A stretch of 64,000 nucleotides of DNA from an uncultured Gammaproteobacteria bacterium (lineage in GTDB: Bacteria; Pseudomonadota; Gammaproteobacteria; Arenicellales; JAANXG01): positions 1,732 to 65,731 of the forward strand of contig CAMYKW010000005.1 of NCBI GenBank assembly GCA_947259175.1. The letters run 5' to 3'. This document shows positions 1-64,000 of this stretch, one piece after another. Numbering within the stretch: position 1 is the stretch's first letter; each line of letters begins with the position of its first letter. Below the pieces are notes generated by a model. The model searched no databases. It saw only the letters and a program-made list of their open reading frames with translations, and was not told the origin of the DNA. A program made the translations under genes and the position numbers.

Positions 1-23
1 CGGTGTCAACGGCCGGCAAGACT

Positions 24-1166
24 TCAAGCGGATTTCTGCGGCGCGGGCAGCAGTTTGAAGTCCACCAGGGTGTGGCGCAGGGACGGCAGGAAATTTTCGT
101 CGAGCATGTAGTACTGCATCTTCAGCGTCGTCGCGCAACCGAGGATAATGGACACCAGAACCATCAACGATCCGAGCGCCAGTGTCGACATGCCGGTGAC
201 GCCTTGTCCGATGGTGCAACCCATCGCCAGCACGCCGCCGAAACCCATCAGCACGCCCGCCACCATGTGATTGATCATGTCGTCCTTGGAGGCGAAGGTC
301 TCGATGCGGAAAGTGCCGGAGAAGATGGCGTACACGAACGAACCCAGTATCATGCCCAACACCACGGCGACCCCGAACGAGATCGACGACCCGGTGAAGG
401 TCATCAGGTAGTTCAGCGTGTCGCCGCTCGGTCCGATGAGGGTGATCGACTCCAGCCGCACCGGATCGAACTCATCGTTGCCGACCACGCCGGTGACGAT
501 CCAACCCCCCACCACCAGCAAGCCGATGACGGACCCGGCGAGGATGTTGTCATGGCTGCCGCGGAATGTTTTGTCCCAGAACGCGTACAAGATCGGGCCG
601 AAACCAAAGATGGTGGCCATGGTGCACATGCCGGCCTGCTCGGAAAAACCGGTAATCGATGCGAAGAACGTGTTCATGCTCTGATCGGTGAATCCGCGTT
701 GCGCGAGATCGATATTCGAGGGTTCGATGACCTCGAAACGAAACACCGCCAGCAGGCCGCGCATGGTCATGTAGGCGGTGACCCCCATGATCAACAGCAC
801 CACCAGGGATTTGAGGTTGCCGCCGCCGACCCGCACCAGGGTACGCTGACCGCAGCCGGCGCCGAGGGTCATACCGATACCGAACAAAAAGCCCCCCAGG
901 ATGTAGGCCAGCCAGCCGAAGTTGGGCGTGAGGTACACCGAACGTCGAAGGTCGAACCAGTCTATGCCCCAGAGATATTGCGTGCCAAGCACGGCGATGC
1001 CCACCGCCAGCATCCAGGCGCGAAACCGCGTCCTGGATCCCATGTTGATCCAGTCGCTGATCGAACCCATGATGCAAAAATGCGTCTTGTTGGCGACCGC
1101 GCCGAACACCATGGCGCCGAGGAATGCGAGCAAAGCAACGATATGAAAAGTTTCAAATTCCATCAA
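24..1166 (-). CDS. YeeE/YedE (TsuA-like) sulfur-compound transporter
   Basis: 380 aa, many TM segments, family Cys motifs HFCIMG, GAGCGQ and GCTIGQG. Confidence 0.85.
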   Translation of the reverse strand: MMEFETFHIVALLAFLGAMVFGAVANKTHFCIMGSISDWINMGSRTRFRAWMLAVGIAVLGTQYLWGIDWFDLRRSVYLTPNFGWLAYILGGFLFGIGMTLGAGCGQRTLVRVGGGNLKSLVVLLIMGVTAYMTMRGLLAVFRFEVIEPSNIDLAQRGFTDQSMNTFFASITGFSEQAGMCTMATIFGFGPILYAFWDKTFRGSHDNILAGSVIGLLVVGGWIVTGVVGNDEFDPVRLESITLIGPSGDTLNYLMTFTGSSISFGVAVVLGMILGSFVYAIFSGTFRIETFASKDDMINHMVAGVLMGFGGVLAMGCTIGQGVTGMSTLALGSLMVLVSIILGCATTLKMQYYMLDENFLPSLRHTLVDFKLLPAPQKSA

Positions 1167-1247
1167 GGCAGTATCCCAGCATCAGACCGAACCCACCCCG
1201 TACCGGACCCGGCCGGGCGTAAAAACCGCGAGAAAAGCAGGGACGTT

Positions 1248-1276
1248 ATGATAGTGAGTTCGGTCCGGTTTGTTAA
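1248..1276 (-). promoter_or_regulatory. Putative sigma70 promoter for the YeeE/YedE gene
   Basis: Minus strand TTAACA-17 nt-TATCAT in an AT-rich intergenic gap about 80 nt upstream of the start. Confidence 0.4.
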
Positions 1277-1316
1277 TTAGATCCTTGTATGGGCGTATAA
1301 CTTTTAATGTATGCCC

Positions 1317-2012
1317 TTACCGGGTTGCGCCAACCACCAGCGGGTCGCGCAAACCCGCTTCGGCAAAGCCCTTGGCCCGCAGCCGGCAGGCATCGCACAC
1401 GCCGCAGGGCTCGCCTTCCCCTTTCGGTTGGTAACACGACAGGGTCAACGCGTAATCCACCCCAAGCCGCACCCCTTGCTGGATGATCTGCGCCTTGCGC
1501 ATGTGGATCAACGGCGCGTGGATGCTCAGCCCGCCTTGTTCCACCCCGATCCGGGTGGCGAGATTGGCCAGTTTTTCAAACGCCGCCACATACTCCGGGC
1601 GGCAGTCGGGATATCCGGAGTAATCCACCGCATTGGCGCCGATAAAGATGTCCAGTGCGCCCAGCGCCTCTGCCCAGGACAGCGCGACGGCGAGAAACAC
1701 GGTGTTGCGCGCCGGCACGTAGGTCACGGGAATACCCGCTGTTGGTTGCTCGGGCACCGGCGCCCGCGGATCGGTCAACGCCGAACCGCCGAACTGGGCA
1801 AGATCCAGCGACACGCTGCGGTGTTCGACCACGCCCGCGGTGCGCGCCACCCGCCGCGCCGCCGCCAGCTCCTGCCGGTGGCGCTGCCCGTAATCCACGG
1901 TCAGCGCGTAGCAGCCGAACCCCCGCTCGGCGGCGATGGCCAGCACCGTGGCCGAATCCAGACCGCCGGACACCAGCACCACCGCGGGCCTGCGATCAGC
2001 GGCCGCGCTCAT
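1317..2012 (-). CDS. queC: 7-cyano-7-deazaguanine synthase
   Basis: SGGLDS PP-loop, TYVPARN, YPDCR, C-terminal CGVCDAC. Confidence 0.97.
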
Positions 2013-2661
2013 CGCCCCACAGGTATTTATGCAATTGGATCTGCAGGCGCACCGGCAGCCGGTCGGCGAGAATCCAATCCGCGAGTTCGGTGGCGTTCAT
2101 GTGTTCGTGCTCCGGGGAGAACAGGATTTCGCAGGCGCTGTCGCGCAGCAGCGCGCCGATTTTCTCGCACGCCCACTCGTAGTCGGTGCGGTTGCAGATC
2201 ACGAACTTCACCTGATCCTTGGCTGTGAGTCCGGCGAGGTCCTGATAGCGGTTGTTCGCCTCCTCGCCCGAGCCGGGGGTCTTGACGTCCACCACCAGCG
2301 ACACGCGCGGGTCGACCCCGGTTGGGTCCATCGCGCCGCTGGTCTCCAGCGACACCGCGTAGCCGGCGTCGCACAAGGCCGACAACAACGCCGGGCAGGC
2401 CGGCTGCGCCAACGGCTCGCCGCCGGTGACGGTGACGTAACGCGGCGTAAACTCAGCCACCTGGGCGAGGATGTCGGCTACCGTCATCCAGCGGCCGCCT
2501 TGAAAGGCGTAGCGCGTGTCGCAGTAACCGCAACGCAACGGGCAACCGGTGAGGCGCACGAAGGCCGTGGGCCAGCCCACGGTGCGCGCCTCGCCTTGCA
2601 GCGAGTAGAAGACTTCGGTAATCCGAAGGCGCTCGGAGACGGCGCTTGTCGATTGATCCAC
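1996..2661 (-). CDS. queE: 7-carboxy-7-deazaguanine synthase (radical SAM)
   Basis: [31 protein letters not shown]; next to queC. Confidence 0.96.
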
Positions 2662-2711
2662 GGTCGGCGTGCAGTGCGGAACGATCAGCCCGCATCGGCG
2701 GCCGGCTGGGC

Positions 2712-3671
2712 CTAGCCGCCTTCGCGCTCGATACGCTTGAGCCGGGTTTGCGCGGAGATCGCCACCCGGCTGCCCGGATAGCGGGTCACCACCTCGTTGA
2801 GGGTCACGCGCGCCTGCTCCTTGGCGCCGACCTCGTATTGGATATATCCCACCTTCAACAACGCCTCGGGCGCCCGCGGGCTGTCCGGATAGCGGATCAC
2901 CAGGTTGCGGAAACCATTGAGCGCCGATTGAAAATCACGTGTCACGTACTGGGCCTCGGCAATCCAGTAATGGGCATCATCCGCCAGCGCGCCGTTCGGA
3001 TAGCTGGCCAGCAGATCCTTGAACGCCTGGATCGCTTCCGCGTAGCGGCTCTGCTTGAGCTTGTCGAAGGCCTGGTCGTACCCGGACTGCTCATCCGCGA
3101 CGGCCAGCCGCGGCGCTTGCGGAACCTGTGCCGGCGCGGTCGCCGTGGGCTGCTGCCCCGGGGTCTGCGGCTGTGCCCCCGCGGCCTGCGGCCGCGTGCG
3201 CCACGGCTCCACGGTCGCCGTTGATGGACGCTGCACGCCGCGCTCCGTTCCAGCCGCCGGTTGCTGGGTGGCGCCGGCCATGGTCGGCGCGCCGCCTGGC
3301 GTATCCTGCGGCGTGGCGATGGGCGGATAAGCGGTCTGGCCGGTCACCGGCGGCGCGCCGGCCGGTCCCGCCGGCATCGAGCCGCGCTCCCGGGCGCGCA
3401 GCCGAAAGTCGAGATCGTCATACAACTCGCGCTGCCGGCGTTTCATGTCTTCCATGTCCTTGCGCTGCAATTCGATTGCATTGCGCAGCCGCGCGAGCTC
3501 CACACCCATGGCCTCCAACTCCACCAAGGCACGCACGAAATCCGGTTGCGGTTTGTCCGCGGCCGGGGTGGCGGATTGGGCCGGCGCCGCGGGCGGCGTG
3601 GACTGGCAGCCCGCGACCGCACCGAGCAGCACAGACAGCGTCACCAGTAGCAGAAGTTTGCTTTTTTGCAC
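2712..3671 (-). CDS. cpoB: Tol-Pal-associated TPR protein CpoB/YbgF
   Basis: Downstream of pal; coiled coil, P/A/Q-rich linker, C-terminal TPRs (YPNGALADDAHYW, PEALLKVG); lipobox-like VAGC. Confidence 0.9.
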   Translation of the reverse strand: MQKSKLLLLVTLSVLLGAVAGCQSTPPAAPAQSATPAADKPQPDFVRALVELEAMGVELARLRNAIELQRKDMEDMKRRQRELYDDLDFRLRARERGSMPAGPAGAPPVTGQTAYPPIATPQDTPGGAPTMAGATQQPAAGTERGVQRPSTATVEPWRTRPQAAGAQPQTPGQQPTATAPAQVPQAPRLAVADEQSGYDQAFDKLKQSRYAEAIQAFKDLLASYPNGALADDAHYWIAEAQYVTRDFQSALNGFRNLVIRYPDSPRAPEALLKVGYIQYEVGAKEQARVTLNEVVTRYPGSRVAISAQTRLKRIEREGG

Positions 3672-3675
3672 GAAC

Positions 3676-4200
3676 TCAGTTTCCGTAAAGAATTTCCACC
3701 CGGCGGTTCAGCCGCCACGCCGACTCGTCATGACCCATCGACTCCGGGCGCTCTTCGCCATAGGATATGTTCTGGACGCGGTTGCCGGCAACACCGAGCA
3801 CGCCCATGAAATTCGACACCGCCCGCGCGCGCCGCTCCCCCAGCGCCAGGTTGTATTCCCGCGTGCCGCGCTCGTCCGCGTGGCCTTCCAGCACCAGGGT
3901 TACGCCGGGATTGTTCACCAGGTAGTTGGCGTGCGCCTCCACCAGCGCCCGGGACTCGTCGTCCAGGGTCGAACTGTCGAACTCGAAATAAACCTTGCGG
4001 CGGCCGAGCAGGTCCGCGCCCTCTCCTCCGGCGCCGATCGGACGGCCGTAGGCGTCAACACCGGTGTCGGCGCCCGCGGCACTGACCCCGCGATCTTCGA
4101 CTGAGGCTCCCGCACCATCTTTTACGCCCTTTTTGCCGCCGCACGCGGCAAGGGTCGCACTCATCAAAATAACACCTACATAAAAGAAGGGCTTACGCAT
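3676..4200 (-). CDS. pal: Peptidoglycan-associated lipoprotein
   Basis: Lipobox LAAC; OmpA-like domain EGHADERGTREYNLALGERRA. Confidence 0.97.
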   Translation of the reverse strand: MRKPFFYVGVILMSATLAACGGKKGVKDGAGASVEDRGVSAAGADTGVDAYGRPIGAGGEGADLLGRRKVYFEFDSSTLDDESRALVEAHANYLVNNPGVTLVLEGHADERGTREYNLALGERRARAVSNFMGVLGVAGNRVQNISYGEERPESMGHDESAWRLNRRVEILYGN

Positions 4201-4213
4201 CTCAATCTCCTCG

Positions 4214-5518
4214 CTACAGTTTACGATTATAAGGTGACCAGGCAGGTTCGCGAACGTCCCCCTGCTGGAATTTCAAGATTTGTTTCACGCGGCCGTCCGA
4301 CGACACCGCGGCCAGCACCCCCCGCCCGCCCTGGCGGGTGGCGTACAGGATCATGCCGCCATTCGGCGAAAACGTGGGCGACTCGTCCAGGGTGCTGTTG
4401 GTGAGCACCAACAGGCCCTTGCTGTCCAGCTCCAATACGCCCACATGGTAACCAGTGTTGTGCCGCGTCACCAAGGTCAGGCGCTTGCCGTCGCTCGAAT
4501 ACGACGCGCGCAGGTTCTCGCTGCCCTCAAAGGTCAGGCGTTCCACCTTGCCGCCGTCCGCGCGCATGCGGTAGATCTGCGGGCGGCCGCCGCGCGACGA
4601 TGTAAATACGATGTGGCGGCCATCGGGAGACCACGCGGGCTCGGTATCGATGGCGTGGTGGTTGGTCAGGCGGCGCAGCTTCCGCGTGGCCAGATTATAG
4701 GTATAGACTTCGGCGTTGCCGTCGCGGCTCAGCACCAGCGCCAGGGTGCTGCCGTCCGGCGACCACGCCGGGGCGCTGTTGGAGCCCGGAAAGCCGGCAA
4801 CCTTGTCGCGCCCCCCGTCGCGCAGTCGCTGTACGTACACCATCGGGCGGCGGTTTTCGAACGAGACATAGGCAAGCCTGGCGCCGTCCGGCGACCACGC
4901 CGGGGAGATGATCGGCTCCCGGGACTCCAGGATCGTCTTGGCGCCGTAACCGTCGGAATCCGCGACACGCAACAGATAACGCGGGCGGCGGCCGGCGCCC
5001 TCCACGGTCACGTAGGCGATGCGCGTATCGAAAGCGCCCTTTTCCCCGGTGAGTTTGTGATAGATGATGTCGCTGATCTGGTGTGCGAGCTTGCGCATCT
5101 GACCGCCGGCCACCACGTAGCTGAATCCGCTGAGCTGCTTGGCCTTGAATACGTCGAACAGACGGAACTCCACGCGGAACTGATTCGGCCCCAGCCGCTG
5201 CATGCGGCCCACCACCAGCGCCTCGGCCTTGATCAGGCGCCACTCCTTGAATTTCACCTGAGTATGGTCGTGGGGCTTGCTCAGAAAATCCCGGTGGGGA
5301 ATGGTGTCGAAGCGACCGCTGCGGTACAGATCCGCCTCGATGATGTCGCTGATCATCTGCGGCGGGGGTGTCGATTCCCGCCATTCGAAGGGCACCACCG
5401 CTATCGGCACCCCGGCTTCCACCCCCTGGGTGATTTCGATCTCCAATACCGCGTGGGCGCCGGGCACCCACAGCCAACCCACGGTTACACACACCAATAA
5501 ACGCAAAATTTTACTCAT
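4214..5518 (-). CDS. tolB: Tol-Pal beta-propeller protein
   Basis: Signal peptide, LEIEITQG, repeated PAWSPDG motifs. Confidence 0.97.
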   Translation of the reverse strand: MSKILRLLVCVTVGWLWVPGAHAVLEIEITQGVEAGVPIAVVPFEWRESTPPPQMISDIIEADLYRSGRFDTIPHRDFLSKPHDHTQVKFKEWRLIKAEALVVGRMQRLGPNQFRVEFRLFDVFKAKQLSGFSYVVAGGQMRKLAHQISDIIYHKLTGEKGAFDTRIAYVTVEGAGRRPRYLLRVADSDGYGAKTILESREPIISPAWSPDGARLAYVSFENRRPMVYVQRLRDGGRDKVAGFPGSNSAPAWSPDGSTLALVLSRDGNAEVYTYNLATRKLRRLTNHHAIDTEPAWSPDGRHIVFTSSRGGRPQIYRMRADGGKVERLTFEGSENLRASYSSDGKRLTLVTRHNTGYHVGVLELDSKGLLVLTNSTLDESPTFSPNGGMILYATRQGGRGVLAAVSSDGRVKQILKFQQGDVREPAWSPYNRKL

Positions 5519-6426
5519 CGCAACGAAATCAGTTTCTCATCAGGATCAAAGTTGAATTGAATATCTCGGAATTTTTCATTGACGCCCCGTTCGCGGGGAA
5601 TCGGCAGCGGCGACGCCTTCAATACCGCGTTCTCCACCGAGCGGTCAAATACCGGATTGCCGCTGCTGCGCACCACCTTGGCCGATATCACCTCGCCGCT
5701 CGGCGTCAGGCGCACGCGGACCCCGGCGTTAAGGCCCTTCGAACCCGACGGCCGGGTCCAGTTACGGTCCACCTTCTGCTGAATGATCGGGATGTAACGA
5801 TTGCGCGCGGCGTCGACCGCCTGCGCCAGCCGGCGCGCCCGGGCCTCCGCCTCCAACTGCGCCTTGAGTTGCGCCTTGCGCCGCGCTTGCTGCTCGCGTT
5901 TCTTTTTCTCCGCCAGTTGCCGCCGCCGTTTCTCTTCGGCCTTGCGCTTCTCGGCCTTGCGCTTCTCGGCCTCGCGCTGTTTGCGCTGTTTCTCCGCTTT
6001 GGCCTTGGCGCTTCGCTGCGCCTCCTTCTTCGCCTTGGCGAGCCGCAGTTGTTCCTGCTTGCGTTTTGTTGCCAACGCCTTGGCCTTCTTTTCCTCTTGT
6101 TGCTTTTTCTTCTTCAGGTCGGCGAGGTGCTTTTTTTCCTGCTCCTGCTTTTTCAACAGATCCGCGAGGCGCTGCTTCGCCTGCAACTCCTGCTGCTTTT
6201 TCTTGTCTTCCCTGGCCTTGAGACGATCCATCTGCTGTTTGACTTCCGACTCGTCGATCATCGTCGCCTTCACCGGCTGCACCTGCGGCTTCGCGGCGCC
6301 GGTCTTGAAGCTCGACGGGCTCCAATCGAAACTGACGAACAACAGCGCGACCACCCCCGCATGGATGGCGATGGCATACACCAGTGACTTGGTGTTGACG
6401 AAATACTTCTTCAATCGTGTCGCCAT
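5515..6426 (-). CDS. tolA: Cell envelope integrity protein
   Basis: N-terminal TM with HxxV, K/E/A-rich helix, C-terminal SSGNPVFDRSV domain. Confidence 0.93.
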   Translation of the reverse strand: MATRLKKYFVNTKSLVYAIAIHAGVVALLFVSFDWSPSSFKTGAAKPQVQPVKATMIDESEVKQQMDRLKAREDKKKQQELQAKQRLADLLKKQEQEKKHLADLKKKKQQEEKKAKALATKRKQEQLRLAKAKKEAQRSAKAKAEKQRKQREAEKRKAEKRKAEEKRRRQLAEKKKREQQARRKAQLKAQLEAEARARRLAQAVDAARNRYIPIIQQKVDRNWTRPSGSKGLNAGVRVRLTPSGEVISAKVVRSSGNPVFDRSVENAVLKASPLPIPRERGVNEKFRDIQFNFDPDEKLISLR

Positions 6427-6434
6427 GTTTCCAG

Positions 6435-6845
6435 TCAGCTATCGGGATCGGTAATCAGGCCTACACTGTCCACGCCGCCTTGCTGCAGCAATACCATCGC
6501 GTTGACCACCAGTTGATAAGCGGCGTCTTTGTCGCCCCGCACCATGAATTGCGCCTTCGGATTGCGCCGCAGCACCGCCTGCGCGTAGGGCCGGATCTGA
6601 TCGGCCGGTTTCTCTTCGTTGTCGATGTAGAATTTACCTTCCTTATCCACCGTCACCACCACCGGTTCGATCTCCGCGGCGTCCATGGTTCTGGCATCCG
6701 CCTGCGGTAGATCGACCTTGACACCCTCGGTCAGCAATGGCGCCGTGATCATGAAGATCACCAATAGTACCAGCATCACATCGATATACGGCACCACATT
6801 GATTTCCGCCATTAACTTTTTACGATGTTTTTTATATGTGGTCAC
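6435..6845 (-). CDS. tolR: TolR
   Basis: EINVVPYIDVMLVLLVIFM. Confidence 0.96.
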   Translation of the reverse strand: MTTYKKHRKKLMAEINVVPYIDVMLVLLVIFMITAPLLTEGVKVDLPQADARTMDAAEIEPVVVTVDKEGKFYIDNEEKPADQIRPYAQAVLRRNPKAQFMVRGDKDAAYQLVVNAMVLLQQGGVDSVGLITDPDS

Positions 6846-6847
6846 GG

Positions 6848-7564
6848 TCAGGAAGCCTTCTGCATGGTAAAGCTCTGCCGGTTGACAATGCTCAGGAACT
6901 CCTCGCCGAATATCTCATAACGGGACACCAGGCGTTCGACTTGGTTCGAGTAGCGGTTGTAAGCGATGACCGCGGGGATGGCGGCGAACAGACCCATGGC
7001 GGTGGCGATCAGCGCCTCGGCGATCCCCGGGGCGACGCTGGCGATGGTCGCCTGCTGCGCCACACCCAAAGAACGGAACGAGTTCATGATGCCCCACACG
7101 GTGCCGAACAGGCCGATGTACGGGCTGGTGGACCCGACGGTGGCCAGAAACGGCAGGTGGGTTTCCAGCGACTCGATTTCCCGGCTCATGGCGACGCGCA
7201 TCGCCCGCTGCACGCCGTCGAGCATCTCGCCCCGGTCGATGTCGTCCTTGCCCGCCAGGCGGTTGTACTCCCGGTAGCCGGCGATAAAGATACTCGCCAC
7301 CCCGCTGACCTCACGCCGCCGACCCGACCAGTGGGTATAAAGGGTGTGCATATCGCCACCGGACCAGAACTCATCTTCAAAATCCCCCAGGGAATTCACC
7401 GCTTCGCGGATTGCATGACGCTTGGCGAAAATCATGGTCCACGAGATCATCGACGCCAACAACAATAGCAGCATCACCAACTGCACCAGCAGGCTCGCTT
7501 GCGCAATCAACGAAACCAGGGACATGGTATCGTGCGATGCTGCAATTTTTATGGCATTTTCCAT
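6848..7564 (-). CDS. tolQ: TolQ
   Basis: SPYIGLFGTVWGIM and APGIAEALIATA. Confidence 0.97.
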   Translation of the reverse strand: MENAIKIAASHDTMSLVSLIAQASLLVQLVMLLLLLASMISWTMIFAKRHAIREAVNSLGDFEDEFWSGGDMHTLYTHWSGRRREVSGVASIFIAGYREYNRLAGKDDIDRGEMLDGVQRAMRVAMSREIESLETHLPFLATVGSTSPYIGLFGTVWGIMNSFRSLGVAQQATIASVAPGIAEALIATAMGLFAAIPAVIAYNRYSNQVERLVSRYEIFGEEFLSIVNRQSFTMQKAS

Positions 7565-8016
7565 GTATTAATTCCCTCGCGAATTTCGATTGGTATGGGT
7601 CGTGGACGCAGGCTTTCGGCGTCGAGCGCGGCCAGTTTCACCCGCCCCCGGCTCAACAGCTCGTCTTGGCGGCGCACCTCGTGCGTTACGTCGAGGCTGA
7701 CGCGGCCGCACTTCACCACCGACGAGCTCACCGACAGCAGATCGCTGAGGCGCGCGGGTTTGAGATAACGGATGTCCGCGGAATGGACGGCGAAAACCAG
7801 GCCGAAGCTTTCGCTCACCTCGCGGACGTCAAAACCGATATGGCGCAGCCACTCGGTACGGCAACGTTCCATGAAACGAAGATAATTGCCGTAGTATACA
7901 ACGCCGGCCGCGTCGGTATCCTCGTAATAAACACGCACCGGAATGGAAAATACGCCGGTCGTCGGAGATTCGCTGCTGATGGGATTCGCGGCTGCCGTCA
8001 CCTTGGATGCGCTCAC
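7549..8016 (-). CDS. ybgC: Tol-Pal-associated acyl-CoA thioesterase
   Basis: [15 protein letters not shown]; upstream of tolQ. Confidence 0.94.
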
Positions 8017-9056
8017 GAGCCGTTATTGAACAAGGAGGATTGCTCCACCGCCGCCGGCACCGCCAGCCCCAAATGCCGCCAGGCATTGCGGGTCGCCACC
8101 CGGCCCCTGGGAGTGCGCATCAGGAATCCCTGCTGAATCAGATAGGGCTCGATCACATCCTCGATGGTGCCGCGCTCCTCGCCGACCGCCGCAGACAGGT
8201 TGTCGATGCCCACCGGTCCACCGTCGAATTTCTGAATCACCGCCTCCAGCAGGGTGCGGTCCAACATGTCCAATCCGTGCTCATCCACCTCCAGCATGTT
8301 CAGCGCACGCTGGGCGACCTCGCCGGTCAGGTGGCCGTCGGCCTTGATCTCGGCGTAGTCGCGGGCGCGGCGCAACAGGCGATTGGCGATTCGCGGCGTG
8401 CCCCGGGAACGCTGCGCCACCGTGGCCACTCCGGGGGCGTCGATGGGCACCCCGAGGATTCCCGCCGAGCGCTCGACGATGTGCGCCAGGTCTGCGGCGG
8501 TGTAGTAGTCCAGGCGTTGCACGATGCCGAAACGGTCGCGCAGCGGTGAAGTCAGCAGTCCGGCGCGGGTGGTGGCACCCACCAGGGTAAATTCCGGAAG
8601 ATTCAGTTTCAGCGACCGCGCGCCGGGTCCTTCGCCGATGACGATATCCAGCTGGTAGTCCTCCATTGCCGGATACAGGATCTCCTCCACCGCCGGGCTC
8701 AGACGGTGAATCTCGTCCACGAACAACACGTCCTGGGGCTCCAGATTGGTGAGGATCGCGGCGAGGTCGCCGGCCTTTTCCAGCACCGGACCCGAGGTCT
8801 GCCGCAGGTTGACCTTGAGTTCGTTGGCGACAATGTGCGCCAGCGTCGTCTTGCCCAGTCCCGGCGGACCGAACAGCAACACGTGGTCCAGCGCCTCGCG
8901 CCGCCGCCGCGCCGCGCGGATGAAGATATCCAACTGCTCACGCAGCTTCGGTTGGCCCACGAACTCGTCCAGGGTGCCGGGGCGCAAGCTGCGATCGAAG
9001 ACCTGCTCGTCGCCGGAAGGCCGCGCCAGGGGGGATACGATGCGCTCTTCGCTCAC
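8013..9056 (-). CDS. ruvB: Holliday junction branch migration ATPase
   Basis: [19 protein letters not shown]. Confidence 0.98.
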
Positions 9057-9661
9057 GGCGCGGTTCCGGATAACGACTGCAGGGCGTGGCGGATGATCTC
9101 CTCACTGGTCAGGTCCTCGGCGGCCACATTGCGCACCACACGGCTGGCCTCCACCGGTTTGTAACCCAGCGCGATCAACGCGCTCACCGCATCCGCGACC
9201 GGGTCCGTCCGCGGCGGCGTTCCGGGCTGGGGCTGGGCGGCGAGTCCGCTGTCGCCGGCCTCCGCCAGCCGGTCGCGCATCTCCACAATCAGGCGCTGTG
9301 CCGTCTTGCGGCCGATGCCCGGGACGCGGGTCAGGCGGTCGACATCCTGATCCGTCATACAGGCGATGAACTCATCGGTCGACAGCCCGGAGAGGATCGC
9401 CAAAGCCACCCGCGGCCCCACACCGTTGACCCGCAACAGGGTGCGGAACAGGTCGCGCTGTCGCGGACGGCTGAATGCGAACAGGCGTTGCGCATCCTCG
9501 CGCACCACCAGATGCGTGTGCAGCACCACATCGGCCCCCGGCGCCGGCAAGTCGTAGAATGTGGTCATCGGCGCCTCGAGTTCGTAGCCCACCCCCATGA
9601 CGTCGACGATCAGGTTGGGGGGGCGCTTTTCCAGCAATTTGCCGCGTAACTGGGCGATCAT
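9053..9661 (-). CDS. ruvA: Holliday junction DNA-binding subunit
   Basis: MIAQLRG, VREDA, HhH motifs GVGPR and PGIGRKTA. Confidence 0.97.
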
Positions 9662-10207
9662 CTATGCGCTCCCGGCGCCGCGCAATCCGGCCTGCAGGCG
9701 ATGCGCGGTATTCCAGGTATGGAGGTGACAAATGCCGCAAGCCAGGGCATCGGCCGCGTCATTGGGCGGCGTCTGGCGCAGCCCGAGCAACACCCGGATC
9801 ATGTGCTGCACCTGCACCTTGTCGGCCTTGCCGTTGCCGACCACCGCCTGCTTCACCTGCAGCGCGGTGTATTCCACGACATCGATATGCTCGTTGGTTG
9901 CCGCGACCACGGCGGCGCCGCGCGCATGGCCCAGGATCAGCGCCGACTGTGGATTGTGGGCGACAAACACCTTCTCCACCGCCATCACCTGGGGACGGTG
10001 CTCGCGGATAACCGCGGACAATTCCTTAAAGATGCTTTGCAGGCGAATGGCAAACGGCTGATCGGCGACGCGGATGCGGCCGCAATCGATATAGTGGAGG
10101 TGGCGGTTTTTGAACTCGACGACGCCGAAACCGGTGACGCGGGAACCCGGGTCCACACCCAGGACCCGTAGATTGCTTTGCTCTGTCGCCGCGGTCGATG
10201 GCGCCAT
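9662..10207 (-). CDS. ruvC: Crossover junction endodeoxyribonuclease
   Basis: LGVDPGS, DAADALA. Confidence 0.97.
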   Translation of the reverse strand: MAPSTAATEQSNLRVLGVDPGSRVTGFGVVEFKNRHLHYIDCGRIRVADQPFAIRLQSIFKELSAVIREHRPQVMAVEKVFVAHNPQSALILGHARGAAVVAATNEHIDVVEYTALQVKQAVVGNGKADKVQVQHMIRVLLGLRQTPPNDAADALACGICHLHTWNTAHRLQAGLRGAGSA

Positions 10208-10241
10208 TCAGGCGGCTCGACGTTGGTAGGGGTAATCCAAG

Positions 10242-10991
10242 CTAACCCGCCTCCGATTGCAGCAGCGTTTCCGGAAAATCGGCATTGGTATAGACGTCCT
10301 GCACGTCATCCAACTCTTCCAATGCATCCAACAGCTTCAATACTTTTTCACCCTCAGGTTCGCTCAACGACACTTCCGTGCTCGCCCGCTGAATCACGTC
10401 GGCGCTTTCCGGTTCGATGCCGGCCTGGGCAAATGCATCGCACACGGTGTGCAAGGTGTCCGGAGACGTAACGACTTCCACCGCGCCGTCCTCGTCGCTG
10501 CTCACGTCCTCGGCGCCGGCATCTATGGCGATCTCCATCACGCGGTCTTCGTCGCTGCCGGTGGGGAAGCTGATGACGCCGATCTTGTTGAACAGATAGG
10601 CGACCGACCCGTCGGTGCCGAGGTTGCCGCCGTGCTTGCTGAACGCATGGCGCACCTCACTGACGGTGCGGTTGCGGTTGTCGGTGGTGCACTCTATCAA
10701 CACCGCGGTGCCCCCCGGGGCGTAGCCCTCGTACCGCACCTCCTCGTAGTTGACCCCCTCCAACTCGCCGGTGCCGCGCTTGATGGCGCGCTCGACGTTA
10801 TCCTTGGTCATGTTCGCGGTCAGGGCCTTGTCGACGGCCGCACGCAAACGTGGATTCGCGGCGGGATCGCCACCTCCCTCGCGGGCAGAAACGGTAATCT
10901 CGCGGATCAAGCGGGTGAACAGTTTGCCTCGCTTGGCGTCCTGTGCGGCCTTGCGAAATCGGATATTAGCCCATTTGCTATGGCCAGCCAT
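10242..10991 (-). CDS. yebC: YebC/PmpR family protein
   Basis: [25 protein letters not shown]. Confidence 0.97.
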
Positions 10992-11096
10992 GGTAAGTCA
11001 AAACACTACGACAGTGGTCGAGAAACATGAGTGTGGATTTCGGTTGCGCGGAGTTTACCACTGCCACCTTAGATGCCCAACCTTAAGCTTTGTTCA

Positions 11097-11567
11097 TTAC
11101 CCGGGGTGCGCTGAACCGTCGAAGGCCGACAGCTGCTCGATGGCCGCGCGGTTGGTCCAGGACCATACTTTTCGCGCCGCATCCGCCGCCGACAGCCAGC
11201 AAAATTCGTCATGTTCCGTAGGGTTGAGCGTCACCGCCGGTGTTTCCGCCAGCTCCAGCGAAAACACGTGCTCGACGTTGTGCGTCACCCCGGGGGCGAA
11301 GCGCCGGCTCCAACCGGGCAGAATCTCGAAGCAAAAACTCTGTTGCCAGTCGCGCAACCGCCCCCGCCCGTCGATGCCGGTCTCTTCCTCGAGTTCGCGC
11401 ACCGCCGCCTGCATCGGCGTCTCGTCCCATTTGAGGCTGCCGGTGACCGACTGCCAGAAATCGGGTCGGTCCACGCGGCGCATCAGCAGCACCTGTCCGG
11501 CGCGGGTGTAAACCACAATCAGCACCGATTCGGGACGTTTGTATGGATGATCTTGCACCGGTTGCAT
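11097..11567 (-). CDS. nudB: Dihydroneopterin triphosphate diphosphatase (Nudix)
   Basis: YKRPESVL, FWQSVTGS, RELEEETG, WSWTN; between aspS and yebC; start uncertain. Confidence 0.9.
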   Translation of the reverse strand: MQPVQDHPYKRPESVLIVVYTRAGQVLLMRRVDRPDFWQSVTGSLKWDETPMQAAVRELEEETGIDGRGRLRDWQQSFCFEILPGWSRRFAPGVTHNVEHVFSLELAETPAVTLNPTEHDEFCWLSAADAARKVWSWTNRAAIEQLSAFDGSAHPG

Positions 11568-11750
11568 CCGGGCGGTGGAAACACGGGCCGACATTCTGTG
11601 CGCAATACCCCATCCGATCAATGTCTGATGTGTAACGAAGAATCGCCGTGGCTCGTCCCCGCACCGCGGTCAATCCTGTCTTGCGAGAGCGCTTTTTACC
11701 CTGCTGTGCCGGCACAAGTAAGCGCGATGGTTTTGGTTTGGGTTGATTTG

Positions 11751-11782
11751 TTCGCGGTTAAAAACCGCTCCCACGAATAACC
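11751..11782 (-). repeat. GTGG-type REP-like palindrome, copy 1
   Basis: Minus strand GTGGGAGCGGTTTTTAACCGCGA; near-identical copy at 39788-39818; degenerate inverted partner at about 11682-11704. Confidence 0.65.
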
Positions 11783-11814
11783 AGCACCTTGGCCACCGTT
11801 ACAAAGTACACAAA

Positions 11815-11918
11815 CTGAAGCGAGGGGAAATTCTCGCGACCGTCGCCAGCAGGGATGCTGGCGTCGAGCCTACAGGGACGTATTCACGGCGTGTCGCGGG
11901 AATTTTACCTCGGTTCAG
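11815..11918. repeat. Structured intergenic element (long stem enclosing two hairpins); MITE-like or ncRNA
   Basis: 26-nt arms 11815-11840 and 11893-11918 pair at 22/26 plus 2 G.T; inner CGCCAGCA-GGGA-TGCTGGCG hairpin. Confidence 0.6.
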
Positions 11919-11993
11919 CACCACGCTAAATCGAGACACCTGTATCCGTAGTTCGTACTACCGTTCGCCTCCATTGAACTTGTCACACGCATT

Positions 11994-13772
11994 TCACTGC
12001 GCGCCGGTTTTCGGTTTGCGCACGCGGATGTGCAGCTCGCGCAGTTGATCGTCATCGACTTCGCTCGGCGCCTCGGTCATCAGGCAGGCGGCCTTTTGCG
12101 TCTTGGGAAACGCGATCACATCGCGGATCGATTCCGAATCCGACATCATCGCCACCAGCCGGTCGAGGCCGAAGGCGATGCCGCCATGGGGCGGCGCACC
12201 GTATTGCAGCGCATCCAACAGGAAGCCAAATTTCTGGCGCGCCTCCTCGAGCTCGATACCGAGCACCTGGAACACTTTTTCCTGCACCGCTTCCTGATGT
12301 ATACGCACCGAGCCGCCGCCGATCTCGGCTCCGTTCAGCACCATGTCATAGGCCCGCGAAAGGGCGGCGCCGGGATCGCTGTCGAGGCGGTCGATGTGTT
12401 GCGCCTGCACGCCGGTGAACGGGTGGTGCAACGACTGCCAGCGTTTGAGCCCGGTGTCGTATTCGAACATCGGAAAATCAGTGATCCACAGCGGCCGCCA
12501 CCCCGGTTGCGTCAGTCCCATGTCGGCTCCAATGCGGACGCGCAACGACGCCAGGGACTCGTTGACCACGCCGGCGCGGTCGGCACCGAAGAAAATCAAA
12601 TCACCCGCCTCGCCGGCGGTTCTGTCCAGCACCGCGGCGATCACCTCGTCGGGCAGGAATTTGAGAATCGGCGATTGCAGGCCTTCGCGGCCCTGGCCGG
12701 GGTCGTTGACTTTTATATAGGCCAGCCCTTTGGCCCCGAACTGCTTCACATACTCGGTGTACTGATCGATGCGCTGCCGTGTAAGCTGTCCGCCGGCGGG
12801 CACGCGCATCGCGGCGACGCGGCCGCCGCTGTTGGCGGGCTCGGCGAACACCTTGAACTCCACTTGACCCATCAGGTCTTTGAGCTCCACCAATTGCAAC
12901 GGAATCCGCAGATCCGGCCGGTCGGTGCCGAATTTATCCATCGCCTCGGCATAGCTCATGTGCGGAAATGGATCCGGCAGCTCCACGCCGAGCAGCTCGA
13001 GAAATACCTTGCGCACCATGGCCTCCATCAAGCTCATGATCCCGGTTTCATCCAAGAACGAGGTCTCGATATCCAGCTGCGTGAACTCGGGCTGACGGTC
13101 GGCGCGCAGGTCTTCGTCACGGAAGCAGCGCGCGATCTGAAAATATCGCTCGTAGCCGGCAATCATGAGAATCTGCTTGAACAACTGCGGCGACTGGGGC
13201 AACGCAAAGAAATGCCCCGCCTGGGTGCGGCTCGGCACCAGATAATCCCGCGCCCCCTCCGGGGTTGACCGGGTCAGCACCGGGGTTTCGACTTCGACGA
13301 ATTCGTTGTCTTCGAGGAACGCGCGCAGCGCGCGGATCACCTGGTGGCGCAGGCGCAGTTTGCGTTGCATCGCGTCGCGCCGCAGATCCAGGTAACGGTA
13401 CTTCAGGCGCACCGCCTCGCCCATGTCGGTGTCGTCGAGCTGAAACGGCAACGGCAGCGATCGATTCAGGATCTCGAATTCCTTTGCGTACACCTCGACC
13501 TCACCGGTGGCCAAGTCCGGATTCACCGTGCCTTCCGGGCGCCTGCGGACACGCCCGGTAACCCGGAGCACGAATTCGCCGCGCACCGCGTCCGCCACGG
13601 CAAAGGCCCGGGATTCATCGGGGTCGGCGACGATCTGCAGCAGCCCGGTGCGATCGCGCAGATCGACGAAAATGACTCCGCCGTGGTCGCGGCGCCGGTG
13701 CGCCCATCCACACACGGTGACCGTCTCGTCTATCAGCGATGTATCGACTCGTCCGCAGTAGTGGGTACGCAT
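11994..13772 (-). CDS. aspS: Aspartate--tRNA ligase, probably non-discriminating
   Basis: MRTHYCG start, [35 protein letters not shown]. Confidence 0.98.
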
Positions 13773-13818
13773 GGGATTCGGGCCTCGTTGGAGTTGTTTT
13801 TTGCGGCGGGGGCGGCGC

Positions 13819-14460
13819 TCAGTTGATATTCGCGACTTTCGGTAGCTTGCTGGGTGGCTGATCGCCATTGGGTATGACCACACCGGTGGACAGGATCATC
13901 CTCAGTCCCGCCTCGACCGTCATATCCAATTCAATAATGTCCTTTTTCGGCACCATCAGGAAGAACCCCGAGGTCGGGTTGGGAGTCGTCGGCACATAGA
14001 TGTTAACGAGATTCTCGCCGATGATGTCTTCGAACGCCTCCGCGGTATCGCCGGTAACAAAGGCCAGGGTCCAAAGGTCGCGGCGCGGGTACTCGACGAG
14101 CACCACCTTGCGAAAAGATTTGCCCTCGGCGGAGAACAGCGTCTCGGTGATCTGCTTGACGGAGGAATAAATCGACCGCACCAGAGGGATACGCGCCAAC
14201 ATCTCCTCCCAGATGCGCACCAGCCGGCGGCCAAACAAATTGGCGAAGATCATCCCGGTAACGATGACCACCACCACGGTGAGCGCGACACCGAGACCGG
14301 GGATCTTGAATCCAAGCAGGTTCTCCGGCCGATACGGGGCGGGTATCAGCACCAGGGTGCGATCCATCAAGTCGATAAGCAGCTTGACAACCAGGAAAGT
14401 GACCCCCAGCGGGACCCAGATCAACAGTCCGGCAACGATATATCGTCTCAACGCGCTCAT
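13819..14460 (-). CDS. DUF502 family membrane protein
   Basis: [19 protein letters not shown]; usual position upstream of aspS. Confidence 0.9.
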
Positions 14461-14472
14461 GTCATGAATCGA

Positions 14473-14796
14473 TCAACTGCGTTTAGCGCTGCTCGCGGAT
14501 TTGTCGCCGCCGCTGTCGGCGGTTCCGGACTTAGTCGACTTGGGTTTGTCGGTGCTGGTCTTGCCCGCGGTGTCGGCGCCTTTGGCGGCCTTCTTTTCCG
14601 GCGGTTTCTTGCCCTTATTTTTGAAGTCGGTCTCATACCAGCCGGTACCCTTGAGTCGAAACGCAGCCGCGGTGACCTTCTTTTTCAAATCCGGCTTGTT
14701 GCACACCGGACAGTCCTGGATTGGGGGATCGCTGATTTTCTGCAGCGCCTCCAGTTCGTGCCCGCAGTTGTTACATAAATACGAATATATCGGCAT
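14473..14796 (-). CDS. FmdB family zinc ribbon protein
   Basis: MPIYSYLCNNCG...CPVC...FRLKGTGWYETDF with K/S-rich tail. Confidence 0.9.
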   Translation of the reverse strand: MPIYSYLCNNCGHELEALQKISDPPIQDCPVCNKPDLKKKVTAAAFRLKGTGWYETDFKNKGKKPPEKKAAKGADTAGKTSTDKPKSTKSGTADSGGDKSASSAKRS

Positions 14797-14940
14797 ACAT
14801 CGTGTACTCTCGTGAAAAACGGCAGCGAGTATCTGAGCGTCCCCCCCACGGCGCGGAGATACCAACCGCGCATTATAGCCAGTGGGCACCGAATTCATAG
14901 GGGTATCTCCGCCCCCCGCGAGATCGGCGCCGCGCCCGGA

Positions 14941-16290
14941 TCAGGCCCCGGCGATGGTCAGATTTTCGAGCAAAATCGAACCCGAGCGGATGTTGCCCCG
15001 CGTATCGACATCGTTGCCTACCTCGGCGATGCGCTGGAACATGTCCTTGAGATTTCCGGCGATGGTAATCTCCTCCACCGGATACTGTATCTCACCGTGT
15101 TCGACCCAGAAACCGGCGGCGCCACGTGAATAGTCGCCGGTGACCACGTTAACGCCGAATCCGATCAGCTCGGTCACCAGCAGTCCGGTATCCATCTCCT
15201 TGAGCAGCCCCGCCAGATCCAACCCGCCGGATTCGATGGTGAGATTTCGCAAGCCGCCGGCGTTGCCGGTGGTTTGCATGCCCAGTTTGCGGGCTGAGTA
15301 CGAATCCAACACATAGCTTTGCAGCACCCCGTCGGTCACCAGGTCGCGGTTGACGGTGGCCACCCCTTCATTGTCGTACGGCGCGCTGCCGACCGCCTTG
15401 GGCAGATGCGGCTGTTCATGGATGCGTACGAAGGCGGGAAACACCGGCTGACCCAGCTGGTCCAACAGGAATGACGCCTTGCGGTACAGACTGCTGCCCC
15501 GCGCGGCGGCCGAGAAATGCGACAACAGGCTGGCGGCGACGGGCGCCTCGAACAATACCGGCGCCTCACGGGTGGTGATTTGCCGCGCGCCCAGCCGGCG
15601 CAGCGTGCGCCGCGCCGCGGCGTCTCCAACATGCCGTGGCGACTCCAATTCAGCCGGGTCCCGCGTGGCGCTGTACCAGAAGTCGCGTTGCATGAGTCCG
15701 TCCTGTTCACCGATCACCGCGCAACTCACGCTGTGGCGGGTTCCGCTGACCAAACCTTCGAAACCATGGGTGTTGGCATAGGCCTCGGTGCCGCCGTGGG
15801 TCGATATTGTTGCGCCTTCCGAATTGGTGATGCGCGGATCCACCTCGCGGGCGCGGTGTTCGCATTCCCGCGCCAAATCGATGGCGTCGTCCAGGGCCAA
15901 CTCCCACGGGTGTTCGAGATCGAGCTCCGGGATTTCCGTGGCCAGGCGATCCCGGTCCGCCAGGCCGGCGCATTCGTCCTCGGCGGTGTATTTGGCGATG
16001 CTGCACGCGGCGCGCACGGTGTCGGCGACCGCGCGCGGCGAAAAGTCCGAGGTGCTGGCGGAACCGGATCGATGGCCGAAGTACACATTCACCACCAGGT
16101 TCTTGTCGCGGTTGTACTCCACGGTTTCCACGTCACCCAAGCGCACGGTCACCGAAAAACCCTGGCTGCGGCTCACCGCCGCGTCGGCTTCGGTGGCGCC
16201 GCGCCCGGTGGCCTCATCCAGGGCGCGGCGCGCGACCTCGGTGAGTTGCCGGTTGCCGGTCTGTTCGTCCAAGGGATCAGTCGCGCTCAT
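14941..16290 (-). CDS. pmbA: Metalloprotease subunit PmbA/TldE
   Basis: GDYSRGAAGFWVE, EEITIAGNL; next to tldD. Confidence 0.95.
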   Translation of the reverse strand: MSATDPLDEQTGNRQLTEVARRALDEATGRGATEADAAVSRSQGFSVTVRLGDVETVEYNRDKNLVVNVYFGHRSGSASTSDFSPRAVADTVRAACSIAKYTAEDECAGLADRDRLATEIPELDLEHPWELALDDAIDLARECEHRAREVDPRITNSEGATISTHGGTEAYANTHGFEGLVSGTRHSVSCAVIGEQDGLMQRDFWYSATRDPAELESPRHVGDAAARRTLRRLGARQITTREAPVLFEAPVAASLLSHFSAAARGSSLYRKASFLLDQLGQPVFPAFVRIHEQPHLPKAVGSAPYDNEGVATVNRDLVTDGVLQSYVLDSYSARKLGMQTTGNAGGLRNLTIESGGLDLAGLLKEMDTGLLVTELIGFGVNVVTGDYSRGAAGFWVEHGEIQYPVEEITIAGNLKDMFQRIAEVGNDVDTRGNIRSGSILLENLTIAGA

Positions 16291-16360
16291 AAGCCTCCAC
16301 TCTGTTCAAATTCGTTCGCTGTCATATGCCCGCTCGCGGGCTCGGAGCATTCGCCGCAGT

Positions 16361-17806
16361 TCAAACCCGCACCCCGCCCACGGTAATGCCGTCGATACGC
16401 AGGGTCGGTTGCCCGACACCAACCGGCACACTCTGACCTTCCTTGCCGCAGGTGCCCACACCCGGGTCCAGCTCGAGGTCGTTGCCGACCATGCTCACCC
16501 GGGTCAGCACGTCCGGGCCATTGCCGATGAGCGTCGCGCCCTTTACCGCAGGCCCCACTTTCCCGTGTTCGATCAGGTACGCCTCACTGGCGGAAAACAC
16601 GAATTTTCCCGAGGTGATATCCACCTGCCCACCACCGAAGTTCACCGCATACAGTCCCTTGTCGACGGACGCGATGATTTCGTCCGGGTCCATGTCGCCG
16701 GGCATCATGTAGGTATTGGTCATGCGCGGCATCGGCAGGTGAGCAAAGGATTCGCGGCGGCCGTTACCGGTCGGCGCCACACCCATGAGACGCGCGTTCA
16801 TCGCGTCCTGCATGTATGCCTTCAGAATTCCGTTCTCGATCAGCACCGTGTTTTGCGTGGGATTACCCTCATCATCCACACTCAACGAACCGCGGCGGTT
16901 GGGCATCGTGCCGTCATCCACCACCGTGCACTGCGATGACGCCACCGACTCGCCGATGCGGCCGGCGAACGCCGAAGTACCCTTGCGATTGAAATCGCCC
17001 TCCAATCCGTGGCCGATGGCTTCGTGGAGCAGAATCCCCGGCCAGCCGGGGCCCAGCACCACGGGCATGGTCCCCGCGGGCGGATCCCGGGCCTCGAGAT
17101 TGACCAACGCCTGGCGCGCGGCCTCGCGGGCATAACCCATCGCCAGCTCGTCGGTAAAATATTCGTAGCTCACCCGCCCGCCGCCGCCGGTGCTGCCCTG
17201 CTCGCGGCGGCCGTTGTGTTCGGCGATGACGGTGACGTTGAGCCGCACCAGGGGCCGGATATCGGCGCTCAATGCGCCGTCGTTGCGGGCGATGAGGATG
17301 ACTTCGTGCACCCCGGCCATGCTGGCGATCACCTCCTTGATGCGCGGATCCTGCCGCCGCGCCTCCTGTTCGACCCGCTCCAACAGGCGCACCTTATCGG
17401 TGTCATCCAGACTCACCAGCGGATCCTCCGACCGGTACAGGCGTGGTGCGCGCCCGTCGGACCAGGTGATCGCATGGGAGACATCGTTACCGCCCTGCCG
17501 GCTGATGGCGCGCGCCGCGGTGGCCGCCTCGGTGAGCGCCGGCAGGATGATTTCGTCCGAGTACGCCAACCCGGATTTTTCCCCGGTTACCGCGCGCACA
17601 CCGACACCCTGCTCGATGTTGTGACTGCCGGATTTCACCCGTCCTTCCTCCAACAGCCAGGATTCCTGGCGGGTATATTGAAAATACAAATCCGCGTAGT
17701 CGACGTTGGGCGTGATCATCTTTGCGAACACCGCATCGAGATCCCTCATGTCCAACCCCCCGGGGGCCAACAAAGTGTTCTTGGCTGTTTCAATCAGTTC
17801 TGTCAT
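16361..17806 (-). CDS. tldD: Metalloprotease TldD
   Basis: [31 protein letters not shown]. Confidence 0.97.
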
Positions 17807-17886
17807 AAGTCACACCACGTAAAGTTGTTTCAGCCGTTGCCGGCACGGGTTCCACAATCAACACCAGCGTCGCGCCCGGTAGCCGG

Positions 17887-18705
17887 TTACAGCCGCCGAT
17901 GACTGAGGCTGGGAAAACCGTCGCGCAGCCGTTGCAGATACTGCATGTCTACATCCGCCACCGCCAGTCCCTCCTGTCGTTGGACTTCATCGATAACGTC
18001 GCCCCAGGGGCCGACCACCAGGGTGTGTCCGTGGGTGCGGCGGCCATTGGCGTGGGTTCCGCACTGTGCGGCGGCGACGACATAGGCCAGGTTCTCCACC
18101 GCCCGGGCACGCAGCAGCACCTCCCAATGCGCCTTGCCGGTGGTCGCGGTGAACGCCGACGGCACCGCGAACAGGGCGGCGCCGTCCCCGGACAGGGCCC
18201 GGAACAACTCCGGAAACCGCACATCGTAGCACACCGTCAAACCCAGCCGTCCCGCCGGCGTATCGACGCTGATACGGTTTCCCGGGACCGGCCCGGGCTC
18301 GATGTAGTCGGATTCCCGGTATGACTCCTCATCGCCCACTACGACATCGAATAAGTGCATCTTGTCGTAACGCGCCACCTGGCGGCCATGATTGTCGTAC
18401 ACCAGACACGCCGCGCGCACGCGCCGGCCGTCGCCCGTCGCCAATGGAAGGGTGCCGGCCACGATCCACAGATTGTGCCGCGCGGCCTGCGCGGCCACGA
18501 ATGTTTGCACCGGGCCGTTTCCGGGCTGCTCGGCGGCGGTCACGCGATCGCCGTCGCGGCGCGGCATGAGGCTGAAGTTCTCCGGCAACACCACCAGCTG
18601 CACACCGCTATTGACCGCATGCGTCAACAGACGTTCAACCGTGCGTAGATTCGCCGCCACATCGGCGCCTGAATTCATCTGCACGGCCGCCACCCGGGGC
18701 ATCAT
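17887..18705 (-). CDS. Carbon-nitrogen hydrolase (Nit1-like)
   Basis: Catalytic E-K-C motifs VLPENF, YDKMHLFD, VCYDVRFPE; ATGA overlap with the upstream ORF supports the start at 18705. Confidence 0.92.
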   Translation of the reverse strand: MMPRVAAVQMNSGADVAANLRTVERLLTHAVNSGVQLVVLPENFSLMPRRDGDRVTAAEQPGNGPVQTFVAAQAARHNLWIVAGTLPLATGDGRRVRAACLVYDNHGRQVARYDKMHLFDVVVGDEESYRESDYIEPGPVPGNRISVDTPAGRLGLTVCYDVRFPELFRALSGDGAALFAVPSAFTATTGKAHWEVLLRARAVENLAYVVAAAQCGTHANGRRTHGHTLVVGPWGDVIDEVQRQEGLAVADVDMQYLQRLRDGFPSLSHRRL

Positions 18706-19049
18706 TGCACCCGTTCTTTGGCGTCTATGGCCATGGTGCCGGGGACGCCCGACCCCGGCTCGAGCACTATCTGGTTTGACGCCACACCCAGCGCCACCAG
18801 CCAATCGCGCAACTCCACAGCCCATTGGTTGCCTTGATCCCCGCCGGGATAGCGAATGACGATGACGCCGTGCCGCATGCCTTCGAAACGCCGCATGACC
18901 CGTTGCAGCGCCGGAATACGCACTATCGCCGTGCCGCTGCGCACCTCCGGCCACGCGGCGCGGCTCAGCAACTCCGCGGACGCCGTCGGCGCCTGGATCG
19001 ACAACAGCAGGATAGCGATAACAAAGATACGAAAGTCACGAATGCGCAT
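18702..19049 (-). CDS. Exported hypothetical protein
   Basis: 115 aa, signal peptide ending ASA, stop overlaps the nitrilase start. Confidence 0.75.
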   Translation of the reverse strand: MRIRDFRIFVIAILLLSIQAPTASAELLSRAAWPEVRSGTAIVRIPALQRVMRRFEGMRHGVIVIRYPGGDQGNQWAVELRDWLVALGVASNQIVLEPGSGVPGTMAIDAKERVQ

Positions 19050-19051
19050 GG

Positions 19052-19164
19052 CTAGGCCGCATTTCTCACCAGGATCCCGGATGCTGGCGCAGGGCTCGTG
19101 CGGCTGCGCGCCGCGCCTGGAGCGAGACCCATAGCGAGCTATGGGTCGAGTGAAGGGCCAGCGC
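19052..19164 (+). mobile_element. ERIC-like miniature palindromic element, copy 1 (left half only, no cassette)
   Basis: CTAG then GCCGCATTTCTCACCAGGATCCCGGATGCTGGCGCAGG; central hairpin GACCCATAGC-GA-GCTATGGGTC; matches 39376 onward; right end missing. Confidence 0.85.
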
Positions 19165-22100
19165 GCTCAACAGGCTGAGATTCGCGCCGAGCTGCGGCGC
19201 AACCGTGATCTCCATGTCATAGTCCTCCTTTGCCAGCCCCGAGCGGCCACGAAGCTCGATCAACGCCGCCGGACCAATCACGAAGAAACCGTCGGTAAAC
19301 ATGTCCCCGTTCTCGAGTGTCCCCGTGGCATTAATACTGTCGAATACCAGGCCCTTGGCAAACACGTCGGAAAAATCAAACGTCAACCGCCGCATCAGGG
19401 CCTCGACATTGAACAAGCCGAACAAACGGCCGGAGCCCGGCTCCACCTTTATAAAGCTTCCCTTCCGGGCCGAGAAATCGAACGCACCGTTCAATTTATC
19501 GAACGAAAATGCGCCCGGCGCGCCGTCCCATTCGGCGGCGAGTTCCAGGTCGGCTTGACCACCGGCGACTTGCTCCGGTAGCGATAGCGCCGCCATCGCC
19601 TTGCCCAGATCATTGCTGCCGGCTTTGACGTTCAGCTCGGTGCGCTGCCCCGCCGCGGTTCGCCGCCATAGACCGTCGGCCTCGATCAACAATGCGGGTT
19701 GTTCACTGCGGAATTTGGCGATGCGCCATCCGTCTGCCGCCGGCAGCGCCTCGAAGTCGAGCGATCCCAGCGACGAGGTATCGAAGCGGAATGTTCGCAC
19801 CCGCGCGGTGACCGCCGGCAACACCTCGCGATCGCTGTCTGTCGCCGTCTCCGCCGGCTGCTCCGACCTGGGCCAGTACAATCGCGACAGTTCGAGATCA
19901 TACCACGGCTGTTGCGACCCGAGCCGCGCTTGTGCCGTCCCCTCCACCGCCGCGCCGTCCAACTCGGCCTCCCAGTTGTGGCCGTCCTCGGAGACCGCGC
20001 GCATGGTTACCGCGCCGAAGTCCCGCTCGAGGAAATTGAGCTTGTCCACGTCCAGCGTGACGCGGCGCAGGGCGTCGATCATGGATTCGGAGTCGGCGTC
20101 GACGCCAACGTCCGGCTCACGCAGCAACACCTCCAGCCAGGCATCCACGTCCAGGGCGTCCGCCGTGGCGTAAAAGCGCAACTCCCGCGCCGCGGGCAGG
20201 GACGCGGTCCCCGGACCCAGCAGCAGGTCCCCGCCGAGGAACCGCCAGCGGCGATCAACGGCATTGAATGCGAGGACCCCCGTCAACAACCGATTCACGT
20301 CGAAATCCACATCGCGCCGATCGGCGCCCGCGAATCGTATCCGCGTCGTCAGCGGCATGGGTGTATCCGCCGACTTACCCAGAGGCGGCGGCAGGTCGGC
20401 CCGCACACCGATAAGCTCTGAATTCAATTCCAGGTCGGCGTTGCTCCGGTCGACGGTCAACCGTCCCGACCACTTCGCGGGTCCATGCAACGGCGCCACC
20501 AGGCGCTCGCCGATTATTGCGCTCAGACGCTTCACGTCGACCTCGCCTTCGGCGTCGACGGCAAAGATCGGCGGTTTGCGTGGCTGCACGGTTTTGACAT
20601 CCAGCTTCATCGGCCCTTGCAGCACGCGGGCCGACAATCCTTCGCCGGACACCGAGTCTTCGGTAAACCTCACCGTGCCCTGAATTTCATCGATATCCAT
20701 GCGCTTGGGCCAACTCAACACCCCGTCCTGGATAAGGTACTCGCCCTCGACGCGGGATTGTTTCAGTTGCGATAACGGCAGCATCAGCTGCAGGCGCATC
20801 TCGCCGTCGCCGGAGCCGGCCACATCCATGACCTTGTCCTTTTCTTTTATGAACGGTCCTTTACGCAGAAAATCGACCGCATCGCCCACCTTGGCTTCGA
20901 GCACCCCGTCCAACTTGATCGTGCGCTCCCGCCTGTAAAGGTTTTCCGCAAGCGCTGTGGCGCTGCGAATGCGTGAATTCATGACGCTGCCGGTGGCGTT
21001 GGTGACGCGCAAACTGGCATTGTTAAACACCAAATCGGCCTCAATTTGGGACACCGGCGGCCAGCGATTGCCGTAATCCAGTTTGCCGTCGTTGACCTTG
21101 ACCTGGGCGTTGAACTCGCCGTCCCCCGCGGTGAATGGAAACCGGTCGACGGAGCCGCGCCATTGGATTCGCCCGCCGGAACCGTGTCCGGCCACCAGCG
21201 CGCGGGACAGCCAGCGCTCGGCCTTGTCCGGCATGCTCTTCGGCAGGTAGCGGGGCACCCGCGAGACGTCGACACGCGGTATTTCCGCCTGGAAATCCAC
21301 GTAGGGCGCGTCGCCGGAGAGCAGCAGTTTCCCTGTTCCTTTGGTGACCGCCACGTCCTCGTTGCGAACCTCCAGATTGGGCACCGCAATTTCCCAACCG
21401 TTCGGCGCGCGCGCCCAAATCGCCTGTAACTGCAGGGCGTCCATGCGCAGCGGCTGGTCAAACTGGTGCGGCCAGGTGATCTCGCCGTCGCTGCCGTCGA
21501 TGGTCAAGAAACCGCCGTGAATGCCGATGGACAGGCGGCCATCGATACCGCGCAGCCCGGGCCACTTCGCCACCGGCTGGGTGTCCACGTCGGTGAATTC
21601 CGTTTCCAGCCATACCCCCACCGGCGTTGCCAGCGGTCCCAGGACATTGACCGCGATTTGCCGCAGATGTGCCTTGGGGTCAGCGGCCTGCAAAATTCCT
21701 GACCAGCCCTGCTCACCGAATATGCTCAGCGCGACACGCAGTAGGTTGTGCAACGCCAAGTTTTCACCCTTGATCTCCGTGCGCGCTCCGGCGCGGGAGA
21801 CGTCGACCTTGTCCAACGCCAGATCGAAGTCGTCAAAGGACAGACTGGGGTTTGACAGTTGCAGGTTCCAACCATCCTCGGTGCGCGACCAGGACAAGTC
21901 GGTGGACACAGCGTCAATCAGCCGCAACGGGGCGTCTTTGCGCAGAAACAATTCAGCCGCCCCCAAAGCCGCATGGGCGCGCGCCGCGACCAGCTTGCCT
22001 TGCTGCCAATTGGTGGAGATGCGCGTATTCAGTTCGCCGCGCACCAGTCGCGGCAGCATCTCATGCACCACCAGCGGTGCGTTACCGAGATTGACCTGGT

Positions 22101-22827
22101 CCAGCTCGACATCGATGGTGCCGCCCCACTCGCGGCGCACCGGTGCGCCGGTAAGCTGGGCGGTGATTTGAATATTGGCGCACACCGGCTCGGGGCAGCG
22201 CGCAGTGCCTCTGAACTGATGCGCGTCGCCCAGATTTACGAAGTTCATGTTTATCGAAGACAATTCCAGGAATCCCGCGGTGTCGCGCTCGTCGCGCCAG
22301 ATGAGTGTCCCGTTCTCCACGCGCAGGTCATGCTGCCGAAACAGCCAGTGCAAATATCCCAACTCCTGTTCTGCTTCCGCGTGGCCGGCCGCCAGATCGC
22401 CGATCCGTACGCCCCCCTCCCGGGTGCGGAATAATTCAACAGTCGGCGACACCAGCGTGAAACGTTCGAAAACAAGGTCGCCCACCAGCAGGCTCCACGG
22501 ATTCACTTGCACCTGAATGCCACCGATGCGCAGGGACGAATGGACGCCGGTCTTGCGGCGTACCCGCAATCCTCCGGCCTTGAACGACGGTGACCAACCG
22601 TCCCAGCGCGCCTCGAGCCGCTGAATCAGCACCGGCCTGCCGAGTTGATCCGTCAAGTAGGCCTCGATGCGGGCCTTGTGATCGGCCAGATTCGGCCACC
22701 AGGCGCGCAGCCCGACCAGCGCCGCGACAGCAAGCAACAACAATACGCCGGCGGCGTACAGCGAATACCTGAGGACGCGGACGGTGGCCCGAATCACGCG
22801 CTGACCCCGGCGCCGGAATCGGCGCAA
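19066..22827 (-). CDS. yhdP: YhdP/AsmA-like phospholipid bridge protein, C-terminus apparently replaced by repeat sequence
   Basis: 1253 aa, N-terminal TM anchor, RRLTFDFSDVFAKG motif, rng-yhdP-nitrilase-tldD synteny; last ~29 codons and stop lie in the repeat. Confidence 0.88.
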   Translation of the reverse strand: MRRFRRRGQRVIRATVRVLRYSLYAAGVLLLLAVAALVGLRAWWPNLADHKARIEAYLTDQLGRPVLIQRLEARWDGWSPSFKAGGLRVRRKTGVHSSLRIGGIQVQVNPWSLLVGDLVFERFTLVSPTVELFRTREGGVRIGDLAAGHAEAEQELGYLHWLFRQHDLRVENGTLIWRDERDTAGFLELSSINMNFVNLGDAHQFRGTARCPEPVCANIQITAQLTGAPVRREWGGTIDVELDQVNLGNAPLVVHEMLPRLVRGELNTRISTNWQQGKLVAARAHAALGAAELFLRKDAPLRLIDAVSTDLSWSRTEDGWNLQLSNPSLSFDDFDLALDKVDVSRAGARTEIKGENLALHNLLRVALSIFGEQGWSGILQAADPKAHLRQIAVNVLGPLATPVGVWLETEFTDVDTQPVAKWPGLRGIDGRLSIGIHGGFLTIDGSDGEITWPHQFDQPLRMDALQLQAIWARAPNGWEIAVPNLEVRNEDVAVTKGTGKLLLSGDAPYVDFQAEIPRVDVSRVPRYLPKSMPDKAERWLSRALVAGHGSGGRIQWRGSVDRFPFTAGDGEFNAQVKVNDGKLDYGNRWPPVSQIEADLVFNNASLRVTNATGSVMNSRIRSATALAENLYRRERTIKLDGVLEAKVGDAVDFLRKGPFIKEKDKVMDVAGSGDGEMRLQLMLPLSQLKQSRVEGEYLIQDGVLSWPKRMDIDEIQGTVRFTEDSVSGEGLSARVLQGPMKLDVKTVQPRKPPIFAVDAEGEVDVKRLSAIIGERLVAPLHGPAKWSGRLTVDRSNADLELNSELIGVRADLPPPLGKSADTPMPLTTRIRFAGADRRDVDFDVNRLLTGVLAFNAVDRRWRFLGGDLLLGPGTASLPAARELRFYATADALDVDAWLEVLLREPDVGVDADSESMIDALRRVTLDVDKLNFLERDFGAVTMRAVSEDGHNWEAELDGAAVEGTAQARLGSQQPWYDLELSRLYWPRSEQPAETATDSDREVLPAVTARVRTFRFDTSSLGSLDFEALPAADGWRIAKFRSEQPALLIEADGLWRRTAAGQRTELNVKAGSNDLGKAMAALSLPEQVAGGQADLELAAEWDGAPGAFSFDKLNGAFDFSARKGSFIKVEPGSGRLFGLFNVEALMRRLTFDFSDVFAKGLVFDSINATGTLENGDMFTDGFFVIGPAALIELRGRSGLAKEDYDMEITVAPQLGANLSLLSALALHSTHSSLWVSLQARRAAARALRQHPGSW

Positions 22828-23053
22828 CGGCGCGGTGACGTCGGTGCTACGCGTCGATCACAGGCGCAAACCGATGAACGCCCCCGGGCGTCAACGCCCC
22901 GACGACCGTGATCGCCGCCATTTGTCTGTTCAAAGATAACTTCCATCAGCCTGAAATGTACTCGCAGCGAACTTAGCCTAGGCTTGCAATACGCGCCTCG
23001 AGGCCGGCGCCGGACGATGGTGTCCGGACGCAATAATTCCCGAGTATTTATCA

Positions 23054-23248
23054 ATGATGATGCCGCAGAAAGACGCCTTTGCACAGGTTCTTTGTGATCT
23101 TGCTGTCAGTATCGAGATTTCGAAACAGCTGGAGTCTGAGCTCGACCTGTTGAGACGGATTGCCGTTAGCGGAAGTGGTCAGGAATATATTACCACCCCT
23201 CATGATCTTCATCTGATCAGCGCCTTTCGGAAACCGACCTTCATCTAG
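23054..23248 (+). CDS. Small hypothetical protein
   Basis: 64-aa ORF filling a lower-GC gap between rng and yhdP without overlap; protein-like composition. Confidence 0.45.
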   Translation: MMMPQKDAFAQVLCDLAVSIEISKQLESELDLLRRIAVSGSGQEYITTPHDLHLISAFRKPTFI

Positions 23249-23270
23249 CCCGCAAAGTTCGCCGGGGCGT

Positions 23271-24749
23271 TTACAGCAGCACCACATCGTATTCTTCCTG
23301 TTGGTAGGTTGCTTCAACCTGCAGATGAACGGGTGTGTCTATGAATCCCTGCAAATCGGCGAGCGTCGTCGCCTCCTCGTCGAGTAACATGTCGGAAACG
23401 ATCTGAGAGGCAATAATCAGAAACTCCTTGGCGTCAAACTGCCTGGATTCGCGCAGAATCTCGCGGAAGATCTCGTAGCAAACCGTCTGCGGCGTTTTCA
23501 ACACACCACGCCCATCGCACACGCTGCACGGCTCGCACAATGTCAGTTCGAGACTCTCCCGCGTGCGTTTTCGCGTCACCTCCACCAGGCCCAACGGCGA
23601 CATGTGGGTTACAAATGTCTTGGTTCGATCCCGCGCCAGGGATTTTTCCAGCGCGCGCATCACCTGGCGCCGGTGTTCCGCGTCTTTCATATCGATGAAA
23701 TCGATAATGATGATGCCGCCGATATTTCGCAATCGCAGCTGCCTGGCAATCACCTGCGCGGCTTCCAGGTTGGTCTTGAACAGGGTCTCTTCCAGATTGC
23801 GCCGGCCGATATAGGCGCCGGTATTGACGTCGATGGTGGTCATTGCTTCGGTGCGGTCAATGACCAGATGGCCGCCGGATTTTATCGGCACTTTGCGATC
23901 CAGTGCGCGCTTGATCTCATCCTCGACGGAATACAGATCGAATATCGGCCGCTCGCCGGGATAGTACTCGATCCGATCGACGACTTCCGGTATGAGATCC
24001 TTTGCGAAGTTGATGGCTTTATTGTATGTCTCCCGGGAATCGATGCGCACTTTTTGCACGTCGCTGCGCACGACGTCGCGCATGGTCCGCATCGCCAGCG
24101 GGATGTCTTCGTGAATCAGACCGGGCGCGACAACGGTTTCAATCCGCTGCTGAAGGCGCTGCCACACCTTTTGCAGAAAATTGACGTCCAGCCGCAACTC
24201 TTCTTCGGCGGCGGACTCCGCCGCCGTACGCACGATGACGCCGCCTTGTTGAATTTCGTTCTCGAAAATCTGTGCGACGGTCTGTCGCAACCGCTCGCGG
24301 TCCTCCGGGTCCTCGATTTTCTGGGACACCCCGAAATGTTGGCCGTAGGGCATGTACACCAGGAACCGCGCGGGTATGCTGATTTGGGTCGTCAAGCGCG
24401 CACCCTTGGATCCCAGCGGGTCCTTCAGAACTTGAACCACGACCTCTTCACCGTCCGCCAACAGGCTGTGTATGGGTTCGCTGTGACCGGTATCAAGTTC
24501 GCCGTTGTCGTTCTCGTCGCCGCGGTGCATGATGTCCGAGGCGTGTAGAAACGCGGTGCGCTCCAGACCAATGTCGATGAACGCCGCCTGCATGCCGGGC
24601 AACACGCGCACCACGCGGCCTTTGTAGATATTGCCGACGATACCGCGGTATTTGACGCGCTCGATCTGCACTTCCTGCAGCACGCCATTTTCAACCGTCG
24701 CGACGCGGGTCTCCTGCGGGGTGATGTTGATTAACACCTCTTCGCTCAT
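23271..24749 (-). CDS. rng: Ribonuclease G
   Basis: GNIYKGRV S1 domain, IDVNTG, IIIDFIDM, CSVC/C zinc link; 492 aa. Confidence 0.97.
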   Translation of the reverse strand: MSEEVLINITPQETRVATVENGVLQEVQIERVKYRGIVGNIYKGRVVRVLPGMQAAFIDIGLERTAFLHASDIMHRGDENDNGELDTGHSEPIHSLLADGEEVVVQVLKDPLGSKGARLTTQISIPARFLVYMPYGQHFGVSQKIEDPEDRERLRQTVAQIFENEIQQGGVIVRTAAESAAEEELRLDVNFLQKVWQRLQQRIETVVAPGLIHEDIPLAMRTMRDVVRSDVQKVRIDSRETYNKAINFAKDLIPEVVDRIEYYPGERPIFDLYSVEDEIKRALDRKVPIKSGGHLVIDRTEAMTTIDVNTGAYIGRRNLEETLFKTNLEAAQVIARQLRLRNIGGIIIIDFIDMKDAEHRRQVMRALEKSLARDRTKTFVTHMSPLGLVEVTRKRTRESLELTLCEPCSVCDGRGVLKTPQTVCYEIFREILRESRQFDAKEFLIIASQIVSDMLLDEEATTLADLQGFIDTPVHLQVEATYQQEEYDVVLL

Positions 24750-25372
24750 ATCCAGTCGATGCCCGCGATGTCCAGCAACATTCGAAGCTCAAACATGGGC
24801 AGACCCACCACCCCGGTGTAGCTGCCCTCCAGGTGCTCGACAAAGCCGCTCGCCAGCCCCTGTATCGCATAGGCACCGGCCTTGTCCAACGGCTCCGACG
24901 TGCGGCAATAGCGTTGAATTTCTTCGTCGCTCAAGATCTTGAACTTGACGTGACTGCGGCTGACCGCGGACAGCATGTCTTCGCCGCGATATACCACTAC
25001 CGCGGTCAGCACTTCGTGGGAGCGGCCGGACAAGCGCCGCAACATCTGCGTCGCGTGGTCTCGATGCCTGGGCTTACCCAGCACCTTACCATCGATCACA
25101 ACGCAGGTATCCGCGGCGACTATCGGGTAAAGCGGGCCGTTTTGATTATTTAGCGCCGCCGCAGCGTGCCGCGCTTTTTCCTTGGCGAGCCGCAACACGA
25201 ATTTTTCCGGCGGCTCCCCGGGGCGGTGGGTCTCGTCGATGTCGGCGGTGACCACCTCGAAACCAAGGCCCACCGACTGCAACAATTCGTGACGGCGCGG
25301 CGAGGCAGACGCCAGATAGATCTGCACGTCCGCTGGTGATTTCGTTTCCTGTCGTTGTTCCAGTTCAGCCAT
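24746..25372 (-). CDS. maf: Maf family nucleotide pyrophosphatase
   Basis: LASASPRR, ADTCV, DKAGAYAIQG. Confidence 0.95.
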   Translation of the reverse strand: MAELEQRQETKSPADVQIYLASASPRRHELLQSVGLGFEVVTADIDETHRPGEPPEKFVLRLAKEKARHAAAALNNQNGPLYPIVAADTCVVIDGKVLGKPRHRDHATQMLRRLSGRSHEVLTAVVVYRGEDMLSAVSRSHVKFKILSDEEIQRYCRTSEPLDKAGAYAIQGLASGFVEHLEGSYTGVVGLPMFELRMLLDIAGIDWI

Positions 25373-25406
25373 GAGATCAGACCGCGAGCACGCTCAATGC
25401 AGCCGC

Positions 25407-25892
25407 TCAGTTTGCATGCCCCCGATGATAAGGAAGGTTGTTGATGATACTCCATGCCCGGTACAGTTGTTCAGCCACGATAACGCGCGCCAGGGGATGG
25501 GCGAACGTCAGCGCGGACAACGACCACTTGTCCTCCATCTGATCAAGAACCGCGGGAGACAGACCATCGGGCCCACCGATCAACAGCGCGACGTCACGCC
25601 CCTCCGCCATCCATTGGCGCAACCGGCGCGCGACCTGTTCGGTCGAATACTCGCGTCCGCTGCGCTCCAAAACCACACGGCGGCAGTTCTTGGGAACCGC
25701 CGCCAACAGGGCGCCGGATTCCAGTTCTCTCACCCGTTGCGGATCAGAGGTCTTGGTTCTTTTCTGACTGGCCACCTCTACGAGTTGCAGCCGGCACTGG
25801 CGGGGAAATCGCGCCGCGTATTCACGGTACGCGCTGTCCACCCATGGAGGCATACGATTGCCCACCGCGACCAGATAAATCTTCATGGCCAA
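25407..25892 (-). CDS. rlmH: 23S rRNA pseudouridine-1915 N3-methyltransferase
   Basis: IGGPDG, EQLYRA, PYHR. Confidence 0.97.
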   Translation of the reverse strand: MAMKIYLVAVGNRMPPWVDSAYREYAARFPRQCRLQLVEVASQKRTKTSDPQRVRELESGALLAAVPKNCRRVVLERSGREYSTEQVARRLRQWMAEGRDVALLIGGPDGLSPAVLDQMEDKWSLSALTFAHPLARVIVAEQLYRAWSIINNLPYHRGHAN

Positions 25893-25902
25893 TGCTTATG
25901 CG

Positions 25903-26268
25903 TTAATCCTTGTGCGTCTCCCGCTGAGCGAGCACCATTTGCCTGACGTGGTCACCCCACAATCCCTCGAGGTCGTAGAACGATCGATCCTCCGGGTGCA
26001 TTACGTGCACCACCACATCACCGAAATCCAGCAGCACCCATGTGCTTTTTTCCCGGCCTTCCACCCCCAGGGGACGAATATCGTGTTCGCGCAGCGCATC
26101 CAGCACCTTATCGGCGATGGCTTTCACGTGGCGATCCGAAGTACCACTGGATATCAACATGCAGTCGGTGATGTCCGTCAAATCCCGCACATCCATGACC
26201 TGTACGTCGACGGCCTTCATGTCGTGCAATGCCTCCAAAGCGATGTCTTTAATTTGTTCAGACTGCAT
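25903..26268 (-). CDS. rsfS: Ribosome silencing factor
   Basis: MQSEQIK start, SGTSDRHV, WVLLDFGDVVVHVM, FYDLEGLW. Confidence 0.95.
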   Translation of the reverse strand: MQSEQIKDIALEALHDMKAVDVQVMDVRDLTDITDCMLISSGTSDRHVKAIADKVLDALREHDIRPLGVEGREKSTWVLLDFGDVVVHVMHPEDRSFYDLEGLWGDHVRQMVLAQRETHKD

Positions 26269-26917
26269 GTTTTTGCCTCGACTGCGCGGCGCAGCGGTAT
26301 AACCCGTGCTGCCGTATGTAGGACAACACCGCGGCGGGGAGATCGGCGGAGGCGTCACCCTGTGCCGCGATTTTTTCGCGAATGGCCGACGCCGACACAT
26401 CGATGTGCGGCGTGTTGCAGATGAGCACACGGCCTGCGCAAGTGCGCTCCAGTTCGCCGGCATCGGCGCTGAACGGGTCCCGGTACCAGCTTGGGGTTAA
26501 TGCGGACACCGGGGAGCCGGTTCTGGGCAATACAAGCAAATGGCTCAATGCCAGGATCTGCTGCCAGCAAAACCAGGCATTCATACCGAGAAACGCATCG
26601 GCGCCGAGTATCAGCGCCATCGGCTGCCGCCCCAGTTCCGCGCGCAGCGAGCGCAGCGTCCATAACATGTACGACGGGCCGCGGCGCTGCTGTTCGCGCC
26701 CGTCCTCGGTAAACCCGGGCTGGTCGGCAAGCGCCAGGCTCAGCATCTGCGCGCGATGAGAGACGGAAGCGGCCGGGGGCGCGCGATGCGGCGGGCGGGC
26801 GCTGAGCACATAGCGCACGTGGTCCAGTCCCAGGGTATCGTACAAGTGACGGGTAACTTCAAGGTGCCCGCGATGAACCGGATCGAAGGTCCCGCCGAAG
26901 ATCCCGACGATCCTCAA
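26258..26917 (-). CDS. nadD: Nicotinate-nucleotide adenylyltransferase
   Basis: GGTFDPVHRGH, ILGAD, VSASAIR. Confidence 0.94.
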   Translation of the reverse strand: MRIVGIFGGTFDPVHRGHLEVTRHLYDTLGLDHVRYVLSARPPHRAPPAASVSHRAQMLSLALADQPGFTEDGREQQRRGPSYMLWTLRSLRAELGRQPMALILGADAFLGMNAWFCWQQILALSHLLVLPRTGSPVSALTPSWYRDPFSADAGELERTCAGRVLICNTPHIDVSASAIREKIAAQGDASADLPAAVLSYIRQHGLYRCAAQSRQKHAV

Positions 26918-26968
26918 ACTGCGACCCCGTTCAATGCGTCACCCTCGAGGCGCGCAAGCCGTTGTGCA

Positions 26969-28246
26969 TTACTTGCGTATATGACCGTCTCCGACGACGA
27001 TGAATTTTTGCGTTGTCAATCCTTCAAGTCCCACCGGTCCGCGCGCATGCAGCTTGTCGGTGCTGATGCCGATTTCGGCGCCCAGTCCGTATTCGAAGCC
27101 GTCCGCGAAGCGCGTCGAGGCGTTGACCATTACCGAACTCGAGTCGACCTCGGCGAGAAAACGGCGCGCCGTGGTGATATTTTCGGTGATGATGGCATCG
27201 GTGTGTTGCGACCCATAGCGATGGATGTGGTCGATCGCCGCATTGAGGTCGGACACAACCCGGATCGACAAAATCGGCGCCAGATATTCCGTGCTCCAAT
27301 CCTCTTCGCTGGCGGGACTCACCTCGCTGACGAAGTTCGCGGTGCGCGGGCATCCGCGCAGCTCTACGCCGGCATCGGCATACATCGGCGCCAGAATTCC
27401 CAGGACCTGCTGCGCCACCGGTTCGGCAACCAACAGCGTCTCCATGGTGTTACAGGTACCGTAACGCTGCGTCTTGGCGTTGTACGCGACGGCGACCGCC
27501 TTATCGATATCGGCGTGTTCATCGATGTATACGTGACACACGCCGTGCAGGTGCTTGATCACCGGAATCGTGGATTCCCGGGTGATGCGTTCGATTAATC
27601 CTTTCCCTCCCCGCGGAATGATGACATCCACGTACTCAGGCATACGCAGCAGTTCGCCCACCGCCTCACGGTCGGCGATTTCCACCACCTGCACCGCGTG
27701 CTCGGGCAATGCGTTTTCCACCAGCGCCCGCGCAATACATTGAGCGATGGCCACGTTTGAATGAATCGCCTCGGAACCGCCGCGTAACACCGCCGCGTTT
27801 CCAGCCTTCAAGCACAGGCCGGCGGCATCGGCGGTGACATTGGGACGCGACTCGTAGACGATGCCGATGACGCCCAAGGGCACGCGCATACGCCCGACTT
27901 GAATACCCGAAGGCCGATAGTTCATATCCGACACCGATCCCACCGGATCGGGCAGCGCGACGATTTGACGCAGCCCCTCCGCCATCGCGGCTATCCGGCC
28001 GCTGGTGAGTTCGAGCCGATCCAGCAACGCATCCTCCAATCCCGTCCGCCGGGCATTTTCGAGATCCCGGTGATTGGCTCTGGTCAAGGACTCCCGGCCA
28101 TGCTCGATATGATCGGCGATCGCCAGCAATGCGGAATTTTTCACCCCGGTATCGGCGTGCGCCATGCGACGTGCCGCTTCGCGGGCGCGTCGACCCAGTC
28201 CCTGCATGTAGGCGTTAATATTGTGCTCGGGTTGTACTTGTGACAT
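26969..28246 (-). CDS. proA: Gamma-glutamyl phosphate reductase
   Basis: [25 protein letters not shown]; start refined to MSQVQ. Confidence 0.97.
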
Positions 28247-28251
28247 GCACC

Positions 28252-29283
28252 TCAACCTGATTGCGCGGCGGTCACGGTTTTCACGCCACCGAGGGTTAAA
28301 CAGATACGTTCCAGCGACCACCAGACGTCGCCATCCGCCCGGCCTTTCGCAACGCGGTCCGCGTCGGCCGCCTGCTGCAACAGGCTCCGCCAAGCGGACA
28401 CATTGAGGCGTTTGAGCGCCTCGGTGACGACGGCGTTGCGCCGGGCCCAGATATTATAAGCGCGAAACAGCTGGGCGCGGGATTGGCCGCTCGCCAAGCC
28501 CGCCGCCAGCTGCGCCATCACCCGGATTTCCCGGGTCAGGGCCCAATTCACCAACACCGGCTCCGCCCCTTCCCCACGCAGTGAGTGCAACATGCGCACC
28601 GCTTTGGGGGTGTCGCCCGACAAACACACATCCACGAACGCATAGACATCGAACCGGGCGTGATCACCGATACTCGACATGATGCGGTCCGCCGACAGCC
28701 GCCCGTCCGTGCACAGCAATGCCAGTTTATCGATCTCCTGGGCGGCCGCTAACAGGTTGCCCTCCAGATAATGGCAAAGCAACTGGACCACTTCGGCATC
28801 CGCGCGCAACCCGCGGGAATCGAGGCGCGCGCGTATCCATCCGGGCAACCGGTCCGGCCCGATCGCGCGGTGCTCGATAATCACGCCGCACTTGTCGATG
28901 GCCTTGACCCAGCGGCTTTGTTTGACACGCGCTTCCAGGCGGCCGGCAATGATGAGCAACGCCGCGTCCGCAGACGGACGCTCGCAAAACCCGGCAATAG
29001 CGCGGGCGCCGGGTTCACCGGGACGTCCAGACGGCAGGCGCAGCTCGAGCAGTTTACGGCTGGCAAACAGAGACAGGGACTGGGCGTGTTCGTGCAGTTG
29101 ATTCCAGTCGAAACCCGGTTCCGCGGATAGACGGATGCGTTCCTCGAAGCCGTGCTTGGCGGCGAGTTTGCGCATCGCGTCATAGGACTCCTCGATCAAC
29201 AGCGGTTCATCGCCGTGCAGCAACGTCACCGCCGGCAATTCCCTCGCCAAGCGCTGTTGAAGCTGGTCAGAAGTGATTCGCAA
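28252..29283 (-). CDS. holA: DNA polymerase III delta subunit
   Basis: [27 protein letters not shown]; leuS-lptE-holA synteny. Confidence 0.95.
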
Positions 29284-29319
29284 TGCGTTGCGTTGGCGAC
29301 GGCGGCGCGTATCGCGCCA

Positions 29320-29868
29320 TCAGGCGTGCGCGGGCGACGAACCGCCGGGATCCCGGGCGGCGCGTTTTACCGGTGTGTCACGGCTCGCGATGGTCGATAA
29401 CTGGCGAATAATGCGTTGCGCCATGTCCCGGGTCATATCCTCACGCAGCACGCGCTCTTCGTTCTCCGTCTGCAGCAACTGACTGCTGTCGAAGTTGAAG
29501 TCGCGCTCCAACCGCAGCGGTTTGGATGTCCGCAGCTCGGTGCCGTCCTGACCGGTTACCGTGTAGCGGACGCTGTACACCAGCCGGTAGCCGTTGACCT
29601 TGCCCCGGGTGTCCAGGGTGCGTACCTTGCGCTCGTAAGAAACGTCGTGCAGCTTGAGCACGCTTCTGGCCGTCGCGGGATTGCCGACCACCGACGCCCC
29701 GGCGCCCTCCAGGGCCTCTATCATCTCCTGCCGCAAACTGCTGTCGCTGCTCTCTACCGCGATCAACAACAGCTTTTCCGACAGCGGCAGATTACCGCGT
29801 AAATGGAACCCGCATCCGCTGATTAGAATGCCGACACATAAACCTACAGCGATAGAGCGCATAACCAT
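29320..29868 (-). CDS. lptE: LPS assembly lipoprotein
   Basis: ISGCGFHLRG lipobox; synteny. Confidence 0.93.
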   Translation of the reverse strand: MVMRSIAVGLCVGILISGCGFHLRGNLPLSEKLLLIAVESSDSSLRQEMIEALEGAGASVVGNPATARSVLKLHDVSYERKVRTLDTRGKVNGYRLVYSVRYTVTGQDGTELRTSKPLRLERDFNFDSSQLLQTENEERVLREDMTRDMAQRIIRQLSTIASRDTPVKRAARDPGGSSPAHA

Positions 29869-29927
29869 AAATCAATACCGAATTGTCAATTTTGAGGGAT
29901 GAGTGGAGATTATAAACGGCTTAACGT

Positions 29928-32405
29928 TTAGCCCACCACCAAATTCACCAATTTACCCGGCACGACAATCAGTTTTCTCAAGGTCTTGCCGCCCACATGA
30001 CGCTGAATCTTGTCATTAGCGAGCGCGGCGTCACGGATTGCGTCCTCCGTCGCGTCCGCCGCCACCTCGATGTGGCCGCGCAACTTGCCGTTGACCTGCA
30101 CCACCAGCCGCACCGTATCGCTGACCAAGGCTTGCTCGTCGAGCTGCGGCCAGGGGGCATCGATAATCGGATCCGGCTCACCGAATCCGCGCCACAGCGC
30201 ATGCGTGATATGCGGCACGATAGGCGCCAGCACCTTGACCAGGGCCACCAGCGCCTCGCGGAGCACCGCGTCGGCGTGGTTATCACCCTCGGGCCACGGG
30301 TGGCGATCCACGGCATTGGTCAACTCCATGCACGCCGCGACGACGGTATTGTATTGGTATCGCGCGTAGTCGTTTTGCGCCCGCGCCAGCATTTTGTGGG
30401 TTTGCGCCCGTAGGTCGCGCAGTCCCGGATCGTCGAGTTCGGCGAAATTGACATCCAGCCGCGACGCCCGGGCTACCGCCTGCTGGTGTCGGTGGCACAA
30501 CGCCCAAAGCCGCCGCAAATAACGGTACGACCCGGCTACCGCGTCGTCGTTCCATTCCAGGGATTGATCCGGGGGCGACGCGAACATGATGAACAATCGC
30601 ACCGTGTCCGCGCCATAGCGGTCGATCATCTCCTGCGGATCGACCGTGTTGCCTTTGGACTTGGACATCTTGGCGCCATCCTTGAGCACCATGCCCTGGG
30701 TGAGAAGATTGGTGAACGGCTCGTCCGACTGGACCAAGCCGACATCGCGCATCAATTTGTGAAAGAACCGGGCGTACAGCAGATGCAGCACCGCATGCTC
30801 GATACCGCCGACATATTGATCCACCGGCAACCAGTAATTCGCCCTGTCGTCCAGCATCACCTGGTCATTGTCGGAACAACAGAACCGTGCGTAATACCAA
30901 GAAGACTCAAAAAACGTATCGAAGGTGTCGGTCTCACGCACCGCCGGCCCGCCGCCATCGGGACAACGGGTGCGGGAAAATTCCGGCATCTGCTTGATCG
31001 GCGAACCCACCCCCTGGAAATCCACGTCTTCCGGCAGCACCACCGGCAACTCGCCGGCGGGCACCGGCACCGCCACGCCGGCTTCATCCGGGCAATTCAC
31101 CATAGGTATCGGGCATCCCCAGTAACGCTGCCGCGATACACCCCAATCGCGCAGACGGTAGTTGACCTTGCGCGCCCCCTTGCCGTGTTGCGCGAGATAC
31201 TCGGCGATGGCGTCGAAAGCCTCCGCCGACGTCAGGCCGTCGAACCGGCCGGAGTTCTTCAACACGCCGTAGTCCTCATAGGCCCCGGTATCGATGTCCA
31301 GCTCCGAACCGTCGCCGGGATAGACCACCGGCAGAATCGGCAGCCGGTATCGGGTGGCAAACTCCCAATCCCGCTGATCATGGCCGGGTACCGCCATCAC
31401 CGCACCGGTGCCGTAGGCCATGAGCACAAAATTCGCGACCCAGATCGGCACCGGCTCGCCGGAAATCGGGTGGATCGCATTGCGGCCCAGCGGCATGCCC
31501 TTTTTTTCTATGGTTTCGATATCGGCTTCCGAGGTGCTGGTCCGCCGGCACTCCTGAATGAACGCCGTCAACTGTGGATTTTTTTCCGCCGCCTCCAAGG
31601 CAAGGGGATGTTCGGCGGCCACCGCCATGTAGGTGACCCCCATGATGGTATCCGGCCGGGTGGTGAAGATGCGCATATCCTGCTCTGCGCCTTCAACGCC
31701 GAAATCGGCCTCCACGCCCTCGGAACGGCCGATCCAGTTACGCTGCATGGCGCGCACCGCTTCCGGCCATCCGGGCAACTCATCGATGTCGTTGAGCAAC
31801 TCCTCCGCGTAGTCGGTGATCTTGACGAACCATTGGGGAATTTCGCGGCGCTCGACAATGGCGCCGGACCGCCATCCGCGCCCGTTGATCACCTGTTCGT
31901 TGGCCAGCACCGTCTGATCCACGGGATCCCAATTGACCTCCGCCTTTTTTTTATAGACCAGTCCCCGGTTGAAGAGCTCGGTGAAAAACCACTGCTCCCA
32001 GCGGTAATATTCCGGTTTACACGTGGTCAGCTCCCGCTCCCAGTCGTATCCGTACCCCAGACGTTTCAGTTGCGCGCGCATGGCATCAATATTGGCGTAC
32101 GTCCACTGGGCTGGAGGGACTTTGTTGTCGATCGCGGCGTTCTCCGCGGGCAATCCAAACGCATCCCAGCCCATCGGCTGCAATACGTTCTTCCCGCACA
32201 TGCGTTGATATCGGCTGATCACATCGCCGATCGTGTAGTTGCGCACGTGGCCCATGTGCAGCCGTCCGGACGGGTACGGGAACATGGACAAGCAATAGAA
32301 CTTCTCGCGGTCCGGGTCCTCTACGGCGCGGAAACTGTGGTTGCTCTCCCAGTCGGCCTGCGCCGAATGCTCGATTTCTTCCGGTTTATAGTGCTCGTCA
32401 ATCAT
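29928..32405 (-). CDS. leuS: Leucine--tRNA ligase
   Basis: HMGH and KMSKS motifs; start refined to MIDEHY. Confidence 0.98.
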
Positions 32406-32413
32406 GGCGGCGT

Positions 32414-32441
32414 ATTGTAGCGGCTCAATCGAGGCCATCAA
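32414..32441 (-). promoter_or_regulatory. Putative sigma70 promoter of leuS
   Basis: TTGATG-16 nt-TACAAT ending 8 nt before the ATG. Confidence 0.4.
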
Positions 32442-32518
32442 CTCCCGGGCGGCCGGTCTTCATGTCCGTGCCGCAACAGACTAGAATTGGCGGCCTTACA
32501 TCATCGCGAGGGCGGCAC

Positions 32519-32887
32519 ATGGTGCGCCATCTCATAGCTTTGCTGTGCCTGGCAGGATTGGCGGCCGGCACCGCGTCGGTGCACGGAATGAAACTGTACA
32601 AGGTGATACAACCGGACGGCACCGTAGTCTACCAGGACAAGCCACCGAAAAAGGGGTCCAAGGCCGAAATCGAGGTCAGGGACATCAATCCCAACGCCAA
32701 TGTGGTGCCGATCGAACAATTTCCCACCGACGGCGAATTCACGGTTCCCGAGGGTCATGCCGGTTCGATTGAGCCGGGCGGTCCCGCGGGGCGAACCCAG
32801 GTAATCCCGTTACCCAGGGATAATTTCGCCGACACCGAGGACCCGGCGGCGACGCCGGCCCCGCAGGCACCGGAGCGCGGACCCTGA
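32519..32887 (+). CDS. DUF4124-like exported protein
   Basis: Signal peptide then LYKVIQPDGTVVYQDKPP. Confidence 0.8.
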   Translation: MVRHLIALLCLAGLAAGTASVHGMKLYKVIQPDGTVVYQDKPPKKGSKAEIEVRDINPNANVVPIEQFPTDGEFTVPEGHAGSIEPGGPAGRTQVIPLPRDNFADTEDPAATPAPQAPERGP

Positions 32888-33559
32888 ATGATTGACCTGT
32901 ATACCGCCGCGACACCCAACGGCTACAAGGTGTCGATCATGCTGGAGGAGACCGGCATGCCGTACACGGTCCATCACGTGAAACTCAAGGACCAGGAACA
33001 GAAGCAGGACTGGTACTTGAAGCTCAATCCCAATGGCCGCATCCCCACCATCGTCGACCACGACAACCGTGATTTCGTGGTATTCGAGTCCGGGGCGATA
33101 CTCATCTATCTGGCGGAAAAGACCGGCCGCTTCCTGCCCGACGATCCCGATCGCCGCTCCCAGGTGATCCAATGGTTGATGTTTCAGGTGGCCGGAGTCG
33201 GCCCCATGCAGGGACAGGCTCACGTATTTTATCGCTACGCCCCGGAGCAGATTCCGTATGCGATCCACCGCTACCAGCAGGAGACCTTGCGCCTGTATCA
33301 GGTGCTGAACGGCCGGCTCGAGCAGCATGAGTTCCTGGTCGACGACATCTCCATTGCCGACTTCGCCACCTATCCCTGGGTGCGCAGCTACAAATGGGCG
33401 GGAGTCCCCATCGATGGCCTGCCGCACCTGGAACGGTGGCTGGCCGCCATGCGCGCCCGTCCCGCAGTGCAACGCGGATTGGACGTACCGGTGAAACGCG
33501 AACAGCTGCAGGCCCGGTCCGCCGCGGAAAAAGCGGAGCTGGGACAGAGCATTATCTAG
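32888..33559 (+). CDS. Glutathione S-transferase, YfcG/Nu-class-like
   Basis: TPNG, NPNGRIP, FESGAIL, GPMQGQ. Confidence 0.92.
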
Positions 33560-34049
33560 TTTGTAAGCGGTTCGCTTTTTCCCTCGCGGTGCGCGCCCGG
33601 GCGGGCTCTCCCGCGCCGTCGTGGGCGGCGGCGATCAACCGCCAATTGGCGGCGTGCAGCCGCCGGTCCCGGGACAAGGCATTGGATTTCGCCGCGAGTT
33701 GCGCCGCCTGGTGATAGCGTTGCTGCTGCATGCGGACCTTCGCCAAATCGTGCCACAGCAACGGGTTGCGCGGCTCGATGCGCAACGCCCGCTCCAGCGC
33801 CAGCACCGCTTGCGCATACTGCCCGGTGCCCGCCGAGTGGGTCGCATCGCGCATTAGATTGAGTACCACCGGCTTGCTGGACGCCGGCGCCGCCGGGACC
33901 GGTTCCGGCGGCGGACGGGTCGGCGCACCGATGCTCGCGCAGCCCGCCAGGGACGCGATGAGCAAACCGGTAATAAGCCGCCCGCCCAAGGCGCCCGGGC
34001 ATCCCATCGGTATTCTTGCCAAGCCGGGTGAAGGAACGACTGTCGCCAT
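33552..34049 (-). CDS. TPR lipoprotein, LpoP-like PBP1B activator
   Basis: Lipobox LAGC, Pro-rich linker, [15 protein letters not shown]; directly downstream of mrcB; start uncertain. Confidence 0.75.
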
Positions 34050-34136
34050 GACACGGAAGATACACTGCGCAACTCCCTGTTGCCTACCACGAACTATCGT
34101 GGGATATCCCGGCGGCGGTGCGGCGCGCGGTCGTCG

Positions 34137-36530
34137 TCAGCGCTGAAACAGGCGTTTGAACCAACTACGCAATTTGCCACCGCTGTCGCCGCCGCTGTTG
34201 TCACCGACGTCGGGGGACGCGCACGACGCCCGCTGCGTCGGCGCGGAACCGGCGATGAACGGCAGCTCGATCGCATTGTCGCAGTTTGCGTCGGCGCGGC
34301 GGCCGCTGGCCGGGTCCACCGCCACCAGCTCCACATCGGCAGGCAACGGAAACTCGTCGCCGTATAGATCCAGACGCCGCATGATGTCCGCCCATACCAA
34401 CATGGCGCCGGACGCACCGCTCAAGCCCACCGGTTCATTGTCGTCGCGGCCCACCCACACCACCGTCAGGTAACCACCGCCGTAGCCGGCGAACCAGCTG
34501 TCCCGGTAGTCATCGGTCGTGCCGGTCTTGCCGGACACACGCGTCCCTCGGGGAAGTTTGCCACGCAACCCGCGGGCGGTGCCGGAGCGCACCACTTCCT
34601 GCAGAGCGTAATCCAACAAGGCCATTGGGCCGGGTGGTACGACCTGCTCGACCGACAGTGGATAGCGCGCCAGCGGGCGCTGATCCTGGGACAACACCGA
34701 GCGGATGGAACGCAGCGGTGTGCGAAACCCACCACTGGCAAAGGTAAGATACATCTGCGCCACCTCTACGGGCGTCAACTCCACAGCGCCCAAAAGCAAC
34801 GACGGGAACCGCTGCAGGGGACGGCTGATGCCGAGTTCCCGCAACTCGGCAATGATGTTGTCGACTCCCACCTCCATGCCCAACCGCGCCGTCGAGGCGT
34901 TGTACGATTGCGCCAGCGACTGAACCAGCAGCACGCGACCGTGAAACCGTTGGTCGTAATTGCGCGGCGTCCACACCGGACTGCCGGCCTGTTCGACGCG
35001 CAGCGGCGCGTCTTCCAGCACCGTCGCCAGGGTGTAGCGCCGGGGCTGCCGCAGCGCGGCGAGATACACCACCGGTTTGATCAACGAACCGACCGGCCGC
35101 TGCGCATCCAGCGCGCGATTGAATCCCGCGAAGCGTGGCTTGCGGGCGCCGACCATCGCAGCGACTTCTCCGCTGTCGCTGCGCACCACGACCACCGCCG
35201 CCTCCAGGGTGCGCGCCGGCAGTTTGCGCGCGCGCTCTAGGGCGGCGAGACGCTGACGCACGGCGTTTTCAGTTACCTGCTGGACGTCGGGGTCCAGGGT
35301 GGTGAAGATGCGTAACCCGTCGCTGCGCAGGTCCTGCTCGCGGTAGTCCCGGCGCAGCTGCTTACGCACAAATCCCAGGTAGGCCGGATACGCCAGCGCC
35401 GACTGTATGCCTTCGCTGCTTACACCCAATGGCTCCGACTTCGACCGTTTCGCGGTCTGATCATCGATGAATTCCAACTCCCGCATCTTGTCCAGCACCA
35501 GGTTGCGCCGCTCGCGGCTGCGGCCGGAATGGCGGTGCGGATTGTACAGCGATGGTCCGCGGACCAGGCTCACCAGCAGCGCAATCTCGGAAAGCTTGAG
35601 CTCCTCCAACGGGCGGCCGAAATAGAACAGACTGCCAAGACCAAAACCATGGATGGCGCGGCCGCCGACCTGCCCCAGATAGACTTCGTTCAGATACGCC
35701 TCGAGGATCTCATCCTTGTCGTAATGGATTTCCAGCAACACCGCCATCACCATTTCGTTCAGCTTGCGCGTCAATGTGCGCTCGGCGGTGAGGTAAAAAT
35801 TCTTCACCAGTTGCTGGGTCAGCGTGCTGCCTCCCTGCACCACGCGGCCGGCGCCGAGATTCACCCACAACGCGCGGGCCAGCCCCCGGGGGTCCACGCC
35901 GATGTGGGCGTAGAAATCCCGGTCCTCGACAGTCAGCAGCGCGTCAATCAACGCCTGGGGAACACTGTCGAGCCGCACCAGGGTTCGGTCCTCGTGATCC
36001 ATCGAGGACACGCTGCCGAACAACCGCGGCTCGAGGCGCACCAGATCGATGGGCGCGCCGTCGCGCGTCAATCGGGCCACTTGGCCGTTGCGAAACTGGA
36101 TTTCGAACGGCAGCTCCGGACGCGGGCCGTCCCAGAATACATACGGCCGCGCCACCACCGTCAGCCCATCGCCGGCGACGGTATAGCTACCCTGCCGCCG
36201 GGCATCCTGCACACGGCGGTATCCCAGTTCCTGCAACTCCTCGATGAATCGTTCGCGATCGAGGCGCAGGTCCTGGTACAGCTCCAGCGGGCGGGTGTAT
36301 ACATGAGCCGGTATCGGCCAGCGTTGCCCCTCGAAACGATTGCGGATGGTGATGTCGAGATAAACGATGTACGCCAGCGCCGCCACCGCCACGGCAAATG
36401 CGAGTCGCGAGAAAGTATACGCGATCCGTGTCCGCCGCCGCGGCGAGGCGCGTTTCCGGCCGCGGCGGCGTCTAGCCGCGGTTTTACTCTTACCTTTGCT
36501 CGATACGGTGTGTTTTTTTGCTTTAGACAT
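34137..36530 (-). CDS. mrcB: Penicillin-binding protein 1B
   Basis: EDRDFY and GGSTLTQQ (GT51), UB2H-like insert, SLIK, SYN and KTG (transpeptidase). Confidence 0.95.
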   Translation of the reverse strand: MSKAKKHTVSSKGKSKTAARRRRGRKRASPRRRTRIAYTFSRLAFAVAVAALAYIVYLDITIRNRFEGQRWPIPAHVYTRPLELYQDLRLDRERFIEELQELGYRRVQDARRQGSYTVAGDGLTVVARPYVFWDGPRPELPFEIQFRNGQVARLTRDGAPIDLVRLEPRLFGSVSSMDHEDRTLVRLDSVPQALIDALLTVEDRDFYAHIGVDPRGLARALWVNLGAGRVVQGGSTLTQQLVKNFYLTAERTLTRKLNEMVMAVLLEIHYDKDEILEAYLNEVYLGQVGGRAIHGFGLGSLFYFGRPLEELKLSEIALLVSLVRGPSLYNPHRHSGRSRERRNLVLDKMRELEFIDDQTAKRSKSEPLGVSSEGIQSALAYPAYLGFVRKQLRRDYREQDLRSDGLRIFTTLDPDVQQVTENAVRQRLAALERARKLPARTLEAAVVVVRSDSGEVAAMVGARKPRFAGFNRALDAQRPVGSLIKPVVYLAALRQPRRYTLATVLEDAPLRVEQAGSPVWTPRNYDQRFHGRVLLVQSLAQSYNASTARLGMEVGVDNIIAELRELGISRPLQRFPSLLLGAVELTPVEVAQMYLTFASGGFRTPLRSIRSVLSQDQRPLARYPLSVEQVVPPGPMALLDYALQEVVRSGTARGLRGKLPRGTRVSGKTGTTDDYRDSWFAGYGGGYLTVVWVGRDDNEPVGLSGASGAMLVWADIMRRLDLYGDEFPLPADVELVAVDPASGRRADANCDNAIELPFIAGSAPTQRASCASPDVGDNSGGDSGGKLRSWFKRLFQR

Positions 36531-36575
36531 CGGCGGGGGAGGAAAAATCAACACGCCATCGCGGTGGCGCAAGCG

Positions 36576-36881
36576 TCAAGCTCGTGGCGCACCGCAGTTC
36601 CAGCATAGTTCGAATGTTCCCGGATTATGTTCGCCACACACGGTGCAGGTGAAAGAATTCAACGTCTCTTGCGGCCGTTCGAACCGCTCGACGACGCTCC
36701 GTGCGCGATCCAAGTCCCGGTCCTCCACCCAAAGTTCGGGGTAGGTATGGGTGAACGGCAACTCGCCAACGCCACCTTGCGCGTTCTCGTTGAATACCTG
36801 CGCTGCGATACCCTCGGATTCCAACATATGCAACAGCAAGTACGCTTCGGGCAGATGGCCGGCTGTGTATAATCGTCGCAT
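36576..36881 (-). CDS. DUF2007-like protein with C-terminal zinc ribbon
   Basis: LESEGIAA..GELPF..PELWV then CTVCGE..FELCWNCG. Confidence 0.8.
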   Translation of the reverse strand: MRRLYTAGHLPEAYLLLHMLESEGIAAQVFNENAQGGVGELPFTHTYPELWVEDRDLDRARSVVERFERPQETLNSFTCTVCGEHNPGTFELCWNCGAPRA

Positions 36882-36955
36882 TGGGAAGTATCGTCGGTGT
36901 TCGCATAGTTTAGCACCATCGCCCCCGCTTCTATTTATCATTCAGAGACCCGCGC

Positions 36956-37558
36956 ATGAACAAGCCCATTGAATTCTATTTCGACTTTTCGTCACCCTAC
37001 GGTTACCTCGCCAGCACGCAAATAGACGCGTTGGCCAATCGCTTTGACCGAACCGTAATCTGGCGGCCGTTTCTGGTCGGCGCATCGTTCAAACTGACGG
37101 GCCGCAAACCCCTGCTCGAGGTACCCCTGGTCCGCGACTACATGGCGCATGACGTCGAGCGCTTCGCGCGTTTTTTGGAAATACCCTTCTCACTCCCCGA
37201 GAAATTCCCCATTGCCGCCATCGCCGCGAGCCGCGGGTTTTACTGGCTGGCGGAGCAGGACCCGGACCTTGCGATCTCCTTCGCAAAACGGGTTTATCAT
37301 GCCTACTTCGCCAAGCATCAGGACATCACCAGCAGCGAAGCATTGGCGGACCTGGCCTCGTCACTGCAAATTGACCGCGATCAATGGATCGTGGCGGTGA
37401 AATCGCAGGCGATTAAAGACCGGTTCCGCGAGGAGAACGATCGCGCGTTGGAACGGGGCGTGTTCGGATCGCCGTTTTTCATCATTGGCGATGAAGCATT
37501 CTGGGGCGCGGATCGCCTACCTCAGGTCGAGCAGTGGTTATCGCGCGACGGCTGGTAG
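36956..37558 (+). CDS. 2-hydroxychromene-2-carboxylate isomerase family (DsbA-like, kappa GST)
   Basis: FYFDFSSPYGY, GVFGSP, FWGADRL. Confidence 0.9.
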   Translation: MNKPIEFYFDFSSPYGYLASTQIDALANRFDRTVIWRPFLVGASFKLTGRKPLLEVPLVRDYMAHDVERFARFLEIPFSLPEKFPIAAIAASRGFYWLAEQDPDLAISFAKRVYHAYFAKHQDITSSEALADLASSLQIDRDQWIVAVKSQAIKDRFREENDRALERGVFGSPFFIIGDEAFWGADRLPQVEQWLSRDGW

Positions 37559-37588
37559 CCGGCTGTCGCCGCGCCGAAAATCGGTGTG

Positions 37589-38860
37589 CTATTGGTAGTA
37601 GATGTATTTCCGCGACCACGGCAGGCTGTTGTCGCCGCCGCGACTGAACAAAACTTGAAACAGTTGCAGATCGCCGAGTTTGAACGCCGAGACGGACCCG
37701 GTGAGATACAGTCGCCAGGCGCGCAGGAACCGTTCATCGAACGCCTCGGTCACATCCATGCGGTGTTCTTCGAACCGCTGCAACCAATGCTCCAGTGTCC
37801 TGGCGTAGTGCAGGCGTAGATTTTCGACGTCGAGAATGGAAAAATCATACGGCTCGAAGATGTCCATCATCTCGCTCAACGCCGGCGGATATGCGCCGGG
37901 GAAAATCCGCTTTTCGATCCAACGATTCATCAGCCGCGGCGCATTGCGTCCGATGGAATGGATCAGCGCGCGTCCGTTGTCCTTCAGGCAGTGGTCGATT
38001 ACGCCCCCGAGGTCTCGATAATTTTTCCTGCCCACGTGTTCCAGCATCCCCACGGACACAAACACATCGTACTCACCGGTAACATTGCGGTAGTCATCCT
38101 CGATGTACTCGACTTTCCCCGCCAATCCTGACGCTTGCGCCTTTTCGGTCGCATACCTGACCTGCTCCTGGGAAATGTTGTAGGCACGCACCGTAACCCC
38201 ATGGTGCTCCGCCATATAGCGCGCCAATCCGCCCCAACCGCAACCGGCCTCAACGACGGTGTCGCCCGGTTTGAGCTGCAACTTGCGGCATACGTGCTCC
38301 ATCTTCGCCACCTGCGCGGCTTCCAGGCTCATGGCCGGATCCGGGAAATAGGCGCAGGTGTACTGCATATACGGGTGGTCCAGCCATAACTGGTAAAAAT
38401 CATTGCCCAGGTCGTAATGGTGGTGGATGTTGTGCCGCGACGCCTTCAGGTTGTTGGTGCGGGGAGTAGGCGCCAAAAGCCGGATCAGCAGCCCCAGCGG
38501 CCCGGTTTCGCCGACGAGCTGCGGCTTGTGGAGCGTGGCGAGCTCGATCATGCGCAGCAGATCACCCTCCACCTCGATGTTGCCGTCACTGTACGCATCC
38601 CCGAAATACAAATCGGGATTCGCCAGTATCCCCCACAGAGCCTGTGGGTTTCTGATGTGCAGGGTCACATCGGAGCGTTGCGCGCAACCACGCAGTTGTT
38701 CACCGTTCCACAAGCTGATCGTCAACGGCGGATCGCGCATGGTTTTCAGCAGCCGTTTCAATAGCCACCGTTCGAAACCGTAGACCGGACGCGCCTCGGA
38801 CGCGGATCGCCGCGTACGATGCTCGAAGTTCAGAGGTACCTCTTTGGTTTTGGTTGTCAT
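37589..38860 (-). CDS. cfa: Cyclopropane-fatty-acyl-phospholipid synthase family methyltransferase
   Basis: HHYDLGNDFY, YTCAYF, EAGCGWG, SVGMLEHVG. Confidence 0.9.
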   Translation of the reverse strand: MTTKTKEVPLNFEHRTRRSASEARPVYGFERWLLKRLLKTMRDPPLTISLWNGEQLRGCAQRSDVTLHIRNPQALWGILANPDLYFGDAYSDGNIEVEGDLLRMIELATLHKPQLVGETGPLGLLIRLLAPTPRTNNLKASRHNIHHHYDLGNDFYQLWLDHPYMQYTCAYFPDPAMSLEAAQVAKMEHVCRKLQLKPGDTVVEAGCGWGGLARYMAEHHGVTVRAYNISQEQVRYATEKAQASGLAGKVEYIEDDYRNVTGEYDVFVSVGMLEHVGRKNYRDLGGVIDHCLKDNGRALIHSIGRNAPRLMNRWIEKRIFPGAYPPALSEMMDIFEPYDFSILDVENLRLHYARTLEHWLQRFEEHRMDVTEAFDERFLRAWRLYLTGSVSAFKLGDLQLFQVLFSRGGDNSLPWSRKYIYYQ

Positions 38861-39008
38861 CGGTTCTGATCCCTCGCCCAAATATCCTATAGCGAAGCGG
38901 CGTCACTGACAATACGCGCTACCGCGTCCAGCTACGCTCCGGCCCGGATACCGGGCCGGTATGCGCAAAACCGGCGCGGAACCTAGGGCGGCCGGCGCGA
39001 TATGCGGA

Positions 39009-39365
39009 TCAGTCCCCGTTCAGCAGCTCCAAGCGGTCTGCGGCCCCCAAAACAACGGTACGCCCGTCAACGGTTTTTAGAACTCTGCGATCGACCGAGT
39101 GGCGATAGACCTGATAGGTTGTGGGGTTTCCTCCTCCGATTACACGCACCGACACCACCTCGTGCTGTGACCGCCAGTGGAAATAGTAGCCAATCGCGGA
39201 AATCGCCATCAGCACGCCGACAAATCCGTAGCTGACCAGGCGGCCAAACCGGTTGTCCACCGGGGCGCCCGGCTGCGATCGCTGCGGCCCGATGCGGCTG
39301 CGGGAGCGGTAAATCGCGTACACCATGGCAACCACAAGGGCGGTAAACAACAACTTGGTCAGCAT
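39009..39365 (-). CDS. Small membrane protein of unknown function
   Basis: MLTKLLFT start, two TM segments and a short beta-rich tail. Confidence 0.7.
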   Translation of the reverse strand: MLTKLLFTALVVAMVYAIYRSRSRIGPQRSQPGAPVDNRFGRLVSYGFVGVLMAISAIGYYFHWRSQHEVVSVRVIGGGNPTTYQVYRHSVDRRVLKTVDGRTVVLGAADRLELLNGD

Positions 39366-39425
39366 GGGGCGCACCCTAGCCCGCATTTCTCACCAGGATC
39401 CCGGATGCTGGCGCAGGACTCGTGC

Positions 39426-39532
39426 AGCCCGGCGACTATTCTCAGTAAGTCGCTTAAGGAGTTTACGCTGTATTTTCGTAGAACGGACACTTAGGATTCT
39501 TTCAGGTGCGTGCCAGGAATAGTCGCTGGGCG
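39426..39532 (+). repeat. Nested inverted-arm cassette A
   Basis: GCCCGGCGACTATTCT, 72-nt AT-rich core, AGGAATAGTCGCTGGGCG, then CCTGG. Confidence 0.85.
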
Positions 39533-39611
39533 CCTGGAACGAGACCCATAGCGGGCTATGGGTCGAGTGAAGGCCAAGCGCAGGTGTGCGAGAACCAGCC
39601 AGGGCCGGGAT

Positions 39612-39716
39612 AGCCCAGCTACTATTCTAAGGTAAGCCATGTTCGAATATACGATGTGTCTTCGAACAACTACCATACGAGTCTTTTTAGTGCTTAACAA
39701 GAATAGTAGCTGGGCG
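39612..39716 (+). repeat. Nested inverted-arm cassette B
   Basis: Perfect 16-bp arms GCCCAGCTACTATTCT and AGAATAGTAGCTGGGC around a 71-nt core; splits host CCGGGAT|CCTGG. Confidence 0.88.
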
Positions 39717-39787
39717 CCTGGTCAGAAATGCGGGCACAATAGCCGCCGTTACTCAGCCGCGCGGCGCATGCAACAGTGGAAAAATGA

Positions 39788-39818
39788 ATCGCGGTTAAAA
39801 ACCGCTCACACAATAACC
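39788..39818 (-). repeat. GTGG-type REP-like palindrome, copy 2
   Basis: TCGCGGTTAAAAACCGCTCACACAATAACC, nearly identical to 11752-11782; just after the radical SAM stop. Confidence 0.65.
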
Positions 39819-39821
39819 GGG

Positions 39822-40922
39822 CTACAGCAATTGCAACTGAGGATCGGCGCTTGGCGGCCGGGTGAACAACTCGCAGGTCAACGGCGGCAGTGACCGCTGC
39901 AGACCGTGACGTTCAGTCGCCGCGGCGAATCGCTGGGCGATCATGTCGGCGAAAATGCCGGTGCCTCGCTTGCGGGTGCCGAAGTCGGCGTCGTAATCCT
40001 TCCCACCCCGGCATTGACGCACGATACTCATCACATGCGCCGCTTTTTGCGGATAGTGCGCCGCCAACCATTCCTGAAACAGCGCGTTCACCTCTCTTGG
40101 CAAGCGTAGCAAGATATAACTCGCCGACACTGCGCCGGCGTCGGCGGCCGCTGCGATCACTGTTTCCATTTCCGCATCCGTCAGCGCCGGCACCACCGGC
40201 GCAACCGAGACATTAACCGGAACTCCGGCGGCCGCGAGTCGGCGGATGGCCTCCAGGCGGCGGCGCGGAGCGGTGGCGCGCGGTTCCATGCGGCGCGCCA
40301 ATTGATGATCCAGGGTGGTCAGCGAGATGCTGACGCTGACCAGACACCGCCCGGCCAGCGGAGCCAGGAGGTCGAGATCGCGTTCGACCAGGCTGGATTT
40401 CGTCGTAATGCACAGCGGATGATTGCACGCCGCCAACAACTCCAGGATGCCGCGCATCAGCCGGTAGCGGCGCTCTATGGGTTGATACGGATCCGTGTTG
40501 GTCCCCAACGCCAATACCCGACAGCGATAATTGCTGCGGCTGATCTCCTCGCGCAGCAAGCCGGGTGCGTTCGGCTTGACCAACAGCCTGGTTTCGAAAT
40601 CCAGGCCGGCGGACCAACCCAAATAAGCATGCGTCGGCCGGGCGAAACAATACACGCAGCCGTGTTCACAGCCACGATAGGGATTGACCGATTGTTCGAA
40701 GGGCACATCCGGCGACTGGTTGCGCGCCAGGATGGTTTTCGAGGCGTCCACGGTCACGTGGGTCTTGAACGTCGACTCGGGTTGCTGTTGCGGCGCCCAC
40801 CCGTCGTCCACCCGCTCATGCTGATAAGGCTCGAATCGGCCGTCGACGTTGCTCAGGGCACCACGACCCTTGCGCGGATTTGCGGCATGCGCGGTTAAGC
40901 GGGACGCGTAATCCTTATTCAC
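39822..40922 (-). CDS. PA0069/Rv2578c-type radical SAM protein (SPL-like)
   Basis: NPYRGCEHGCVYCFARPTH, TNTDPYQP; start set at the GTG after the upstream stop. Confidence 0.9.
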   Translation of the reverse strand: MNKDYASRLTAHAANPRKGRGALSNVDGRFEPYQHERVDDGWAPQQQPESTFKTHVTVDASKTILARNQSPDVPFEQSVNPYRGCEHGCVYCFARPTHAYLGWSAGLDFETRLLVKPNAPGLLREEISRSNYRCRVLALGTNTDPYQPIERRYRLMRGILELLAACNHPLCITTKSSLVERDLDLLAPLAGRCLVSVSISLTTLDHQLARRMEPRATAPRRRLEAIRRLAAAGVPVNVSVAPVVPALTDAEMETVIAAAADAGAVSASYILLRLPREVNALFQEWLAAHYPQKAAHVMSIVRQCRGGKDYDADFGTRKRGTGIFADMIAQRFAAATERHGLQRSLPPLTCELFTRPPSADPQLQLL

Positions 40923-40944
40923 CGCGCGCACCCACAGACACGGT

Positions 40945-41430
40945 TCATTTGCCGCGCGTATCGCTGACTCGGTAGTCCCATTTGAGATCACCCCTGGGCC
41001 GCATATTGTCGAACGCGAACTGCTCGGTGATGTCCCGGGCCTGGGTCGGCGGTATTACGAGATGAATATCCTTGAATTGCTGACCGACGACCTCGCAGGA
41101 TTTCGGATCTCCGGTCGCCCCACAGTCGGAGGCGATGACGGTGAGCCTGAACCGCGTTAGCGTCTGATCAGGGGCGGTGTTTTTCACCCGGGCGTTTAAT
41201 TTATAACTACCGCCGTAAGCCGGGATCATGTTCGTGCTCGTGAGCTGCACCGCAGCCGCGGGAATTACATCGGAGGTTTCCTTGACGCCGATTTCGGCGT
41301 ACCAGATTAAACCGACTATTGATACCAGGACCACCGACGCGATCAGCACCATCGACCATCGCAGTCCCAACACAATTACCAGTGTGGCCACGGTAAGAGC
41401 CGCGGCGATAACAAGCAGCACCCAAGCCAT
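40945..41430 (-). CDS. Membrane-anchored exported hypothetical protein
   Basis: Two N-terminal hydrophobic segments, beta-rich domain with two Cys. Confidence 0.7.
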   Translation of the reverse strand: MAWVLLVIAAALTVATLVIVLGLRWSMVLIASVVLVSIVGLIWYAEIGVKETSDVIPAAAVQLTSTNMIPAYGGSYKLNARVKNTAPDQTLTRFRLTVIASDCGATGDPKSCEVVGQQFKDIHLVIPPTQARDITEQFAFDNMRPRGDLKWDYRVSDTRGK

Positions 41431-41619
41431 TCGCTTTCTTCTTCGCTATGTGTATGTGTCGCCGTCTCCGGCTTGTCGTTGCTTTTTATAGCACAAAGCG
41501 CAGCGTTGAATTCAAATAGATTCCGTTGACGAGCTTCGGCGCTGCACTGGAGCAAAACGTGCTCCTGGTCTACTATCAGCGTTACAGTGCACGAGCATTC
41601 CGTTCCCAGGTAAATCAAA

Positions 41620-43419
41620 GTGGTTTCGACCTCGCCTATCAAACCCAAGGAAATTGACCAGTATTTGTCGGTTCGCGGCCTTCTCGAAGACCTGGTTGCG
41701 GACACCATGATTTCACCGGAAGAGGCAAAGCGGCTATACACGTACAGCCGCATGAAGACCGATTCCAGCAAACATCCCTTGGTCATCATCGCCGAATTGC
41801 AGCCCGCCGACATGCGCAATCCCGGCAGAATCCTGGTGCTGGAGCATCTCGTGGCATGGCTGGCGAAAAGGATCGGCATGCCCTACGAACGCATCGATCC
41901 GCTCAAAATCGACGTGCGCAAGGTGGCGCATTTGATTTCCTACGCATACGCCGCGAAAAGGCACATCCTGCCCATCGAGGTGTCCCGCGATACGGTGGTC
42001 ATCGCCTGCGCCGATCCGTTCCAAGTCGATTGGCAAGACGAAATCAGCCAACTGTTGCGCAAGAATGTGCTGCTGGTGCTTGCCAACCCCCTGGAGATCG
42101 CACGTTATCTGAATGAGTTCTACAACATCGCCCGTTCCATCAAGCGGGCCACGCGGGAGGGGGAAGAGTCGGGGCGACAGATCATCCAGAACCTGGAGCA
42201 ACTGATTGAACTGGGCCGCCTGGGTCAACTCGATGCTGAAGACCACCACGTCGTGCATATCGTCGACTGGTTGCTGCAATACGCCTTTGAGCAACGCGCC
42301 AGCGACATCCACCTCGAGCCACGGCGCGAACAAGGGGACATTCGTTTCCGCATCGATGGGGTTCTTCATTCGGTATATCAGGTGCCTCCCAATGTGATGA
42401 GCGCCATTATCGGACGCATTAAGACCTTGGGCAGAATGGACATCGCGGAAAAGCGACGACCTCTGGACGGGCGGTTGAAGACCAAGACCCCGGAGGGCAG
42501 CGAGATTGAACTGCGACTGTCCACCGTTCCCACCGCGCTCGGCGAAAAGATGGTGTTGCGCATCTTCGATCCGACGGTGATGCGGCGCAGTTTCGAGGAC
42601 TTGGGATTGTCCAGCGAGGAACTGGACATCTGGGGGAGCATTGTCAAACAACCCCACGGTATTATCCTCGTCACCGGCCCCACGGGATCCGGAAAGACCA
42701 CCACTTTGTATTCCACGCTCAAGCAGCTCGCCACTCCGGATGTCAACGTGTGCACCATCGAAGATCCCATCGAAATGGTGGAACCCACTTTCAATCAAAT
42801 CCAGGCGCAGCCCGGCATCGACCTGACCTTCGCCGCCGGGGTGCGCGCCCTGCTGCGCCAGGACCCGGACATCATCATGATCGGCGAGATACGCGACCTG
42901 CAAACCGCGGAGATGGCGGTGCAAGCGGCGTTGACCGGCCACCTGGTGTTTTCCACGCTGCATACCAACGACGCGCCCTCGGCGATCACCCGCTTGCTGG
43001 AGATCGGCGTACCGGCTTACCTGATCAACGCCACGGTGTTGGGGGTGGTGGCGCAACGCCTGGTGCGCACGCTGTGCCCGGACTGTAAAACCGAAGTGTC
43101 GCTGTCGGACGACACGTGGCGGGTGCTGGTGCGGCCGTGGGATCTGGCCGCTCCCGAACCGGCGTACGGACCCAAGGGATGCCTGGAGTGCCGGAATACC
43201 GGATATTACGGCCGCATCGGACTCTATGAGATGGTGCGCATGACGCCCACGCTGCAAAAACGGGTCATTTCTTCGGCGGATCTCGCCGCTATCCGCGAGC
43301 AGGCGCTGAAGGACGGGATGCAGCCGCTACGCATCAGCGGAGCGAAAAAAATACGCGCCGGGATCACCACACTCACCGAAATCATGCGGGTAATACCCAA
43401 AGACAACACGGACATCTGA
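41620..43419 (+). CDS. GspE/PilB family secretion ATPase (orphan)
   Basis: ASDIHLEP, GPTGSGKT, LRQDPD, TLHTND, CxxC..CxxC. Confidence 0.93.
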   Translation: MVSTSPIKPKEIDQYLSVRGLLEDLVADTMISPEEAKRLYTYSRMKTDSSKHPLVIIAELQPADMRNPGRILVLEHLVAWLAKRIGMPYERIDPLKIDVRKVAHLISYAYAAKRHILPIEVSRDTVVIACADPFQVDWQDEISQLLRKNVLLVLANPLEIARYLNEFYNIARSIKRATREGEESGRQIIQNLEQLIELGRLGQLDAEDHHVVHIVDWLLQYAFEQRASDIHLEPRREQGDIRFRIDGVLHSVYQVPPNVMSAIIGRIKTLGRMDIAEKRRPLDGRLKTKTPEGSEIELRLSTVPTALGEKMVLRIFDPTVMRRSFEDLGLSSEELDIWGSIVKQPHGIILVTGPTGSGKTTTLYSTLKQLATPDVNVCTIEDPIEMVEPTFNQIQAQPGIDLTFAAGVRALLRQDPDIIMIGEIRDLQTAEMAVQAALTGHLVFSTLHTNDAPSAITRLLEIGVPAYLINATVLGVVAQRLVRTLCPDCKTEVSLSDDTWRVLVRPWDLAAPEPAYGPKGCLECRNTGYYGRIGLYEMVRMTPTLQKRVISSADLAAIREQALKDGMQPLRISGAKKIRAGITTLTEIMRVIPKDNTDI

Positions 43420-43470
43420 CAGTTCGTGCGCCCCTGGCGCTGGTTTCGCTGCGGTGCTGCAGCCGCCGCG

Positions 43471-45132
43471 TTATCTGACGCCGAACACCATCTCCCGCGC
43501 CCGGCTGGCGATGTCGGCGCCAAACACGCGCTCCAGGACCAACGACAGCGCGACGGAACCACCGGAAAGCAGCCGGTCATGAAAGCCGCGCAGGTTGAAA
43601 CCGGGTTCTTCCGCCCGGCAGCGGTCGCGCACCGCGTTAATCAACGCCCACCCGGTGGCATATCCCAGCGGCACCGTCGGTGCTCGGCTGTACCAGGTCA
43701 AGTCCGCCATCGCCTGCTCGGCGGGAAATCCGAGATGCCGCTGCATGCGTTCACTGGCTTCCTCGAGCGTCGTGCCCCGTGTGTGAATCTCAACATCAAT
43801 CATGATCCGCAGCGCCCGCCACAGGCGATCCTTCAATAAAAGGAACTCGTGTTCGGGTTGATCGAGGAATCCCTGCTCACGCATCAATTGCTCGCAATAC
43901 AAGGCCCAGCCCTCGTACAGGGTCGCCGACGCATTGAGCAAACGTGGAAATGTGCGCGTTACCGGATTGTTATTGGCGGTCACGAACTGCAGGTGATGGC
44001 CGGGGTAGGCTTCATGGGCGCAGGTTGACATGAGCCCGAGGTAATTGTGCTCGGCCAGCATCGCGGGTTGATCTGCGGGGGTGACGTAGTAGTAACCGTG
44101 TTGATCGGCGTCGTCCGGCGCCGGCTCCATATACGCGGCAAATGGGATCTCATGGCGAAGAAACACGGGCGTTTCTATCACCGTCAACGTCTCGCGCTGC
44201 GGAAGCGTGATCAGATCTTCACGCATCAGGAACTCGCGGGCGGCGCCCATCTGCACGCGATAGCTGTCGACCAGCGTCTGCGCCGTGGGATGGTGCGCCT
44301 GAATCTTTGCCGCCAACGCAGCGATGTCGTCGCTGCCGCTCAGCTCGCGGCACACCCTGTGGAGCTCGCGCTCGGTGTGGGCGAACAATTCCGATCCCAG
44401 GGTGTGCAGGCGGGCCGCATCGACATCGAGGAAATGCCGTAATTCGAGCAGCATCGCGAATCGCTTGCCGCCGCTGGCGAAATCACCGCCTGCCCTGGGA
44501 CCGAGCTCGGTTTGCAGGAATTCGGCGTAACCGCCCAACGCCTCGACCCCTTGCGCAATCAGTTCGGGCAATTTCCGATACACTTTGACGGCGTCCACCA
44601 CCTTGATATTACCGGTCAGGCCGCGCAAGAACTCCATGCCCGACTCCGCCGCGAGCGCCGCTGACTCGAGCCACAACGGCGGTATTGCCTCCGGCGCCTG
44701 CATCAGCATATATCGCGCATCGCGCAGATATGCGGGGATGGCCTTCAGCCGCGCGATCAGCGCCGGCGCAAAATTGTCGATATCGCGAATGGTCAGTTGA
44801 TGGATGGCGTTCAGCGGCAGATAACGCTGCGGATCCCGGTGGCGCCAGTCGAATTCCGACATCGCCTCGATTTCCAGCACCGCCGCACCGGCCATCAGCC
44901 GCGCGTCGATCCGCTGATCTTCATCGAGCGCCGATTGATCGACGGCCTCGAGGCCGTCGAGGAGTTTCTCGTTGAGCACCAACAGCGCACTGACGTCGTC
45001 GTCGGCATACGGGGTGAGACGGTCCGCATGGGCCTGAACGCCTACATCCAACGCCGCCTCCGGATGATAGCGGAACCAGGCCCGATAATAACTGTCCCGC
45101 AGACTTTCGAACTCGTGATCGGGTGCGGCCAT
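43471..45132 (-). CDS. DUF885 family putative metallopeptidase
   Basis: HEAYPGHHLQ, EGWALY, FHDRLL; no signal peptide. Confidence 0.88.
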   Translation of the reverse strand: MAAPDHEFESLRDSYYRAWFRYHPEAALDVGVQAHADRLTPYADDDVSALLVLNEKLLDGLEAVDQSALDEDQRIDARLMAGAAVLEIEAMSEFDWRHRDPQRYLPLNAIHQLTIRDIDNFAPALIARLKAIPAYLRDARYMLMQAPEAIPPLWLESAALAAESGMEFLRGLTGNIKVVDAVKVYRKLPELIAQGVEALGGYAEFLQTELGPRAGGDFASGGKRFAMLLELRHFLDVDAARLHTLGSELFAHTERELHRVCRELSGSDDIAALAAKIQAHHPTAQTLVDSYRVQMGAAREFLMREDLITLPQRETLTVIETPVFLRHEIPFAAYMEPAPDDADQHGYYYVTPADQPAMLAEHNYLGLMSTCAHEAYPGHHLQFVTANNNPVTRTFPRLLNASATLYEGWALYCEQLMREQGFLDQPEHEFLLLKDRLWRALRIMIDVEIHTRGTTLEEASERMQRHLGFPAEQAMADLTWYSRAPTVPLGYATGWALINAVRDRCRAEEPGFNLRGFHDRLLSGGSVALSLVLERVFGADIASRAREMVFGVR

Positions 45133-45158
45133 GCAACTGAGCGTGGGGATACCGCCGG

Positions 45159-45581
45159 TTAAGGATTCGGCGAGATGATTTGATAACTGTGGGATATTTT
45201 TGCGGTCTTGCCCAGCATAATCGAGGCTGAGCAATATTTTTCCGCGGACAGTTCCACCGCGCGCTTGACCGCCTTGTCGGTCAGCTTGTCGCCGCTGATA
45301 AAGAAATTGACGCGGATATGGGTGAACACCTTAGGCACGTCTTCGGCGCGGTCGGCCTCCAGCTCCACGCGGCAGCCGGTCACCTGGTGGCGGGATTTAC
45401 GCAGAATGTGCACCACATCAAAGGCCGTGCACGCCCCCATGCCCAGCAACACCAACTCCATCGGCCGGGCGCCGAGATTACGGCCGCCGTACTCCGGAGG
45501 GCCGTCTACGCCTATCGTGTGACCGCTTTCCGTGGTGCCCTCGAAGTTGACACCGTCTCTGAGGTCAATTGACGCTTTCAT
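45159..45581 (-). CDS. OsmC/YhfA family protein
   Basis: [13 protein letters not shown] and EKYCSAS. Confidence 0.92.
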
Positions 45582-46408
45582 CCGCTCTCCACTCTAATTC
45601 CAGGCGCCGGTAGCGCAAAAAGTTCAGCCAGCTTGGCCCCGGGCTCCGTGGCGCGCATGAATGCTTCGCCGATAAGGAACCCGTAGACACCGTGCTCAAC
45701 CATGAGCTTGACGTCATCCCGCGCATGAATTCCGCTTTCGGTGACTACGATGCGATTGTCGGGAATCAACGCCAACATGTCGAGGGTGGTTGCCAGGCGG
45801 GTTTCAAAGGTTCTCAAGTCGCGATTATTGATTCCGATCATCGGCACCCGCAAATCCAATGCGCGCTCCAATTCCGGTTCATCGTGGACCTCGACCAACA
45901 CGTCCATGCCCAGCTCCAACGCCAGGCTCGACAGCTCCATGAGCTGCGCATCGCCGACCGCGGCGACGATCAATAGAATGCAATCGGCGCCGATGGCCCG
46001 CGCCTCCCACACTTGGTAGGGATCGATAGTGAAATCCTTGCGCAATACCGGCAGCGCACAGGCCTGCTTGGCCTGAATCAGATAGTCGTCGTGACCTTGA
46101 AAAAATGCGCTATCGGTCAACACCGACAGGCAGGTGGCGCCGGCCTCGGCATAACTCCCGGCGATCGCCACCGGATCGAAATTCGCGCGAATCACCCCCT
46201 GACTCGGAGACGCCTTTTTAATCTCCGCGATAACCGCCGGTTGTCTGCGCGTGATGCGTTCTTCCATCGCCTCCAGAAAACCGCGCGGATGAGGAGTATC
46301 GTGTGCTCTTGCACGCAATTCCTGAAGCGGTTGCACGCCGGTGCGCTGGGTAATTTCCCGCGCCTTGTGGCGCAGGATCTTAGTGAGGATGTCGACCTGG
46401 GCGGACAT
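45578..46408 (-). CDS. trpC: Indole-3-glycerol phosphate synthase
   Basis: [28 protein letters not shown]. Confidence 0.97.
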
Positions 46409-46411
46409 GCC

Positions 46412-47425
46412 TTACTGGTTGGTGAATGCAACGAATTGATCGAACTTGCGCTGCGCGGATCCATCCGCGATCGCCGCCAATGCCTTGCTCACCCCGGATT
46501 TGAGATCGTCAGCAACGCCAGACGCATAGATCGCCGCCCCGGCGTTGAGCGCAACAATGCCCCGCGCCGGACCGGCATCGCCGTCGAGCACGCCGCGAAT
46601 CATTTTGAGGCTATGTTCCGCGCTGGTTACCGCCAATTGTTCAATGTCCGCCCGGTCGAGATCGAAGTCTTCCGGGGTGATCACGTAAGCTTGGATTTCG
46701 CCGTCTTTCAATTCCGCCACATGGGTCGGCGCGCCGATACTGATCTCATCCATGCCGTCTTGCGCATGGACGACCAACACGTGGCGACTGCCGAGCTGGC
46801 GCAACACCTGCGCGATCGGCTCCAGCAACGCCGCGTCGAATACCCCCAACACCTGATTCGGCGCTCCGGCTGGATTGGTCAACGGGCCCAGCACATTGAA
46901 CACGGTGCGTACGCCCATTTCACGCCGCGGGCCGATGGCGAATTTCATCGCCCCGTGATGCAGCGGCGCGAACATGAAGCCAATGCCGACTTTTGCGATA
47001 CATTGCGCCACCCGCTGCGAATCGAGTTCCAAGTTGGCGCCCGCCGCCTCCAACAAATCCGCACTGCCGGACTTGCTCGATACCGAACGATTTCCATGCT
47101 TGGCGACTTGCGCACCCGCGGCGGCGGCGACGAACGCCGACGCGGTGGAAACGTTAAAGGTATTGCGCGCATCCCCTCCGGTGCCGCAGGTGTCCACCAG
47201 ATGCGGCGCCGACACCGTGACTTTGGACGCCAGGGCACGCATCACCTCGGCGGCCGCCGTGATTTCATCGATGGTTTCGCCTTTCATGCGCAGCCCGATG
47301 AGGAAACCACCGATCTGCGCCGGCGTGGTCTCGCCGGTCATGATTGCCTGCATCACCTCGCGCATGTCCTCACGGGACAAATCGCGTCTTTCAATAACCG
47401 CACTTATAGCTTGTTGGATATTCAT
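46412..47425 (-). CDS. trpD: Anthranilate phosphoribosyltransferase
   Basis: [17 protein letters not shown]; start refined to MNIQQAI. Confidence 0.97.
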
Positions 47426-47559
47426 AACATGAGCAAACGATTCGAAGTCTTTAACTGGATCGCGAAGCGCAATCCTCGAGCTTACCGCACGCCGGCGCCC
47501 GGCACGGGAGCGGCGGCACGGGGACATGTCCTTGCTTGCGCCGGTTCACGATCTGGCGA

Positions 47560-48126
47560 TCAAGTTTCCAGGAAATTGCGTAACAAATCATGACCGTGTT
47601 GCGTCAGAATGGACTCGGGATGAAACTGCACCCCTTCCACATTCAGCGATTCGTGCCTGAGTCCCATGATCTCGCCGTCGTCGGTCCACGCCGTGATCTC
47701 CAGACATTCCGGTAAAGTCTCGCGCTCCACGACCAATGAGTGATACCGCGTCGCCGGAAACGGGCTCTCGAGCCCGCGAAACACCCCTTGGCCACGGTGA
47801 TGAATCAGCGATGTCTTTCCGTGCATCAGCTCTTTGGCGCGCGCGATAACGCCGCCGAAGGCCTGGCCAATACTTTGATGACCGAGGCACACACCAAGGA
47901 TCGGAATCTTACCACCGAACTGATGAATCACCTCCACCGAGATGCCCGCCTCATTAGGGGCACAAGGCCCCGGCGAGATGACGATGAAATCCGGTTGCAT
48001 CTGCGCAATCTCCGCAATGGTGATCTGATCATTACGATAGACCTCCACATCCTCGCCGAGCTCACCCAGGTATTGCACCAGGTTATAGGTAAACGAATCG
48101 TAGTTATCTATCATCAGTAATGACAT
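47560..48126 (-). CDS. trpG: Anthranilate synthase component II
   Basis: IDNYDSF, GVCLGHQ, QFHPES. Confidence 0.95.
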
Positions 48127-48182
48127 AGGTCACCCGTGCGAATATTTCTCGACGATTGTTGCGCACCTTGCCGGCGTGACCG

Positions 48183-49682
48183 TCAATCCGGGCTCAGCCC
48201 GCGATCGAGACCGGCGCTGGCCATCGCCACCGCGCGAAAGATCGCGCGCCCCTTGTTCATGGTTTCCATCCACTCCCGGCTGGGCACCGAATCGGCAACT
48301 ATTCCGGCGCCCGCTTGTATATACAGCACTTCATCTCGTATCACCGCGGTGCGTATTGCGATGGCGGTATCCATGTTCCCGTTCCAGCCGATGTACCCCA
48401 CGGCGCCGGAGTATATGCCGCGTTTATCCGGCTCCAATTCGTCGATGATTTCCATGGCCCTGACCTTGGGCGCGCCGCTCACGGTGCCCGCCGGGAACGT
48501 AGCGCGCAGCACATCGATCGCGTCGAGCGCTTCGGCCAACTCGCCTTGCACGTTGGAAACGATGTGCATGACATGGGAATAACGCTCGACTATCATTTTT
48601 TCTGTAAGGCGGACCGAACCGGTGGTCGCCACCCTGCCGACGTCGTTGCGTCCCAGATCCACCAGCATCAAATGCTCCGCCAGTTCCTTGGGATCCGCCA
48701 TCAACTCGCGCTCCAGGCGCAAATCGTCCTCGGAATCCCGTCCGCGGCGGCGGGTGCCGGCAATGGGGCGCACCGTCACCTCACGGTCCTCCAATCGCAC
48801 CAGGATCTCCGGCGAGGAACCCACGATTTGAAAATCGTCCATATCCAGGAAATACATATAGGGCGACGGATTGACGGTGCGCAATGCCCGATACATGTCG
48901 ATGGGCTCGGCGTAAAACGGGATGGACAAGCGCTGGGACAGGACCACTTGCATGATATCCCCGTTGCGGATGTACTCCCGGGATTGCTCCACCGCGTCTT
49001 CGAAATCCGCCTGTGTGAACTCGGATTCAAAATCCTCCTCGTCGACACGCATTGGCTCGTGATCGCCGGAGGCCAATAGCGGAATATCGCGAAGATCCGC
49101 AATGAGTTCCTCCAGACGCCGGTTGCCTTGTTTCCAGCCCGCAGAATCCTCCGGATCGATATGGGTGATGACGTGCAGCCGTCCGGTCAGATTATCGAAC
49201 ACCAGCACGTCTTCGGAGACCATCAGCATGATATCCGGGGCGCCGACGGGATCAGGCTTGTGGGACGGGCCCAGATGGGTCTCGATGTATCGCACCGTGT
49301 CGTAGCCGAAATAACCCACCAAGCCCCCGGTGAACCGCGGCAACCCGTCAATCTCCGGCACTCGGTAACGCCGCTGAAATTCGCCCACCGCCGCCAGCGG
49401 GTCGTCAACGGTTTCCTGTTCAACGACCTCGCCGTCGTCAAGCACCTGCAGTTCATTTCCCCACACCCGCAACACGGTACGGCAGGGCAGACCGATAATG
49501 GAGTAGCGGCCCCATTTCTCGCCGCCGTGAACCGATTCCAGCAGATACGAGTAAGGGCCGTTGGCCAGCTTGAGGTAGGTGCTGACCGGGGTATCGAGGT
49601 CAGCCAATACCTCGCGCATCAGCGGAACGCGATTGAATCCTTGGGACGCGAAGTTAGCGAGATCGGACTTTTGAACGGGCAT
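48183..49682 (-). CDS. trpE: Anthranilate synthase component I
   Basis: LLES and NPSPYM Trp-feedback motifs, [13 protein letters not shown]. Confidence 0.97.
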
Positions 49683-49734
49683 AAATCATCACCGGGTACG
49701 GAATGTGGTCAACACATGAGATAGTCGGACAGGC

Positions 49735-49800
49735 TCAGCAGCGCCAACAGCGCGCCACACCGCTCCATGTCCAATCCCGCCCAATGATGTGAATGCTCAC
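49735..49800 (-). CDS. Trp leader peptide (TrpL-like), MSIHIIGRDWTWSGVARCWRC
   Basis: GTG-started 21-codon ORF with three TGG codons, ending 52 nt upstream of trpE; not in the ORF track. Confidence 0.7.
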   Translation of the reverse strand: MSIHIIGRDWTWSGVARCWRC

Positions 49801-49812
49801 GTCGTTACGCAG

Positions 49813-50532
49813 TCAATCGATGATCTGGAGAATGCCGGATAGTTCCTTGAACGACGCTATGATTGCGTTAGGATCGTGTTTCGTCAAGTCCACACCCTGA
49901 TTGTAGCCGTAGGTAACACAGATCACCGGCATGCCCGCCGCCTTGGCCGCCTGGATGTCATTGATCGAATCCCCGATCAAGATCGCATCGCCCGGGGCGA
50001 TGCCGAATTGCTCACAAATGTGCAGCAACGGCATGGGGTCCGGTTTTTTCTTCGCCAGGCTGTCGCCGGAAACAACCGATTCGAAAAATCCGTCCAGCTC
50101 CAGCTCCTCCAGTAACGGTTCGGTAAAGGCCTGTGCTTTATTGGTCACGCACGCCAGCCTGAATCCCACGCCCTTGAGTTCGGTGATCGCCTCGCGCACG
50201 TCGGGATAGGGTTCGCTGTGCTCGCAAACACCCTCCATATAATGCCGATGAAACAGCGCGTGTCCGCGTTCGAACAGCTCGGGCTCCGGTTCACCGTCCC
50301 AGGTTTCGGTCAACGCCCGCTTGACCAGGCGTGTGACCCCGTTGCCGATCCAATTCATTACGTCGCTCTGCGGCAGCGTGGACATGCCAAGATCTTCGCG
50401 CATGCGGTTTACCGCATTGGCAAGATCCGGGGCGGTATGAATCAGGGTGCCGTCGAGATCGAATATGAGCGCGCGGACCTTGTACGAATCCCGGACACCG
50501 GCGGCGCCGGTATTGGATGCGCCGGCCGTCAT
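49813..50532 (-). CDS. gph: Phosphoglycolate phosphatase (HAD)
   Basis: FDLDGTL, TNK, KPDP, GDSIND; rpe-gph-trpE synteny. Confidence 0.93.
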
Positions 50533-51221
50533 GGCACCGCCTTGGCGATCTCCGCGCGCATCGCCGCGATGGTCGCCTGGTAATCGTCGGTGCCGAAGAT
50601 CGCCGACCCGGCGACAAACGTGTCGGCGCCGGCCGCGGCGATTTGTCCGATGTTGTCGATCTTCACCCCGCCGTCGATCTCCAGCCTGATATCGCGCCCG
50701 CTGCTATCGATAATGGCTCGCACCTGTTTGAGTTTTTCCAAAACATAGGGGATGAATTTTTGTCCGCCGAAGCCGGGATTGACCGACATCAGCAGCACCA
50801 TATCCAGATGCTCGGTGACGTGGCGGAGATAGTCCACCGGCGTCGCCGGATTGAACACCAGTCCGCACTTACAACCCGATTCCTTGATCAGCTGCAATGA
50901 CCGGTCGACGTGTTCGCTGGCCTCGGGATGGAATGTAATATAGGTCGCCCCGGCGGCGGCAAAGTCGGGAATGATGCGATCCACCGGCTTTACCATCAGA
51001 TGAACGTCGATGGGCGCATCGATGCCATGATTGCGCAACGCCTCGCAGATCAACGGCCCGATCGTCAGATTCGGCACGTAATGGTTGTCCATCACGTCGA
51101 AATGCACGATATCGGCCCCCGCCGCCAATACGTTTTCAACCTCCTCACCCAGACGGGCGAAATCCGCGGAGAGAATAGAAGGAGCAATCGCGTAATCTGC
51201 CATACGGTTTCCTTGACTCAT
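50529..51221 (-). CDS. rpe: Ribulose-phosphate 3-epimerase
   Basis: [26 protein letters not shown]; alternative start 51203. Confidence 0.97.
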
Positions 51222-51342
51222 TAGTTTTATCGAATGGATGTCGCCCAGAGATTAACCACATTTGGCGGCAAGTGACAATGACCGAGAACAAGTTGATGCA
51301 CCGGCGCCGATCCACCGATGGCTTCAACCGTGCCCCGCGGTA

Positions 51343-52722
51343 CTAACGGATCGCCAGAAACAGAGCGCCGTTGCCGCGGCGGATATTCATCAGGACCCCG
51401 TTGGGCGACGCCGCCAGCGCCGCGCGCATCTCGTCGACGTCGCGCACCGTCACCCGGTTCACCGACACGATCACGTCGTCCTTGCGCAGTCCCGCACTCC
51501 ACGCCCGGCTGCCCGGCTCGACGTCGGCAACCAGGACGCCCGCCTGCTCTCCGATGCCGGAATCATCGAACTTATTGGAGAATCGCGCGCCGGCGAGCCG
51601 ACGGCTGAGCTTTTCGCCTTCGATTGCCGATAGTTTCGGTTGTTCGATTTTGGCGGTAACCTTGCGTTCCCGGCCGCGCCGCACAACAGTCAATTCAACC
51701 ACCTGACCGATGCGCAATAATCCCACCGCGTTGCGCAAATCGGCGGCGTCCTCGACCACCTTGCTGTTGACCCGCATCACGACATCACCCTCGCGCAGGC
51801 CGGCCTTCTCGGCGGGCGAATCGGGGACTATTTGCGCCACCACCGCGCCGCTGTTTTCCGGGATGCCGAATGCGCGCGCCAGTTCCGGGGTAAGGTCCTG
51901 AATGTGCACCCCCAGCCGGCCACGGCGGACTTCACCGAATTCCACCAGTTGATCCTTGAGCTGCTTCGCCATATTGATGGGGATCGCAAAACCGATGCCG
52001 ACGTTACCGCCGGAGGGCGCCAGGATCGCGGTGTTGATGCCCACCAGTTCACCGCGAAGATCAACCAACGCGCCGCCGGAATTGCCGGGATTAATGGACG
52101 CATCCGTCTGGATGAAATCTTCATAACCCTCGATGCCCAGCCCGCTGCGTCCCAGGGCGCTGATGATGCCTGAGGTGACGGTCTGATTGAGCCCGAAGGG
52201 ATTGCCGATGGCGACCACGAAGTCCCCCACGCGCAGTGCGTCGGAGTCTCCCAGTCGTATCGCCGTGAGTTTGGTCGCCGGGATGCGAATAACCGCCACA
52301 TCGGAATCGGGATCGGCGCCGATGAGCTCCGCGGTGAAGTTGCGGCCGTCCTGCAGGGTGACGGTAATTTCATCGGCCTTGTCGATGACGTGGGCATTGG
52401 TCATCACGTAACCTTGCCTGGCGTCGACGATGACCCCCGAGCCGAGGCTCTGCGTGCGCCGCCGCCGCGGCCGCGGCTCGGGCAGATCAAAGAACCGGCG
52501 GAAGAACGGATCCTGCAGCAGCGGATTTTCGCGAATGCGCACGTCGCTGCGGGTGGCGATGTTCACAACCGCCGGGGTAATCTGCTCCAACATCGGCGCA
52601 AGACTCGGCAGCGGCTCGCCGGCAACCAGCGCCGGCAACGCGGCCCCCGCGATGGACCACGGCGTCCACGCCAGGATCAGCAAGCCCACCGCCCGCCAGC
52701 AAGCATATCGCCGTTTGTGCAT
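51343..52722 (-). CDS. degQ: DegQ/DegP periplasmic serine protease
   Basis: Signal peptide, TNAHV, GNSGG, two PDZ domains. Confidence 0.9.
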   Translation of the reverse strand: MHKRRYACWRAVGLLILAWTPWSIAGAALPALVAGEPLPSLAPMLEQITPAVVNIATRSDVRIRENPLLQDPFFRRFFDLPEPRPRRRRTQSLGSGVIVDARQGYVMTNAHVIDKADEITVTLQDGRNFTAELIGADPDSDVAVIRIPATKLTAIRLGDSDALRVGDFVVAIGNPFGLNQTVTSGIISALGRSGLGIEGYEDFIQTDASINPGNSGGALVDLRGELVGINTAILAPSGGNVGIGFAIPINMAKQLKDQLVEFGEVRRGRLGVHIQDLTPELARAFGIPENSGAVVAQIVPDSPAEKAGLREGDVVMRVNSKVVEDAADLRNAVGLLRIGQVVELTVVRRGRERKVTAKIEQPKLSAIEGEKLSRRLAGARFSNKFDDSGIGEQAGVLVADVEPGSRAWSAGLRKDDVIVSVNRVTVRDVDEMRAALAASPNGVLMNIRRGNGALFLAIR

Positions 52723-52789
52723 ATTGACTCTCTCTAGGCAGCTCAAGGTCTGTGGTTCGCCGCGAACGACACCGGCGGCGACGGCGGGT

Positions 52790-53179
52790 TCAGCGCCCAC
52801 CCGCCGGCGCAGCTTTCAATAGATACCACGAATCGCGCAGCGGTAACCAGTGTCGGCCTGCCAGCGCCGGGTCCCGGGGCTGGGGTGGCTCGACATCGGG
52901 CGAAAACGCCAACACCAGTCGCGGATTGTCTTTCGGCGAGAACGTGACGTAGGTGTCGTAGGTGGTGACCAGCGTTTGGCTCAGCGAGCCGGGAATCGGG
53001 ACCTTGGCGCCGCGGCCCGGACCCAGCACCTGCCCCGCGTAATCGCGCGCCGCACCCTCGTTCATATACAGCCATTTTTCGCTGAGCGGCTTGCCTTGCC
53101 AGCAATTCTGCAGCGCGAAGAACACAACCAACAACACGGTAATGAATATCAGCAGCCGGTTCGCATTCATCTGAAACAT
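52790..53179 (-). CDS. Hypothetical protein with N-terminal membrane anchor
   Basis: 129 aa co-oriented ORF filling the gap; hydrophobic N-terminus. Confidence 0.65.
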   Translation of the reverse strand: MFQMNANRLLIFITVLLVVFFALQNCWQGKPLSEKWLYMNEGAARDYAGQVLGPGRGAKVPIPGSLSQTLVTTYDTYVTFSPKDNPRLVLAFSPDVEPPQPRDPALAGRHWLPLRDSWYLLKAAPAGGR

Positions 53180-53194
53180 GGTTCGGCGTTTTTC

Positions 53195-54094
53195 CTACTC
53201 GTTGGTTACCCCGTGGGGTACATGACCTGTCGGCACGTGCTGGCGCGCAGATTCACAGTGATCCCGCTGATCGTCAAAGAATATGTCGGCGCCGAATGTG
53301 CGCAGGAACTCACCCTTGTCCATGCCGCCGAGAAACACCGCTTCGTCGATGCGAATGTCCCAGGCGCGCAAGGTGCGAATCACCCGTTCATGGGCGGGCG
53401 CCGAACGCGCGGTGAACAAGGCGGTGCGAATCGGCGCATCGTCGGAGGGAAACTCCGATTGAATACGGTGCAACGCGCGCAGCACATCTTTGAACGGCCC
53501 CCCCGGCAGCGGTTTTTTCGCCGCCGCCACCTCCGACGCGGTGAACGCCTCCAGCCCCCCGTTCTTGAACACCCGTTCCGCCTCGTCCGCGAACAACACG
53601 GCATCGCCGTCGAAGGCGATCCGCAGTTCGTCAGTCTCATTCATTCCCACGTTTGACGGCAGGATGGTCGCCGCTGCGAATCCGGCATCCAGGGCAGACC
53701 TGACATCCAACGGGTCCGCGGACAGAAATAAATTGGCATTGAAGGGACGCACGTACCGGTACGGGCTGATGCCGCCGGTGAACGCCGCGCGGCTGATATC
53801 CATGCCATAGTGCTGGATCGAGTTGAAAACGCGCAGGCCGGTATCCGCGCTGTTGCGGGAGATCAATATCACTTCAACGCGATCGCGCTCGTGATTCAGC
53901 CGGTTCAAACGCAATAGTTTCTGTACCAGGGGAAATGCAACACCCGGGTTGAGGACTTCGTTCTCGTGTTCGATCTGGTAACGGCAGTAGGCGTCCACTC
54001 CCTGTTGTTCGAACACGCGATGGCTCTCCTCGAGGTCAAACAACGCCCGCGATGAAATTGCAACCACCAGCTTCTGATTCGCTGAATCCGGCAT
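53195..54094 (-). CDS. 5'-nucleotidase (cN-I-like family)
   Basis: LVVAISSRALF, RIAFDGDAVLF, TARSAPAHER, IFFDDQ. Confidence 0.92.
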   Translation of the reverse strand: MPDSANQKLVVAISSRALFDLEESHRVFEQQGVDAYCRYQIEHENEVLNPGVAFPLVQKLLRLNRLNHERDRVEVILISRNSADTGLRVFNSIQHYGMDISRAAFTGGISPYRYVRPFNANLFLSADPLDVRSALDAGFAAATILPSNVGMNETDELRIAFDGDAVLFADEAERVFKNGGLEAFTASEVAAAKKPLPGGPFKDVLRALHRIQSEFPSDDAPIRTALFTARSAPAHERVIRTLRAWDIRIDEAVFLGGMDKGEFLRTFGADIFFDDQRDHCESARQHVPTGHVPHGVTNE

Positions 54095-54126
54095 ATCCTC
54101 AATAATGTCTCAGCAATTCACAAAAT

Positions 54127-54203
54127 GCACCTAAACATGCTCTGATTATTTCAGAGGTGCCGAGAAAAACGAAAATCGCACTTTTCGTTTTTCGAGCTCT
54201 GAT
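54127..54203 (-). promoter_or_regulatory. Hairpin cluster upstream of the 5'-nucleotidase (terminator, attenuator or operator)
   Basis: Perfect 12-bp IR 54164-54175/54182-54193; CTCTGA can pair with either of two TCAGAG copies; GCACCT...AGGTGC followed by ATTTTG. Confidence 0.45.
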
Positions 54204-54245
54204 CACACCGGGATGGCTTATTCAGAGCTTCCCGAACAATACCGG

Positions 54246-57200
54246 CTACGCCCCCCGGTACGGCCACTCCCGCCAACGCCGGAGCAGAGGAAAATATAAC
54301 CCAAGGCGGATCGTGCGGTCTTCCATGGCCCCGATCATGCGCGCATAGCATTCAAGTTGGGACCGGTAACGCTGCACCTCGCGATCGAGAAACTCCTCCA
54401 AGCGTCCGCCGCGGTGGGCACTGCTTTTAAAGTCCACGATCCAGCGGATACCGTTACGGTCTATGAACGTTCGGTCGATACGTATGTGCCTGACCACGCC
54501 GTCGACTACGCCGCTCAGCGCGTATTCGCTGTGCACGTCGCGGTGCGTGGCGTCGAACAGCCACCGCCCGCGCGGGTCCTCGGCGATGTCCCGTGCGACT
54601 TGCTGCAGTTGGATCAAATACGCCTGCAGCTCGTCGTCCGCGATACCGCGCGCCTTGAGCGCTTTACGCCAACGCGCGAGCTGCGGTTGAACATCGCGGT
54701 CGCCAGACGCCAGGCCTTCCCGGGTGGGCAGCTGCTGCAAGTACTCATGAACCAGGATGCCGAGTTGCCGGGTCTTTTCGCCCACCCAGGAAAACTCGAT
54801 GTCGGCGCCGACCCCACGGTCCGGCGGCGGCATGACTGCCGGCATGGGCGTGGCGGGTTCGGGGACGCGCCAATCCACCGGCAGCCGCTGCAGCGGTCCT
54901 GGCGACGTCACCGGCGTCTTGGCCGCCGGGACCTGGCGGCCACCGGCGGCCGCGAATTCCGGCTGCACCACGGGCCACAATCGGTGTAAAAAGCTTGTTA
55001 CCGCGGGTGCGCCGACCCGCCCATCGGGCAAGCTGTCAGCGGCCGCAATCAGGTGCAGATTACGGCGGGCACGGGTGCAGCCCACATAGAGCAGGCGGGC
55101 CACCTCGAAGGCGTCCTTGTCCGCGCGCAGCTGGCGCAGGCAGTCGTAGTGGGGATCGGCGCGGCGTCCGGGTCCCGGCAACGGCGCCAACAGCAGGCTT
55201 TCACCGTGCGCCGTCGCGTCCTCCTCCCACAACAGCAGCTTGGACTCTTCGTGTCGCGGCGTGCGCTCCAAGGCCGGGATAATGACGGTGTCGAATTCCA
55301 GGCCTTTGGCCTTGTGCACGGTCATGATCTGCACTGTGGCATCCGGATCGACTTCCGGCCGCACCCAGGTATCGTGCAGCGCGCGCCGCAGGGCTGAACT
55401 GTTCGCGACGCGCCCGCCGGCGTCGTGTTCGCCGAGCAATGCAAGGAAGTTATCGGCATAACCGAGCGCCCGCGGCGACACGCATGCGGGACCTCCTAGC
55501 TGCTCCCAGGTCCTCGCCACCCAGTCACGTAGCGAGCCGCGGCCGCGATGTGCCAGGGATTGCCCAATCACCGACGCCGTCCGCTCGGCGCGCTGCCGCC
55601 CTTCGGCGCCCAGTGTGGCGAGCACGGATTGCGATTGCAGCTGATCCCATACACAGCGCCCGGCGTCATCCGCCACCAGCGAAAAAAGATCCCGCAAGCT
55701 CAGTCCGCACCAGGGCGCTTTGAGGATTGCCAGCCACGCCATGCGGTCCGCCGGATTCAGCAGCGCCTGGGTCAGGGACAGCAGGTCCTGAACCACGGGC
55801 TGGCGCACCAGGCTGTCGATCTCAACACCGACGTATTCAACACCGGCGTGATTGAGCGCCGGAATGATCTCGCGCAGATGCGTTCGGCTGCGCACCAGCA
55901 CCGCCACGCTATGTTGCGGCCGTTGGCGGCGGGTTTGCGTGATCACTTCCGCGACCATCCGCGCTTGTGTTACGCGTTGCGCATCCCGCAACGGATGAAC
56001 GCTAACGCCGCAATTGGCGGAGGCTGCGACCGCCGCGGCGGATGGCGCGAACGTCACCGCACCGCGCCGCGCAGCGGAAGGCGTCGGCGGATGTGTATGA
56101 AAACACCGGTTGATCCACGCGACAATGCTCGGATCCGAGCGAAAATTCGCCTCGAGGCTTAGGGATTCGGTGCGCACGCTGCCCAACCCTCCCGCGACCA
56201 CCTGTTCGAACAGCCCCACCTCGGCTTCCCGGAAGCGGTAGATGGACTGCATGGGATCGCCAACCAGGAACAAAGTCCTGCCGTCTTCCGGCTGCCAGCC
56301 TGCGGTCAATCGCTGCAGCAAGGCGAATTGACTGAGCGACGTGTCCTGAAACTCGTCCACCAGGAGATGCTGAATACGGTAATCCAAAGCCAACGCCAGA
56401 TCGGTGGGATTATCCGGTTCCCCGAGCGCCCAGTTGGCGCGCCGATTGAGTTCGATGAAATCAACACAGCCGGCCCCGGCGAATATCACGTCGAGCTGCG
56501 CCGCCGCCAAGGGCAACAGACGGATCAGCGACGAAACGACTTGCCATTGCTCATCGGTGTATCGCGAATCCGGTAAACGGGACACACTCCCCAACGCACA
56601 GCGGAACTTTTCGTGTGCCGCCAGCGCCTGCAGCGTATCGTGCATGCGTTGGCGCATCATCTGTGCGCGGGGCGACTTGCCGGCGGGGAATCCGTGCCTT
56701 TTGTCCACCTTCTGCCGCCAACCGCCGTCTTTGCGCAACAGCAATTCCGACAATCCCCGCCAGCGCGGCAGGTCGGCGCTGGCTGTGCCGGGGAAACCGC
56801 CACCGCCACCCCACGCGTTAAGCGGTGACGCGAGTTGCGACGGCGCCAATTGCTGTGCCGCGTATGTGGCGCACGCCACCAGTTCCTCGGCCATGGCCTC
56901 AGGCAGCACACGGCGCGCTGCCGACAGCTCACGTTCCGTCAGCTGTTCCCACGCCGATTCCAGGGAAGCGCGCCGGGCGTCGGATTCGCACTCCAATCCC
57001 CCGCCGATGTGCCGCAACCATTGGTCGCGGCGGCGCAACATCTCGACGATCAGTTCCACCGCGCGGGACACACGGTTATCCACGTGCGCCAGCAGTACGG
57101 CGACCGCCTGCGACCAGGACCGCTCGGCGCCACCGAGCAACCACACTGTACGCAGCGCAGCTTCGCGGTAAAGCTCGGAAGCGTCTTCGACTACCGACAG

Positions 57201-57614
57201 CGTCGCACCGGAACGGGATAACAGCGGGAGCTGGCTGGTCAAGGCCGCGCACAGTGCATCGATGGTCTGGATGCGAAGTCGCGCCGGATGTTGTTCGAGC
57301 CGCCAATCCCGCGCCTGGTTGTTGCGCCACGCCTCATTCGCCACCCGCCAGAGCTCCCGTTCGAATTCGTCTTTGGGGCATGGCTGCTGCGCCCGCCTCA
57401 CTGCATCCAACACTCGCTCGCGCATCTCCGCGGCCGCCTTTCTGGTGAAGGTGATCGCCACCACCTCCTCGGGGTGATGGACTCGTGACAGCAATACCAG
57501 GAACCTGCGAATCAGCAGTTCGGTCTTTCCCGATCCCGCCGGCGCTTGGACGATGAACGAGGTGTGCGGATCCAGCGCCCGCTGTCTCACAGGGTGGTCC
57601 GCGGGCTTAGTCAT
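54246..57614 (-). CDS. AddA-like UvrD helicase with C-terminal nuclease
   Basis: APAGSGKT, LVDEFQD, VGDPMQSIY, TVHKAKGLE, RIDR..IVDFK; start refined to MTKPADH. Confidence 0.9.
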   Translation of the reverse strand: MTKPADHPVRQRALDPHTSFIVQAPAGSGKTELLIRRFLVLLSRVHHPEEVVAITFTRKAAAEMRERVLDAVRRAQQPCPKDEFERELWRVANEAWRNNQARDWRLEQHPARLRIQTIDALCAALTSQLPLLSRSGATLSVVEDASELYREAALRTVWLLGGAERSWSQAVAVLLAHVDNRVSRAVELIVEMLRRRDQWLRHIGGGLECESDARRASLESAWEQLTERELSAARRVLPEAMAEELVACATYAAQQLAPSQLASPLNAWGGGGGFPGTASADLPRWRGLSELLLRKDGGWRQKVDKRHGFPAGKSPRAQMMRQRMHDTLQALAAHEKFRCALGSVSRLPDSRYTDEQWQVVSSLIRLLPLAAAQLDVIFAGAGCVDFIELNRRANWALGEPDNPTDLALALDYRIQHLLVDEFQDTSLSQFALLQRLTAGWQPEDGRTLFLVGDPMQSIYRFREAEVGLFEQVVAGGLGSVRTESLSLEANFRSDPSIVAWINRCFHTHPPTPSAARRGAVTFAPSAAAVAASANCGVSVHPLRDAQRVTQARMVAEVITQTRRQRPQHSVAVLVRSRTHLREIIPALNHAGVEYVGVEIDSLVRQPVVQDLLSLTQALLNPADRMAWLAILKAPWCGLSLRDLFSLVADDAGRCVWDQLQSQSVLATLGAEGRQRAERTASVIGQSLAHRGRGSLRDWVARTWEQLGGPACVSPRALGYADNFLALLGEHDAGGRVANSSALRRALHDTWVRPEVDPDATVQIMTVHKAKGLEFDTVIIPALERTPRHEESKLLLWEEDATAHGESLLLAPLPGPGRRADPHYDCLRQLRADKDAFEVARLLYVGCTRARRNLHLIAAADSLPDGRVGAPAVTSFLHRLWPVVQPEFAAAGGRQVPAAKTPVTSPGPLQRLPVDWRVPEPATPMPAVMPPPDRGVGADIEFSWVGEKTRQLGILVHEYLQQLPTREGLASGDRDVQPQLARWRKALKARGIADDELQAYLIQLQQVARDIAEDPRGRWLFDATHRDVHSEYALSGVVDGVVRHIRIDRTFIDRNGIRWIVDFKSSAHRGGRLEEFLDREVQRYRSQLECYARMIGAMEDRTIRLGLYFPLLRRWREWPYRGA

Positions 57615-60309
57615 TCCCATCCTCTTCGTAATCCGCGCCGTCCCGCTCGAATACGCGGCACACCGGCCGCACATCACAGTGTTGACACTCGGTGGGTGAT
57701 TTCGGATCCACCTGAGCTTCACCGTCGCGTATCGCCGCGGCCAGGCGCTCGATCACCGTGCGCCACTGGCGCTGCTGTGCGGTCCAATCGCGTCCGCCGC
57801 TGAACTTGCTGTCCGCGAAAGACTGAATTCCGGGCGCCATGGCGACGGACCCCAGACCCTTGATTGTGCACTCTCCGCGCCGCACCTGCGCAAACGCAAG
57901 GGCGGAGACCGGTTCCCGCATCGACAGCAGGTACACCGGCAGTTGCGGGTCGCCGGGCCGGTCACCGAACCATTGACTCACACCGGCATTCAGGCCGGTC
58001 TTGTAGTCAAATACGATGATCGCGCCGTCCTCGCACCGGTCCACGCGATCGGCGCGCAACGAAAACTCGACACCCGCGGCGGTAAACGAGGTCTGTTGTT
58101 CGCCGGCGACGACCGCGAAGGGGTCACGGGTCCGCTCGAGTTCGAGCCACTCTGCGATCAGCGCCTGCAAACGTTGACGTTCCAAGGCGATGAACTCGCG
58201 GCGAAAACGCGGGTCGTCTGCGGCGACCATCGGTGACAACACCCGCTGCACCTCGTCGCTGATCAAAGCACTCAAATCCGTCGACGATGCGCGCACCAGC
58301 GCGGTCTGTCCCGCGATGCGGCGCCACACCCGGGCCAGGCATTGGTGCACGATGCTTCCCCGCTCGGCCGCGGATAAACCGAACTCGATTTCAGGAATCG
58401 ATTCGGCGCCCAGGCGATGGCGGGCGAAGCCGCGAAATGGACATGCCGCCTGATCCCGAATTGCGCCGACCCCGCCGGTCAACTTTTGTGCGGGCGACAG
58501 CGGCGGACCGTGCCCATCGTGCAAGCGCTCTAAAACCGGGCGCGCCTGGTTGATCTGACGGACATAGCCGCTGTAGTCGCTGACGCGGATCGCGCCGGGC
58601 ACCGCTTCCGGCACCTGCGCAAACAGCGGGCTGAGTTCGCACGGCTGCTCGCCGCGCCGCTGCGGACAACTGACCACGACTTGCGGGGCGCTGCCGAGCA
58701 GGCGATCGGTAATGGCGGCCGCGTGCGCCAATGTCCGCTCGGCGCTCGCACCGGGCATGGCGCACCGGCGTTGCAGCGCGTACGGCAGGAATGGATTGGG
58801 GCGAACCACCGGGGGCCATTGATCATTGCTCATGCCGGCAAGCCACAGATGGGCGAATTCCATGCCCCCGGCCTCCATCACGCCCATGATCTGCACCGGG
58901 GCCGGCGACGTTTGCGGCTGGAAGACACGGGCGCGCAGCATGCGCTTAAACACCCGCAGGGCCTCGTGCATGGACAACTTCGCAGTGACCAACCCCAGGC
59001 CGGCGAAACGGACCAGCGATTCGCGCCACGCCTCGACCGCCTGGTATTCGGCGCTGTTGAGTGCGCGCTCGCCGGGCCAGCCCATCATGTGCAGGCAGCG
59101 GGCGAATAGATCGGCCCACACCGCCGGTGGCCGCAGTGCCGAGCGATCGACGCCGGCCGCCGTGACCCGGTCCAGGGATGCGCAAAGCAGCGGACATTCC
59201 CCCGGCCGCGCCCGCAGCAGGCGGTGGAGACCTTCCAGACCGATTCGTTGCAAACCGGATTTGCGCAACCGCCGGTCGAGCCGGCCGCGGACGGCGTATT
59301 CGCCGGTTCCGCCGCCGATGAACGGACTCAAGATCACGTCGGACAGGTCTTCATACGGCCGCGCCTCGGCCAGGCATGACAGTACCAGCAGCCCGTGCGC
59401 GACGATCGGGGTGAGGGCCAACGGTTGACCCAGCGACAGGTGAAACAGCCGTTGCTGCGCGGGATCACCGCCGACTCCCTGGAGCGGATGCAGGATGTTG
59501 TCGAACACATGCCGCACCTCATCACACAGCGGAGCCAGGTCAAGAAACACCACGCCCACAGGTCCCGGTTCACCGCGCTCGAGCAACGCGCGCGCCCAGC
59601 GCGCCGCTGATTCGATCTCATGGCTGGGATCGCGGCAACCGAGAAAACGAGCGTTTGCGGCCGGATCCGCCGCGGAAATCACACTCACGTCTATACCGCT
59701 GGCCATGAACCGGTCACGCAGCGCCAGCTGCGACGGCGTGAGCTGGTCGAAGCCCAACCACGTGATACCGGCGCCGTATCTCCCCGCGGTTGCGCTCATC
59801 GCCCTGCCGATTCGCTCGCCAAGCTCGCTGCGGCTCAACCATCCGTGCGCATCGGTGCGTTGCAGGAACTCACGCGCATAATCGCGAAATGCCCTGGCAT
59901 CCTGATTGAGGCCGTGATTGAGGTCATTCAGGTTCAGATTCCAGCCGCGCAAGAGATGCCAGGCGTTTCTTATCGACTTCGCGGTTGCTTCCACTTGCAG
60001 CAGGCCCAATTCGGGCCGCCGTTCCTGGTGTTCACGAATAATCCCTTCCCACAGCCAGAGCTCCTGTCCCTCGTCGAGCAACACCGGCAAATCCATTCCC
60101 CCGGCGCCGTCGGCTTCAAGCTCGCGCCAGCATTGCGACAACCAATCATCCCAGAACAGTACCGCCGGGGTCGGCCACACGGCAAGATCCCCGCGCTGCT
60201 TGGCGTCGGCATAGCGCTCCAGGACAAAGCGGCGCAGGCGCCGGGTCGCGGTAACCAACACGCCGCCGCGATCCAGGAAGGAGATGAGCTGGTCTAATCT
60301 CGAAGTCAC
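57607..60309 (-). CDS. AddB-like PD-(D/E)XK nuclease subunit
   Basis: ACPFRGF plus CQHCDVRPVC (Fe-S staple pattern), RADRVD..FDYK; overlaps addA start; start uncertain. Confidence 0.87.
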   Translation of the reverse strand: MTSRLDQLISFLDRGGVLVTATRRLRRFVLERYADAKQRGDLAVWPTPAVLFWDDWLSQCWRELEADGAGGMDLPVLLDEGQELWLWEGIIREHQERRPELGLLQVEATAKSIRNAWHLLRGWNLNLNDLNHGLNQDARAFRDYAREFLQRTDAHGWLSRSELGERIGRAMSATAGRYGAGITWLGFDQLTPSQLALRDRFMASGIDVSVISAADPAANARFLGCRDPSHEIESAARWARALLERGEPGPVGVVFLDLAPLCDEVRHVFDNILHPLQGVGGDPAQQRLFHLSLGQPLALTPIVAHGLLVLSCLAEARPYEDLSDVILSPFIGGGTGEYAVRGRLDRRLRKSGLQRIGLEGLHRLLRARPGECPLLCASLDRVTAAGVDRSALRPPAVWADLFARCLHMMGWPGERALNSAEYQAVEAWRESLVRFAGLGLVTAKLSMHEALRVFKRMLRARVFQPQTSPAPVQIMGVMEAGGMEFAHLWLAGMSNDQWPPVVRPNPFLPYALQRRCAMPGASAERTLAHAAAITDRLLGSAPQVVVSCPQRRGEQPCELSPLFAQVPEAVPGAIRVSDYSGYVRQINQARPVLERLHDGHGPPLSPAQKLTGGVGAIRDQAACPFRGFARHRLGAESIPEIEFGLSAAERGSIVHQCLARVWRRIAGQTALVRASSTDLSALISDEVQRVLSPMVAADDPRFRREFIALERQRLQALIAEWLELERTRDPFAVVAGEQQTSFTAAGVEFSLRADRVDRCEDGAIIVFDYKTGLNAGVSQWFGDRPGDPQLPVYLLSMREPVSALAFAQVRRGECTIKGLGSVAMAPGIQSFADSKFSGGRDWTAQQRQWRTVIERLAAAIRDGEAQVDPKSPTECQHCDVRPVCRVFERDGADYEEDGND

Positions 60310-60341
60310 TGAACGCGCGAATGTCGAGGGCGGATTCCCTG

Positions 60342-61067
60342 TCAGACTCGGGTGACTACCGCCAGTAGCCGGAATGCAGAAAACCGGCCCAGCGCCGGAA
60401 GCAGGCGTTGTTCCAGTCGCAGCGTCGGGGATACCAGGCGCTGCGGAATGAGGCTCCATTTTTTGAAGCCGCCGGACAAGGGATACGCAAACAGGCTCAA
60501 TAATACAGTCTTGGTTATTCTCAGGCTTGGAAACAGGGCGTGAAAACGCCGCCGGTAGTTGCGAAACAATAAGGTCGGAATCGCCTGATTCGATGCATAG
60601 GGATCTTTGTCCGCGGACGCCACACGCGCAAAAGGATCCTGGCGCATATCAACGGTTTCGTGGTGCAGGTAGTTGTAAAAGACCCAGCTGACCGGCGTTA
60701 TTGCCGGCTCCAGGAGCACCAATCTTCCCCCCGATCGCAGGGTTCGTTCGGCTTCGCGGAAAAAACCCGGAGGATCGGCGAGGTGGTGCAGCACGTCGAA
60801 CATAACGATGTTGTCGAAGCTCGCTGGTGCGAACGGCAGTCGTTGCGCGTCGCAGACCGCGTCCAACCACGGGGCCGGCAGAATATCCACGGTCAACAAG
60901 TCGGCGGCGAATTGCTTCAAGTTGCCGACGCCGCCGCCGATCTCCAAGGTGGGTCCCGGCCGGCATTCATCGAGAATCAGCCGATAGTAGTGGCTGTAGA
61001 TCTCCCGCAGCACCGGTTTGTTCTGCCAAACCGCGGCGAACTCCTGCAGCCTTGCGTCTATATTCAT
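60342..61067 (-). CDS. Class I SAM-dependent methyltransferase
   Basis: LEIGGGVG, DAQRLPF, DVLHHL. Confidence 0.88.
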   Translation of the reverse strand: MNIDARLQEFAAVWQNKPVLREIYSHYYRLILDECRPGPTLEIGGGVGNLKQFAADLLTVDILPAPWLDAVCDAQRLPFAPASFDNIVMFDVLHHLADPPGFFREAERTLRSGGRLVLLEPAITPVSWVFYNYLHHETVDMRQDPFARVASADKDPYASNQAIPTLLFRNYRRRFHALFPSLRITKTVLLSLFAYPLSGGFKKWSLIPQRLVSPTLRLEQRLLPALGRFSAFRLLAVVTRV

Positions 61068-61154
61068 GGAATCAAGCTTAGATGGAGCTCAACGCAATCG
61101 AATCGTAACTTTGCAAGCCATCGCAACAATGACAACACGCCGGAATGATATATA

Positions 61155-62666
61155 GTGATAGCTAAACTAACACACTCCCGTTCACAAGCATTCAAAGAAA
61201 TCGTGTCATCCGATCCCACACCCGATTCGATTAACATCCACGGTATCGAGGAGTACCGCGAAGAACGCGCCCGGCATTGGGATGCACAGGCCGAGCGTAC
61301 CTATCGGTGGGCGCAACCGGCCCAGGCCTATCATGCGCGCCTCAACGAGATCTACCGGCTGCTGGTGCCTGCCGGTTCACGGGTCGTCGAGCTCGGTTGC
61401 GGCACCGGCGACCTGCTGGCGGCCTTGAAACCGGGTTACGGATTGGGCGTCGAAGTTTCGCGCGGCATGCTGGACCAGGCGGCAAGAGAATATCCGCATT
61501 TGGCCTTTACCCATGCCGACGCCCACGACCTGAGTGGGATTGACGAAACCTTCGATTTCGTAGTGTTGTCCGATTTGTTGAACGAACTGCACGATGTGCA
61601 GACCGCGTTGAACGAAGTACGACGCCTGTGCCATCGCCGCACGCGGATCATATGCAACTTCCACAGCCACCTTTGGTATTTTCCGCTGCACCTGGCCAGG
61701 CACAGCGGATTGGCGACACCCACATTGCCGCAGAACTGGCTGACCAAAGAAGATGTGCGGAATCTTTGCACCCTCGCCGGTCTGGAATTCATCACCAGTT
61801 GGGAAGAGATTCTGCTGCCGCTGCGCGTGCCGGTGATTGACACTCTGTGCAATAAGTTTCTTTGCAAGATCTGGCCGTTCAATCACCTGGCGCTTACGCA
61901 TATGATGGTCGCGCGGTTGCAGCCCACCCCACTTGAGCACGGCAAACAGCCCAGCGTAAGCATCGTCGTGCCGGCGCGCAATGAAGCCGGCAACATCACC
62001 GCGATCATGGAACGGACGCCCGATCTGGGGTCGCATACCGAGCTGATTTTCGTCGAGGGCGGCTCCTCGGACAACACCCGCGAAACCATCCAGAATCTGG
62101 TCGACGGTCAAACGCGGTTGCCGGCCCGTTTGTTCGAACAAAGCGGACGCGGAAAAGGCGACGCGGTGCGCCTGGGATTCGCGGAAGCGAAAAACGACGT
62201 GTTGATCATTCTGGATGCGGATCTGTCCGTCGCCCCGGAGGATCTAACTCGCTTCTTTGACGCGCTGGTCGCAAACAAGGGCGAGTTCATCAACGGCGTT
62301 CGACTGGTTTATCCCATGCAGAAAAAGGCCATGCGTTTTTTCAACCTGTTGGGCAACAAGTTTTTCAGCCTCGGGTTTTCCTATGTCCTGGGGCAACCGG
62401 TCAAGGACACCCTTTGCGGCACCAAGGTTCTGTATCGCAGCGACTACCAGAGAATCGCCGATAACCGAGCGTACTTCGGCAATTTCGATCCGTTCGGCGA
62501 CTTCGACTTGTTGTTCGGCGCCGCGAAACAATCCTTTCGCATTGTTGACATTCCGATCCGTTATCAGGCCCGGGTCTACGGGGAGACCAATATCAGCCGT
62601 TGGAGCGACGGCTGGCTGTTGATAAAGATGCTGGCCATCGCCGCCAAAAAGCTTAAATTCGTTTAG
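61155..62666 (+). CDS. Fused class I methyltransferase and GT2 (DPM1-like) glycosyltransferase
   Basis: ELGCGTG N-domain; VVPARNE, ILDADL and DTLCGTK C-domain; start uncertain. Confidence 0.88.
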   Translation: MIAKLTHSRSQAFKEIVSSDPTPDSINIHGIEEYREERARHWDAQAERTYRWAQPAQAYHARLNEIYRLLVPAGSRVVELGCGTGDLLAALKPGYGLGVEVSRGMLDQAAREYPHLAFTHADAHDLSGIDETFDFVVLSDLLNELHDVQTALNEVRRLCHRRTRIICNFHSHLWYFPLHLARHSGLATPTLPQNWLTKEDVRNLCTLAGLEFITSWEEILLPLRVPVIDTLCNKFLCKIWPFNHLALTHMMVARLQPTPLEHGKQPSVSIVVPARNEAGNITAIMERTPDLGSHTELIFVEGGSSDNTRETIQNLVDGQTRLPARLFEQSGRGKGDAVRLGFAEAKNDVLIILDADLSVAPEDLTRFFDALVANKGEFINGVRLVYPMQKKAMRFFNLLGNKFFSLGFSYVLGQPVKDTLCGTKVLYRSDYQRIADNRAYFGNFDPFGDFDLLFGAAKQSFRIVDIPIRYQARVYGETNISRWSDGWLLIKMLAIAAKKLKFV

Positions 62667-62758
62667 CTGCGCCCGAACCGCGGCTGTTCGCTGTAATACG
62701 AAGCATATAAACAAGCCGTTCTCTTCTGCGCCACGCTGGGTTAGCATGTGCGGCCCTG

Positions 62759-62926
62759 GCCCGCATTTCTTACCAGGCGCCCAGCTACTATTCTGGCATG
62801 CACCTGAAAGACTCGTTACGCCATTGATATGAAGAGACAACTTAAATTCCTGATGTGGATTGCTGAGAATAGTAGCTGGGCACGAGTCCTGCGCCGGCAT
62901 CCGGGATCCTGGTGAGAAATGCGGGC
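62759..62926 (-). mobile_element. ERIC-like miniature palindromic element, copy 3 (short, inverted, one cassette)
   Basis: Terminal IRs 62759-62777 and 62908-62926 with 1 mismatch; CTAG at 62926-62929; central hairpin absent. Confidence 0.88.
62778..62881 (-). repeat. Nested inverted-arm cassette C
   Basis: Perfect 16-bp arms 62779-62794 and 62866-62881 around a 71-nt core alignable with cores A and B. Confidence 0.88.
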
Positions 62927-62948
62927 TAGTCCCAACGGATCGGACGCG

Positions 62949-63869
62949 ATGTCCGAAGTCATTCTGCACCACTATCCGCAATCCCCGGTTTCCGAAAAAG
63001 TCCGTGTCGCTTTGGGCATCAAAGGGCTGGATTGGCAATCCGTGCAGATTCCGCGATATCCGCCGAAACCGGATTTAATGCCGCTCACCGGTGGTTATCG
63101 CCGCACCCCGGTGATGCAGATCGGCGCCAACGTGTACTGCGACAGCCAATGCATCATCGGGGAATTGGAGCGGCGCTTCCCGGAGCCGAGCCTGTTCCCG
63201 GGCGGCAGCGCCGGGTTGGCCTGGGGTGTCAGCCGCTGGACCGACGGCCCGCTGTTCACCGCGGTGGTCGCGGCGATCTTCGGTGAGCAAGGCCACGATC
63301 TGCCGGAGGAATTCGCTTCCGACCGCGGCCGCTTGTATTTCGGCCGGGACTACAACATCGACGTTCTTATCCGGGGTCTGCCCGACGCGCTGGCGCAAGT
63401 TCGCGCCCAGCTTTCCTGGATCGACCAACGCCTGGCCGACGGACGCCGGTTTCTGTTGGGGCCGCAGCCCGGACTCCCCGATGCGCTGTGTTATTACCTG
63501 GTGTGGTTTTTTCGCGGCCGCGTCGGCGCCGCACCCGCCCTGCTCGACGAACTGCCGAGGCTCGAGGCCTGGGAACAACGGGTGGCCTCGCTGGGCCATG
63601 GCCGACCGGTGGACCTGGCGGCGGATCAAGCCCTCGACATCGCACGCGACTCGCAGCCGGAGGTGTCGGAGTCGATCGATGCCGCGGATCCGCTACGGCG
63701 AACTTTAGGCGAAACCGTGGGGGTGGTCCCCGACGGCGACGGCGGAGATCCAACGGTGAGGGGTCGGCTCGCGCGCCTCACCCGGGACACGGTGGTCATA
63801 ACACGCCATGATGAGCGCGTTGGCGACGTGGCGGTTCACTTTCCACGAGTCGGTTATCGCGTGGTGTAA
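62949..63869 (+). CDS. Glutathione S-transferase family protein
   Basis: HHYPQSPVSEK, GGYRRTPVMQIG, VHFPRVGY; in-frame upstream ATG at 62919 lies in the repeat. Confidence 0.88.
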   Translation: MSEVILHHYPQSPVSEKVRVALGIKGLDWQSVQIPRYPPKPDLMPLTGGYRRTPVMQIGANVYCDSQCIIGELERRFPEPSLFPGGSAGLAWGVSRWTDGPLFTAVVAAIFGEQGHDLPEEFASDRGRLYFGRDYNIDVLIRGLPDALAQVRAQLSWIDQRLADGRRFLLGPQPGLPDALCYYLVWFFRGRVGAAPALLDELPRLEAWEQRVASLGHGRPVDLAADQALDIARDSQPEVSESIDAADPLRRTLGETVGVVPDGDGGDPTVRGRLARLTRDTVVITRHDERVGDVAVHFPRVGYRVV

Positions 63870-63932
63870 ACCGAGGTCAAGCGAAGGCATCGAAAGTCGT
63901 TGTAATGCGGACTCCCTGGCGCTGTGTGCAGG

Positions 63933-64000
63933 CTAAATCAAATTGCGCAGCATCAATTCCGACGGGTGCGGACTGAGATACACCTGTTGTTCGATGTAGG
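63933..64000 (-). CDS. Possible 3' end of a gene cut by the window edge
   Basis: Open frame ...YIEQQVYLSPHPSELMLRNLI-stop, convergent with the GST. Confidence 0.35.
   Translation of the reverse strand, partial: YIEQQVYLSPHPSELMLRNLI

Follow-up and report, generated by a model that had tools for sequence, protein, structure and literature searches.

A transposing MITE nested in recurrent slots of an IS1380-derived MITE in an uncultured Arenicellales genome

BIME, BOX and ERIC sequences are mosaic repeats with internal inserts, modular like the composites described below, and REPINs, which are mobilised by RAYT, are hairpin units of about 100 nt that occur in many copies and carry two inverted conserved ends around a spacer of about 70 nt. 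Insertion sequences of the IS1380 family make 4-5-bp target duplications and have ends starting with CC. Two members of this family, ISPme1 and ISEcp1, are described as mobilising adjacent DNA by accepting alternative ends that resemble their inverted repeats (PMC9330008), and IS1380 transposases are placed as the prokaryotic outgroup of piggyBac, whose terminal inverted repeats (TIRs) start with CCC and whose target site duplication is TTAA, with the variants TTAG and CTAA (PMC10813416). TIMEs resemble the elements studied here in their modular composition, their variable internal modules and the movement of composites as units (PMC4133298), and in Coxiella burnetii IS1111 inserts into the palindrome of QMITE2, which comes nearest as a precedent for a fixed location within a MITE (PMC5896051). 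That MITEs can be nested or mosaic, and that IS1380 enzymes misrecognise ends, is already known in kind. We found no report in the open-access literature of an IS1380-derived MITE, nor of a MITE that occupies equivalent hairpin slots of two unrelated repeats; the terms 'IS1380' and 'nested' are both absent from the text of a 2024 review of prokaryotic MITEs by term search (PMC10969869).

The DNA analysed here, hereafter the window, is a 64-kb stretch (C5:1732-65731) of a 4.18-Mb, 121-contig assembly with a completeness of 97.7%. Read directly, its sequence contains three copies of a cassette that we call K: A at 39427-39531, B at 39613-39715 and C, inverted, at 62779-62881. The 16-bp arm GCCCAGCTACTATTCT has six matches in the window at up to three mismatches, where shuffles expect 0.11 and 0 of 100 reach six; the arms are exact in B (39613-39628 and 39700-39715) and in C (62779-62794 and 62866-62881), and in A (39427-39442 and 39516-39531) they carry two mismatches each to the consensus. 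Between these near-identical arms lie cores of 71 nt in B and C and of 73 nt in A, which are 63-67% identical in global alignment, and CCTGG follows directly 3' of all three cassettes, read in the orientation of the host. A sequence-only reading of this DNA had described three cassettes with these 16-bp inverted arms, lengths and junctions, and with diverged cores between conserved arms; the sequence and the match counts bear this out, and its coordinates pointed to the right loci while each took in one flanking base too many per side.

The host is itself a repeat. Its 19-bp arm has five matches in the window (19055, 39379, 39717, 62759 and 62908; 0.00 expected), and at 39379..39735, on the plus strand and between two minus-strand ORFs, it bounds a 357-bp composite, the long form of a MITE that we call host A. 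This composite consists, all on the plus strand, of the left arm with its 5' segment (HL, 39379..39426), whose terminal CCCGCATTTCTCACC is the TIR of IS1380-family insertion sequences in relatives; K copy A, whose core is a singleton subfamily, in slot 1 (39427..39531); a middle segment (HM, 39532..39612) that holds the perfect hairpin GACCCATAGC..GCTATGGGTC and ends in CCGGGATA; K copy B, of subfamily Kb, in slot 2 (39613..39715); and the right arm (HR, 39716..39735), GCCTGGTCAGAAATGCGGGC. Its flanks, CTAG on the left and CACA on the right, are without duplication, as in 8 of the 34 paired host copies of the genome, and three congeners lack the element at the orthologous site (ccCTAG/cacac, the slash marking the junction here and below). 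Copy C (62779..62881, minus strand, subfamily Ka) lies in a 168-bp short form of host A made of HL, K and HR (62759..62926, minus strand) and differs at three positions from a slot-1 copy at C56:13408. A truncated, K-free host A (19055..19164, plus strand; HL and the first part of HM) has the short GC hairpin GCGGCTGCGCGCCGC in slot 1, and its positions 19102-19115 read GGCTGCGCGCCGCG, which are indeed the 14 bp that copy A had been said to replace; compared with the otherwise near-identical paralogue at C68:22631, the composite at 39379 has K(A) in place of GTTGCGCGCC. The two-tier nesting proposed from the sequence stands, with two distinct repeat families, two fixed places and no duplication at the nested junctions.

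Cassette K is an independent MITE, which transposes on its own with a 4-bp YTAR duplication. A profile built from 57 cassettes and searched over the assembly returned 113 non-overlapping loci, 70 of full length and 43 partial. The element is non-coding and about 102-104 bp long, 57 of 60 arm pairs spanning 102-106 bp, with 16-bp terminal inverted repeats and ends YCCAGCTACTATTC..., and its core is moderately AT-rich (mean G+C 46.9%, n = 70, vs 58.7% for the genome) and largely unstructured. Among the full-length copies, 18 occupy slot 2 of host A (CCGGGATA/K/GCCTGGTGAG...) and 10 occupy slot 1 (GGACTCGT../K/GCCTGG...), six of these in long forms, window copy A included; three sit in short forms in reversed orientation, four in a variant host A' where orientation is ambiguous, four have only a host arm after K, and four lie in a second, unrelated repeat, host B. 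The embedded copies (35 in host A and 4 in host B) are without target duplication. The other 27 of the 70 lie outside any recognised host; perfect 4-bp direct repeats flank five of them (CTAA three times, TTAA twice) and three of four bases match in three more, which goes partly against the nested, duplication-free insertion that the sequence-only reading had proposed. Two of these free sites were compared with congeners and both proved empty: K at C27:22956 is absent from four congeners, each with one TTAA, TTAG or CTAG in place of the TTAA-K-TTAA of this genome, and K at C27:13228 is absent in the congener G054. Since CTAG and TTAA are palindromic, most duplications cannot separate a length of 4 bp from one of 2 bp (TA); the 4-bp length rests on a few cases of CTAA/CTAA and TTAG/TTAG (the same pair on the other strand), which are not palindromic and favour it. 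The YTAR duplication also accounts for the dependence of the outermost 'arm' bases, first and last, on the flank, and the element proper is YCCAGC...GCTGGR. Exact copies of a 13-mer of the arm number 114 in this genome, 7 and 13 in two of six congeners, and 0-1 in the remaining genomes among the 201 of the order that were searched; K is therefore a lineage-restricted family that has greatly expanded in this genome. Its two arms change together: over 12 nt they show no mismatch to each other in 58 of 91 elements, and seven mirrored arm classes can be told apart.

Host A is a second MITE family, derived from IS1380, with ends identical to IS1380 TIRs and CTAG-type 4-bp duplications. Its arm occurs 114 times in the genome, and 34 pairs bound elements of 112-357 bp that end CCCGC...GCGGG; 26 of these 34 have identical 4-bp flanks (CTAG in 22, TTAG in 2, CTAA in 1 and TTAA in 1). 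For a copy made of HL and HM at C12:4891, the search for an empty site gave repeat matches only, without an orthologous flank. The assembly has one IS1380-family transposase gene (C24:50334-51731; NF033539, E 2e-121; PF13701, E 1e-167), and the TIR of this copy, CCCGGATATTGCACGA, resembles the variant host arm CCCGCATATTGCACC; it is related, not identical, to the host TIR. Full-length IS1380-family homologues occur in four relatives, with transposases 49-50% identical to the genome's own (P0001): the element in G029 ends in CCCGCATTTCTCACC, which is the host arm at 15 of 15 bases; that in G100 has the ends CCCCCATTTCTCACC and CCCGTATTTCTCAC and the flanks CTAG and CTAA; that in G054 ends in CCTGGATTTCTCACC, with CTAG on both sides; and that in G036 ends in CCCGTAAATCTCACC. 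The family at hand is like IS1380 insertion sequences such as ISEcp1 and ISPme1 in that host arms are TIRs in relatives, ends begin CC(C) and duplications are of 4 bp; unlike them, it comprises non-coding derivatives of 100-360 bp without a transposase gene, with a YTAR target and with inner and outer ends nested in one another. With piggyBac it shares CCC...GGG termini and a 4-bp TTAA-type duplication (PMC10813416), but the elements are bacterial, their preferred target is CTAG, and the likeness is one of ends and duplications. The YTAR target and the CCC...GGG ends offer a concrete bacterial parallel to piggyBac.

The two families are linked by a hybrid unit at C1:~154489-154612, in which a 19-bp host-type arm is directly followed by K and the whole is flanked by CTAG on both sides. 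Its site is a single CTAG in three congeners, so the host arm and the far K arm were the two ends of one transposition event, and since this unit transposed into a CTAG site, K ends and host ends appear, from the sequences compared, to serve the same type of transposase. K also ends CCC...GGG and makes a YTAR 4-bp duplication as host A does; the likeness of its arm to the IS1380 TIR is weak (CCC.GC...T.TTCTCA), so the case for cross-mobilisation is carried mainly by the single hybrid unit. The mobilisation of such an end pair recalls the use of IR-like alternative ends described for ISEcp1 and ISPme1 (PMC9330008). A search for a transposase gene bounded by K arms found none in the assembly, in line with the non-autonomy claimed for the cassette, and an arm search found no autonomous partner in 201 genomes of the order; among the matches listed for a 14-mer of the arm in metagenome contigs (80 loci, single hits), none had a second arm at up to two mismatches.

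We think it fairly probable that K and host A are modular MITE families of IS1380/piggyBac DDE type, and that K enters its slots by recombination. Both families end CCC...GGG and duplicate YTAR (CTAG, TTAA, CTAA, TTAG), which is the pattern of IS1380/piggyBac-type DDE enzymes; an IS1380-family transposase, supplied in trans, would then drive the movement of K and of the host alike. IS1380 enzymes tolerate imperfect alternative ends, a property that would account for nested and hybrid units; composites of host and K are amplified as units. On this reading no new enzyme system for insertion is involved: K and its hosts make up a modular family of mobile DNA of the ordinary cut-and-paste type. 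Insertion footprints exist for outer, inner and hybrid end pairs alike, which makes the family well suited to asking what ends an IS1380 transposase will take; this bears on the capture of neighbouring genes by ISEcp1-type elements, which proceeds via end misrecognition.

How K came to lie inside its hosts is a separate matter. Without duplication, it takes up the exact position that in K-free copies belongs to a short GC-rich hairpin or to another cassette, K2, and it does so in two host families unrelated to each other. In slot 1, K-free copies of host A have short GC hairpins, such as GCGGCTGCGCGCCGC with compensatory variants and the GGCTGCGCGCC type; where K is present, the left junction varies (CTCGT/K, CTCGTGCA/K or CTCGTGCG/K) and the right junction is fixed. 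The latter reads GGGC/GCCTGG in host A, with these exact contexts in 15 slot-2 copies and 8 slot-1 or short-form copies, so that a fixed 3' and a variable 5' junction, as the sequence-only reading had it, do hold, the 5' variation being that of slot 1. Slot 2 is occupied in all long-form copies here, in five congeners and in three genomes of two other genera, and was never empty in any relative examined, its occupant being either K2 or a K-like cassette whose arm variants are mirrored. In the K-free long forms of this genome it holds K2, of about 83 bp (GGCGTGACTG...CCTGGCGCC), bordered as K is by GGGATA and GCCTGG; in congeners without the K arm it holds cassettes homologous to K whose two arms carry mirrored changes (GCCCCGCGACTATTC, GCCCCGCCTCTATTC, GCCAAGCGACTATTC and GCCCCGCCCTTATTC); and in the two other genera it holds K2-type cassettes only, which suggests that K2 is probably the older occupant. 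The exact split of the right arm by copy B is deduced from the symmetry with the left arm; a long form with an uninterrupted right arm occurs neither among the 34 paired copies here nor among 14 and 20 loci in relatives, and because slot 2 is never empty, what looked like an insertion splitting the arm is better read as a replacement in an old slot.

Host B, the second repeat, has about 25 copies, one of them in the window, whose slot region (11838..11873, minus strand) holds the 21-nt hairpin ACGCCAGCATCCCTGCTGGCG. Across the family, the slot between GTAGGCTCG and ACGGTCC contains a 21-22-nt hairpin with compensatory variants in 19 copies, K in four and nothing in one, and the right flank of K is (A)ACGGTCC, so CCTGG does not serve as a general target. 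C100 and C101 were considered as alleles that differ by the 21-nt hairpin and were rejected as such, the repeat itself being the sole sequence that they share. The arrangement is like that of IS1111 and QMITE2 in that a mobile element lies repeatedly at one palindromic place inside a MITE; it is unlike it in that the incomer there is described as an autonomous IS110-family insertion sequence with a DEDD transposase (PMC5896051) and here is a non-autonomous 104-bp element with perfect TIRs. Unlike the mosaic repeats (TIMEs, BIME, BOX, ERIC), the internal module is here a MITE with duplications of its own, found in equivalent hairpin slots of two unrelated repeats. Slots that hold a palindrome, K or K2 in two such repeats amount to a natural experiment on the exchange of palindromic modules between repeats.

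K cores and host backbones assort independently. At 70% identity the cores fall into 21 clusters (sizes 21, 10, 10, 4, 4, 3, 2, 2 and 2, and 12 singletons, the latter mostly free). The largest, Ka, is embedded in 20 of its 21 copies. Of the 10 Kc copies, 6 are free and carry duplications, and the embedded ones come from three different contexts. For slot-2 hosts, there are 13 pairs in which HM is 95-98% identical while the K cores reach only 57-66% identity, and the same K subfamily is found on host backbones as low as 61% identical. The slot-1 Ka copies form two tight clusters, 1-4 positions apart, from which it follows that most embedded K multiplied together with the host; Ka copies carry T/T, T/G or G/G at arm position 8. 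Counted by subfamily and junction type, slot 1 was entered by at least six K lineages (two clusters of Ka, Kb, K(A), Kc reversed and Ka reversed). Orientation in this genome is uniform in 18 of 18 slot-2 copies with clear polarity and in 6 of 6 long-form slot-1 copies. Three short forms here have K reversed, and in the congener G105 one K subfamily occupies slot 2 in both orientations; the orientation specificity claimed from the window thus holds locally and not as a general rule.

For the entry of K into its slots we favour recombinational replacement. K would enter or swap in slots by recombination rather than by site-specific insertion, the candidate routes being gene conversion, gap repair from paralogous hosts and template switching at hairpins, with the exchange anchored on the conserved arms and on shared GC bases of the stem (GC...GCGCCTGG). 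Entry of this kind would give a fixed right junction, a variable left one, no duplication, replaced bases and mirrored arm changes within a core lineage, for which the states of Ka at arm position 8 are an example. The fixed junctions and mostly uniform orientation in this genome would for the most part be founder effects, a small number of events having been co-amplified afterwards. Two observations speak against recombination: the arms, at 16-20 bp, are short for RecA-type exchange, and the genome holds no close relative of K(A) as a potential donor. Furthermore, at least six K lineages with the same right junction at slot 1 would be more simply explained by a targeted mechanism.

Such a mechanism could be structure-directed transposition, in which the same DDE transposase puts K into extruded GC hairpins or cruciforms, the hairpin being replaced without duplication. 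K does lie at the exact place of a palindrome or of a palindrome-bounded cassette in slot 1 and slot 2 of host A and in host B, the base of the stem (G..C) is kept in all three contexts, and several K subfamilies occur in the same slots. Sequence alone, however, cannot tell this reaction from recombination, most slot copies derive from few events, and we know of no precedent in the IS1380 or piggyBac families for transposition into hairpins; we regard it as unlikely. We give somewhat more credit, while still doubting it, to the broader possibility that K may spread in a second, duplication-free way, by precise replacement of short palindromes in other repeats with the stem base kept, whether through a structure-directed IS1380/piggyBac-like transposase or through hairpin-anchored template switching. 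If hairpin replacement were true, a bacterial IS1380 clade, with its nested and hybrid ends, would be a system of interchangeable modules and the closest prokaryotic counterpart of the piggyBac target choice (CCC ends, TTAA-like tetranucleotide).

One may also ask whether K is nested at all. Were it an ancestral, integral module of the host, and free K copies released fragments, slot 2 would be expected to be filled, as it is in every long form here, in five congeners and in three genomes of two other genera, and most embedded K has indeed been amplified along with its host. The more distant genera, however, have K2-type cassettes at slot 2 and not K, slot 1 is polymorphic within the genome, K also resides in the unrelated host B, free K is the most diverse (the 12 singleton subfamilies are mostly free), and cores and backbones are decoupled. 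We consider an integral origin improbable.

The sequence-only reading had proposed an HUH-type enzyme that acts next to a short motif; more generally, K would have been inserted site- and orientation-specifically before CCTGG, without duplication, by an HUH or other site-specific enzyme. The embedded copies, with no duplications and a fixed GGGC/GCCTGG junction in host A, and the varying left junction at slot 1 are what such an enzyme would leave, and the assembly does contain one Y1 transposase gene (C43) and one Y2 gene of IS91 type (C71). Against this, free K has 4-bp target duplications, a DDE signature, and empty orthologous sites, the right junction in host B is (A)ACGGTCC and not CCTGG, and the reversed copies in three short forms and at slot 2 of a congener break the orientation; the inverted repeat on either side of the Y1 gene, of 36 nt, is unrelated to K, and neither the Y1 nor the Y2 gene has a K arm nearby. 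As to other site-specific enzymes, an IS110-type gene (PF01548) has no match in the assembly at 97.7% completeness. Site-specific insertion is in our opinion very unlikely. K is like REPINs in its units of about 100 nt, its inverted conserved ends, its spacer of roughly 70 nt and its many copies, and unlike them in that its arms are not palindromic REPs, it makes duplications, and the Y1 gene is flanked by another repeat; a RAYT/REP link was rejected on this last ground. Three further origins were tried and set aside: IS110/IS1111-type insertion, as there is no DEDD gene, K has perfect TIRs and both orientations occur; an IS630/Tc1 origin, suggested by the TA in the flanks, as the sole DDE_3 gene (C12/C21) carries a frameshift and its ends, GTGTACTGTCTC, are unrelated; and a PIF/Harbinger type, as PF13359 is without a match.

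That K is a structured small RNA gene or a regulatory hairpin kept for its fold can hardly be credited: its arms do co-vary in mirror fashion (7 classes; 58 of 91 elements with 0 mismatches) and, in folds computed for either strand of the three window cassettes, pair reliably into a strong stem, but the core beyond them folds weakly and differently in each copy, no Rfam family reaches its gathering score in the window (ArcZ, the only hit at E<=1, has 15.8 bits where 66 are required), a promoter and terminator scan finds no promoter-like site in the composite and one terminator-like hairpin outside the element, and target duplications and insertion polymorphism show mobility.

Some minor observations concern the assembly and its annotation. 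K and host elements account for many contig breaks, and many of the partial K copies lie at contig ends or beside runs of N. A transposase fragment at C17 is, by family naming, of IS1182 type. Lastly, spurious ATG starts are created inside element arms, at window positions 39384 and 62919.

In copies of host A (the IS1380-type MITE) that lack the ~104-bp cassette K, slot 2 is filled by a different cassette, K2, which is ~83-100 bp long and has a short inverted repeat, GGCG...CGCC, at its ends. K2 lies in this slot at C5:111191-111431, C24:61608, C58:35779 and C88:23955 of this genome and at L021, L027, L029 and L184-L197 in relatives, and in two other genera it is the sole occupant seen. The slot-1 hairpin is larger in congeners (L022, L025, L034, L036, L030, L037), where it carries extra small palindromes, for example ...GAGCCCCCTGCTGTGCGGGGACAAG...; slot 1 thus seems to gather nested palindromes as a general trend. 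One host A copy (C12:4891-5034) ends exactly at CCGGGATAG, the slot-2 boundary, beyond which the DNA is unrelated, and its flanks read CTAG / ATAG. Here the left arm and middle segment look as if they formed a self-standing unit; an orthologous empty site for this copy was sought and none was found.

Host B, a second repeat family unrelated to host A, also has a slot, its layout being ...ACGCCGTGAATAC.TCC.TGTAGGCTCG, then the slot, then ACGGTCCCGG... The window holds one copy (11838-11873, minus strand) of the ~25 found genome-wide, others lying for example at C76:8718 and C4:63434. The slot contains a 21-22-nt hairpin in 19 copies and K in four, and is empty in one (C101:5028). Variants among these hairpins are compensatory: ACGCCCGC..GCGGGCG, ACGCCAGC..GCTGGCG, GTGCCGGC..GCCGGCA and GATGCCGC..GCGGCAT.

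K also forms tandem arrays, at C2:147520-147729, C68:2785-3076, C39:36628-36828 and C58:43507-43861. In one of them a CTAA is shared between two K copies; in the rest the copies overlap, each right arm running into the next left arm, with periods of ~95-97 bp. Runs of N (16 or ~56-60) interrupt host elements at C24:37894-37949, C13:13441-13499 and C2:31241-31256 and on C72, so that several apparently partial cassettes are interrupted by N rather than genuinely truncated; these runs may be scaffold gaps or withheld bases.

An apparently intact IS1380-family insertion sequence (L008/L038) occupies C24:50331-51966, with an open frame of 466 aa, ends CCCGGATATTGCACGA / CTCGTGCAATATCCAGG and flanks TTAG / TAGC. 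An IS630-family (DDE_3) element, divided between contigs (C12:59500-60583 joined to C21:1-170), has a frameshift near the C-terminus. It ends in GTGTACTGTCTC, is flanked by TA, and shows no relation to either K or the host. A Y1 (IS200/RAYT-like) transposase gene of 234 aa (C43:21500-22400, L045) has a 36-nt inverted repeat, AAAAGGGGTCGGTGACAAATGAG..., on both sides. A GGGGTCGG-type palindrome, similar to this repeat, is present at the empty site in a related genome (G054) that matches the window's host copy.

Host arms also affect gene calling: an ATG within the arm (GCCCGCAT / ATGCGGGC; window 39384-39386 and 62919-62921) lengthens mechanical ORF calls into the element. Orthologues in relatives indicate a start at 39364-39366 instead of the host-arm ATG.
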